Source of the DNA: a virus
Taxonomy: Duplodnaviria; Caudoviricetes
DNA: 42,936 nucleotides
Reading direction: 5' to 3' (one strand)
IMG/VR virus record: IMGVR_UViG_3300032319_000014
Location: 1 to 42,936 of that record
The notes beneath the pieces were generated by a model that was not told where the DNA came from, made no database searches, and saw only the letters and a list, made by a program, of their open reading frames with translations. Made by a program: the position numbers and the translations under genes. Shown in pieces: positions 1 to 42,936 of the stretch; the first letter of the stretch is position 1; the number at the start of each line of letters is the position of its first letter.

Positions 1-36
1 AGTTACGGAAGTAGAAACATAAGTCCAACCAGCAGA
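1..36. repeat. Imperfect repeat of window end (42901..42936)
   Basis: 33/36 identical; positions 12-36 are a perfect 25-nt match; encodes SAGWTYVS(TS/NS)VT in both copies. Confidence 0.95.
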
Positions 37-243
37 ATAACCACCTGCTCCACCGCCACCGCCACCGCCTGTTGTCTGTGTGCTTCCCGCACCACCGCCA
101 CCAATTACGATTGCATAAACTCTTTTGATTTCAGAAGGGATACCTGTGACTGTTGTTGTTCCTGTTGCAGTAAAAGTTTGTTGCAACTTGAGTCCGTAAG
201 GAGTATCAGTAAATGATGAATTGCTATAAATTGATGCGCTCAT
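1..243 (-). CDS. Glycine-rich virion/fibre-like protein, N-terminal part (runs off window start)
   Basis: ATG at 243 after GGAG; MSASIYSNSSFTDTPYGLKLQQTF...VYAIVIGGGGAG...YSAGWTYVSTSVT; paralogous to 253..1164 (PYGLRLQQT, VYAIAVGGGG, WGWT). Confidence 0.8.
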   Translation of the reverse strand, partial: MSASIYSNSSFTDTPYGLKLQQTFTATGTTTVTGIPSEIKRVYAIVIGGGGAGSTQTTGGGGGGGAGGYSAGWTYVSTSVT

Positions 244-252
244 AATTGTCTC

Positions 253-1164
253 CTAGTAGAAAAGGTAAAGTATTCCTGCGCCGCCTGCGCCAGCGGTTGC
301 TGGGGAACCACCACCCGCACCACCGCCTCCGCCACCGCCAAGTCCACCAGCGCCACCTGTTGTACCAGAACCCGCAGTACCATTACCTGCAACTCCGCCA
401 CCACCACCGCCACCTGCGCCAGCACTTGAACCTGAATTTACACCAGCACCGCCTGTTGTTTGTGCGCCAGTTAAAATGTTTATTCCGTTACCACCAGCAC
501 CGCTTATATTGTTAGTGCTTGATGATGCTGCACCCGCACCACCGCCACCTGCTAAACCATTGCCACCATTTCCTGATGTATTTGTTGCTGCACTTGTTGC
601 AGAAGAGTAACCACCACCACCGCCTGAAATACCATCGCCACCTTTACCGCCAAGAGTAATTGAAATTGAAGCAAAACCTCCGCCACCACCGGAACCGTTG
701 GTGCCATTTATTGAACCTGATGTGCCAGCAGCACCACCAGAGATACCATAATAATTTGTTGAACCAGCAGCGCCATACGAACCAGCACCGCCTAAAATAC
801 CAGCAGCGCCGTTAGCACCACCACCACCAGCAATAATATTTCCATAACGTGTATAACCACCTGAAGTGGGAGTAAGCCCACCATTTCCACCAGCGCCCAC
901 AACACAAGTTGAGTTTGCTAAAGTCCAACCCCAAGCAATTCCACCTGCTCCGCCACTACCACCGCCACCACCAACTGCAATGGCATAGACAAAAGTTATA
1001 CCAGCGGGAATTGTGACTGATGTATCGCCAGCGTTTTTAGTTTGTTGTAAGCGTAAACCGTAAGGCAAGATGAAATGTGTGTTTGCAAATGGAGTTACTG
1101 AATCACCTTGCATACCAGTTGATACAGGTGAACCCGCTTGTCCTCTGCGATTTGGATTAGCCAT
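253..1164 (-). CDS. Glycine-rich (polyglycine II-type) virion protein, putative receptor-binding
   Basis: 303 aa with GGGG/GGAG runs, AVGGGGG entry motif and hydrophobic C-terminal strand GAGILYLFY. Confidence 0.8.
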   Translation of the reverse strand: MANPNRRGQAGSPVSTGMQGDSVTPFANTHFILPYGLRLQQTKNAGDTSVTIPAGITFVYAIAVGGGGGSGGAGGIAWGWTLANSTCVVGAGGNGGLTPTSGGYTRYGNIIAGGGGANGAAGILGGAGSYGAAGSTNYYGISGGAAGTSGSINGTNGSGGGGGFASISITLGGKGGDGISGGGGGYSSATSAATNTSGNGGNGLAGGGGAGAASSSTNNISGAGGNGINILTGAQTTGGAGVNSGSSAGAGGGGGGGVAGNGTAGSGTTGGAGGLGGGGGGGAGGGSPATAGAGGAGILYLFY

Positions 1165-1526
1165 TAGGAAATCCTGTTTACATAACCTGAAATTGTGATT
1201 ACTGATGCAGTTGCGGCAAAGGCGCGAGTTGTCGCAGCAGTTGTGCCATCGCCTGTTAGCGGAAGTCCAGCAACGATTAGAACATCACCTGACTGCGGTG
1301 CGAGGGTAATTGGCTTTGCGTGTTGTACTGAGCCAGTGCCACCAAATTGAACTGTAAGCAATACTGGTGAAGTTGAAGTGTTATTGGCATATAGCCACAC
1401 TTCGTCAATGACTGAAGATGAAATTCCTGTTGCGTGGATAGTTGTACCAGTTGAGGCAGTTGCAACGACTGTAATTGGCTGACCCTGCGTTGAGCCTGAA
1501 AGAAGTGTCTTTGTAAAAGTTGCCAT
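1164..1526 (-). CDS. Hypothetical beta-rich virion protein
   Basis: 120 aa, Thr/Ala/Val-rich, coupled to next gene by TAATG overlap. Confidence 0.7.
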   Translation of the reverse strand: MATFTKTLLSGSTQGQPITVVATASTGTTIHATGISSSVIDEVWLYANNTSTSPVLLTVQFGGTGSVQHAKPITLAPQSGDVLIVAGLPLTGDGTTAATTRAFAATASVITISGYVNRIS

Positions 1527-1534
1527 TTATATTC

Positions 1535-1741
1535 CTATCCGAACACTTGGTTTGCGAGAATGTTTTGGTCATTAGAAAAATCTACAGAACCGCTACTACT
1601 TACAGCAACCCACGCTGAACCGTTGTAAACTCTTAAACCTGTTGTTGTATCGTAATACAAATCACCAGATTGCAAAGTAGGCACAGTTGGAGCACTTGCA
1701 GAGGACAAAGCATTTAGCGGAGTTAAAGATTGTCTACTCAT
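1535..1741 (-). CDS. Small tail-fibre-associated protein
   Basis: Contains the phage fibre motif GDLYYDTTTGLRVYNGSAW; GGAGG SD. Confidence 0.7.
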   Translation of the reverse strand: MSRQSLTPLNALSSASAPTVPTLQSGDLYYDTTTGLRVYNGSAWVAVSSSGSVDFSNDQNILANQVFG

Positions 1742-1756
1742 AATTGCCTCCCTCTA

Positions 1757-3283
1757 TTATGCTTGAACGACTACCCGATATTGGTTTGAAGTTGGAGCAA
1801 CGGTAAATAGTGCAGTTATCGTGTTAGTTGTTGCGTGATTTATGTCGCAAAGTACTTCCGCATAAGGTGAGGAATTGTCATAAACCGCTACTGTAACATC
1901 GCGTGTTCCAAGGCTGTGAGTAATTGTGTATGAAGTAGCAGAACCGTCTCCAATACTTGTCGCATACTTGCGGACAACAACTGATGTATCAATAGCAGCG
2001 GTAACGGCAGCAGAACCGTTAAACGATGTTCCTGTTAGCCCTGTACCTAGAGTTAAAGCGTTTGTTGTATTGGCTGTAACTGTTCCTGATGAGCCTAAAG
2101 CGATTGAAGTTCCGTTTACCGTAACTGCTGTATTTGTTAGCGCAACAGTTGTTCCTGAAACAGAGATACCTGTCCCCGCTCCAACATATAGACCAGTTGC
2201 GTCAGTAACTAAACCAGAGTTTGTTGGTTTTAGTATAGAAGCGCCGCCTGCTGCTGTTTGCAAACCGCCTGTGGACGTTGGTGCAAAAGTGAAGTTACTT
2301 CCTGTAAGTAAAATACCGTTTGAGGCAGTATATGAACCGGCGCTTGAAAATTGTGACCAGTTAATGGCAGTTGTTCCAACAGTTACAGGATTGTTAGTGG
2401 TACACACCCAACCAGTATCGGCGAGAGTTGTGCCTTCTTCAACAAATGTAAAAGCGCCAGCAAACTCTGCAGCTGTATCCATATCAGTTGCGCGTGTAGG
2501 CGCGCCTGTTGCATTAACAGTATAAATACCGTTTTCAGAAGCAGTTGCCTGATTTTTAATAAGAATTCTGTTACCGGTTGCAAGCGTTACGCCGTCAATT
2601 ACGCTTGTGTTAGCAAAAGAAGTAGCAAGAGTTCCAGCAGTTGTAGTTCCTGCTCTTACAGAAGCCTTTACATCTAGCCCTTGTGCAACACCATCTACAT
2701 AAGCCTTTGTTGCCGCATCTGTATCAGCAGTTGGAGTTCCAAGATTTGTAAGTTTGTATGTTGCCATAGACAAGTCTTGTGACGGGGTAAATGCGTGAGT
2801 GTGGTCTTGCTTTGAAGGCACAGTACCCGAACCTGCTCCACCAGCGGCACCGCTTATTGCATTAGGAGTTGCAGTACCTAAAGACGGAGTACCATGTGTG
2901 TGGTCAGCGCGAGCGTAGTTAGTTGAACTACCGTCACCGCTTGACGCGCCATAAGAAGTCTGTGCTGTTACTGTGCTAAACGCATTTGTCTGTTGCCAAG
3001 TAGAACCATTTGAATAATAAAATAAATAATTGTCTGTTGCATAATAAATAGTTCCTGAATCAACCGACCCTGCCGCAGGACGTGAAGCAAGCAAACCAAA
3101 TAGAACGGCATTACCAATAACTTCCCAACGAGTGCCGTTGTAGATGTACATTTGGTTGTCTGTTGTGTTGTAATATACTTGACCGGCAACAGGAGATGCT
3201 GGCGCAGTTGCCAAGTTTTGAATTACCGCATTTTGTAATTCGTTCTTGTTTAAGTCAATGCTAACTAAAAATTTACGAGCCAT
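1757..3283 (-). CDS. Tail fibre-like structural protein
   Basis: 508 aa; GQVYYNTTDNQMYIYNGTRW, two DHTH motifs, DAATKAYVD, RILIKNQ..ENGIY and C-terminal THSLG motifs typical of phage fibres. Confidence 0.75.
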   Translation of the reverse strand: MARKFLVSIDLNKNELQNAVIQNLATAPASPVAGQVYYNTTDNQMYIYNGTRWEVIGNAVLFGLLASRPAAGSVDSGTIYYATDNYLFYYSNGSTWQQTNAFSTVTAQTSYGASSGDGSSTNYARADHTHGTPSLGTATPNAISGAAGGAGSGTVPSKQDHTHAFTPSQDLSMATYKLTNLGTPTADTDAATKAYVDGVAQGLDVKASVRAGTTTAGTLATSFANTSVIDGVTLATGNRILIKNQATASENGIYTVNATGAPTRATDMDTAAEFAGAFTFVEEGTTLADTGWVCTTNNPVTVGTTAINWSQFSSAGSYTASNGILLTGSNFTFAPTSTGGLQTAAGGASILKPTNSGLVTDATGLYVGAGTGISVSGTTVALTNTAVTVNGTSIALGSSGTVTANTTNALTLGTGLTGTSFNGSAAVTAAIDTSVVVRKYATSIGDGSATSYTITHSLGTRDVTVAVYDNSSPYAEVLCDINHATTNTITALFTVAPTSNQYRVVVQA

Positions 3284-3292
3284 TGTTATCTC

Positions 3293-3610
3293 CTATATTA
3301 TGTAACCGGTGCCAGTGAAGGCACCTGTAAAGGTTATCACCATTTGATTAATAGACGGGTAACTAAATGTGCCTTCGCATTGTGTTCCTGCGCTATCTAG
3401 TATTACGGCGGTTGGATAGCCTCCTAAATTGTGATTTATTGTCCATACGCTAGCAGCAATTGCTTGAATGTGAGTGTAAAAAATGTCTGCTGGATTAAAA
3501 ATACCTGCCGGACCTTGCGGACCCGGACTACTTACTACAATCGTCGCTTCTTGCGGTGTTACTACCAGCGTCGTCGGTTCAATGAGTTGAACAATTACCG
3601 TCTCTGTCAT
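3293..3610 (-). CDS. Small virion protein with short collagen-like segment
   Basis: PGPQGPAG followed by WTINHNLG beta domain. Confidence 0.7.
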   Translation of the reverse strand: MTETVIVQLIEPTTLVVTPQEATIVVSSPGPQGPAGIFNPADIFYTHIQAIAASVWTINHNLGGYPTAVILDSAGTQCEGTFSYPSINQMVITFTGAFTGTGYII

Positions 3611-3957
3611 CGTGTTACCTGAGCGCTAACGAGTATTTGACCTTGTACCAATCTCGTTACAATGTTTGCCGAAGATGTTATTTCTAAATCGTAATAGTAA
3701 TACCCGGCCACAATGCTTCCGGTTTGTGCAGCCGTCGCGTGTACTGCAATCGTTCCGGTACTTCCTGTAATTACTATTCCCCCGGCCGGACTTGTCAGGC
3801 TTAACGCCGTTGTAGTATCGCTAGGTAATGAGCGTAGTTGTAGCGCAGCTGTGTAGCCGGTGATGTTTATAGGCGTATTTGTTGTTGTATCTTGGTAAAC
3901 GAAATTAATGTACCAATCTGCGCCCTGATTTATAGATGTATCGTATTCGACCGCCAC
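3607..3957 (-). CDS. Ig-like/BppU-N-like adaptor protein
   Basis: INQGAD...PINITGYTA.LQLR...YYYDLEI...RLVQG pattern typical of phage fibre adaptors. Confidence 0.65.
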   Translation of the reverse strand: MAVEYDTSINQGADWYINFVYQDTTTNTPINITGYTAALQLRSLPSDTTTALSLTSPAGGIVITGSTGTIAVHATAAQTGSIVAGYYYYDLEITSSANIVTRLVQGQILVSAQVTR

Positions 3958-3959
3958 GT

Positions 3960-5333
3960 TTACCCCTTTAGTTCAGCGCTAATCATAGCGGTTCCGCACT
4001 TGAAACATTTTAACGCACTTTTCGGCATAGGTAATCCGCACCCCGTACAGAAATTAGCGAGCGCCGTAAAGTATGTGGCCGCGCTGCTCGTTCCAATCAG
4101 GCTACTAAATCCTTGCACCATCGCGTCTAATCTGTCAGGTGAGTCCGGGCTATCCGGTGTCCAAATTGTCATTTGCTCTTCTAGTTTGTCGAAATTGCCG
4201 ACGTGTTTAATCCTGCCCTGTTCATACATTGCCGCTACCGGCTCGGCTCGCAATTTTTTTCCTATATGCGCTCGCACTTCCTGAATCGGTAGGCTCATAT
4301 CTACTTGGCGTAATACCGCACTTACCATGTCTCCTCCCTGATTAACTTCTACGAGGATTGAATCCGCTTTATGCGTGCGGAATACTTCTACCGCTTTCTG
4401 CGCCCATTCGTTCGGGCTTCCCTTAAATGAATAATCAGCAATTACGTATCCGTTGCCAGCTGCGTCGCTACCTAACACGATAATTCCGGTTTCGTCGCTG
4501 TCTTTTGTATTAGTTACTGCCGGGTCAATGCTTACCGCCAGTCTTGCCAATGGCGGTGCGCTTTCTACTCTGTTTCGGTCAATTACTCCCTTTGTCCATA
4601 GCGCGCCTTCTACGTCATCTAATATTTCGCCATATAACTCTTGCCGGCCGAGTCTAGTTCCGTTGTATCGAGCTTGTAATTCTACGAGCGCGCTAGGTGC
4701 AAGGTTAGCCGCGTTATCAAACGTCGAGCCTCTTACTACTCGTACGGTTCCGTCGGTCTTGGCCGTTAGTTGTCTAATCAGCGGGATAGGCCGAGGAGTT
4801 GTAGTGATTACGGTTTTTGGGTGGTCGCCTAACCGTAATCCGAATTGCAGCTGGTCGTATGTCTCCGGGTATCTCCATGCCGCTAATTCATCGCACCATG
4901 CGCCATGATGTTGCGGACCACGCAATCGGTCAGGTTCGTCAGCTGAAAATAACTTTATGCGGCTACCGTTTGTTAATTTAATGTCTCCGGTAGACCGGTT
5001 GTAATATTCCAGCGCTCCGTATTGGTGCAGTATCGGTATTAGCCCTGATTCTCCCTCAGCGCATGTATCTCTTACGTCACCGAACGTAGGAGCAATTACC
5101 GCCCAGCGTGTCCAATTTTGCGTTAGCGCTTGCCACACTATCCATTCCGCTGCAGTACGTGTTTTACCCGCTCCACGCCCCGCTAGGTACAGCCAAACCG
5201 ACCAATCGTTATCCGTCGTTGGTAATTGCTCGGGTCTCGCTAAGACCGCTTCCCACGTTGCCCTGCGCGCCGCGAGATTGTCTAATGAGTTCAATAATTC
5301 GGGCTGTGTGTTCAACGAGTTGCTGACCCTCAT
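3960..5333 (-). CDS. terL: Terminase large subunit
   Basis: Walker A AGRGAGKT, LRGPQ, Walker B WCDE, TTTP coupling motif, RNase H-like DPA..SDETG..DRLDA; GGAGG SD; C-terminal CxxC..CxxC. Confidence 0.97.
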   Translation of the reverse strand: MRVSNSLNTQPELLNSLDNLAARRATWEAVLARPEQLPTTDNDWSVWLYLAGRGAGKTRTAAEWIVWQALTQNWTRWAVIAPTFGDVRDTCAEGESGLIPILHQYGALEYYNRSTGDIKLTNGSRIKLFSADEPDRLRGPQHHGAWCDELAAWRYPETYDQLQFGLRLGDHPKTVITTTPRPIPLIRQLTAKTDGTVRVVRGSTFDNAANLAPSALVELQARYNGTRLGRQELYGEILDDVEGALWTKGVIDRNRVESAPPLARLAVSIDPAVTNTKDSDETGIIVLGSDAAGNGYVIADYSFKGSPNEWAQKAVEVFRTHKADSILVEVNQGGDMVSAVLRQVDMSLPIQEVRAHIGKKLRAEPVAAMYEQGRIKHVGNFDKLEEQMTIWTPDSPDSPDRLDAMVQGFSSLIGTSSAATYFTALANFCTGCGLPMPKSALKCFKCGTAMISAELKG

Positions 5334-5685
5334 ATACCGTTACCTCCGCCTGTATCTTCGTTGGAGCGTCTAAGCCTAATAGCCGCGCTCTTCGGTCTTG
5401 TATTCGTAATACTGTGTCAATCGCTCTTAGTTCGCCGTCTTTTGCCTTATTCCATATCCCTAACTGCATTCTGTCCAGCCGGTCTAATTCCACATCTCTT
5501 AGCTCTTCTAGGTTCGGCCTTACCATTCGCTCTGCAGCTCGCTGGTACATCTTGTACGCCCCGCTAGCGTTGCGGTATCCCACTTCCGCCGCAATCTTCT
5601 CCCACGTTACCCCGGCGCGTCGTAATTCAATTATCTTCAATTCCTTCTCCAATACTGCCGGAGATGGTGCATTTTTCCTGCTCAT
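5209..5685 (-). CDS. terS: Terminase small subunit
   Basis: N-terminal HTH (LRRAGVTWEKIAAEVGY), RRARLLGLDAP motif, directly upstream of and overlapping terL. Confidence 0.85.
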   Translation of the reverse strand: MSRKNAPSPAVLEKELKIIELRRAGVTWEKIAAEVGYRNASGAYKMYQRAAERMVRPNLEELRDVELDRLDRMQLGIWNKAKDGELRAIDTVLRIQDRRARLLGLDAPTKIQAEVTVYEGQQLVEHTARIIELIRQSRGAQGNVGSGLSETRAITNDG

Positions 5686-6224
5686 ACGTTTCCTTTTCCT
5701 TTGTATAAACAGTCTGCCATAATCTGAGTAATTTCGCTACTTGTCTTATTCCCCGGTAGGTAAATTGCTTTGTACTCTTCGGCTAGGTTTCTGTGTTTAG
5801 TGGCTCTTCCTTTAGCCCATGTTAGGTTTTGCGTCTTACCTGTTTCGGCGCTTCTTGCCTCTCTTCGTGCAGCTGCCGTCTCGTTATCTGTGTTCAGGTA
5901 GAACAGGTATAGCGTTCCGTAGGTCTTTGCTAAGTCGAAGTATGTCCGGCTTGCCAGTCTGTCGCCTTCTCCGTAAATTGTTGCCTCCGCGCTCGCGTAA
6001 AACTGTGGCATAAGTGTAATTACGGTGTTACCTAGTGTGTCTGTACCGCTGAAATGTTGTCTATCCCAGCCTAATGAGTAAATCTTTCCTAGTTTTGGCG
6101 CTTCGTATTCCTGATACTTGAACGGTTTGTCATACATATTTACCTTCGCCCAATCCTTTTGAAATTCTTTTGTTAGGGTTGTTTTGCCGCTTCCCGGCTG
6201 CCCTATTAGGTAGATAGTGTCCAT
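5682..6224 (-). CDS. P-loop kinase, putative 5-hydroxymethyluracil-DNA kinase
   Basis: GQPGSGKTT Walker A, GTD and EGDRL motifs; sits in an operon with an amino acid:DNA transferase. Confidence 0.8.
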   Translation of the reverse strand: MDTIYLIGQPGSGKTTLTKEFQKDWAKVNMYDKPFKYQEYEAPKLGKIYSLGWDRQHFSGTDTLGNTVITLMPQFYASAEATIYGEGDRLASRTYFDLAKTYGTLYLFYLNTDNETAAARREARSAETGKTQNLTWAKGRATKHRNLAEEYKAIYLPGNKTSSEITQIMADCLYKGKGNV

Positions 6225-7249
6225 TTCATCGCCTCTCGCTTTGGTGCGTTGCCTACAATCCAGAATAATGATGTTCCGTCAGGGTCGTTATACCAATCGA
6301 ACATTCCCGGATTTCTCTCCATGTAATGTAACGCCTTGCCTTCGTATGTCGGGTGGAAGTCAATCCCGCTTTTTCTAAATGGCATTTTGTCGCCGTACGA
6401 ACTGAACTTAGTTGAGTGCAGGTCGTAATGTACGAGCAGTATTTGCCCGTCAGTCTGATGTTCGTCTTCTAGGTCTTTATGGTGCATGTATTTACGTCTG
6501 TACTTGTCTCGTATTACTAGCCCAGTTGCGCGTTCAATCTTGGTTAATCGCTCTTCAATCATTTTTAGCCTTGTCGGACCGATACCGAATAGCGTTATTT
6601 TCTTTATGTTTGTCTTGTATTTAGCGAGGCCGTATAAAACGCTGACGCAGCTGTTGCAGCTCCCGGCAGTTATGGCTAAGTGCGTTATTTCGTCGGGAAT
6701 GTTTTGTACTTGGTATGCCCCTACTTCGTGGAACGCTCTTACGTCTTCGTCTGTAGCGTTATCGTCTACCGTTATCCCGTAATTGAGTTTGTAATAGCCG
6801 CTGTACTCCGGCGTTTGTAACAATTTCGTTACGTTGCTCTGTATCCCCGGGTTATACGCCACTTTGCCGAACACGAACTCTGCTCCTGCATCTTGCGCTA
6901 TTGCTACGTTTTCGTGTTTAATCGCTGTCTCCGGCTTTGTGCCGCCTAGTACGCAGGTAATTGGAATGTTGTAATGTTTTGCGACTAATGCCCCCATGCT
7001 TAATTGCGGACTTAGCACGCTTGCTCCGGTGATAATTCCGGGTACGTCTAATTGACTTATCAGGTGTAGCAGTTGTCGCAGCTTGCTTCCGTTTATGCCG
7101 CCGTAACCTAATGGCGCGAAGTAATCTTCTCTTTTCCAATATATTCCGTCGCGTAATTCCACCGGCGTTAGCGTATACATGTGGTCTTCCCACTTTGTAT
7201 TTTCTCTGTTTATTCCTAGCGTCGGGAATATTGAATCGTTCATAGCCAT
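6206..7249 (-). CDS. PLP-dependent enzyme (fold type II, ACC deaminase/cysteine desulfhydrase-like), putative modified-base decarboxylase
   Basis: LTPVE..WKRED..NGSKLRQ (PLP lysine), AGSCNS phosphate loop, PTYEGKA. Confidence 0.85.
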   Translation of the reverse strand: MAMNDSIFPTLGINRENTKWEDHMYTLTPVELRDGIYWKREDYFAPLGYGGINGSKLRQLLHLISQLDVPGIITGASVLSPQLSMGALVAKHYNIPITCVLGGTKPETAIKHENVAIAQDAGAEFVFGKVAYNPGIQSNVTKLLQTPEYSGYYKLNYGITVDDNATDEDVRAFHEVGAYQVQNIPDEITHLAITAGSCNSCVSVLYGLAKYKTNIKKITLFGIGPTRLKMIEERLTKIERATGLVIRDKYRRKYMHHKDLEDEHQTDGQILLVHYDLHSTKFSSYGDKMPFRKSGIDFHPTYEGKALHYMERNPGMFDWYNDPDGTSLFWIVGNAPKREAMKWTLST

Positions 7250-8298
7250 TCCTTTATTGTGCCTTCGTCTACCGCGTTATTGTAATCGTTTGCGTACTCC
7301 GGGTATTCCTTATCCATCATAATTACCTGCCCTGTAGTGCGGTAATGGTTTTGTTTAATCGGGTGTAGGCCGAGGTCTTCCGGGCTATCTTCTATACGCA
7401 GGTGCGCCGGTAGGCAATCTTTTCTTGCTTGCCAAAATATACTTAGGTCTTCCTCCGGCCAATTATCTTCGTTTTTCTGTATGCGCCCGGCCAGCATGTC
7501 GTTATACACATTTGGGTATCGTCGGTTAGGCCTATGCCAGCTCTTGTATGTGCAAAGTGTAGATTCTAAGGTGAAGTATGAGACGTCGTATTCCCATGGC
7601 TTACCCTTTGCGCGCTCTTTAGCCGCAATCAGTAGGTCAGCGCCTTTGTTTTCTAGCCCTTGTAACAATTCGTTATCATATTTTCCGTCGAATTCCGGGT
7701 TAGATTTATGCCAGTCGTATCTATCTAACCCTGCCACTATGCATAGCCCGTTGCGGTGCGAGCGCGACCCGTTTATGTCATCTATAAATAACGTATTGCA
7801 ATCGAACGGTACTCCCATAATCCGTACGTATTCTAAATATGAAAATGTGCTGAGCCGGCCGAACGTAGCAATCTTGCTTGCTTCCTGCCACATCGCGCTA
7901 AATCCTTTTGCAGCTGTCGCGTGCCAATAATCCTTTTGTGAGTCTCCTACGAGCGCTAAGTAACTGTGTATTGCGTCTTCTAGTGACTTTTTATGGTATC
8001 TCCGGTCAGTATCGAACTCTAAGCGCGGGTAATTGTCTATGTAGAATTGAATTAACTCTTTATGCTGCTCCGGCTTCGGGAATCGTTTATGCAATATGTA
8101 ACTTGTCACCGGGTTTTGTGTATTGCCGTTGAGGAACGCAAACCATAACGCCTCTTCGTCGTTCCATTGCAATTTATCTTTGAGGTAAGGCATCAGGTAA
8201 TACACGCAGCCCGGGTGTGAGCGGTAGCGCAGATGGAATTCGTAAAAGTCTTGGAATACTTGCTCTCTGTATTCCGGCTTTCTGTAGTCTATTCCCAC
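7240..8298 (-). CDS. Amino acid:DNA transferase (aGPT-Pplase2-like, HhH-glycosylase fold)
   Basis: FDTDRRY, FGRLSTFSYLE, GSRSHRNGL, LESTLCTYK and RYPNVYND motifs; kinase and PLP enzyme neighbours. Confidence 0.8.
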   Translation of the reverse strand: MGIDYRKPEYREQVFQDFYEFHLRYRSHPGCVYYLMPYLKDKLQWNDEEALWFAFLNGNTQNPVTSYILHKRFPKPEQHKELIQFYIDNYPRLEFDTDRRYHKKSLEDAIHSYLALVGDSQKDYWHATAAKGFSAMWQEASKIATFGRLSTFSYLEYVRIMGVPFDCNTLFIDDINGSRSHRNGLCIVAGLDRYDWHKSNPEFDGKYDNELLQGLENKGADLLIAAKERAKGKPWEYDVSYFTLESTLCTYKSWHRPNRRYPNVYNDMLAGRIQKNEDNWPEEDLSIFWQARKDCLPAHLRIEDSPEDLGLHPIKQNHYRTTGQVIMMDKEYPEYANDYNNAVDEGTIKEWL

Positions 8299-9152
8299 GC
8301 GTTAGCCGGGTTTTTTAGTTGTTCGGCCATTTTATCCTCGCGCTTTGTGCGGTTCTCTGCTCCTTTTGCTGTTTCTACTGCAAACGTGAAGCAATCTTTC
8401 ATTCCGCGTAATGCGTAATAAACGATTGAGAACCTGTATGCATCCGGCGCTGTTTCTTGCATAGGTGTTACGCCATGCACATACTTGTATCCCGGGAAGA
8501 ATAAGACCCAGCCATCTCTGCACGCGCACGTTAGCGCGTATTCCGGGAAGTGTAAGTAACCCCCGCGCATGTTGCGTCGTACTACCGGCATTGCACTCCA
8601 TGTAGCGAAATTAAATCCGTCTCGGTGGTATGGCAGCGTTGAGGCTTTGTTTACTACTCCGCTTGTCCATAGCGCATCGTCTGTCATCTTCCATTCGTTG
8701 CTTATGCCGCTGGTCTCTAGCGTCTTCGCGTCAGCTTCGAATAGGTGCGGTGCAAATTCCTTAAACATTTCTCCGAACTTTTTTGCAAACGCTACCAATA
8801 CTGCATGCTCTTCCGGTTGTTCGTTAGCCAGCGTTGTAGTGCGGCAGCTTTCTCTGCGTTGAAATACTTTGCGCGGAGCCATGCCAAATGTCCGGGATTG
8901 GTTTTCCATTCCCGTACTTGCTCGCTTTGTAGTTCCGTATTTAATCCCCATGACCGAGCGCCGTAGCAGGTTTACTTCATCCTCCATCGGCATATACGCG
9001 AGGATTGGCTCCTCTGTTTCGTCGTCAATAAATAGCGCAGCGGTGCGGCAGTTAGGTTCTAAGTCCATTACCCTTACGCCGACTAATTCCGTTGCTTCCT
9101 CAGCGCTCATTACGCGCTTTACCCGAATTACCGGTAGGTCTGCTAATTTCAT
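8289..9152 (-). CDS. TET/JBP-family Fe(II)/2-oxoglutarate dioxygenase
   Basis: VNK...YHRD (HxD), GGYLHFPEY, VHGVTP (distal His), RFSIVYY (2OG-binding Arg). Confidence 0.88.
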   Translation of the reverse strand: MKLADLPVIRVKRVMSAEEATELVGVRVMDLEPNCRTAALFIDDETEEPILAYMPMEDEVNLLRRSVMGIKYGTTKRASTGMENQSRTFGMAPRKVFQRRESCRTTTLANEQPEEHAVLVAFAKKFGEMFKEFAPHLFEADAKTLETSGISNEWKMTDDALWTSGVVNKASTLPYHRDGFNFATWSAMPVVRRNMRGGYLHFPEYALTCACRDGWVLFFPGYKYVHGVTPMQETAPDAYRFSIVYYALRGMKDCFTFAVETAKGAENRTKREDKMAEQLKNPANAWE

Positions 9153-9784
9153 TTGGGAGCCGTTTCGCCGTAGTTTTCTTCCAGCAATTTTACCAGCGCG
9201 TCGGAGTTGCTTTGCGCCCCGCTCTTTAGGCGTTGCTTTCCCAGCTGCTCAATAGTCCAGATATAGACATGGTTTTCTAATTCCACCATGAATACCTTTG
9301 TATCTACCGCCTTGTATCTCTCTGCCAATCCTTCAATCTGCCCTGCAATCTCGTCTAGGCTGTTAGTTTTGATTGCCTCTTTGACGCTCGGCGTTTTTTC
9401 TTCTTCAATCTTTGCCAATACATCATCGAATTCATCATCGCCATATCCGGTATGTTCGAGGTTATCCAGCCGTTCCAGCAATTCTAACAACGCGTTATTG
9501 TCGTATCCGCTGAGGTCGCTCGTTCTATTGTCTATCAACACAATCTTTGCCGCTGTCTCCGGGTCTGCCTCAATATACGTTACGTCAATCTCTTTCCACC
9601 CGAGCGATTTTGCAGCTGCGTATGTGTGGTTACCGACCAGTATTTCATTATTTACACTATTGACTACTATCGGTTTATATTGCCCGTATTCCGTTAATGA
9701 TTCAGCAATTAGTTTTACGTCGCCTTTGCGTGGGTTTTTAGGGTAAGGCTTAAGTGTATCTACCGCTACTTTTACTGCGTTCAT
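9149..9784 (-). CDS. ParB/Srx-like domain protein (paralogue 2)
   Basis: LKPYPKNPR, YGQYKPIVV, ILVGNHT..AA..LGW, DNRTSD. Confidence 0.88.
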   Translation of the reverse strand: MNAVKVAVDTLKPYPKNPRKGDVKLIAESLTEYGQYKPIVVNSVNNEILVGNHTYAAAKSLGWKEIDVTYIEADPETAAKIVLIDNRTSDLSGYDNNALLELLERLDNLEHTGYGDDEFDDVLAKIEEEKTPSVKEAIKTNSLDEIAGQIEGLAERYKAVDTKVFMVELENHVYIWTIEQLGKQRLKSGAQSNSDALVKLLEENYGETAPK

Positions 9785-10392
9785 TCCGGCGCTTCCTCTC
9801 CTGAAATCTTCTCTATAAGTCGTATTAGCGCTTCGGTATTAGTGCCGAGGTCGTTCTCATTTCTAAATTGTTCCAGCTTCTCCGCAACCCATGTATATTG
9901 CACTTTTTCATAATCAAACATAATAATTCTTGTAGTCCGGTCATTGAGGCTTTCCTGCCATTCGTGCAACGTCTTACCCATTACCGTATTACGTAGCGTA
10001 CTTTCCGGTGCGTCAAATAATTCTTTGAGTCCGCGTAGGTCTTTATCTGTATACCCGGTCATGTTTATATCTGTTAATGAATCTAGCAATCCGTAGAGCG
10101 CTCCGTCGTCGTAGCCTCCCGCGTCGCTAGTCCGGTTATCCATCAGCACAATCTTTGCGGCTGTGTTTGCGTCTACGTCTACGTATGTTGCTGCAATCGT
10201 AGGCCAACCGAGTTTGAGCGCAGCTTGGTAAGTGTGATTACCCGCCAATATTTCGTTAGTGCGTTTATTGACTGTAATTGGTTTGTATTGGCCGTATGTT
10301 TCTAGGCTTTCTGCAATTAAATCTATATTGCCTTTACGCGGGTTATTCGGATAAGGCTTTAGCGTTATTAGCGCCACTTCTTGTATCTGCAT
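9781..10392 (-). CDS. ParB/Srx-like domain protein (paralogue 1)
   Basis: LKPYPNNPR, YGQYKPI, ILAGNHT, DNRTSD; alignable to 9149..9784 along most of its length. Confidence 0.88.
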   Translation of the reverse strand: MQIQEVALITLKPYPNNPRKGNIDLIAESLETYGQYKPITVNKRTNEILAGNHTYQAALKLGWPTIAATYVDVDANTAAKIVLMDNRTSDAGGYDDGALYGLLDSLTDINMTGYTDKDLRGLKELFDAPESTLRNTVMGKTLHEWQESLNDRTTRIIMFDYEKVQYTWVAEKLEQFRNENDLGTNTEALIRLIEKISGEEAPE

Positions 10393-10594
10393 TTGAGGCC
10401 TCCGACTCTAACCTTAGCAAGAATTCTGCTTCCTGTGTAATCTCAAGACGCGCGTCTAATAAATCATCTAATGCTGACAATAATATGTTTCTTCGCTCCC
10501 GTTCCATACCCGGTAGAGCCAGCATATTTTGTACGTGGCTCATCGCTTCATCTAGGTCTTCTAGCGAAACTAATTCCGGTATGACGATAGCCAT
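10343..10594 (-). CDS. Hypothetical helical protein
   Basis: 83 aa ORF in operon; LDDLLDARL motif. Confidence 0.6.
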   Translation of the reverse strand: MAIVIPELVSLEDLDEAMSHVQNMLALPGMERERRNILLSALDDLLDARLEITQEAEFLLRLESEASNADTRSGANNAKALSE

Positions 10595-10603
10595 ACCGAT
10601 AGA

Positions 10604-10804
10604 TTAGCGTTGCTTACGCAGTTCGCGCTTGGCCTTGTATGCCTCTACTTCGGCGCGCTCGTAATACACATTACGCCATTCCCTGCGCTTCCATTGCAGC
10701 GTTTTGCGGTGTTGAATCTGCCGTAGATTGTTAATCGTAATTCCGAGGTATTCGGCTACCTGTTGAGAACTCATTTCTGTGAATTCGACTTCTTTGATTA
10801 CCAT
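10604..10804 (-). CDS. Excisionase/MerR-like HTH DNA-binding protein
   Basis: MSSQQVAEYLGITINNLRQ...YYERAEVEAY. Confidence 0.75.
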   Translation of the reverse strand: MVIKEVEFTEMSSQQVAEYLGITINNLRQIQHRKTLQWKRREWRNVYYERAEVEAYKAKRELRKQR

Positions 10805-11175
10805 GAAGGCATTTCTACCTTCTCTTCGACGTATTTAGTCTTTGCAGCTTGCGACTTGGCTATTCGTGCAATCTCTGTTCCGGTAATTTCGAGGCCGGTT
10901 ACTGTCTTGCCGTCTTTGTTTGTATACGTACTTTGCGACAGCATTCCGGTCAATAAAACTGAGTCGCCCTTACTGTAGTTATCTACAATTCCCTCTGCTT
11001 TTGAGCCGAAAAATGTAACGCGATACCACATAGTTTCGCCGTCTTCCCACGCTTGCGAATTTTTGTTTTTCTTGCGCGGTGTATGCGCTACTGAGAAACT
11101 AGCAATAGCGAGGTCTCCCGCGAATTTAATCTCAGGCTCGCTTCCAATGTTGCCTTTAGTTGTTATGTTATTCAT
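10798..11175 (-). CDS. ssb: Single-stranded DNA-binding protein
   Basis: GNIGSEPE, FSVA, TMWYRVTFFG..AE, KGDSVLLTG, C-terminal EMPSW. Confidence 0.93.
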   Translation of the reverse strand: MNNITTKGNIGSEPEIKFAGDLAIASFSVAHTPRKKNKNSQAWEDGETMWYRVTFFGSKAEGIVDNYSKGDSVLLTGMLSQSTYTNKDGKTVTGLEITGTEIARIAKSQAAKTKYVEEKVEMPSW

Positions 11176-11506
11176 GCGCCTTCTCCTCTAAGTATTTAAT
11201 ACTTCCGTCGTCTAATAGTAATGCGAATCCCGCATTACACAAATTAATTGGCTGCTCATGCGGCTCTTGCCAGCTCGGTGTCATGTATCCGTTTTGCTCC
11301 GCCCATTCCGGGTTTAGGTGCACACTCTCTGTCTTCATGTTATGGCACCCATGATGAATCGAAATTAGATTAGCCGCTGAGTCTTTGCCCCCTCTTGACT
11401 TTAATTTTCTATGGTGTAGCGCCATGCTTTCGCCGGCTTTTCTGCCACACACTTCGCAATACCCGTTAGCGCGTTCTTGGACAATCCTCACTAGGCGTTT
11501 GTCCAT
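11168..11506 (-). CDS. HNH endonuclease-like protein
   Basis: CEVCG..HHRKLKSRGG..NL..CH..H. Confidence 0.85.
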   Translation of the reverse strand: MDKRLVRIVQERANGYCEVCGRKAGESMALHHRKLKSRGGKDSAANLISIHHGCHNMKTESVHLNPEWAEQNGYMTPSWQEPHEQPINLCNAGFALLLDDGSIKYLEEKAHE

Positions 11507-11515
11507 CGCTGCTCC

Positions 11516-11941
11516 TCAATACCATGCGTTACCCTTCCGGGATTGCGCTTGCCAAAATTCCCACGCCCTGCAAGGTGTGTTGTAACGCTTTGTTATGTAG
11601 CGTAATCCGGCCGTAATCTGAATACTAGCCGCTTTTGGTTTGTAAGGGTAGTTGTAATTATCCCATGTCTGAGGCATAAATTGAGCAATACCGAACGCGC
11701 CCGATGACTTATTATGAGCCTTCGGGTTCCAATGGCTTTCATGCTCCCACAGTTGCTCTAGGCAGCTGTATTCGCGTTTGCTCTTCCATTGATTCATTAC
11801 CAGCGCGTGCGCGTATTGCTTCGGGTTAATCTGCGCTAGTTGTTCCACAGTCACCGTTAGCGGTATTGCAACGCCGGGTATAAATGAATGGCAAAGTCCA
11901 ACCAATATGGCCGTTACGAGGACTTTACCCCGTAATCCTAT
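11516..11941 (-). CDS. SLT-type lytic transglycosylase with N-terminal signal (start uncertain: TTG 11905 or ATA 11941)
   Basis: CL..LWEHESHWNP.A.N.SSGAFGIAQF...GLRYI..RY.TPC.AW..WY. Confidence 0.88.
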   Translation of the reverse strand: MGLRGKVLVTAILVGLCHSFIPGVAIPLTVTVEQLAQINPKQYAHALVMNQWKSKREYSCLEQLWEHESHWNPKAHNKSSGAFGIAQFMPQTWDNYNYPYKPKAASIQITAGLRYITKRYNTPCRAWEFWQAQSRKGNAWY

Positions 11942-12042
11942 ACCTCTGCCTTCCGCCCTTTCTTACAGGCTTCGCAGAGTTGTTCTCCGTAGTGCCATGC
12001 GCCGTAAGCGCACCGGTTAATCATTTTGTCATTGCTATTCAT
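11938..12042 (-). CDS. 34-aa Cys/His microprotein (not in ORF track)
   Basis: MNSNDKMINRCAYGAWHYGEQLCEACKKGRKAEV; AAGGGG SD. Confidence 0.55.
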   Translation of the reverse strand: MNSNDKMINRCAYGAWHYGEQLCEACKKGRKAEV

Positions 12043-12080
12043 TTTCGTTCCCCTTTGCGGTGATAGCGAATAGTGCATAA

Positions 12081-12139
12081 ATTCTATCTGTAATTTTAGG
12101 TTTAGCGGCCGAGTCGAAAGGTGTTCCCCGGCCGCTAAA
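12081..12139 (-). promoter_or_regulatory. 11-bp hairpin followed by candidate -10 TAGAAT
   Basis: TTTAGCGGCCG/CGGCCGCTAAA inverted repeat at 12101-12139; TAGAAT at 12081-12086 (minus). Confidence 0.55.
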
Positions 12140-12210
12140 GGGAGCGCAGTACCGGCTAGGCGTGGATTAGGGCTGCCATTATGACCGGACTTAGCGGAAT
12201 GAACGCCGCT

Positions 12211-12447
12211 TTAACGCTCGATTGTCCTAAATTGCTCTTCCTGTATTTCTCTTTCTTCAATCTCTTTTCTCAGCTTGCTGACGAGGTATTGCTCTTCGGC
12301 CGGCATTAAAAACGACTCCAATACGCTATCTAGGTTTACCAATACCGCCCACATCAGGCCGGCATCTTTGCTGCGCGCGCCCTTGCGAAGCATCTTTGCA
12401 GAGGTAATCATAAATTCACGTATCATTGGGTCGTAATCTTTTTTCAT
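12211..12447 (-). CDS. Hypothetical protein
   Basis: MKKDYDPMIREF...; ATGA overlap with the upstream gene supports a start at 12447. Confidence 0.65.
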   Translation of the reverse strand: MKKDYDPMIREFMITSAKMLRKGARSKDAGLMWAVLVNLDSVLESFLMPAEEQYLVSKLRKEIEEREIQEEQFRTIER

Positions 12448-12716
12448 TGGACTTTTCTTGCTCCTTCGGGTGCTAGTTCCCACATCGCCGAGTTTAGCGC
12501 TTCATAGTCCAGTTGCGCTGAAATCCAGTTGATACGGTCAGGCGTTTTCTGTGTGTCTAATCCTGAGTCCGCACAGAAATCTATGTATGGCCGCTTGCCT
12601 TTGTAATCCTTCATGAACGCTACCGCCGCTTTATAGGTCGGGTAATCGTTACCTATATGTAGCATTACGTTCCAGCTTGCGTAATTCTTCCAGCCGTTAT
12701 ATGTCTCTTCACTCAT
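12444..12716 (-). CDS. Conserved phage hypothetical protein (YNGWxNY type)
   Basis: MSEETYNGWKNYASWNV..TPD; start trimmed to the ATG just after the upstream stop. Confidence 0.75.
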   Translation of the reverse strand: MSEETYNGWKNYASWNVMLHIGNDYPTYKAAVAFMKDYKGKRPYIDFCADSGLDTQKTPDRINWISAQLDYEALNSAMWELAPEGARKVQ

Positions 12717-12717
12717 C

Positions 12718-13212
12718 TTAGCGCCCCGTAACTGAATAGCGGTATGAGGCTTCGTCTTCTTTGCGCTGGTCGTTTTCTTCCGGCTCCGGAATGTTGAGTG
12801 CCTCCGTAGCCTCCGTATGGCAGCATGGCGTAATAGCAAATTCGTTTGCTACGTCGTATAGCAGCTCTGTAATCTCCCATTTGTTTTTACCTTGATTGCA
12901 CCAACCGCATTCGAATCTGTCTGTGATTTCTACATATTGAATCTTCGCGAATTGCGCTGCTTCGGCGATTGTTATTTTCCGATGTTTGTTGCAATCGTCT
13001 GAGCAGCTTTTGATTTCCCATTTGACGCATAGCGAGCAAGGGCAAATGAGGTTATGGTTAATCGGTGTCCGGACTATGCCAATCGCTTGGCTCAATCCTT
13101 CTAAATAACTGAATGGGACTGTCATGCCGAATTCCGGGTGAATCTTTGTTTGTATAAATGCTTCTATTTCTGCGCCGATTTTTTCTCTCAGGTCAATCTC
13201 TTCGCGTTTCAT
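12718..13212 (-). CDS. Cys-rich hypothetical protein
   Basis: 164 aa with CPCSLC, CSDDC, CGWC and TPCC. Confidence 0.65.
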   Translation of the reverse strand: MKREEIDLREKIGAEIEAFIQTKIHPEFGMTVPFSYLEGLSQAIGIVRTPINHNLICPCSLCVKWEIKSCSDDCNKHRKITIAEAAQFAKIQYVEITDRFECGWCNQGKNKWEITELLYDVANEFAITPCCHTEATEALNIPEPEENDQRKEDEASYRYSVTGR

Positions 13213-13394
13213 TACTTGCCTCCCTTGATTACTTCGTCAATCATCTTTGAGCAGCTGCCGTAGCCGAGAGCGTTACCGCCTTCACCGACGTAGCATGTAT
13301 CCCTAGTTGCGTATGTAAACAGGCTGAGCAGGAGCGCTAGGGCTATTCCTGCCACAATTCTGCGTCGTATAACGTACTTGCGTTCCATTTTCAT
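13212..13394 (-). CDS. Small membrane-anchored protein
   Basis: KYVIRRR followed by a TM helix and two Cys. Confidence 0.7.
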   Translation of the reverse strand: MKMERKYVIRRRIVAGIALALLLSLFTYATRDTCYVGEGGNALGYGSCSKMIDEVIKGGK

Positions 13395-13486
13395 TTGTCG
13401 CCTTTCTTAATGATTTCATCATGCATAAATAATCCGATTAGAGCCAACGCCGCAATAGGCGCTCCGGCTAATAACAATATCCACAT
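13391..13486 (-). CDS. 31-aa membrane peptide (not in ORF track)
   Basis: MWILLLAGAPIAALALIGLFMHDEIIKKGDK; abuts both neighbours. Confidence 0.6.
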   Translation of the reverse strand: MWILLLAGAPIAALALIGLFMHDEIIKKGDK

Positions 13487-13630
13487 TTACTTTGCCTTAC
13501 AGTCATGGCCGTAAGCCCATTCGTTAGCGTCTTTGTCTTTAGTTAAATCGAATACGCGTGAGCATTCCGGGCATTTTGCCTTAGTTTTAATAATGACAAT
13601 CCCTTTGCCGTCGTCAATGAATCTACTCAT
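13487..13630 (-). CDS. 47-aa Zn-finger microprotein with N-terminal RFIDDGKGIV motif (not in ORF track)
   Basis: MSRFIDDGKGIVIIKTKAKCPECSRVFDLTKDKDANEWAYGHDCKAK; ATGA coupling and GAGG SD. Confidence 0.75.
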   Translation of the reverse strand: MSRFIDDGKGIVIIKTKAKCPECSRVFDLTKDKDANEWAYGHDCKAK

Positions 13631-13986
13631 CGTGCGTACCATGCCTCTACTGTTGCGGCGTTAAGCGCGCCGCGATGTCCTGCTAACGCTAGGCGTACTG
13701 CATCTACCGCGTTTTGTGAGTACCCGCCGATGTTCCATTTAATTACTTTGTCAGCTGGGAATACTTCGTCGTATTTCCAATCGTAAATGTTTGCTGTAGT
13801 ACCCAATACTTCGGGTTGCACTTGGATAAATACTCCCCAATTATGAAATACCTTGTAGCCGTCATCGCCGTTACCCGGCGTTCCGAATACTTCGGTTAAT
13901 TCGGCGCGTGTAGCATAAACATAACCTTGTAGGCAGCTGCCAGCGATTTCTGTAGTGCGTTTGATTTTAATTGTAAGAGTAGTCAT
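13627..13986 (-). CDS. Conserved phage hypothetical early protein
   Basis: LQGY..L.EVFG.P..KV..W..IYDWK..WNIGG. Confidence 0.75.
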   Translation of the reverse strand: MTTLTIKIKRTTEIAGSCLQGYVYATRAELTEVFGTPGNGDDGYKVFHNWGVFIQVQPEVLGTTANIYDWKYDEVFPADKVIKWNIGGYSQNAVDAVRLALAGHRGALNAATVEAWYAR

Positions 13987-14168
13987 TAGTTTGCCTCCGT
14001 TTTATTTATTTTTTGTTCTAGCCATGCGATGTCTTCGTCTGCTCCGCTAAATTGACCCAATCGTTCAATCAACTTAATCAGCTGCGTTTTATCTTTCATC
14101 ATTAACTGTCGCACTCTTTCTGCGCGAATTGTTTTCATTGAGTCTAATAATTCTTTTTCTGTTCTCAT
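13986..14168 (-). CDS. Hypothetical protein
   Basis: 60 aa, TAATG-coupled on both sides. Confidence 0.7.
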   Translation of the reverse strand: MRTEKELLDSMKTIRAERVRQLMMKDKTQLIKLIERLGQFSGADEDIAWLEQKINKTEAN

Positions 14169-14368
14169 TAGAACGCCTCTCTATATCCGGCCGCTGCAAC
14201 CTCGGCTTTTGCAGTTTTATCGGAACGCGCAATAAACGCATTCCAACATTGGCGGCAAACGCCGACCTCCAACCAAATGAGGCCGTAGTCCGCGTGCTTA
14301 TAGGTTTTCCATGCGCGGTCGCAAGCAAATCCGCATTCGGTGCATTTAACGATTTCTACTGTAGCCAT
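14168..14368 (-). CDS. Zn-ribbon hypothetical protein (66 aa)
   Basis: MATVEIVKCTECG...CRQCW; start trimmed to the GGAGG-AACTAATG junction. Confidence 0.7.
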   Translation of the reverse strand: MATVEIVKCTECGFACDRAWKTYKHADYGLIWLEVGVCRQCWNAFIARSDKTAKAEVAAAGYREAF

Positions 14369-14547
14369 TAGTTTGCCTCCGCTTCGAACATTAAATACCA
14401 GCCATTTTCGTCGCCTTCGAATCTCCATGTACCGCCTATTGCTTTTTCGTTTAGACGGATTGCAGCGTTCCATGCTGACCGGTATGTTGCGTAATACATG
14501 GTTTCGCCTTTTTTGTTTTTGTAAATAATCTCTGTTGTATTAGTCAT
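14368..14547 (-). CDS. 59-aa hypothetical protein (not in ORF track)
   Basis: MTNTTEIIYKNKKGETMYYATYRSAWNAAIRLNEKAIGGTWRFEGDENGWYLMFEAEAN; fills the gap exactly between two junction repeats. Confidence 0.75.
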   Translation of the reverse strand: MTNTTEIIYKNKKGETMYYATYRSAWNAAIRLNEKAIGGTWRFEGDENGWYLMFEAEAN

Positions 14548-14996
14548 TAGTTAGCCTCCGCCATGAGTGAGCGCATTTCTGCGGCTGCTTCTTCGATTGC
14601 GTAATCGAGGTTATCGAGGTCAGCGATGTAACCAGCGCGGTATGAGTGATGAGTTTCTGCTTGCTCAATCTTGCCGCGCCATAATTCTTTAACGCCGTCA
14701 ATCTTGTATACGTGGTATCCGGCCTTTGACTTCATTGGTGTGATTACTGCGCCAGCTTTGATGATTGACTTGCTGAGAGCGTTTGCTGAGTAATTGTCGT
14801 CAAAAATTTTATTGAATAAATCTTGGCTAACTTCCTGCGCAACTGTTCCGGCTTCTTTGTCGAGAGTGATAATGTCTAATCCGCCGCCATCAACGTATAC
14901 TGCAAACTTGATTCGCTTGTAAGTAACGATTGTTGCTGTACGTGTTCCCTGTGTACCAAGTGCTAGTGCTGCTATTGTTTTTTCGTACTGTGTCAT
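14547..14996 (-). CDS. Hypothetical protein, first gene of putative early operon
   Basis: 149 aa, directly downstream of the repeated promoter. Confidence 0.75.
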   Translation of the reverse strand: MTQYEKTIAALALGTQGTRTATIVTYKRIKFAVYVDGGGLDIITLDKEAGTVAQEVSQDLFNKIFDDNYSANALSKSIIKAGAVITPMKSKAGYHVYKIDGVKELWRGKIEQAETHHSYRAGYIADLDNLDYAIEEAAAEMRSLMAEAN

Positions 14997-15015
14997 TTGT
15001 TTGCCCTTCGGTTGG

Positions 15016-15071
15016 GAGACCTTGCTGGTCTCTGTTAGGGCTAATTCTGCCTTACTGTTTGTAATTTGTCG
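15016..15071 (-). promoter_or_regulatory. Promoter repeat copy A plus 5' hairpin
   Basis: GCGACA-N17-CAGAAT; 35/40 identical to 19619-19658; hairpin GAGACC-AGCAA-GGTCTC; A-rich tract upstream (15086-15112). Confidence 0.75.
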
Positions 15072-15101
15072 CCCATTGTGCCAACTTTTTTTAATTTATT
15101 T

Positions 15102-15473
15102 TTATTTTTTTTCTACTCTAACTTCGAGTCCGGGAGTACCACCATAAATCTTCATGGCATGTATTTCAGTTACTTGTCCATCATCACCATAAGCGACTGA
15201 TGTAAGCGCATCCATCGCAGCTCTTGTCAGCTTGTCTAAATCCGGAGCCACACTTGGCTCTGCTCTTTTTACTGTTTTAAGTCGCGGCATAATAAATAGC
15301 AGCGTTAATTTCATCGCACCTTCTTCGGGTTTGCAGCCGGCTAGTGTTGCTTCCCACGCAATCGTGGAGCGCCATACCGCGAGCGCGCTACCTTGCGAGT
15401 GCAGCACTCTTCCGTTAATTACCTTCATGCTTCCTTGCGGAACCGGTAATCCATTTACTCTAAATTCAATCAC
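15102..15473 (-). CDS. rusA: RusA-like Holliday junction resolvase
   Basis: G.PVPQGS, PDLDKL.RA.MDAL..AY.DDGQV..K. Confidence 0.92.
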   Translation of the reverse strand: MIEFRVNGLPVPQGSMKVINGRVLHSQGSALAVWRSTIAWEATLAGCKPEEGAMKLTLLFIMPRLKTVKRAEPSVAPDLDKLTRAAMDALTSVAYGDDGQVTEIHAMKIYGGTPGLEVRVEKK

Positions 15474-15661
15474 GCTTCTACTGTTACTAGACCATTTACG
15501 ATTGCTGTTCCAGCTGTATGTTCATCGTCTAATAAAAATAAATCATAGGTACCGATTGAGTCCGGACCCATAATGCCTTTAATTGTCCAGCGCTTAGAAT
15601 TGAGAATTACGCGGTCGCCAAATTGCAGCTTTGCCGCTTCCGTTACTACAAGTGTTGCCAT
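15470..15661 (-). CDS. Small beta-barrel hypothetical protein
   Basis: 63 aa, GGAGGT SD. Confidence 0.65.
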   Translation of the reverse strand: MATLVVTEAAKLQFGDRVILNSKRWTIKGIMGPDSIGTYDLFLLDDEHTAGTAIVNGLVTVEA

Positions 15662-15722
15662 GTATTCACCTCCCTTTTGGGTTGAGATTACGTATTAGTG
15701 TAACCCTTACGGATAATCTGAG

Positions 15723-16523
15723 TCAAACCCTTTTCAATAAATCTTTTATGTACTCCGGCATCGGTACTGCGTTTTCCCTTGCCCTCTCGTCCAGCTCTGC
15801 AAGCCGTTTGCCGGCCTCTGTTTCCCGGGCTGCCCTTTCCCTAGCCGCGACCATTTCCTGCGCTCTGAGAGCCTCCGGAGTCAGTTTGCGGGGTGGTAGA
15901 GGTTCATCTAGCCATCTCTCTGCGTTAATCCATGTTGCCGGGTGAGGTGTGAACGTCTCGTCACGGTTAGGGTCAGAGGCAAATCGCTGCGCACCTTCCG
16001 TCGCTGCCAGCTGCTCCTCAACCTTTAATTTATCCCACGCTTTTCGGGCTGCTCCCTTTGCTGTTTTTCTTGGATATGCCTTCCAAAATAAATCAAACGT
16101 ATTGGGTGTTTCTAAGGGTGTTTCTATAGGGTGTTTCATAGGTCGTGAGAACCGGGTCGTAGCCGTCGCGAGTGCCGGGTCGTTCACGTCGTCAATGTCG
16201 GGTCGTACTTCTTTGCGAGCCGGTGATTTGTCGCCCCGTAACTTACTCATTACTACTGTATATCGGTGCGGCCGCCGGTCATCTCGGCAATTAGCCGACC
16301 CGCCTCCCCGCTTCTCTACCCAAAGGTAACCTTTTGACACCAGTTCATTTATTGTCCGTTGGACTGTTCGCACGTTGCAGCTTGCCCGGGTCGCAATCGT
16401 TTGCTGACTCGGCCACGCGTTATCCCCTTCGTCACTTGCGTGGTCTGCTATCACCAACAAAATCATCTTCTCGGTAGTAGGTAAATTCGTTCTCCACACT
16501 TCGCTCATCACTCGTATACTCAT
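15723..16523 (-). CDS. Replication initiator / replisome organiser (N-terminal wHTH)
   Basis: KMILLVIADHA..AWPSQQTIA..RTVQR..L..GY; C-terminal FDLFW.AYPRK..A.KAW..PHPATWIN..RW. Confidence 0.85.
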   Translation of the reverse strand: MSIRVMSEVWRTNLPTTEKMILLVIADHASDEGDNAWPSQQTIATRASCNVRTVQRTINELVSKGYLWVEKRGGGSANCRDDRRPHRYTVVMSKLRGDKSPARKEVRPDIDDVNDPALATATTRFSRPMKHPIETPLETPNTFDLFWKAYPRKTAKGAARKAWDKLKVEEQLAATEGAQRFASDPNRDETFTPHPATWINAERWLDEPLPPRKLTPEALRAQEMVAARERAARETEAGKRLAELDERARENAVPMPEYIKDLLKRV

Positions 16524-16845
16524 TTGCCATTGCCTCTATCTTTTCTATAGAAATCCCGAATTGCTGTAATTCCTCTGTTGCCTTTTTCCTTAGCGGCGAA
16601 GTGTGCCTGACTTTCAACGCATTTCGCTCTTTTGTCAATAAGCCGCCCCACACGCCATAGTTTTCATGTCGCATTCCGTAATCGAGGCACGCCTCTAAAA
16701 TCGGACACGCACCGCAAATCCTCCGTAGCGTATTTGCTCCTATTAGTTGCATAGCCGAGCGCTCCTCTTCGACTACGTAAAATAGGTGCGTAGGTGCGCC
16801 GCGACATTCGGCTTTATCCCAATTTACTTCGCTGTACCCTGACAA
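16432..16845 (-). CDS. whiB: WhiB-family transcription factor
   Basis: W..A.C...ICGACPILEAC..YGVWGGL..ER; probable TTG start at 16845 (track start 16878). Confidence 0.93.
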   Translation of the reverse strand: MSGYSEVNWDKAECRGAPTHLFYVVEEERSAMQLIGANTLRRICGACPILEACLDYGMRHENYGVWGGLLTKERNALKVRHTSPLRKKATEELQQFGISIEKIEAMANEYTSDERSVENEFTYYREDDFVGDSRPRK

Positions 16846-17492
16846 CCTATTTCCCCGCTCGCGTCGTAGTAATTGCAATAATTAGAGCAGAACCCCGACC
16901 ATTTCTCCGGAGCCGGCGGCTCGTTTGCAGCTGCTTTTGCCTTGACTTCATTTAGCCATTCTAACGCCGTTAGCGCAACGCTCTCGTCGTATGGCTCCCG
17001 GTGCGAGCGTATCTCTGCCATCTCCCCGTCACGCGGTACTGCAACCAATGAAACTTCTTTTACGTCGTATCCATTCTTGCTCAGCAGGTATCCGTACAGC
17101 TGCACTTGCCATCTTTGCTGGTCGCTCGGGAAGTAACGTAGGCTTTTCTTCTTTGTGGTCTTCCAATCCACAACGAGGCCAATGTCTTTAATGTATAAAT
17201 CACAATGGCCTTTTAGCCCTTCATACTCGAACGCCTGTTCGATTATGAAGTTATCGCCAAACGGGTCTTCTCGCTTAATTGCATCGGCAATCCCTGAGTG
17301 TATAAACGTACCTAATATGGCCGCTAGCGCTTCGGTCTCCGGATTTGTCTTCGGCGCTTCTTGCAGCTGGTAGTAAACCTGCCGGCGACAACCACCAATA
17401 CTTGATGGACCGATTTCTACCTGCTTGCTCCGGTCTCTGTTTTTATCGTAAGCGTTCAGGCTCTTGCTCAGTAGGTCATTTAAGTTAATCAT
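16824..17492 (-). CDS. PD-(D/E)XK Cas4/RecB-like exonuclease
   Basis: GPSSIGGCRRQ, GT.IH, GHCD..VVDWKT, QVQLY, terminal Cys cluster. Confidence 0.9.
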   Translation of the reverse strand: MINLNDLLSKSLNAYDKNRDRSKQVEIGPSSIGGCRRQVYYQLQEAPKTNPETEALAAILGTFIHSGIADAIKREDPFGDNFIIEQAFEYEGLKGHCDLYIKDIGLVVDWKTTKKKSLRYFPSDQQRWQVQLYGYLLSKNGYDVKEVSLVAVPRDGEMAEIRSHREPYDESVALTALEWLNEVKAKAAANEPPAPEKWSGFCSNYCNYYDASGEIGCQGTAK

Positions 17493-17736
17493 TTGCTTTC
17501 CAAATCGTTAGTAGTAATACATCAGGATTAGTTGGGTCTAGATTGAATTGTTTAGCCACTTCTTGTCCTATAACGCTCCTCCAATAATGTTCGAATTCGC
17601 GCGCTAATACTTCATAAGCATTTACTGACGTTCCGCCATCTACGTTTTTTACTCCTGAGTTATGGATTACTACGTTTAGCGCATCTAATTTAATGAACGC
17701 GAGCGCTTGGTCGTATAGATGTATTCCTTCAATCAT
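17485..17736 (-). CDS. Hypothetical protein
   Basis: 83 aa in a tightly packed operon. Confidence 0.6.
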   Translation of the reverse strand: MIEGIHLYDQALAFIKLDALNVVIHNSGVKNVDGGTSVNAYEVLAREFEHYWRSVIGQEVAKQFNLDPTNPDVLLLTIWKAND

Positions 17737-17863
17737 GCATCTGTCCGAAGAGTTTTAACGCTTGTCTAATCTGCTCTTCGGTTAATTCCGGGTGCGTTTT
17801 TTTATATGCGTCAATAAATGGCTGAGCCAAGTCTTGAGTTAATTTATCTTTTTCTTCACTCAT
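17729..17863 (-). CDS. 44-aa hypothetical protein (not in ORF track)
   Basis: MSEEKDKLTQDLAQPFIDAYKKTHPELTEEQIRQALKLFGQMHD; ATGA coupled. Confidence 0.6.
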   Translation of the reverse strand: MSEEKDKLTQDLAQPFIDAYKKTHPELTEEQIRQALKLFGQMHD

Positions 17864-17994
17864 TTGCAATCACCGCAATAGTTGGTCGCTCGTATGTTTT
17901 CAATGTTGACATAGTAATCTTTAGCGCAATGTATACAAGTCACCCAAGCCATCACATTAGTTTTTCGATAAAAAGGATTACGAATTTTTATCAT
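17860..17994 (-). CDS. 44-aa Zn-finger microprotein (not in ORF track)
   Basis: MIKIRNPFYRKTNVMAWVTCIHCAKDYYVNIENIRATNYCGDCK; GGAGGT SD, ATGA coupling. Confidence 0.65.
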   Translation of the reverse strand: MIKIRNPFYRKTNVMAWVTCIHCAKDYYVNIENIRATNYCGDCK

Positions 17995-18362
17995 GCTACC
18001 TCCATAGATGAGCGCACCGACGTTCCAATACTGCGTGCAATCTCTACCTGAGTTTTAATTCGGCTTGCGTTTGCTCTTGCAGCTTTGACTTGCGCCTCCG
18101 CCATCGCGACCCGTAGGTGCAGCTCTTCGTTATCTATCAGCGCCATATCTTCGCGCTCGCTGACGGTGTAATTCTTTCCGGTGGGAGATGACTTGGTGCT
18201 GTAGGTCATGCGGCTTCTTGCAATCGCTATTTCATATTGCGCCTTGTAAGAGTTGTAATGACTTTCTACTTCTACCAATTCGCTGTGACTTTCGTCAATC
18301 TCTTTGCTCAGGTCGTAGAGTCGTTTTTCAATCTGCGCCGGAGTAACTACTGCATTACTCAT
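17991..18362 (-). CDS. Coiled-coil hypothetical protein
   Basis: 123 aa helical, TP.QIE.RL..TV.ERE..RSIGTSVR. Confidence 0.75.
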   Translation of the reverse strand: MSNAVVTPAQIEKRLYDLSKEIDESHSELVEVESHYNSYKAQYEIAIARSRMTYSTKSSPTGKNYTVSEREDMALIDNEELHLRVAMAEAQVKAARANASRIKTQVEIARSIGTSVRSSMEVA

Positions 18363-18663
18363 TTGCCATTTCCTCTTCGTCCAGCTCGCTTACGCTTTCC
18401 GCTACGTCTGCCATGCTAGGTGCGACCCGTAAATCCGGTTTTGCATTAGCCGCTTTATTTTCATACTCTAGCAATTTAGCCACGTCGCTTGAAATACTGA
18501 ACGTATCCGGGCTGAGTATGTATCCAGCTTCGTCTAATCCTCTAGCCACTTTGATTGCGTCTAGGTCTAAAGTTTTCGCTAGGCGTAGCACGCTTACTTG
18601 CTGATGGTTAATAGTTACAATCCAACCAATCTGAGGCTCGAACTTCTTTGATTTGTCGCTCAT
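18355..18663 (-). CDS. Hypothetical protein
   Basis: MSDKSKKFEPQIGW...; GGAGG SD and ATGA overlap support a start at 18663. Confidence 0.7.
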   Translation of the reverse strand: MSDKSKKFEPQIGWIVTINHQQVSVLRLAKTLDLDAIKVARGLDEAGYILSPDTFSISSDVAKLLEYENKAANAKPDLRVAPSMADVAESVSELDEEEMANE

Positions 18664-19034
18664 AATTTTCCTCCACAATGTTTGCATTCGTTTTGCTTTT
18701 TATAGTCGCTTACTTCTCTTCCGTCGATATGCTCCTCTGTTACGTATATTGAGCAGCGGTTACGCTTTTCTTTTAGTCGGAAGATAAATCCTTCTTTATG
18801 TAAAATTGAAAGTGAACTACTGCATTGACCTGCGTGCCAGTTTTCAATCTCGCTTAATTCTTTCCACGTTAGGCCGCGCTCTTCTTGAGTGCGTACCCTG
18901 TGTAGCGTTATGCTCTGCCTTAGTGATGTTGCTCCGTTAGCGTCTTCCTGTACTGCGCGCTCCCGGCTTGCGTCGCTTCCCTTCCACCCGCTAGTACCTG
19001 CATACGGTGTTAGAGGTAATGTCAGCTTGCTCAT
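18660..19034 (-). CDS. Putative winged-helix protein with C-terminal CxxC
   Basis: GLTWKELSE..WH.GQ.SS.LS.LHK.G; CKHCGG. Confidence 0.7.
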   Translation of the reverse strand: MSKLTLPLTPYAGTSGWKGSDASRERAVQEDANGATSLRQSITLHRVRTQEERGLTWKELSEIENWHAGQCSSSLSILHKEGFIFRLKEKRNRCSIYVTEEHIDGREVSDYKKQNECKHCGGKL

Positions 19035-19579
19035 GCTATTTGCTGCACTCTCGCGTTTAGCGCGTCTTTTAGCGTAGTACCTTCTACCGGTGCGTCGAGG
19101 ATTGCTTTATGTATATCCCAAATCTTTCGCGCTTCTTCTAATGTGCTGGCAATCATCGCTTCGCTTATTGCCATCTTTGCTAGTGCCAGCTCTTCGGCGC
19201 TCCAAGTCTTTGCAGCTGTGATTGGTTTGCGCGGCTCTTTACCGTATCGCTCTACCTTTTCCATTTCTTCTCTGCTTGGTCGCTTACCCTGCGACGCATA
19301 TCCGCAGTTGCTTAAAGAACGCCCGATTGACGAGGTCTCACAGTTTTCAAGCGCCGACGTACGATTTACCGGTGACGCTCCGACAATCTCTTCGGCGTAC
19401 CCGGTTGCAGTAGGGTTAATGTCATCTTTGTCGAAATAAATCTCAGAGTAAACAATAAAACTTCGTTCATCTCTGTATTCGAGTTTTGTAAATACCCGGC
19501 CATTCGGGTGGTCTTTCCAGAATTTTGTTAATCTGCTTTCAACTGTCTCGTATGATTCGAGGTCAAATTTTCCAGCCAT
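19031..19579 (-). CDS. Putative single-strand annealing recombinase (Rad52/ERF-like)
   Basis: YETVESRL..F...PNGR, ATGYAEE, SALENCETSSIGR; same operon as the exonuclease. Confidence 0.65.
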   Translation of the reverse strand: MAGKFDLESYETVESRLTKFWKDHPNGRVFTKLEYRDERSFIVYSEIYFDKDDINPTATGYAEEIVGASPVNRTSALENCETSSIGRSLSNCGYASQGKRPSREEMEKVERYGKEPRKPITAAKTWSAEELALAKMAISEAMIASTLEEARKIWDIHKAILDAPVEGTTLKDALNARVQQIA

Positions 19580-19602
19580 TTACTATGCCTTCTTTCGTTT
19601 TG

Positions 19603-19658
19603 GGTTCCCAGTCGGAACCTGTTAGGGCTAATCTTGCCTTACTTTCTGTAATATGTCG
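19603..19658 (-). promoter_or_regulatory. Promoter repeat copy B plus 5' hairpin
   Basis: ACGACA-N17-CAAGAT; 35/40 identical to 15032-15071; hairpin GGTTCC-GACTG-GGAACC. Confidence 0.75.
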
Positions 19659-19706
19659 TTTGTTTCGTAATCTGAGTTTCTGCGTGTCGTATGAGAGGAT
19701 TACCCC

Positions 19707-20300
19707 ATGACAACCCTTATAGCCGTACAGCATGATGATTGGTGTTTGATTGCCGGAGATACGCAAACTACTTCTTACCACCTATCCGCTGACTGCTCTC
19801 CAATGGGTAAAATTGCGCAGAACGGTAAGTACCTTGTATCCGCTGCCGGTTTAGTCCGAGGCATGAATCTTATCCAGCACGCCTTTGCTCCTCCGGCTCC
19901 GCCCCGTTCCAACCTTGATAGATTTATGGTTAATACCTTTGTGCCAGCTTTGCGTAAATCTTTTATAGTCAATGGCTACGACATGAAAGATGATGGCGAC
20001 GTTGCCTCCCACGATAATGAGTTTCTTATCGCCGCTAATGGCGTTTTGTACCTTGTAGATGAGGTCTATGGCGTTGAGCGTACTTCTAATCGCCTTTACG
20101 TTACCGGCTCCGGTATGGAGTTAGCACTTGGCGCGGCTCATGCTCTTGGTTTGCATGAGGTAGATGATTGGGAAGAAGCCGTAGAAATTGTTGAGCAAGC
20201 CGTTAAGGTCGCTATGAAATACGACATTTATTCCGGCGGCTCTGTTCAGGTTGCTTTGCAGAATACTTCCGGTAAATCTTGGCTTACTTATCTCGGCTGA
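19707..20300 (+). CDS. Ntn-hydrolase, proteasome beta/HslV-like threonine peptidase
   Basis: MTTLIAV (Thr nucleophile), IAGDTQTT, GKI, TGSG..ALGA, DIYSGG; only convincing plus-strand gene. Confidence 0.88.
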   Translation: MTTLIAVQHDDWCLIAGDTQTTSYHLSADCSPMGKIAQNGKYLVSAAGLVRGMNLIQHAFAPPAPPRSNLDRFMVNTFVPALRKSFIVNGYDMKDDGDVASHDNEFLIAANGVLYLVDEVYGVERTSNRLYVTGSGMELALGAAHALGLHEVDDWEEAVEIVEQAVKVAMKYDIYSGGSVQVALQNTSGKSWLTYLG

Positions 20301-21006
20301 GTTTGTTTTCTTTCTTTGCGTCTCGCTCTTCTTGCAATTCTCCAAATGTTCGCCGCGCCATTTTTTTATTGAAATGTCTAATGTTATTAGCCGGTATTCC
20401 TATTTTGTTTGTAGGCAGCGTTATAGCCAATAAGTCGCTTGCGTCTTGATTTCCGTACCCTGCGTCTAGTATTGCCGCATCATCGGGGAATACCTCTGCG
20501 TGCCGGTCTGTTTCTTTGTTAATTAAGTGGTCTTGCTTACCGCCCATTGAATAAAGATACTTGAAATTTACCGGGCAATTTGGTTCTACCAATTCTTTGA
20601 ACATTGCCACTTCTTTTGTATAGCAATAAAACGTTACTTCCGGTGTAAGCCGGGCAATCTGTAGCCACAATTCTAAATATTCTTTAGAGAAAAAATCTCC
20701 CGCGTCATGTATCCGTATGTACTTGCCAGTCATTTTCGGCTTTTGCACTTCCGCAAGCATTTGTCCCATCCACCCTAGCGGGTCTTCCATAATGTATTCT
20801 AGGTTTTGTATGTGTCGCTTTTTTACATTGCTAAAATTGTATGTACCATTTCTTGCATAGCAAAAACTTGCGCACGCTCCCGCATTTGGACAGACATTAA
20901 AATTGTCTCCGTTAGTTAATTTTATTGCAAACGCCGGTAGCGTCCAATTGTAAATACCATCAGGCCGCAGCTCGCTGTTTTGTGTTAATAGTTTTGCTGG
21001 TCTCAT
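20284..21006 (-). CDS. Gp88-like protein (Cys-cluster, radical-SAM-like)
   Basis: WTLPA, CPNAGACASFCYA, RIHDAGDF, FYCYTK. Confidence 0.75.
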   Translation of the reverse strand: MRPAKLLTQNSELRPDGIYNWTLPAFAIKLTNGDNFNVCPNAGACASFCYARNGTYNFSNVKKRHIQNLEYIMEDPLGWMGQMLAEVQKPKMTGKYIRIHDAGDFFSKEYLELWLQIARLTPEVTFYCYTKEVAMFKELVEPNCPVNFKYLYSMGGKQDHLINKETDRHAEVFPDDAAILDAGYGNQDASDLLAITLPTNKIGIPANNIRHFNKKMARRTFGELQEERDAKKENKLSRDK

Positions 21007-21167
21007 GTTGCATTTGCTTCATCTACTATTTGTGTAAATTTAATTCTTGCTTTTTCCCAAGCAATTTTACTTTCCCACCCCATGTTTTCCGGTTGCGGCT
21101 CGTTAATAATTGCTTCTCGTATTGCGTTGCGTTGAATAGCAAGGTGTATGCGTAATGTTTTTTCCAT
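21003..21167 (-). CDS. 54-aa hypothetical protein (not in ORF track)
   Basis: MEKTLRIHLAIQRNAIREAIINEPQPENMGWESKIAWEKARIKFTQIVDEANAT; coupled at both ends. Confidence 0.65.
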   Translation of the reverse strand: MEKTLRIHLAIQRNAIREAIINEPQPENMGWESKIAWEKARIKFTQIVDEANAT

Positions 21168-22201
21168 TAGTCCAACCAAACTTTATAGCCAGCTGTGACG
21201 CGGCCTTTTACCGGGTCGATAAAGTGCAGCCGCTGTGATGGTGTTGCGCTGGCCGCGAGGTTAATCCCGGCATATCTGTTTTCGCTTTCCGTACTTCCTG
21301 TTTGATAGACCGCTCCTAGCCCGTTAGCCATCGCCCATTCTGCGTGCGTATGGTAATGGCCGATGTATACGTCTCTAAATTCCCAGTTATACGCCCCGCT
21401 TCGCCATCTGTTTGCGTGTTGCACGATTGCTCCGGGTGAAGCAAATCCGTTACGCCCTACTTCGTCTCCATGTATTAGCAGCGCTCTGTAGTTGCCTATC
21501 TCTACCCGCTGTATATCTTCCGGGCAATCCTGCCACGTTAATCTTTTTTCGCCCTGTAATAATTGTTTAGCCAATTCGTAACACATTCTGTCAAAATTAT
21601 CTGAACGCGGAACATTATCGCGCTTGCTGCCAATTCGCCCATGGTTTCCCCATTCCGGTACAACCGTTACTTTCTTGTAATTGTTTAGCGCGTATCTAAC
21701 TACGTCTACGCATAGCCGGCTTACGTTTACGTATTGCTCGAATAGCGTTGAGTCAATTTCAAACGCTTGCCCCGGAAAGTTAAATAGCCCTTCAATCATA
21801 TCCCCGCCGAATAAAATAAATACCTCATCGACCGGGTGGTCTGCTCTGTGTATCTCTGTAATGCGTACCGCTTTATCCGCGAATTCTAATACTCTCCTCC
21901 GCATTACTTCGCTGTCGTAACTAGGGGTTTTTTTTGCGCCCTGCCAATCCGTCATATGCCATAGCGCTACTTCGGCTTTCTTGCTGCTTTTTGCAATTTT
22001 AGGTTCCGGCACTAATGAGATTTTTCCGAATGATAGCGTTGCGTCGTATGCCGCTGTATGTGTTGCCGCTACTAAATCATCTACCTTTTGCTTTGTCTCC
22101 ATCAACTTTTTTTGCGTACGCATCAGCGCTCTGCGCAGCTCGGTTACGTCTCCGCTTTCAATGTCTTCGGGAAGCTCGTCAAAAGTTTTTTTAAGGCTCA
22201 T
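21167..22201 (-). CDS. Calcineurin-like metallophosphoesterase
   Basis: TDWQ, GGDMIEG, GNHGR, IHGD, GHYH; N-terminal coiled coil. Confidence 0.9.
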   Translation of the reverse strand: MSLKKTFDELPEDIESGDVTELRRALMRTQKKLMETKQKVDDLVAATHTAAYDATLSFGKISLVPEPKIAKSSKKAEVALWHMTDWQGAKKTPSYDSEVMRRRVLEFADKAVRITEIHRADHPVDEVFILFGGDMIEGLFNFPGQAFEIDSTLFEQYVNVSRLCVDVVRYALNNYKKVTVVPEWGNHGRIGSKRDNVPRSDNFDRMCYELAKQLLQGEKRLTWQDCPEDIQRVEIGNYRALLIHGDEVGRNGFASPGAIVQHANRWRSGAYNWEFRDVYIGHYHTHAEWAMANGLGAVYQTGSTESENRYAGINLAASATPSQRLHFIDPVKGRVTAGYKVWLD

Positions 22202-22460
22202 CTGTTATTGCAATCTCTCGGCCATGTATTGTGTAGCCTAATTTGTCTTGCCATGAATCGTCATGCGCCGGGTTTGCTACGCACCTAACTGATTTATACG
22301 CGTCTAACATTAGTGCTACTTGCCATGCCGGAATATCGTCAATGAATAATAGCGCTCCCCAAATTCTTCCGGTGAGTGCAAAATTGCGATGTGCGTCTCC
22401 GTAAATTGCTTGGCGCTCGTCTAATATTCCTTCTATTTTGTTATCTTTGGACATTTGCAC
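22191..22460 (-). CDS. DUF6378-like small helical protein (possible nucleotide hydrolase)
   Basis: ER...YGD...NF.....W..VALM...K..R...H.DSW.D..GY. Confidence 0.75.
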   Translation of the reverse strand: MQMSKDNKIEGILDERQAIYGDAHRNFALTGRIWGALLFIDDIPAWQVALMLDAYKSVRCVANPAHDDSWQDKLGYTIHGREIAITDEP

Positions 22461-22675
22461 GCTCCCATTCTGTGACGTCTAATTGCTTCGTTGCTGCTTT
22501 TAATTCCTTCGGAGCGCAACGCATTTAGTATCACGTTTGCGGAGTAGCCTTTTTCCCATGCTGCGTCTAGCGCTTTTCTGTCTTCCGGGTTCAGCGCGTC
22601 GTACATTACTTGGTAAGCGCAATAATTTTCTCTTAGCGTCTTACTCATACTTGCCAATTTATCTGCTAATGCCAT
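22433..22675 (-). CDS. Small HTH-like protein with Cys/His tail
   Basis: YSANVILNALRSEGIKSS..IRRHR.G.CKC; AGGAGG SD. Confidence 0.7.
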   Translation of the reverse strand: MALADKLASMSKTLRENYCAYQVMYDALNPEDRKALDAAWEKGYSANVILNALRSEGIKSSNEAIRRHRMGACKCPKITK

Positions 22676-22693
22676 GTGAGCCTCCTAGTGCGT

Positions 22694-22699
22694 AGTCTA
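22694..22699 (-). promoter_or_regulatory. Candidate -10 box TAGACT for phosphoesterase module
   Basis: TANNNT just upstream of the SD and downstream of a terminator. Confidence 0.45.
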
Positions 22700-22734
22700 G
22701 CAAAGATTTCGTGAACCTACACGTTACGACATGC

Positions 22735-22770
22735 AAAGACCCCCAACCACTTCTCCGTTAGTTAGGGGTC
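22735..22770 (-). terminator. Terminator-like hairpin after lysis genes
   Basis: GACCCCTAACTA/TGGTTGGGGGTC 12-bp stem (2 G-U pairs) followed by TTTG. Confidence 0.65.
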
Positions 22771-22786
22771 GTCGCTATTAAGTTTT

Positions 22787-23038
22787 TTACTTTTTGGCAG
22801 CTGCCTTCTTTGCAGTTGGCTTAGCCAATTTTGTTAGTTCGATTGTGAGTAGGTCTGCTCCCACGCCGAACGCTTTATCTTTAGGGTTAATCGCGCGGAT
22901 TGCTACCGGTACTGTTGCAATCGCTCCTGCTACTAGGATTGCCTTGTAGTCGGTATTTCCTGTTGCAATTACCGCTCCTGCAGCTGCAATAAAACTGCGG
23001 CCGTATGACGCGAGCATTGCTTGAGTCTTAGCATTCAT
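22787..23038 (-). CDS. Putative holin
   Basis: Two hydrophobic segments, SY.RSF..INPKD.AFG, basic tail; follows endolysin. Confidence 0.7.
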   Translation of the reverse strand: MNAKTQAMLASYGRSFIAAAGAVIATGNTDYKAILVAGAIATVPVAIRAINPKDKAFGVGADLLTIELTKLAKPTAKKAAAKK

Positions 23039-23040
23039 CT

Positions 23041-23514
23041 TTATCCTTTCGGACGCGCTACTGCCATAATGGTCTTGTAGTCGCGCTTTTTTAGATAGTA
23101 GCCATCGCCGTTGCTCTGACTACCTTTCTTATCTGCCGAGGTATTTCCTTCGTAGACGTACATGTACTTTAGCGTTGTATTGTGGCCTTTGACGATACCT
23201 ACGTGGTCGGGTTCCGCGTCAGCGTCGAACTGATAGAACACTAAATCTCCGGCCTGAGCCTGACCCACCGGCACAATCTGATTGTTTTTTACGAGGTATT
23301 TAAGCCAAGCATCGCAGCTGGCAAATCCCTTTTTGGTATTGGCTACTGAGGCAATTAACCCTGCGTCAGCGAACATTTTAGACGCGCTCATCGCGCACCA
23401 AGGTTGATTGTTTAGCCCGTACCATTTGCCGAATTCTGTATCGTTATTTGTGCCTTCTTTGTAACCGAGTTTGCCTTCGCATAACGCGAGTACCTTCTTT
23501 ATATCTAGCGCCAT
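23041..23514 (-). CDS. CHAP-domain endolysin
   Basis: PWCAM (Cys), DHVGIV (His), EGNT; no cell-wall-binding domain. Confidence 0.92.
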   Translation of the reverse strand: MALDIKKVLALCEGKLGYKEGTNNDTEFGKWYGLNNQPWCAMSASKMFADAGLIASVANTKKGFASCDAWLKYLVKNNQIVPVGQAQAGDLVFYQFDADAEPDHVGIVKGHNTTLKYMYVYEGNTSADKKGSQSNGDGYYLKKRDYKTIMAVARPKG

Positions 23515-23745
23515 TTATTCTCCTAGTTTTGCTTTTAATACCGCCAAGTCTAGTGCTAATCCCTGTAGGGTTTCGTCTTGCCTATTCATCTGGTCTTTCA
23601 TGCTTGCCCCACCGTTTTCGTACAGCTGATACTCAATCCTGTCTAAGCGTTTATTCAGCTTGTAAATTACCCGTAATCCGCCGGCGGCTATGACTAAGAT
23701 TTCTAGCATTGAGCGTATAGCATTTATCTTGTCAGCTGCCGTCAC
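23515..23745 (-). CDS. Membrane/coiled-coil lysis-associated protein
   Basis: Hydrophobic segment then NGG.SMKDQ coiled coil, typical upstream of actinophage lysins. Confidence 0.65.
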   Translation of the reverse strand: MTAADKINAIRSMLEILVIAAGGLRVIYKLNKRLDRIEYQLYENGGASMKDQMNRQDETLQGLALDLAVLKAKLGE

Positions 23746-23762
23746 GATTGCGCCCTTTCGGG

Positions 23763-23978
23763 TTATGTAAGAGTTATAGTTTTAATTGTACCAGCAGAGT
23801 TTACGAATTTTAATGTGCTGCTCGTCGAGTTGTACCACATGTCTCCGTTGCGAGGAGCCGTCGGGTCTGTAGTTACAATCGGTACTGTAAATCTTTGCGC
23901 CGTTTCCAGCTTGCGCAGTCTGCTAAAAATGTCGTCAAAAAATGTTTTGAAATCGAAAGGCTGATTGATATATCCCAT
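23763..23978 (-). CDS. Small tail protein
   Basis: RLRKLET, DPTAPRNGDMWYN. Confidence 0.7.
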   Translation of the reverse strand: MGYINQPFDFKTFFDDIFSRLRKLETAQRFTVPIVTTDPTAPRNGDMWYNSTSSTLKFVNSAGTIKTITLT

Positions 23979-25076
23979 TTAGTATGTTCCCGTCGTTAGC
24001 GTTAGCGTTACTCTTTCCGGACCATTTTCACCCGGCGTTACGCTGAGTGCGACCAATCTGTAAATTGCGTCTGACGTATTAGGGAATCTGTTATCTGTAA
24101 TAATTACTCTTACGTCATCACCAATTTTGTATGTTCCGTATACTGGGTCTTGCGCCGGCGGTGCTGCGACTTTGAGTGTAGTAGGTGGATAAGATGTAGC
24201 CGTAATCTGCGCCGAGGCTAATCCGGCCAATAATGTTGCGTCTGTAATGTCTGAGTAGTTTGCTTCTTGCTCTAGCAGCGGCCATCCAGTAGTTAATTTT
24301 GTTGTATCTACCGCTGTAGCAATTAGTTTGCCTTCGTTGCTTCCCGCTCCGAGACCGTAAATAGTGTTAGCCGCAATAGACGCGTCTTCGGGGTAAATAT
24401 ATTCAATCATATTGCCGCTAGGGAATTCGAACACCGGTGCAGTAAGGCTTGTAGATGTATAAGTAGTTCCCGATTTAGGATAGGAAAATACAAATGATTT
24501 GACCGGGTTCCCGCCGCCGTCGTATGCGACTTCGATATTCATGTCAAATCCGTTAGTTTGTTTTGCGAGGTCTTGCAGCGCTGAATACACGTTTTTTAAT
24601 TCATACGCGTAATAGGTTCGGCTTACCAATACGCCCGATGTATTAGTAGGTACCGTTACGCCTATGTTTCCGGTCGTAGTTGATTGCGCTCCGTTTACTA
24701 GCGCCTGAGCAATCGTTAATTGGTCTACGTTGCTGTATACCTGTGTCGTTGTTATTTTGCGCCGTTCAAAATATGATTCGAATTCTCGCGCTTGGAATGT
24801 AAGTGTTTGTGAAGTCGAGTTATATTCTCTTCCCCAAATCACCCCACCCCATACCAACACCCCGTTACGGTCTACGTAGATTGCTGTTCGCCCGGGAATC
24901 GTTCCGTTAGCCACATTTAAGCCAGCTGCGTTTACTCCGGATAAAAGTAAATGGCCGCTAAAACTTCCAGCAGTATTGAGTTGCTGCGTAAAATTAACGC
25001 CAGTTATTGGCAGCTCTGCGAGGATATTGTTAGTTAGCAAATCTGCAAATAAATAACGGTAAGTAGTTACACTCAT
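23979..25076 (-). CDS. Minor tail / baseplate hub protein (ReqiPepy6 gp37-like)
   Basis: AELP..LN.AG..VWGGVIW..YKIGDDV; position in tail module. Confidence 0.8.
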   Translation of the reverse strand: MSVTTYRYLFADLLTNNILAELPITGVNFTQQLNTAGSFSGHLLLSGVNAAGLNVANGTIPGRTAIYVDRNGVLVWGGVIWGREYNSTSQTLTFQAREFESYFERRKITTTQVYSNVDQLTIAQALVNGAQSTTTGNIGVTVPTNTSGVLVSRTYYAYELKNVYSALQDLAKQTNGFDMNIEVAYDGGGNPVKSFVFSYPKSGTTYTSTSLTAPVFEFPSGNMIEYIYPEDASIAANTIYGLGAGSNEGKLIATAVDTTKLTTGWPLLEQEANYSDITDATLLAGLASAQITATSYPPTTLKVAAPPAQDPVYGTYKIGDDVRVIITDNRFPNTSDAIYRLVALSVTPGENGPERVTLTLTTGTY

Positions 25077-25516
25077 AATTCAATTAACAAATTCCATGAA
25101 TTGTTTTCTATATCAAATTTATACACATTCCCATCATTAGGATAAGGTGGCAAAACCGGCGAATTTATTTTATCTTCGCTTTTTATCATTGTCCAAGAAG
25201 TCGTTTTTTCATTCCATTCATAATAATTACCATCTTGCGGATATGGAATAGGAGCAACCCACTTACAGGTTTCTTCATCGAGAATCCAAGATTGATAAAT
25301 TTTAGGCGGAATAAAAGCATTACGTTGTTCATCGTAAATATAACCAATTCCAGCAAAATTTTTTCTAATTTTATTGTTGTATGATGTTTGAATCCAAATT
25401 CCGCCAAGGTTATTTATTAACCATTGGTATCCTTCATCACCAGCAGGGTCATTATTATCTCCTTTAACAACGCGAATCACTTTATTTTCTGAATCTATTT
25501 CAGCCCAATGTGACAT
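25073..25516 (-). CDS. Conserved phage tail-fibre-associated protein
   Basis: MSHWAEID..V.RV..WIQTSYN..RKNFAGIGY.YD..AFIPP..W.LDEETC.W.AP; AT-rich. Confidence 0.75.
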   Translation of the reverse strand: MSHWAEIDSENKVIRVVKGDNNDPAGDEGYQWLINNLGGIWIQTSYNNKIRKNFAGIGYIYDEQRNAFIPPKIYQSWILDEETCKWVAPIPYPQDGNYYEWNEKTTSWTMIKSEDKINSPVLPPYPNDGNVYKFDIENNSWNLLIEL

Positions 25517-25518
25517 AT

Positions 25519-26457
25519 TTATACCGCCGATTTCAAATATCTAACAATAACTAAACCGCCGCCGCCACGACCGGCAATAAATGAATTGCCGTTGTTTGAA
25601 CCACCACCACCGCCACCACCGCCCGTATCTGGATAAGCGTCAGAAAAGAACAATCCAGAATTAGTTTTGAAAAATGGGTTATTAGTTCCATTTGATAACG
25701 CCCAACCACCATCACCGCCGTTATAGCCAAACGCTGAGTATTGAATTTGGTACGAACCACCTCCGCCACCACCTGAATACCACCCATAAGCGGGTGTAGG
25801 TGAAAATTGTCCAGTGCTCGTTGCGGTTCCCCAGTCAGAATAGGTTGTAACTGATTGACCGCCATACCCACCAGTGCCAGTGCCGTTGATATTTCCTACG
25901 CCACCAACACCGCCACCGCCACCACCGCCGCCATCACCTGAAACAGAAGTTCCTCCGCCATTACCGCCAGCATTACCTTCCGATGGAGAATAACTTCCTG
26001 CATTTCCAGTTCCCGGTGATTTTCCTGCTCCATTAGATGACGCACCGCCACCACCCGACCCTCCATTACCAGCGTTAGTTCCTACCGTTGCGCCTTGACC
26101 CCCGCCCGTTGATGTCAATGAATTGAATGTTGTATTAGAACCATTTGAATAATAAGTTCCTCCGCCACCAATTACTGCATTGTAGGAACCAATGGCAAGA
26201 GTTGAAGTAAATGCACGAAAACCACCGCCACCACCGCCACCGCCGCCATATGCTCCGGGACCGCCTCCTGCCACAATAATATAATCACAAAGAAGCGGCG
26301 ACCCAGTAATTGCAAGAGTTCCGTTGCCCGTAAAAGCGCGATAATAATAAGTTGCGTCAGACGCAAGTGTTCCGCCTGTAACAACAGATTTAGGTGCGGC
26401 AGATAATAAACCATAAGCGCGTACAGACGTTCCTGCTCTAGTTCCCAGTAAAGGCAT
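25519..26457 (-). CDS. Glycine-rich tail fibre / receptor-binding protein
   Basis: YIIVAGGG...GGGG runs...GGGGLVIVRY. Confidence 0.8.
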   Translation of the reverse strand: MPLLGTRAGTSVRAYGLLSAAPKSVVTGGTLASDATYYYRAFTGNGTLAITGSPLLCDYIIVAGGGPGAYGGGGGGGGGFRAFTSTLAIGSYNAVIGGGGTYYSNGSNTTFNSLTSTGGGQGATVGTNAGNGGSGGGGASSNGAGKSPGTGNAGSYSPSEGNAGGNGGGTSVSGDGGGGGGGGVGGVGNINGTGTGGYGGQSVTTYSDWGTATSTGQFSPTPAYGWYSGGGGGGSYQIQYSAFGYNGGDGGWALSNGTNNPFFKTNSGLFFSDAYPDTGGGGGGGGSNNGNSFIAGRGGGGLVIVRYLKSAV

Positions 26458-26466
26458 TGTTACTCC

Positions 26467-27393
26467 TTATGCAAACTTAGTTTGACTAGCAATTACTGTA
26501 TATGTTGGTGTTGACGCTGTTTTGATAATAGTCAATGAATAAGCGTCAATAGATGAGGCATTGCCTCCTGATGGCGCTGTACCACCTTGCCATTTTGGAG
26601 TAACCGCAGAACCGTCAATCTGATAAACAGTTGGATAGTATGCAGTTGCTCCGTTAGTATTAAGAAACACAACAGTAATTGCGTCTCCTACGGCAAGAAT
26701 TGAATTAAGAGTAGTGCTTGAACTACCACGAATATTTAATGTAAAGTTAGCAGAAGCATTGGTTGTGTAATAAAGCACCGCTTGAGTTGAAGCGTCATAG
26801 TTAATTGTTCCTGTTGCGGCTGTTGCTGATACCGTTGTGCGCTCTTCGGGAGAAATAAGTGTTTTATTTGATAACGCTTGAACGCCAGTAGTGGTTACAA
26901 AAGAAGTTGAAGATAAAGTTCTAGTGTCGGTTATATTTCCTGATGTAATGCTAGTTACGCTTGTACCTACTAATACCGTTGCTAATGAAATTGAGTTAGC
27001 CGGTAATGTTGGTGCTGTAGGAGACGCAGCTGGCGTTCCGGCTATTACTTGGAATGCTACTTGATTTAACGACCCCGTATAGTAAGAATCTGATACCGTC
27101 ATGCATACTAAGTCTATTCGGGGGTTTGACCCGTTGGCAGTTGTAATAATTAAGTTTGTTGAAGCATCGTTATACGCTGTATACGCTCCCATATTTGATT
27201 GCAGCGTTCCCACGATTGCAGCCCAACCGCTAGCCACGTTTACGCTCATATTCGGCGTTCCGTTTGCCGTTACTGCTAAGTCAGCTCCGGATAAAATGCC
27301 GGTAGTACGCCACAACCCTTGAGTAGTCAAACGGTCATTTTCAGCCGGGTGCGACGCATTCTGTTGCCAGCTTGGCGGTGTACGTAATGCCAT
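26467..27393 (-). CDS. Minor tail protein
   Basis: PNMSVNVASG.A, NPRIDLV, GTPAASP.AP; Thr-rich C-terminal domain. Confidence 0.8.
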   Translation of the reverse strand: MALRTPPSWQQNASHPAENDRLTTQGLWRTTGILSGADLAVTANGTPNMSVNVASGWAAIVGTLQSNMGAYTAYNDASTNLIITTANGSNPRIDLVCMTVSDSYYTGSLNQVAFQVIAGTPAASPTAPTLPANSISLATVLVGTSVTSITSGNITDTRTLSSTSFVTTTGVQALSNKTLISPEERTTVSATAATGTINYDASTQAVLYYTTNASANFTLNIRGSSSTTLNSILAVGDAITVVFLNTNGATAYYPTVYQIDGSAVTPKWQGGTAPSGGNASSIDAYSLTIIKTASTPTYTVIASQTKFA

Positions 27394-27402
27394 TTTTTCT
27401 CC

Positions 27403-28521
27403 TTAGATATATGCTGAACGCCAAGTGACCGTAGCCGCCGTCGTTCCCGCTAGTGTACTCGAACCTGTTAAATAAAACGCATTGGCTCCCGGTACTGCCC
27501 CGAACCATGTAGATGTACCCGTAATCAGGTTTCTTGCCGGATTGCCGTTAAAAGTAATTAATTTAGAATCTAAATCTATGGTAATTACGTCTGTATTGGT
27601 ATATGACCCTGTTATCGTAATGTAATTACCCGTTGTAGAGTTACCCAACGTCGGGTTAATCACAGGACCCGATAGCGTGATTACCGGGTAGGTTGTAGCC
27701 CATCCGTTATTTTGCACCGTTGCAGTTCCGCCTGAAATTGAATAGCCATATACAAGGTTGTAAATGCGGTTGTAAATGCGGCCGAGCGGGTTACTTACTG
27801 TTAGCGCTGCCGTTTGCTGCGTGTCGTCGTAGTACCGAGGGTCAGGGCAAAAGAACGTATATTGGCTTCTAATGAATCCGTATGAATAATCCGGGTCAAT
27901 AATTGTTCGGTTTGCGCGCACGCGAGCGTAGACTCTTTGTAATGAGTCTGCCGTAGACATTTGGAATTGCATAGTTGTAGTTCCGCTTGTCTGAGGTAGC
28001 ACATTTTTTTGTAGCAGGTTGTAATTCTGTTGCGCGCTAGAACTCATATTCATCGTTCCGCCGCTTGTATAAATATCTGTGAGCGTTACCGCGATTGTAA
28101 ATTGAGTTGTAGATGTGACGGTACACGCTTGCAGCGTTTGATTAAATCCCGTTCCGGCCGTTCCGCTCGGGTTTCCTGTAGAAAGTACGCCGGTGATAGT
28201 TACTAATTGTCCAGTAATTAGTCCATGCGCGGCCGTAGTAGTGTATGTAATTATTCCTGTACCGGTCGCAGTTGCAGCCGAGATTGACCCTGTACTTTTG
28301 TTTCCGGTAGTCAGTATTGTTACGATAATGTCTCGGCCTCCGAGGAAGTCATTTCCGGTATACATACCGTCTGCGTAGCCTCTGTTGTCATCTTGATTTC
28401 TTATCCCCGGCAGCGCCTCTAATCCGTCTACCGCTAATACTTGGTGAATTGAGTTTGCTCCGCCGAATACGTATCCGTTGAACGCGAAAGAATAATTATT
28501 AAGGCTGCTTACCGTAGGCAT
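27403..28521 (-). CDS. Distal tail (Dit)-like protein with insertion
   Basis: Follows TMP; G.DFLGGR.I, FFCPDPRYY, N.G...YPVITL.GP. Confidence 0.8.
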   Translation of the reverse strand: MPTVSSLNNYSFAFNGYVFGGANSIHQVLAVDGLEALPGIRNQDDNRGYADGMYTGNDFLGGRDIIVTILTTGNKSTGSISAATATGTGIITYTTTAAHGLITGQLVTITGVLSTGNPSGTAGTGFNQTLQACTVTSTTQFTIAVTLTDIYTSGGTMNMSSSAQQNYNLLQKNVLPQTSGTTTMQFQMSTADSLQRVYARVRANRTIIDPDYSYGFIRSQYTFFCPDPRYYDDTQQTAALTVSNPLGRIYNRIYNLVYGYSISGGTATVQNNGWATTYPVITLSGPVINPTLGNSTTGNYITITGSYTNTDVITIDLDSKLITFNGNPARNLITGTSTWFGAVPGANAFYLTGSSTLAGTTAATVTWRSAYI

Positions 28522-31172
28522 TAAATTTCTCCTCCATGCGCTTGTCTTAGGCTGGCAATATTGACAGATGGAGTAATGGCTTGCGGTGTACCGAACGCCG
28601 TTGCGTTGGCAATCGCTTTAGCCGACGCGTTAGGGTCAGCGAGGTTAATACCGGTTACGTTTGTAATGTAAGTAGTTTCAAATCCGCTTCTTTCATTGTA
28701 CGGCTTATTCGGACTGGTAGGTATCGGTGCAATCTTTGCTAGGTAAGGTGCGGCCGGTGAGTTAGCCATAGTTGAGACCGCTAGACTTTGCGCGTTTAAC
28801 TTTACCATTTCGTCAGCAGTCTTGCGTAATTCGTCTTGCAGCTTGCTCAGCTTGTCCATAGTGTCTTTTGTGAGTGAGTCAATCGCGTCGTTGTAATCTG
28901 TCTGCGCTTCCATTAGTGCGCTTTGCAGGTCAATCTGCAGCGCTTTAATCTTGTCGTTTAATTCGTTTTGATTCTTGTCCAACGCGTCAGCGAGGTCAAT
29001 TCCTACCTTTTGGTATTCCTTGAGCAATTCCTCTGTAGCGAAACTTGTAGAATTACTCATCTGCGCCGCTAGCGTATCTAATCCATGCTTGCTTACGTCT
29101 TCTAATCCGTAATACAATTCTTGTAATTGACTTTTTGTGTCCGGAGTAGCTTTTAGAATTGCATCGGCCATTGCTCCGCCCATGTCCGGACCTTGCGCTA
29201 CTACTTCTTGAATAAATGTCTGTGAGAATCCTGCGCTCGCGAGCGCTCCGGCTTGCGCTTGCAGTTTCTTAATAGCGGTAAATTTATCTTTGAGTTTCTG
29301 TAATAGCCCTGCGCCGCTCTTGTCGCTGTCGTCAAACATCTTGGCTAGGTCAAATTTTGCTCCGGTAGCAAACGCGCTACGTAGCATGTCTTGACCTTTT
29401 TGAATAATTGCAGCTTTGTCTTGCGCTGCCTTTGTCTCTAGGTCATTTGCCTTTTGTGCGTACTCAGCCCGGAGTTTTAATTCTTTTTCTAATTCATCTG
29501 AGTTGAGTTTTGCTTTCTTGTCTGCGTAATCTTTTTCAATCTGCGTACGCTTTTCGTTGGCAGTTTTTATGACGTCGTTCATTTTGCCGTAGATTTTTTC
29601 CGCGTCGTCTTTGAGTTTAGTTAGCGCTTTTTCCTGCGCTTTAATTTTGGCAGCTGCTTCTTTGCTTATGCCACCGCCACCAGTCGGTGCAGCCGCGCCA
29701 CTAGGGGTTCCGCTATCGGTTTTTTTAGTTCCACCGAATCCGGGGATACTAATTTTTTTATCTTGCAATTTATCCAGTCCGGCCGAGAATGAATCTACTG
29801 CATCTGCCGCCTTGCCTATGTTTGCCGGTAGGTCGTCAATGAAATTGAGTGCCGCCTTAGCGTATTTACCTACGCCCGGTAACGCTGATAGCGCTCCGAG
29901 TAGAGCCTTGAATGGAAGTATGAGGTACTTACCGGCGAAATCTACGAACATTGCCAGCGCTTTAATAGCGAAACTTACTCCGCTTAGCACGCCTTGAAAC
30001 GCTGTAATAACTACCTTGCGGAATGTCTCTGAGTGATTCCACGCAATTACAAATCCAGCCGCTAATGCTGCGAGCGCTGTTACCACAATCATAATTGGAT
30101 TCATATTCATTACCGCATTTAGTAATGCCATCGCCCCAGTTTGCCCTTCGGTAGCCGCTATGTCCGCCAGCTTTGCGCCTTTTGCCAACGCCATGCCTAC
30201 GATGTATAACTCTTGTACCGCAGTTACAGCCGCCATCGTGATTTGATAAATCTTAAATGCCGCTACAGCCGTTAAAATAATTCCGGCAAATAGCGCAACC
30301 GCTTCTTTGTTTTTACTTAGCCAGCCGAATAGCGGAGCAAGAAACCTTGTATAGAGTTCGCCAATCGTTTTTCCAATAGCCAATAAGATTGGTTGCAATT
30401 CCGTAACGAGGTTACGGGTGAAATCTTGCACTTTATCTTTAGCCCGAAATACCGCTCCGGCAAATGTATCTCCGGCCGCGGCAGCTGCTCCGCCAAATTC
30501 TGTTTTCATTTCAGCAAGAATGATTTTCTGAGCACCCATTACGTCACCGGATTGCACCAACGCTTTTATCTGAGCCTTTTGCGCGTCAGTAAATACCACG
30601 CCTACGCGGGTTAATGCGGTAATGCCCTTGATAGGGTCGTTGAGTGCTTTACCTAATTGAACCGTAGCACCTTGTAAATCTCCGCCCATCTTTGTTGATA
30701 AATCTAATGCAGCGACGGAGGCTTGATTGAAAATGTCGTTGCCTTCCCCGACCACGTTTCGCACATTGGTGAATGTTTGGAATACTGCTTGCGATTGCAT
30801 GATGAGGTTTTCATCTACCGCCGACATTGATTCCAGCGCATTAGCCTGAGCCTTTAGCCCTTCTACGCTTAATCCTGCTACGTTACCGGTAGATTTGATT
30901 CCGGCGTTCAGCTGCGCCACTTGCTTTTCGTATGTTTGCGCGTCTTCTATTGCTCCCCGTATTGCTCCGCCTACCATGTTGAAGCCCTGCGCCATAAGAT
31001 TTCCGGCGAACATTCCTGCCGCGTTAGCTTTGAACTTCTCCATAAATGAGTTTTGCTTGGTTACGGTCTGCCCGAAATTGTCGAAATCACCTTTTATTTG
31101 CGCCATTTGTGCGGATATGCGAGCCGTCTCTAATTGTAATTCTATGAGGACTGGTGGAATTGTGCTAGCCAC
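28521..31172 (-). CDS. Tape measure protein
   Basis: 883 aa helical, QLGKALNDPIKGITALTRVGV, MNPI..WN.SETFR, coiled coil. Confidence 0.95.
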   Translation of the reverse strand: MASTIPPVLIELQLETARISAQMAQIKGDFDNFGQTVTKQNSFMEKFKANAAGMFAGNLMAQGFNMVGGAIRGAIEDAQTYEKQVAQLNAGIKSTGNVAGLSVEGLKAQANALESMSAVDENLIMQSQAVFQTFTNVRNVVGEGNDIFNQASVAALDLSTKMGGDLQGATVQLGKALNDPIKGITALTRVGVVFTDAQKAQIKALVQSGDVMGAQKIILAEMKTEFGGAAAAAGDTFAGAVFRAKDKVQDFTRNLVTELQPILLAIGKTIGELYTRFLAPLFGWLSKNKEAVALFAGIILTAVAAFKIYQITMAAVTAVQELYIVGMALAKGAKLADIAATEGQTGAMALLNAVMNMNPIMIVVTALAALAAGFVIAWNHSETFRKVVITAFQGVLSGVSFAIKALAMFVDFAGKYLILPFKALLGALSALPGVGKYAKAALNFIDDLPANIGKAADAVDSFSAGLDKLQDKKISIPGFGGTKKTDSGTPSGAAAPTGGGGISKEAAAKIKAQEKALTKLKDDAEKIYGKMNDVIKTANEKRTQIEKDYADKKAKLNSDELEKELKLRAEYAQKANDLETKAAQDKAAIIQKGQDMLRSAFATGAKFDLAKMFDDSDKSGAGLLQKLKDKFTAIKKLQAQAGALASAGFSQTFIQEVVAQGPDMGGAMADAILKATPDTKSQLQELYYGLEDVSKHGLDTLAAQMSNSTSFATEELLKEYQKVGIDLADALDKNQNELNDKIKALQIDLQSALMEAQTDYNDAIDSLTKDTMDKLSKLQDELRKTADEMVKLNAQSLAVSTMANSPAAPYLAKIAPIPTSPNKPYNERSGFETTYITNVTGINLADPNASAKAIANATAFGTPQAITPSVNIASLRQAHGGEI

Positions 31173-31174
31173 TT

Positions 31175-31603
31175 TTACCTCATTCTCTGTGCAAACGCAT
31201 TATTAAATACTCGGCTGAGCGTTCCGTTACCAATTAAGGTTCCGGCCGCTGGTATGAGGTAAGGATACCGCTTACCACGCCATTTTGGACTGCCTAATTC
31301 GACCGCTCTTGCGTACTCTACTGTTGGACCCACCGTTGCAATATAACTTCCGAATCCATACCGCACTTCGGTGGTAATACTTCTTCGCAGCGTTCCGGTA
31401 ACTACGTTCGGACCCGGACCCGTTCCCTGTATGTGGCCTTCTCCGCGTTTATGCGTTCCGGTATTGGCGTTAATCTTGGCTTGGCGCTCTAATGCAAATC
31501 CCGCTTGGCCGATTGCATATTCGGCAGCGTTCATTATTTGCTTGTCAAATTCCGTTAGCCCGTTCATTACTTGCGACAGGTTACGTACTATAAATGCACC
31601 CAT
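31175..31603 (-). CDS. HK97 gp10-like tail completion protein
   Basis: TGTLRRSI..VEYA..VELG..PYL.PA. Confidence 0.85.
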   Translation of the reverse strand: MGAFIVRNLSQVMNGLTEFDKQIMNAAEYAIGQAGFALERQAKINANTGTHKRGEGHIQGTGPGPNVVTGTLRRSITTEVRYGFGSYIATVGPTVEYARAVELGSPKWRGKRYPYLIPAAGTLIGNGTLSRVFNNAFAQRMR

Positions 31604-31606
31604 TGT

Positions 31607-32160
31607 TTACGCCGATTCTGCCCTCTCAGCTTTTACCTGTTCCACAGTAGCCGCTATAGCCAATAGCCAATCTGCTTCCCCGGCCGGTAGGTTATCTACT
31701 TGCTCAGGAGTCCAACCGAACCGGTCAGCCATTTGGTAATAATACCAATGCTCATCGGGGTAATCGAAATTCTCACTTCGCATTCCCCCATTGAGTATCC
31801 ATTTTAATCTTTCGAGCTGCCGGTATCCGCTTTTGGGTCTTCTTCGTTAGCCTCATTCTTTGTCAGCGACGGGAATAATGCTTTCTGCGCATCTTGCGTT
31901 GCTTCTACGAGTGCGTCGTAGTCTTTGATTTCGAGTTCGTCTAGCGATTCAGTTTTGATTGATGGAATAATCAAATCAAACGACCATTCCTCTACCAACA
32001 TTGCAACTACTGCGTCTCCTAGTGCGAGCGCTTTTGCAAGGTCGCCGGTTTCTTTATCTCCCGCGCGCATGACATTTTTTCTGTCACGTACTCGCAACAA
32101 TGATGGGTCTTTTAGTTTTACCTTTGCCCCTGAAGGGAGCGTGATTTCTTTTGCAGACAT
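31607..32160 (-). CDS. Tail assembly chaperone, long (-1 frameshift) form, about 184 aa
   Basis: Slippery C.CCA.AAA at 31831-31837; -1 frame open to 31607 and encodes ...MADRFGWTPEQVDNLP... Confidence 0.85.
31804..32160 (-). CDS. Tail assembly chaperone, short form
   Basis: 118 aa acidic protein between tail tube and TMP. Confidence 0.85.
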   Translation of the reverse strand: MSAKEITLPSGAKVKLKDPSLLRVRDRKNVMRAGDKETGDLAKALALGDAVVAMLVEEWSFDLIIPSIKTESLDELEIKDYDALVEATQDAQKALFPSLTKNEANEEDPKADTGSSKD

Positions 32161-32190
32161 TCTTGCCTCCTGTTTGTTTGCCTTCCGTTT

Positions 32191-32263
32191 ATCCTACTGT
32201 AAATCATGGGAGCAGGGGAGGGAGACCCGGGAAGGCGTTCGAGTCTCTACCTTACCCCTGCTC
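32191..32263 (-). promoter_or_regulatory. Long hairpin followed by candidate -10 TAGGAT
   Basis: GAGCAGGGG..GAGACTCG/CGGGTCTC..CCCCTGCTC at 32210-32263; TAGGAT at 32191-32196. Confidence 0.6.
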
Positions 32264-32270
32264 TTGGAGA

Positions 32271-33260
32271 TTAGATGTATGTACCGCTTGGTAGTGCGTT
32301 TTTGAGTGTCCACTTAATAGGTGAATACCCACCTGTAGTACCCGCGTCAGTTGTATTGCCTAGTCCGACTAGGTCAATCCCAATCTCTACTAAGTCTGCG
32401 CCGCGGTCAATTGCAGCTGCGACGTATGCACCCTTTGTGAGTGTTGCTTGAATTTGTACCAATGCTGCACCTGTTCCGTAAGACCAGTTGAACACGATTG
32501 ATGGTTGAGTGTTTGTAAGGTAACGTGTTAATTCTGCGTTATCTTCCATAACAAACTTAATCTTTCCCATTACTTCTAATGGACCGAGAAAGATTTGGTA
32601 AGGGTTTTGAGTAGTTGCAATTCCGTAGACCGGTGTTACTGGTCGCTTCATGCTGATTTCGCCGGTCATTGCTGTAGACAATGTAGTTCCGCCGACAGTT
32701 ACCGCACCCTGCCATACCTGAGTAGGCAAGATTGTAGAAAATGATGGTGTAGGTGTAGCCGCTGACGCGCTAGCCCAACCGGTCATTTTTGCGTCGTATT
32801 CGAGCATTCCGTCAGCGTTGAACTTGAGTGTGAAATCGCTGAACATGCAGCCCGGATACGCGCGTACTGCAGCTGCGTAGAAATCTGTAATTGTATAAGA
32901 TGTAGGCTGAGCATCTGCCGCCGCTGTTGCGCTGTTTTCAAGTGCAATAGCATGTGTGTATGGTGCGCTTGCTCCTGTAGTAGTTACATCGCCTAATACT
33001 CCGGCTATTGCGTACCCGATGGTATCTGCGAATGCTGCTCCGCTGTAATCGTAAGTTGAGCGTGTACGACCTTGTAGGTAGTTGTAGCTCTTTACGTTCG
33101 AACCGCGTAGGCCTTCGTCATATAGCGGGTCAATAACATCTACCGGCTTTAGGCTTGAACCAATTACGGGAATAAAGTTTGTTGGAGTTACAGCCGTACC
33201 GCGTGTTACTTCTTTAGCGATACCGAGGTAACTCCGGTTAGTTGCTTGGACGTTTGCCAT
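32271..33260 (-). CDS. Major tail tube protein
   Basis: 329 aa, YLGIAKEVT.GT, YTH, SYTI..YPGC; position before chaperone. Confidence 0.88.
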   Translation of the reverse strand: MANVQATNRSYLGIAKEVTRGTAVTPTNFIPVIGSSLKPVDVIDPLYDEGLRGSNVKSYNYLQGRTRSTYDYSGAAFADTIGYAIAGVLGDVTTTGASAPYTHAIALENSATAAADAQPTSYTITDFYAAAVRAYPGCMFSDFTLKFNADGMLEYDAKMTGWASASAATPTPSFSTILPTQVWQGAVTVGGTTLSTAMTGEISMKRPVTPVYGIATTQNPYQIFLGPLEVMGKIKFVMEDNAELTRYLTNTQPSIVFNWSYGTGAALVQIQATLTKGAYVAAAIDRGADLVEIGIDLVGLGNTTDAGTTGGYSPIKWTLKNALPSGTYI

Positions 33261-33263
33261 TTA

Positions 33264-33431
33264 TTACTTCACCTCTTCTACGGTCGAGTCAGTATTGTCT
33301 GACGATGTTGTTGGAACGATTGGTGCGCTTACTTTTGTATTCTTTGAATCGTCAAAAGACTCACCGGCTGCCAAAGTGACGCCAAACGTAGGATAGTCGC
33401 GTGCGCCCTCTGTATTGTTTGTGATTTTCAT
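33264..33431 (-). CDS. 55-aa hypothetical protein (not in ORF track)
   Basis: MKITNNTEGARDYPTFGVTLAAGESFDD...; AGGAG SD. Confidence 0.7.
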   Translation of the reverse strand: MKITNNTEGARDYPTFGVTLAAGESFDDSKNTKVSAPIVPTTSSDNTDSTVEEVK

Positions 33432-33438
33432 ATTTCTC

Positions 33439-33927
33439 CTATGCTTGTATCATCTCTGTTACGTCAAATTGTATCTCAGCAAACGTCTCCGTCGCTCCGC
33501 CGTTATTTGTAGCCGGCTCCCCATAGGTAGCGCTAATCACCGGTTCCGCGCCTTGCCATACTAGGTTTCCCGTTGTATCTCCGAAATTATGGTCTGCGCG
33601 CAAACGTGTTTTTATAGCGTCAATCAGATTATCAAAACTAACCATTGCTTCTTCGGCGTTGCGTTCTAATGAGTGATGGTAGACCTGAATAATGATTGAG
33701 TAATCAACCCTTTTCCAGCCGTTAGTCGCTCCGCCAATCGCCAATCTTGTCTCGCGCTCATTTTGTATAAAAATTACTGCCGCAGCTCTGCTTAATTGTC
33801 CGGGTTGCGAATTAACTTGATAGTCAATACGTTTTGGAAACGATGTAAATACTTGATTAAGGCCGTAAATGTTTCCGGTGCTTAACCAGTTGTATAAGGT
33901 GGCGCGTACGCCGGTGCGCCCTGCCAT
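33439..33927 (-). CDS. Putative tail terminator / neck protein
   Basis: 162 aa; size, position and LRAD..FG motif. Confidence 0.65.
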   Translation of the reverse strand: MAGRTGVRATLYNWLSTGNIYGLNQVFTSFPKRIDYQVNSQPGQLSRAAAVIFIQNERETRLAIGGATNGWKRVDYSIIIQVYHHSLERNAEEAMVSFDNLIDAIKTRLRADHNFGDTTGNLVWQGAEPVISATYGEPATNNGGATETFAEIQFDVTEMIQA

Positions 33928-34817
33928 TATCGAATCCGGCGGTACAGGTCTAGCATCTTTGTGGCAATAGCAATCTCTCCGCCGAACATAGTTGCTCCGC
34001 TTACGTTGCCCGTAGGCTGAGTTGTTACGTTCATAGTTAGAGAGTTATCTCCACGTATCTTTAAAAACGCCGTTGTAACGAGGATACAGGCCTCTTTAAT
34101 CGTTTGCGGTAGATTACCGAACGCCACCCCGCTTGCGTGCGTATACGCCAACGCAGAGGCTAATGGCACCGTTGTAGAGCCGTATGTGTAGTTACTTGCC
34201 ACCGTTACGCGCTCGCTGTTTGCTCCGTCGTAAATTCGTAGTTGCATTCCGGCCACAATTCCGTCTGCCGTCTGTACCGTCATGCTAGTTGCTCCCGCTG
34301 TTGCGCTTGCAATCAAGTTGTTGACGTACCCTGATGTGTAATTAAACGTAACAAAAATTTGCTGACGTGGCGCTGCGCCTACGCCGAACGAGAGCGCGCC
34401 CTGTGAGGAATAAGTAGTTGCCAGCTGCGATAGCGGCACAATGATTTGTTGGTCTTCGAACCACGCTTTAGACGAGTCGCCTAGCGGTATTAGATTATTA
34501 GGGTCAGTACCGTATGAAAGGCTTTGTAGTGAAATAACCGGGTTATTGTTAGGGTGAATTGCAAGGAACCCGCTAGTAGTCATTCGGGTGCGCTGATTTT
34601 CTCTTTGCGTGGACGCGTTGAGGTTTTGATTTAGGTATTCATCCATGAAACTTGACGCACGTAGGATTACGTTTGCCAGCTCTGCATCTTGTGCAGCTGC
34701 GTTTCCGCCTATTACGAGGTTATCGTAGTCAATCGCTGTTGGAGCATTCTTGTATTCGGCAACCGTAATATACGGGTTTTCGTTGAACGGGTGCTGCGTA
34801 GTTACTCCGGTCGCCAT
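33927..34817 (-). CDS. Head-to-tail adaptor
   Basis: PYITVAEY..RASS.MD..LP..IKEAC..LDLYRR. Confidence 0.75.
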   Translation of the reverse strand: MATGVTTQHPFNENPYITVAEYKNAPTAIDYDNLVIGGNAAAQDAELANVILRASSFMDEYLNQNLNASTQRENQRTRMTTSGFLAIHPNNNPVISLQSLSYGTDPNNLIPLGDSSKAWFEDQQIIVPLSQLATTYSSQGALSFGVGAAPRQQIFVTFNYTSGYVNNLIASATAGATSMTVQTADGIVAGMQLRIYDGANSERVTVASNYTYGSTTVPLASALAYTHASGVAFGNLPQTIKEACILVTTAFLKIRGDNSLTMNVTTQPTGNVSGATMFGGEIAIATKMLDLYRRIR

Positions 34818-34819
34818 GT

Positions 34820-35098
34820 TTAATCTCCGTCTGTTTTAATTCCGCTGCCGTTATCGTGTCCGCACCGGCTGCACATCTTAAACCAGCTGCCGAATCCGCA
34901 CTCTACGCAAGTGTATCCGAGTTGCTCGTTATTAGTTGTAGCGCCCATGAGCGAGGCTTCAATAAATCCTTCGGCCTTCATTGCTTTTGCGTCTTGATTG
35001 CTTACTGTATAAATTCCTTGCTTACTTGGCGTGTAAAGTCTATTGCCAATCTGTGTTTGTCTTACGCCTTTATCCGGCGCAACCATTCTTTTTGCCAT
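34820..35098 (-). CDS. Hypothetical protein with C-terminal Zn ribbon
   Basis: CVECGFGSWFKMCSRCG; AGGAGG SD. Confidence 0.75.
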   Translation of the reverse strand: MAKRMVAPDKGVRQTQIGNRLYTPSKQGIYTVSNQDAKAMKAEGFIEASLMGATTNNEQLGYTCVECGFGSWFKMCSRCGHDNGSGIKTDGD

Positions 35099-35115
35099 GC
35101 TGCCTCCTTATGTTA

Positions 35116-35151
35116 AGAAGAAAGGGAGCGCTATTGCTAACGCTCCCTTTC
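35116..35151 (-). terminator. Intrinsic terminator after major capsid gene
   Basis: GAAAGGGAGCGTTA-GCAA-TAGCGCTCCCTTTC then TTCTT. Confidence 0.85.
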
Positions 35152-35163
35152 CTGCCTTACTTA

Positions 35164-36834
35164 TTATGCAGAAACGATACCTGAGACTGCGCCGTTCCAT
35201 GCAGGAGCGGTACAGAAGAATGTTCCACGGAAATAAGTTGAGAATTCGTACGCGAACTGTGTAACAGGCCACTGAATACCCATGTAATCCTGAACCATAA
35301 AGTTAGCCCATACATCGCTAACCTCTGTGTCAGGGATTGGAAGTGTGAATGAGAGAACTGGAGATACGCCCTGTGGTAGCCATGGGTGTACTTCTAGGTC
35401 TACTGCTTTACCTGTAACTTCGTTCTGAAGACCAGTAACGATTGAGCCGTAAGTGTTTCCACCGTTTTCGCCCGGGTTAGTGATGTTCAAACGGTAGTTT
35501 GCTGTTGAGCCGCTCTTGATTGCGTCAGAGAGTTGCTTACGGTCGTTACCGTTAAGTAGAACGAGGTCTGGGTCAGCCTTTACTGAATCGTAGAGGCTTG
35601 CGAATACAGTCTGATACTCGCCACCAGGATTTGATGTTGAGAACGTAGTGTTAATCGCATTGTTGTAACCTGAGTTAGCGCCAAGTACTGTAGGAAGAAT
35701 TCCGTCGTAACCTGTTGCGTATGCAGATGTGTCAGCGGCCGCACGTGTAGCAGCTGCGCCAGTTGTTGTCAATGGCGCTGTGTTTCCGGTGCGCTGGATT
35801 GAAGCCGCTCCCTGAATTGTGAATGTACCAGTTCCCTTTAGAGTTCCCTGATACTTGAGGTTTGCGTTACCAGTAGTTGTACCAACGTAGATGTTGTAAC
35901 CAAGTGCGCCAGCGACAGGAGTAGAAACTGTAACTGTAAGAACCTGACCTGATGTAGTTGTCTGAGATGTTTCAGTTCCGATGATTGATTCACCGAATCC
36001 TGAACCTGAGATACCTGCGTCAGCTGTTACGTTGATGTAATAGGTAGTTGCTGCGATTGCAGTTTGACCTGTAGCGGCTGTTGCTGCACCCTTTGTGAAT
36101 GTAGGTGCTGAAAGTGCGCCCGCGTATCCGCTTGCAGTTCCGCGTGCCATAAGCATCATGCGCTCTTCCATCAACATAGTTGCGTAGAGAGTAGATGTTG
36201 AAGACAACTGACGGAGGTCTTGGTAACCCATGCCTGAGAAATTAGCATCGAATGATACTGAATCTGAGAGTGAGTATGAGTTGTAAGGAAGAATCAAATC
36301 ATCAGCTGCGTACGCAATCTTTGGACCACGCTCGTAGTTGATTGAACCGAATGCAGTTGTAGTAGATTCGGTGATTCCCGGCCATGTATTTCCTACTCCG
36401 CCTGTACCTGTACCTGTGTATCCGAGAATGCGCTTAACACGGTGTGATGTGCCAACGCCCTTCTTGCGAGGAATACGGTTACGTAGAGGTGTTGGACGTG
36501 GAGTAAGCAACTTTGCAGGCGCTTCGAGGTCGAACGCTGCGAAAGATGTTGAGAGAGGTGAAGTAAGGGAGATGTCTTTCTGAATATCTTGCATCGCTGT
36601 ACGCTGTGAAGCGAGAGCAGAGTTAAGACCAGCGAGTGCGTCTCCGGTTAGTGACTTATTAGCAACGAGTGACTCGATTGCTGCGACTGGGTCAGCGACA
36701 GGTGCCATACCCGGAACAGATGAACCATTTGAAAGAGCCTTACCGAGAACTTCGGTGTATTCCTCCATGCGGTTTGCTGCTTCGATTGGTGCTGCGTCGC
36801 CGAACAGGTCTTTAGCGCGTGGCATTTCGGCCAT
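35164..36834 (-). CDS. Major capsid protein with inserted beta-sandwich
   Basis: Follows protease, precedes terminator; DLE.PAK.L.P..TPLRN.IPR; codon usage looks highly expressed. Confidence 0.88.
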   Translation of the reverse strand: MAEMPRAKDLFGDAAPIEAANRMEEYTEVLGKALSNGSSVPGMAPVADPVAAIESLVANKSLTGDALAGLNSALASQRTAMQDIQKDISLTSPLSTSFAAFDLEAPAKLLTPRPTPLRNRIPRKKGVGTSHRVKRILGYTGTGTGGVGNTWPGITESTTTAFGSINYERGPKIAYAADDLILPYNSYSLSDSVSFDANFSGMGYQDLRQLSSTSTLYATMLMEERMMLMARGTASGYAGALSAPTFTKGAATAATGQTAIAATTYYINVTADAGISGSGFGESIIGTETSQTTTSGQVLTVTVSTPVAGALGYNIYVGTTTGNANLKYQGTLKGTGTFTIQGAASIQRTGNTAPLTTTGAAATRAAADTSAYATGYDGILPTVLGANSGYNNAINTTFSTSNPGGEYQTVFASLYDSVKADPDLVLLNGNDRKQLSDAIKSGSTANYRLNITNPGENGGNTYGSIVTGLQNEVTGKAVDLEVHPWLPQGVSPVLSFTLPIPDTEVSDVWANFMVQDYMGIQWPVTQFAYEFSTYFRGTFFCTAPAWNGAVSGIVSA

Positions 36835-36852
36835 GACGGTATTTCCTTTCGG

Positions 36853-38355
36853 TTAGTTGGATTCAGTTAGGGAAGCGTGCTTACCGAGAAATTCTTGGTA
36901 TAGCGCTTTGTATCCCTTAGCCAAATCCGGGTCGGTTGATGCGTCTGCTTTTGCCTTGTATGTAGCGGCCTTTACCAACAGGTCATTTGACGCGTGGTCT
37001 ATTGGTTTGATAGTCCGCTTAGGACCACCAGAAGCCGCGAGTGACTTTGCAGTCGCTAACTCTGTCTCTAGGCTTACCGCTTTATCTGTCGCTGCCTTAT
37101 TTGCAGATAACAGATTTGCAATCTCTACCGAAAGTGACTTTGTCGCGCTCTTTACTGCTTCCTCTACTATGGCTTTTATTTCTTCCTCTACTGTCTCAGC
37201 AGTGGAATCTTCTTTTGCAGCTTCTTCGGTTTCGGCCGGTGCTGTTTCTTCAGTTGCCGCAGCTTCTTCTACTGCCGGCAATTCCTGCTCTTCTAATTCT
37301 TTTACTTCTTCGTCTGCGTCTGCGCTCTTAGGTGTTTCGTCAGGCGAGACCATTTCTGCAGTAGTTACATCGCTGCGCCCATGTGAGTCTTGCGGAACTT
37401 CGCAACCGCATTCGAGGCACTTATGGCCTTCGACGCTTTTTTCTTTCTTTTCCATTGCTTTGTATCCCCCGGCGCACTTGCATTCTTTTTCCGACTTGTC
37501 GCAATTAGCGCATAAGTCCATTCCGTCTACGTCTTTCTTTGCAGACATTTCAATGTTTTCCATGACTTCTCCCTCTTCTTCTTCGCCTTCGTACCAAGCG
37601 AATAGATGATGTACTGCGGAGAGAAGATGAGCAATAGACATTTCTTCGTTGCTACCTTCGCTCATCTCGCCAGCTTCAACCACAATAAGTTGAGCCAATG
37701 CGCGGCGAGCGTCGTCGTACAACTTTTGGTCGAACTTCTTGACGTCTCCGGCTGCGAGTGATTTGGCAGTATCAACGAGTGCTGAGGCTGTCTTCACTTT
37801 TCCGCTTTCTGTTGAGTTACGGTCTAAGTCTAGGGCTTTTTCCGTTACATTTTCTGCGTTTTCAATCAGCTCTTCTACCTTCCAAATGCCGTTTTCGCCG
37901 GCTACGCTCTTGGCGAGTACTAGCTGGCAATTAGGGTTGGCAGGTCGGTCTACGATTGAAACTTCTACGATTTGGCCGTCAATAATTCGGCCGTTTGCTG
38001 CTTTCTCGTCGCGCACAATTCTTGGAGCCTTAATTCCAATACTGAATCCTTTGAGTACGCCGGTCTCTACCTTTTTTACTGAAATAGGGTCTACTACTAG
38101 CGCATGAATGTAATGGCCGTCTTGCTTCTTTTCGTATTCTTTTGCAACACCGGCAGCGATGTTTGAGTGCTGCTCTCTGATGTTTCCGCCAGTCTTAAAC
38201 CAATCAGGCATTGCGCGGTCTAACCAAGCCGGGTCACAGATTTGCTGGTCTATGTCTAATGAGTCATCAGTTGCCTTACCGTAGACCATCATAGTTCCGT
38301 CTGCGTTGCGGTCTGACTTTACAATCTCGAAAAACGCTGTAGTTAAATCTTGCAC
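36853..38355 (-). CDS. Prohead protease-scaffold fusion
   Basis: VYGKAT..D.D.Q, IREQH, GFSIG, EVSIVDRPANP; acidic coiled-coil C-terminus. Confidence 0.92.
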   Translation of the reverse strand: MQDLTTAFFEIVKSDRNADGTMMVYGKATDDSLDIDQQICDPAWLDRAMPDWFKTGGNIREQHSNIAAGVAKEYEKKQDGHYIHALVVDPISVKKVETGVLKGFSIGIKAPRIVRDEKAANGRIIDGQIVEVSIVDRPANPNCQLVLAKSVAGENGIWKVEELIENAENVTEKALDLDRNSTESGKVKTASALVDTAKSLAAGDVKKFDQKLYDDARRALAQLIVVEAGEMSEGSNEEMSIAHLLSAVHHLFAWYEGEEEEGEVMENIEMSAKKDVDGMDLCANCDKSEKECKCAGGYKAMEKKEKSVEGHKCLECGCEVPQDSHGRSDVTTAEMVSPDETPKSADADEEVKELEEQELPAVEEAAATEETAPAETEEAAKEDSTAETVEEEIKAIVEEAVKSATKSLSVEIANLLSANKAATDKAVSLETELATAKSLAASGGPKRTIKPIDHASNDLLVKAATYKAKADASTDPDLAKGYKALYQEFLGKHASLTESN

Positions 38356-38373
38356 CAGTTGCTCCTTAGTTAA

Positions 38374-38655
38374 TTACGCTGAATAAGTTACTACGACTGC
38401 ACCGGCCGCTGTTTGTGCAGCTGAGATTGCATACACTTTATCTCCGCCGTTAAGCCATAATTGAAATGTGCCGCTTGCTGCAATCGTGCGGCCAATAGTT
38501 GCACCTGATGTTGCAATACTTGCATCTCCTACGAAAATAGCCGCAGAGTGTCCATTGTAAATTTGTACTGCTTGGCCTTGACCCATGCTTGGCGGTAATG
38601 AAGCAATAAGCGTTGCAGTTGTCTGTACGGTGTTATTTAAATGTACTAATGCCAT
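38374..38655 (-). CDS. Small beta-rich virion protein (possible decoration)
   Basis: 93 aa, QIYN..IFVG..G..I..VYAIS. Confidence 0.65.
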   Translation of the reverse strand: MALVHLNNTVQTTATLIASLPPSMGQGQAVQIYNGHSAAIFVGDASIATSGATIGRTIAASGTFQLWLNGGDKVYAISAAQTAAGAVVVTYSA

Positions 38656-38790
38656 TTATTTCTCCTCTGAATGTTCGGTAATTGTACCCTGAGTGTCCGG
38701 CTTTTCGTGCGGTGTAGGTTCGCCGTTAGTCTTTTTTAGCCACACTATTCCTACGCCATCATCTATAAATCTGTTGCGCTCTTCGCTCAC
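38656..38790 (-). CDS. 44-aa protein coupled to MuF-ART, candidate immunity peptide (not in ORF track)
   Basis: GGAGGT SD, GTGA overlap; MSEERNRFIDDGVGIVWLKKTNGEPTPHEKPDTQGTITEHSEEK. Confidence 0.7.
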   Translation of the reverse strand: MSEERNRFIDDGVGIVWLKKTNGEPTPHEKPDTQGTITEHSEEK

Positions 38791-40262
38791 TTAATTACCT
38801 CCACCTTAATTACCCGGTCGTAAATTGAATTAGCGTTAGCCGGGCTGTCATCGTATCCCGTAATTCTAAACTTTGTGCCAGCTTGTAATAGGAATTCTGA
38901 TTCTTGGCGCTGGTATAGACCGTCTATTGCTAGGCCTTTTCCTCCGGCCGGTACTGTAATCTCTAATCGCGTAGACCCGAATGAATACGATTTAGAGTGT
39001 TCAAACGTGGTAGATACGAACCCTTTATCTTGGTATTCGCTTCCTACTCCAGCTCCCCATAATTCATTGCCGTATTGAGTGTTTACGCCTCTGAATACAA
39101 TAATCGGTTCGGTTAGCGGTTTTGTGCGGTCAATTACCGGTTTGAGGTTTTCAATAAGAGGTTTTAATTCGGCAATTCTTTGCTCTTGCCTCTCTAACCT
39201 TACCCCTCTTCCGAATGCGATGTTACCTTCACGCAAGTATCGGTTGATTATGAAATAGTCTTCGCCTTTGTATGCATGAACCGCTGTACGCTCGGCTTCC
39301 GTTAGCGTAGGTTTGATTGCAGTTGCTTGCGTAGTAGTTAATGCGCGGTATTCGCTGTCGCTTAATACTCTTGCCTCTTGCTGCGCGGCCGGTGCAGCTT
39401 CTTCAGCCGGCATAATGTTATCTACCCCGCTGGTATTAGGCTCCGCGTAATACGCCTCGTCAATTACCGGTAATACTGCGCAGCGGCAGTTCGGGTGTAC
39501 CGGCGGCTCTGTATCTCCGCTGTTGAACGCTTCTCCGGTTGTAACTACTTGCCCCTCGTTAGGTGCGCAAATGTCGCAAGGGTTTGCCCCGCTCCACTCC
39601 ACCTTCTCTATGCCCCCGTTTTGGTAATTCTGCATCGCCGCTAGGCTCATCGCTCTGTTTTGCTCGGTAATTGCAATCGTTAGCGCTCGCGCCGGGTCGC
39701 CTATCTTTTCTGTAATTACTTTTGCAGCTCTCGCCGGGCTGAATCCGGCCGCAATCGAATCAGCGAGCGCAGTTCCAATCCGGTCGAATCCGTTAGCGGC
39801 TATTTTTTTACTTGTAATTCCAGCATCGTTGAGTAGTTTTTCGAATGCTCCTGTAGGTCTGTATAGGAGTGCGGCCGCGCGGTTTCCCGGCTTCCAATTA
39901 TTCCAGTCTACGTAATCCGGGCTTTCTTCTTTCTTCTTGGCCTTTGTAATTGCAGCTTTGTTGTATTCAGTCTTTGCTTGGCTTATAGCCTCTGCGCTTG
40001 CGTCTAACCCGAGTAGGAATCCATCTGTATAAATCTTTTTTAGCGCTCCGGCTATCGGCTCTGTATCAATCTTTACATGCAGCATAGCCCACGCGCGAGC
40101 GCGGGTACGGTCTTGCGTAATGTTATCTGTGACAAACGGGTGCGTATCCTGATACGCCTCATAGATTGCACGCGCGTTAATACTTGCCCGGAGTGCAGCT
40201 CGCATCGTTACTGAATTCTTTGCCGCTATGCGCACATCGGCCTTATGTGCGCCCCACGTCAT
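38787..40262 (-). CDS. MuF/SPP1 gp7-like minor head protein fused to VIP2-like ADP-ribosyltransferase
   Basis: MuF: RA..IA.TE..CDIC..PPVHPNCRC; ART: Y....Y..IN.YLR, VFRG, FVSTT, ESEFLL. Confidence 0.92.
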   Translation of the reverse strand: MTWGAHKADVRIAAKNSVTMRAALRASINARAIYEAYQDTHPFVTDNITQDRTRARAWAMLHVKIDTEPIAGALKKIYTDGFLLGLDASAEAISQAKTEYNKAAITKAKKKEESPDYVDWNNWKPGNRAAALLYRPTGAFEKLLNDAGITSKKIAANGFDRIGTALADSIAAGFSPARAAKVITEKIGDPARALTIAITEQNRAMSLAAMQNYQNGGIEKVEWSGANPCDICAPNEGQVVTTGEAFNSGDTEPPVHPNCRCAVLPVIDEAYYAEPNTSGVDNIMPAEEAAPAAQQEARVLSDSEYRALTTTQATAIKPTLTEAERTAVHAYKGEDYFIINRYLREGNIAFGRGVRLERQEQRIAELKPLIENLKPVIDRTKPLTEPIIVFRGVNTQYGNELWGAGVGSEYQDKGFVSTTFEHSKSYSFGSTRLEITVPAGGKGLAIDGLYQRQESEFLLQAGTKFRITGYDDSPANANSIYDRVIKVEVIK

Positions 40263-42103
40263 GCTAGGTAGGCCTTTGCCAATGACCTAGCGGTATCGAG
40301 GTCGCCTTCTACTGCGCAACGGTTTAACGCTTCGCCAACTATCGGGTCAATCATTTTGAATTCAAAGTCTCTTTTACGTGCGCCTTTGTTAGCCCATTTC
40401 ATAAACGCTTTGACTTCGGCCGCTACTTCGTTAGAGGTGTCTTTACCTTCCGGTATCTCCTCTTTTGGTGCAGCTGCGCTTCCGGGTACTTCCGTAGTTC
40501 CATCGCTTTCTAGCTGTGGAGCGCTTTCGGCCGCCGGGTTAATTAGGCCGTCAGGTGAGAATAGGTACACGCTGCTTCCGCTTACCAGCATCGGCATGTC
40601 CGCTTGCGGAGTATCCAATAGCGGTAATCCTAATTCGCTGCGTCGTTCGTTTACTGTCTTGCCGGCGCTAGTAACTTCAATCTGTGACTTACGTGCGCTT
40701 GCTTCGTCGTCTTGGCGCTTACTTGCCATGAGTCGGAATTCTAATTCTCTTGGCATTCCGAGGTACGCGTATGAAAGGTTAGTAATCATTTTGTTAAGCC
40801 AGTTTACGAGAGGCTGTACTCCTAGCGCCTCAGCGTTGCCGGCTTTTCCTTCTTCGAATCCCTTGCCGCCTAATCCGCCTTTAGGGTTATAGCCAATCTC
40901 TGTAGGCTGTACTCCAAAGTGTCCGCAGATTGAAGCAATAAGAAATTCGTCGAGCGTATCCTTAAATTTTTCTCCGTATGCGTCATTTACGATAGGTGTA
41001 ATTCCTGTAGGCAATAGACGTGCGCGCTTGCGCTGCTCTGTTTGTCCCGCCAAATCGTCGTTAAGGATATTTTCCCACGCGCGCAATAAGTCAGGGTTAG
41101 TTCCCCACGTAGCATCTGTTGAGAACATGAGTTCCGGCAATACTCCGTCTGTGTATTCGGCGCGAATCCATTGCTGTCTGCGTAGGTAAATATCTGCTAG
41201 AGGTAATGAGCGCTCTACCGGTGAGTATCCATACACGCTTGTAGTGCGTCGGTTTTTAACGAGGTACGCAAGGTCATCTGATGTAAATTCGCCGTCAGCT
41301 TTTGGGTCATCGTTATTAGCGCTGAATTCTGCACGTGGGAATCCGTAAAGGATTTGCTGGTATGCAGCTTGCGGCGGCATAGGTCGCATTCCTCTGTCAT
41401 CTAGCATCGGTTTAATAGTTGCGCCGTCTAAAATCTGTAGGCCGTATAGGTCTCCGCCTACTGTCTTTTGCGGCCAAATTGCTAATGCGTCAATTACGAG
41501 GATTTCCTCTAGCGCGATGTTAAGCCAATCAGTAAATGTAAGGCCGTTTGCTCTGTCCGGGTTTTCCCAAAACGAACGAATACGGTCAATTTCATCATTA
41601 AAATCTTCGCGCGCTTTTACCATTGCGCGTACATGGTCGCCTCCGCTTTCGCTAACTATCTTTTCGCTAGCGTCATTTCCGAGGACAATATCCCATTCTA
41701 GTCCGGCCGTTTTGCCTTTAATTACTTCTACGCAACGACGGAGTATGTCAATTTGGTCTGCCGCTGCGCGTAATGTCTTAAACGGTACTAGGCGTGTTTC
41801 TGTTATGTTGATGTTTTGTGCGACTTGGTATTCGTAGCGTCGCGGTTCCGGTCTTCCGGTGATTGGATTTACCGGGTTAATCGCGCCCGGTGTAATTGGA
41901 ATACCCGGACCGAAAGGTACTCCGGCTAATAGTGGGTTACGTGGGAGAGCATTTACTGTTCCGTAATTTTGGCCGATTGCTCCGGGTGCTGCGTTACGCA
42001 TTTGTTGTTCGTTCATTACTACCGAGCCAGCTGGTAAATTTGGTGCAGCTTTTTCTACGTCAGTTCCGGCTATTGCTTTTGCGATACGGTCGCGTAGACC
42101 CAT
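40259..42103 (-). CDS. Portal protein
   Basis: 614 aa, LDGATIKP, YGYSPVE, ICGHFGVQP.EIG, TVNE.R..LGLP. Confidence 0.93.
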   Translation of the reverse strand: MGLRDRIAKAIAGTDVEKAAPNLPAGSVVMNEQQMRNAAPGAIGQNYGTVNALPRNPLLAGVPFGPGIPITPGAINPVNPITGRPEPRRYEYQVAQNINITETRLVPFKTLRAAADQIDILRRCVEVIKGKTAGLEWDIVLGNDASEKIVSESGGDHVRAMVKAREDFNDEIDRIRSFWENPDRANGLTFTDWLNIALEEILVIDALAIWPQKTVGGDLYGLQILDGATIKPMLDDRGMRPMPPQAAYQQILYGFPRAEFSANNDDPKADGEFTSDDLAYLVKNRRTTSVYGYSPVERSLPLADIYLRRQQWIRAEYTDGVLPELMFSTDATWGTNPDLLRAWENILNDDLAGQTEQRKRARLLPTGITPIVNDAYGEKFKDTLDEFLIASICGHFGVQPTEIGYNPKGGLGGKGFEEGKAGNAEALGVQPLVNWLNKMITNLSYAYLGMPRELEFRLMASKRQDDEASARKSQIEVTSAGKTVNERRSELGLPLLDTPQADMPMLVSGSSVYLFSPDGLINPAAESAPQLESDGTTEVPGSAAAPKEEIPEGKDTSNEVAAEVKAFMKWANKGARKRDFEFKMIDPIVGEALNRCAVEGDLDTARSLAKAYLA

Positions 42104-42133
42104 TTGTATCTCCCTGTTAGCGCCCCTTGTAAA

Positions 42134-42298
42134 TCAGGCTTGCGTAATAGTATCAGTTAATTCAGTCTGCGCCGTCAGCACATATTCGCCCTGACCGCAG
42201 ACATTACACTTAGTCATCACTTGAGCATCATTTTCATCACGTGTTTCTACATAAAAATGATTGCAACAATCTGAACTGTATTCGTATCTAATAGCCAT
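42134..42298 (-). CDS. 54-aa Zn-ribbon protein (not in ORF track)
   Basis: MAIRYEYSSDCCNHFYVETRDENDAQVMTKCNVCGQGEY...; AAGGAG SD. Confidence 0.7.
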   Translation of the reverse strand: MAIRYEYSSDCCNHFYVETRDENDAQVMTKCNVCGQGEYVLTAQTELTDTITQA

Positions 42299-42312
42299 TT
42301 TATAACTCCTTT

Positions 42313-42936
42313 TTACCAGTAAAGAAAAACAACGCCGTTACCACCTGAACCAGAAGTTCTATTATTTGCAGCAGCACCACCGCCACCGCCTCCTGAACCA
42401 CCGTTACCACCAGTAGTTGATGTTGCAGCGGCACCAGCGCCTGTGTATCCGCCACCACCGCCACCGTGACCTCTAGTTACTCCTGAAGAATTATCACCTG
42501 CTCCACCCGCATAAAAATCTCCTGTGCCACCAGCGCCACCTGTGGTAGCACCTCCGCTGTAGGCACAACCACCGCCACCGCCAATAATTCCATTGCCGCC
42601 TTTACCAGCAGTACCGCTAACTCTTCCACCACCGCCACCGCCAGAAACACCATCGCCACCTGCGTTATTGATGGCACCTCCACCACCTGCATATCCGTAA
42701 ATACTAGCAATAGCCGCAGGTGCACTTGTATAAGAAGAAGTTGAAGTTGTACTAGAAGAAACTACAGAAGTTGCTCCTGCTGCTGCGCCAGCACTATTTG
42801 CCGAAGCACCGCCACCGCCACCGCCAGCCATCACTATTCCATAAATACTTGAACCACCCGAAACGCCTGCAGCGCTTGAGCCAGTACCGCCAATACCGAC
42901 AGTTACGCTATTAGAAACATAAGTCCAACCAGCAGA
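42313..42936 (-). CDS. Glycine-rich virion protein, C-terminal part (5' end outside window)
   Basis: Frame open to the window end: SAGWTYVSNSVTVG...GNGVVFLYW. Confidence 0.8.
   Translation of the reverse strand, partial: SAGWTYVSNSVTVGIGGTGSSAAGVSGGSSIYGIVMAGGGGGGASANSAGAAAGATSVVSSSTTSTSSYTSAPAAIASIYGYAGGGGAINNAGGDGVSGGGGGGRVSGTAGKGGNGIIGGGGGCAYSGGATTGGAGGTGDFYAGGAGDNSSGVTRGHGGGGGGYTGAGAAATSTTGGNGGSGGGGGGAAANNRTSGSGGNGVVFLYW
42901..42936. repeat. Imperfect repeat of window start (1..36)
   Basis: 33/36 identity. Confidence 0.95.

What the first reader, a model, noticed from the sequence alone, without database searches (positions are those of the whole stretch)
5682..9152. Compact, apparently fully post-replicative thymine hypermodification operon headed by a TET/JBP dioxygenase
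Seen: four overlapping genes, TET/JBP > amino acid:DNA transferase > PLP enzyme > P-loop kinase. Established: phages ViI and M6 use a 5hmU-DNA kinase, an aGPT-Pplase2 transferase and a PLP decarboxylase, but obtain 5hmU before replication through dUMP hydroxymethylase and their own polymerase. JBP enzymes oxidise T to 5hmU in DNA. Seen: no thymidylate-synthase homologue, dCMP deaminase, polymerase or C5-methylase in the window. Inference: T > 5hmU > phospho-5hmU > aminoacyl-T > decarboxylated amine base, made entirely on DNA replicated by host enzymes. With no radical SAM gene in the operon, a ViI-like product (serine > aminoethoxymethyl-U) or a new base is plausible. Such gene links have been predicted computationally; I know of no biochemical characterisation of this arrangement.
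Basis: partly seen in the sequence, partly recalled or inferred. Interest (0 to 1): 0.8.

Follow-up and report, generated by a model that had tools for sequence, protein, structure and literature searches.

The report
Dioxygenase-started phage thymine hypermodification cassette
A freshwater phage carries six overlapping genes that likely oxidise some thymines in its finished DNA and rebuild them into a bulky amino-ether base; this pathway design is already published and partly tested, so it is a solid new example whose end product is still unmeasured.

Summary
Catalytic residues are kept. The transferase and PLP enzyme are of the phage ViI type (27% and 38% identity). No thymidylate-synthase family or C5-methylase gene was found in this genome or in a complete relative with the same cassette. 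In 54 related loci the kinase accompanies all 28 amino-acid transferases and none of 19 glycosyltransferase-like cassettes. Most likely route (inferred): T > 5hmU > 5-phosphomethyl-U > O-seryl-T > 5-aminoethoxymethyl-U, all on DNA. I found no paper showing the full route or product. This dioxygenase lies on an actinophage branch distant from the tested enzymes (30% over 122 aa), and the amino acid is not fixed. The genome lacks GATC entirely, which argues against blanket restriction protection. The scan noted this design before on other DNA. New member of a known kind.

The parts
9781..10392 (-). ParB-like protein 2 (203 aa), predicted activator of the dioxygenase
   Evidence: Pfam ParB_N 26.5 bits, cut-off 26.3; 45% identical to its neighbour; overlaps next gene by 4 nt
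9149..9784 (-). ParB-like protein 1 (211 aa), predicted activator of the dioxygenase
   Evidence: Pfam ParB_N 29.9 bits; N-terminal domain aligns with the ParB of the 5mYOX176 locus, but weakly by BLASTP (23%, E 0.08)
8289..9152 (-). TET/JBP Fe(II)/2-oxoglutarate dioxygenase (287 aa), predicted T > 5hmU on DNA; actinophage branch with a short variable insert
   Evidence: Pfam Tet_JBP; H176, D178, H226, R240 invariant in 18 of 18 aligned relatives; model pLDDT 75.6, best Foldseek hits CcTet and NgTET1; 30% over 122 aa to 5mYOX176
7240..8298 (-). Amino acid:DNA transferase (aGPT-Pplase2, 352 aa), ViI gp247-like
   Evidence: Pfam ADDT; E245 and C249 align with E243 and C247 of PaMx11 gp46; 27% to ViI gp247, E 3e-24; tree
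6206..7249 (-). PLP-dependent enzyme (347 aa), ViI gp226-like, predicted decarboxylase
   Evidence: 38% to gp226, E 1e-71; K56 aligns with gp226 K92 and M6 gp52 K36; model matches D-cysteine desulfhydrase / ACC deaminase fold, including 1j0a
5682..6224 (-). P-loop kinase (180 aa), predicted 5-hmU DNA kinase
   Evidence: Pfam Ploopntkinase3 78.3 bits; Walker A kept; profile of 45 related kinases hits PaMx11 gp49 E 6.6e-7, M6 gp54 4.7e-4, ViI gp243 8e-4
5209..5685 (-). Probable terminase small subunit (158 aa); context, overlaps the kinase by 4 nt
   Evidence: Inferred from position before the large subunit; only hit is phrog_645; conserved at this place in relatives
3960..5333 (-). Terminase large subunit; context
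   Evidence: Pfam Terminase_6N and 6C

Best explanation
Six overlapping genes next to the terminase likely form a post-replicative thymine hypermodification pathway that would turn some thymines of the finished phage DNA into 5-(2-aminoethoxy)methyluracil, the base of phage ViI. Steps, all inferred for this phage: (1) the TET/JBP dioxygenase, helped by one or both ParB proteins, oxidises T in DNA to 5hmU; (2) the P-loop kinase phosphorylates it; (3) the transferase attacks C6 with Cys249, expels phosphate and adds serine through its side-chain oxygen; (4) the PLP enzyme removes CO2. Shown here: the genes, their families, catalytic residues, linkage and the lack of a pool-level 5hmU source. Shown elsewhere for homologues: step 1 (PMC13229309), steps 2-4 on 5hmU DNA (PMC8989533). 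Only part of the thymines would be modified, probably by sequence context.
For: Families and residues. ViI type: tblastn of the transferase against 50,697 phage records finds 376, listed by organism as Ackermannviridae-type hosts, mycobacteriophages and few others; no Pseudomonas group is among the ten named groups (five small ones are not named). A 62-sequence profile scores ViI gp247 146 bits against 1.9 (M6 gp51), 1.6 (PaMx11 gp46), 11.4 (PhiW-14 gp109). Tree: one clade with gp247, support 95/85. At 15 active-site columns the window matches ViI at 9, M6 6, PaMx11 5, PhiW-14 4. A PLP enzyme needs a free alpha-amine and there is no radical SAM isomerase, so the amino acid should be joined by its side chain (logic from PMC8989533 section 19, passages). 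No other 5hmU source; the family search does detect the M6 enzyme; complete relative G004 (terminal repeats) has the cassette and no PF00303 or PF00145. Co-variation: of 57 dioxygenase loci 54 show the whole slot; kinase in 28 of 28 with a transferase, 0 of 19 with glycosyltransferase-like genes, 7 kinase-only; ViI-type transferase goes with PLP (9 of 9), glycine-type with an FAD oxidoreductase (19 of 19). Natural fusion of this dioxygenase type to this transferase type, P0069. Same four activities in another order in 4 contigs of lower GC (L092-L095). The locus of the tested 5mYOX176 has the same layout, ParB > dioxygenase > ADDT > probable FAD enzyme > P-loop protein > terminase.
Against: No experiment on any of these six proteins. 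The dioxygenase is only 30% identical over 122 aa to 5mYOX176 and lacks most of the variable insert that was essential there; the window's HxD motif string was not found in the 12 supplementary files. Several ParB-linked enzymes tested in E. coli gave little or no 5hmU, including both two-ParB loci (0% with one ParB; 0.7% with both), and purified enzymes also oxidised 5mC. ViI gp247 sits on a long branch (3.17) and the tree tool warns the join may be false; 6 of 15 active-site columns differ from ViI, in an alignment at 14-26% identity. The kinase gives no pairwise BLASTP hit below E 0.1 to the three characterised kinases compared, and a homologue stands before the terminase in mycobacteriophage Fang, which has no Tet_JBP or PF00303 match. 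One of 5 close relatives has a C5-methylase match elsewhere in its genome. The window's own ends could not be joined.
Confidence: 0.55

Rival explanations
1. The same post-replicative route would run, but the transferase would add another side-chain nucleophile than serine (cysteine, threonine, homoserine, ornithine or lysine), so the decarboxylated product would be a base not yet described or a known base made by a new route.
For: Only 27% identity to ViI gp247, long branch; pocket columns differ and are conserved in the window's clade: G30 in 62 of 62 (ViI Q), T60 in 61 of 62 (ViI C), D267 in 62 of 62 (ViI E). Characterised family members already use glycine, serine and putrescine.
Against: The PLP enzyme is a full-length gp226 relative at 38%, which suggests a similar substrate; ViI is by far the nearest characterised transferase.
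Confidence: 0.25
2. The dioxygenase would act mainly on host-made 5-methylcytosine (or another methylated base), and the downstream enzymes would build a cytosine analogue at a few sites.
For: Two purified phage enzymes oxidise 5mC about as well as T; best structural matches are 5mC/6mA dioxygenases, as expected from what is solved; Burke et al. note kinases beside C5-methylase/TET pairs (passage); one relative has a C5-methylase match.
Against: No C5-methylase in the window, in 4 of 5 close relatives or in 5 of 5 further records, some incomplete; ParB linkage and the C-terminal extension mark the T-oxidising subclass; all characterised transferases of this family act on 5-phosphomethyl-U.
Confidence: 0.08
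3. The cassette would be only partly active: little or no modified base is made, and the kinase (and ParBs) would serve mainly in packaging next to the terminase.
For: Kinase homologues in 384 phage records, 373 of them mycobacteriophages, against 64 mycobacteriophage records with the dioxygenase; Fang has the kinase alone. GATC absent from the genome, 0 against 91 expected.
Against: All frames intact; synonymous differences exceed non-synonymous ones in all 5 genes compared (for example dioxygenase 98 to 36, transferase 103 to 55); in the phage's own family the kinase is absent wherever a glycosyltransferase-like gene fills the slot, 19 of 19, so it is not needed for packaging there.
Confidence: 0.12

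Closest known systems
ParB-dependent phage T-dioxygenases, 5mYOX clade C1, e.g. 5mYOX176/ParB176 (O'Toole et al., PNAS 2026, PMC13229309)
   Same: ParB gene directly upstream of a Tet_JBP enzyme, C-terminal extension after the last conserved Cys, no C5-methylase, transferase and kinase downstream, terminase next.
   Different: Separate sequence branch (30% over 122 aa; short variable insert); two ParB paralogues; PLP enzyme in place of the FAD enzyme. The paper tested only the oxidation step; 'PLP', 'pyridoxal', 'decarboxylase' occur 0 times in its main text.
Salmonella phage ViI 5-NeOmdU pathway: gp67/gp243 kinases, gp247 serine:DNA transferase, gp226 PLP decarboxylase (Lee et al., NAR 2021, PMC8989533)
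   Same: Transferase and PLP enzyme are the nearest characterised relatives; catalytic Glu, Cys and Lys kept; no radical SAM enzyme.
   Different: ViI gets 5hmU before replication and has its own polymerase; its genes are scattered over 157 kb. Here 5hmU would be made on DNA and the genes overlap in one run of a 43-kb siphophage.
TET_JBP-linked T-hypermodification contigs of Lee et al. 2021 (Fig. 2, sequences 22-25)
   Same: Same idea stated in print: TET_JBP in place of dUMP hydroxymethylase, no 5mC source, adjacent hypermodification genes.
   Different: Computational only. I could not see the figure, so I do not know whether a PLP gene is drawn in those four sequences.
Cluster B4 mycobacteriophages (e.g. 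Fortunato, KX589269) and Glutamicibacter phage Montesquieu (OV696619)
   Same: Fortunato: ParB > dioxygenase (43-45%) > transferase (45%) > kinase > terminase. Montesquieu: transferase (40%) > PLP (32%) > kinases.
   Different: Fortunato has no PLP gene in that cluster (would stop at O-seryl-T). Montesquieu has a hydroxymethylase-type gene and a polymerase instead of the dioxygenase. I found no chemistry on either.

Membership tests
TET/JBP (5mYOX) dioxygenase | PF12851 match above cut-off; HxD...H iron triad and 2-oxoglutarate-binding Arg | tested here: met
   35.9 bits, cut-off 34.9; H176, D178, H226, R240 invariant; role of the Arg is recalled knowledge
TET/JBP (5mYOX) dioxygenase | TET-like fold | tested here: met
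   Model pLDDT 75.6; top hits CcTet 7vpn E 1e-10, NgTET1 5cg8
ParB-dependent T-dioxygenase subclass (clade C1) | Adjacent ParB with N-terminal nucleotide-binding domain, no neighbouring C5-methylase | tested here: met
   Two ParB_N genes; no PF00145
ParB-dependent T-dioxygenase subclass (clade C1) | C-terminal extension beyond the last conserved Cys | tested here: met
   C254 aligns with the Cys of 5mYOX176, followed by 33 residues, mostly helix
ParB-dependent T-dioxygenase subclass (clade C1) | Long variable insert, essential in tested enzymes | tested here: not met
   About 33 alignment columns of the 5mYOX176 insert have no counterpart; alignment there is uncertain
ParB-dependent T-dioxygenase subclass (clade C1) | Falls inside clade C1 by similarity network or tree | tested here: inconclusive
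   E 9e-10 pairwise to 5mYOX176; long branch of 2.63 from two C1 rows; clades A, B, C2, D were not in my tree
ParB-dependent T-dioxygenase subclass (clade C1) | Oxidises T in DNA, stimulated by cognate ParB | not testable with these tools
   Needs the in vivo or in vitro assay
Amino acid:DNA transferase (aGPT-Pplase2) | PF18724 match; catalytic Glu and Cys | tested here: met
   71.4 bits; E245, C249 in 62 of 62
ViI-type serine:DNA transferase | Nearest characterised relative is gp247 | tested here: met
   long-branch warning
ViI-type serine:DNA transferase | Uses serine through the side-chain oxygen | not testable with these tools
   6 of 15 active-site columns differ from ViI
gp226-type PLP decarboxylase | Full-length homology, aldimine Lys, fold type II | tested here: met
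   no Pfam PALP hit for the window protein itself
5-hmdU DNA kinase | PF18751 match and Walker A | tested here: met
   78.3 bits
5-hmdU DNA kinase | Close similarity to a characterised kinase | tested here: inconclusive
   No pairwise hit below E 0.1; profile hits E 6.6e-7 to 8e-4; ViI gp67, PhiW-14 gp37 and SP10 gp186 not compared
ViI/M6 pre-replicative 5hmU route | dUMP hydroxymethylase (PF00303) and own DNA polymerase | tested here: not met
   positive control M6

The most novel reading that the evidence does not exclude
A biochemically untested actinophage branch of thymine dioxygenases, lacking the insert essential in tested enzymes and switched on here by a pair of ParB paralogues, feeds a transferase that adds an amino acid other than serine, so that the phage makes a DNA base not yet described, wholly after replication; related phages swap this module for glycine/FAD, sugar or phosphate-only modules in the same slot before the terminase.
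Probability: 0.2. Interest if true: 0.6.

Novelty: new member of a known kind. Interest (0 to 1): 0.3.

Why it matters
If right, a 43-kb phage with no polymerase or nucleotide-pool enzymes gets a ViI-type hypermodified base from six small genes, which makes a portable cassette for writing an amine handle onto ordinary DNA. It would complete, end to end, a route so far predicted (2021) and tested only at its first step (2026). The same dioxygenase branch is in about 100 records of cultured actinophages, so native DNA can be analysed. The swapping of four module types in one slot gives a natural series for asking what each base is for.

Tried and rejected
Sequence search of solved structures gave nothing significant for the dioxygenase (best E 0.46), the PLP protein or the transferase profile. 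A GTDB scan with the transferase alignment found 0 relatives among 159 pattern matches, although a later scan with the dioxygenase found a locus that holds one (L098), so that blank is a sensitivity limit. No RNA holder listed; this says nothing on expression. Laying contigs on both ends did not close the gap; both ends lie in similar glycine-rich genes between terminase and portal. Promoter scan: 5 sites against 14.6 in shuffles, uninformative. Test whether TG-containing palindromes escape avoidance: not significant (4-mers p 0.13, n 2 against 14; 6-mers p 0.64). GATC avoidance does not follow the cassette type. The PLP tree was largely unresolved. No complex prediction for ParB with the dioxygenase was obtained, so binding is untested. 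Rejected labels: 'queuine tRNA-ribosyltransferase' (phrog_6059 and GenBank) for the dioxygenase, 'terminase small subunit' or 'adenylate kinase' for the kinase, because Pfam, residues and fold point elsewhere. Iyer et al. 2013 was not available; I know it only through papers that cite it. The supplement of Burke et al. 2021 could not be read, so I cannot say whether its inactive TET67/TET79 or clade D belong to this branch.
Full report
1. Setting. The window is the whole record G000, one linear contig of 42,936 nt rated 100% complete by CheckV. It is a siphophage genome with portal, terminase, tail, SSB, RusA, replication initiator and WhiB genes. An actinobacterial host is inferred from WhiB, from actinophages being the closest cultured relatives of the dioxygenase, and from two GTDB hits in an Actinomycetota and a Rhodoluna metagenome-assembled genome (these may be binned phage contigs). 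Holders of the DNA with an environment label and a share above 0.2 are freshwater metagenomes.

2. Observation. Confirmed. The four ORFs lie at the given coordinates on the minus strand and overlap by 10, 10 and 19 nt. Two ParB_N genes overlap the run upstream by 4 nt each and the kinase overlaps the probable small terminase by 4 nt, so the unit is ParB2 > ParB1 > TET/JBP > AADT > PLP > kinase > TerS > TerL. The absences hold: nothing among 58 ORFs against Pfam and PHROGs, no PF00303 or PF00145 in six frames, no tblastn hit better than E 0.19 for 14 control proteins, while ViI gp226 and gp247 hit at 4e-68 and 1e-21. PF00303 does detect the M6, PaMx11 and Montesquieu hydroxymethylase-type genes. 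The gap could not be closed, but a relative with terminal repeats (G004, 39,065 nt) carries the same six genes at 74-87% identity and has neither family. PF00303 was absent from 5 of 5 close relatives and PF00145 from 4 of 5; the fifth has a partial match elsewhere.

3. The enzymes. Dioxygenase: Tet_JBP just above cut-off, H176, D178, H226 and R240 invariant in 18 aligned sequences, TET fold by model. Transferase: ADDT 71.4 bits; E245 and C249 align with E243 and C247 of PaMx11 gp46, the pair described as essential or active-site in PMC8989533 (section 17) and PMC11472151 (passages). It is 27% identical to ViI gp247 and gives no pairwise hit below E 0.1 to M6 gp51, PaMx11 gp46 or PhiW-14 gp109; profile scores are 146 against 1.9, 1.6 and 11.4 bits; a 25-row tree joins it with gp247 at 95/85, with a long-branch warning. 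PLP enzyme: 38% to ViI gp226, no hit to M6 gp52; K56 aligns with K92 and K36; its model matches the D-cysteine desulfhydrase / ACC deaminase fold, including 1j0a, the template Lee et al. report for gp226. Kinase: Ploopntkinase3 78.3 bits; only weak profile similarity to three characterised kinases.

4. Comparative evidence. A scan of IMG/VR gave 57 loci with a relative of the dioxygenase. In 54 the whole slot up to the small terminase is visible; 3 are cut and were left out. The slot holds: ViI-type transferase + PLP + kinase (9), glycine-type transferase + FAD oxidoreductase + kinase (19; PaMx11-like), kinase only (7), or glycosyltransferase-like genes without kinase (19: nine T4 beta-GT-like and seven GT-B-like by Atlas features of one representative each, two TAGT by Pfam of one, one by weak similarity). 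At 95% identity these are 27 clusters; 9 transferase groups all have the kinase and 15 glycosyltransferase groups none. The groups are related, so this is not a clean statistical test, but the modules alternate along the dioxygenase tree. This is what a 5hmU hub predicts: sugars are added directly, amino acids need the phosphate. All five gene types stand in the window's order on 14 distinct contigs (13 IMG/VR, 1 GTDB) and, with transferase and kinase fused, in another order on 4 contigs of 35-45% GC. One database protein fuses this dioxygenase type to this transferase type (P0069, one contig). The transferase has 1,946 relatives at E 1e-10 among 2,435 candidates. Synonymous differences exceed non-synonymous ones in 5 of 5 genes compared.

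5. Mechanism. Most likely T > 5hmU > 5-phosphomethyl-U > O-seryl-T > 5-(2-aminoethoxy)methyl-U, on DNA copied by host enzymes. Every step is inferred for this phage. I put about 0.8 on a working T-modifying route through all four enzymes, of which 0.55 for the serine product and 0.25 for another side-chain-linked amino acid. Without an isomerase the PLP enzyme needs a free alpha-amine, which rules against N-linked glycine. Six of 15 active-site columns differ from ViI, so serine is not certain.

6. Results against a simple reading. The dioxygenase is distant from the tested ones. A motif scan retrieved loci whose protein reads as the printed 5mYOX176 (compared by eye); identity is 30% over 122 aa, and most of its essential insert has no counterpart. 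Two-ParB loci in that study gave 0% and 0.7% 5hmU. A kinase homologue is kept in mycobacteriophage Fang without dioxygenase or hydroxymethylase. GATC occurs 0 times against 91 expected and many 6-bp palindromes are depleted, whereas ViI and M6 stretches keep GATC (91 of 109, 87 of 95 expected). Avoidance is seen in 6 of 9 loci with this cassette and also in loci with other cassettes, so it follows lineage or host. It suggests that the base does not give blanket protection, in line with partial, context-limited oxidation in tested enzymes, or a role tied to packaging.

7. What is known. Lee et al. (PMC8989533; I read the outline, passages and sections 15, 17, 21, 23, not the figures) established steps 2-4 and described contigs with TET_JBP in place of dUMP hydroxymethylase. 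O'Toole et al. (PMC13229309; parts 1-6 of 7 of the main text, parts 1-2 of 4 of Dataset S11, rows of Dataset S2, supplement searches; figures not seen) showed ParB-activated T oxidation up to about 35% of T and note constant linkage to kinases and transferases. Burke et al. (PMC8256090), the gp46 structure paper (PMC11472151) and Flodman et al. (PMC6449724) were read as passages; bioRxiv 10.1101/2025.08.14.668559 only as a listing. Searches showed no paper that reconstitutes the dioxygenase-to-PLP route or reports a product for this branch; the library lacks most subscription papers, and the unread Burke supplement may bear on the branch. Earlier notes of this scan describe the same design in other genomes; they are unchecked and were seen after my reading was formed.

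8. Verdict. Real, intact and well supported, but a new member of a published kind. What remains open and testable: activity of this dioxygenase branch, need for two ParBs, and the identity of the base. Interest 0.3.

Noticed in passing
window 1-42936: GATC is absent (0 against 91 expected) and many 6-bp palindromes are depleted; in related loci the absence is patchy and does not follow the modification cassette.
   Followed up: partly
L022, L025, L026, L027, L036, L049, L064 (between dioxygenase and terminase): ParB + dioxygenase + kinase with no transferase in the slot; would leave 5-phosphomethyl-U as an end product, or is a reduced cassette. L022 and L025-L027 are close relatives of the window (85-86% in the dioxygenase).
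   Followed up: partly
L037, L038, L043 and 16 more: Same slot holds a glycine-type transferase, an FAD oxidoreductase and the kinase, a PaMx11-like set without acetyltransferase in the slot; predicts 5-aminomethyl-U made after replication.
   Followed up: partly
L023:2635-4004 and 8 more; L028:6507-7454 and 6 more: Genes without Pfam hit that resemble T4 beta-glucosyltransferase (308 aa, with a 148-aa partner of unknown function) or GT-B enzymes (315-326 aa) follow the dioxygenase; base-J-like sugars are possible.
   Followed up: partly
P0069: 608-aa natural fusion of a dioxygenase and a transferase of the window's types, seen on one contig.
   Followed up: partly
L092-L095: ParB > PLP > transferase-kinase fusion > dioxygenase > terminase in phages of 35-45% GC.
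   Followed up: partly
L001 (Fortunato 1-3462) and L091: ParB > dioxygenase > ViI-type transferase > kinase without PLP gene; the GenBank record of Fortunato does not annotate the dioxygenase ORF. Cultured test case for O-seryl-T.
   Followed up: partly
L101:1-567 (mycobacteriophage Fang gp1): Kinase homologue before the terminase with no dioxygenase or hydroxymethylase match in the genome; function unexplained.
   Followed up: partly
window 38787-40262: MuF-like head protein fused to an ADP-ribosyltransferase domain.
   Followed up: no
window 19707-20300 (+) and 20284-21006 (-): An HslV/proteasome-like gene on the plus strand, against the rest of the genome, converging on a GP88-family gene.
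   Followed up: no
window 1-1526 and 42313-42936: Both contig ends fall in similar glycine-rich genes in a variable block between terminase and portal; likely cause of the assembly break.
   Followed up: partly
G002:C1:16665-16991: One close relative with the same cassette has a partial C5-methylase match elsewhere in its genome.
   Followed up: no
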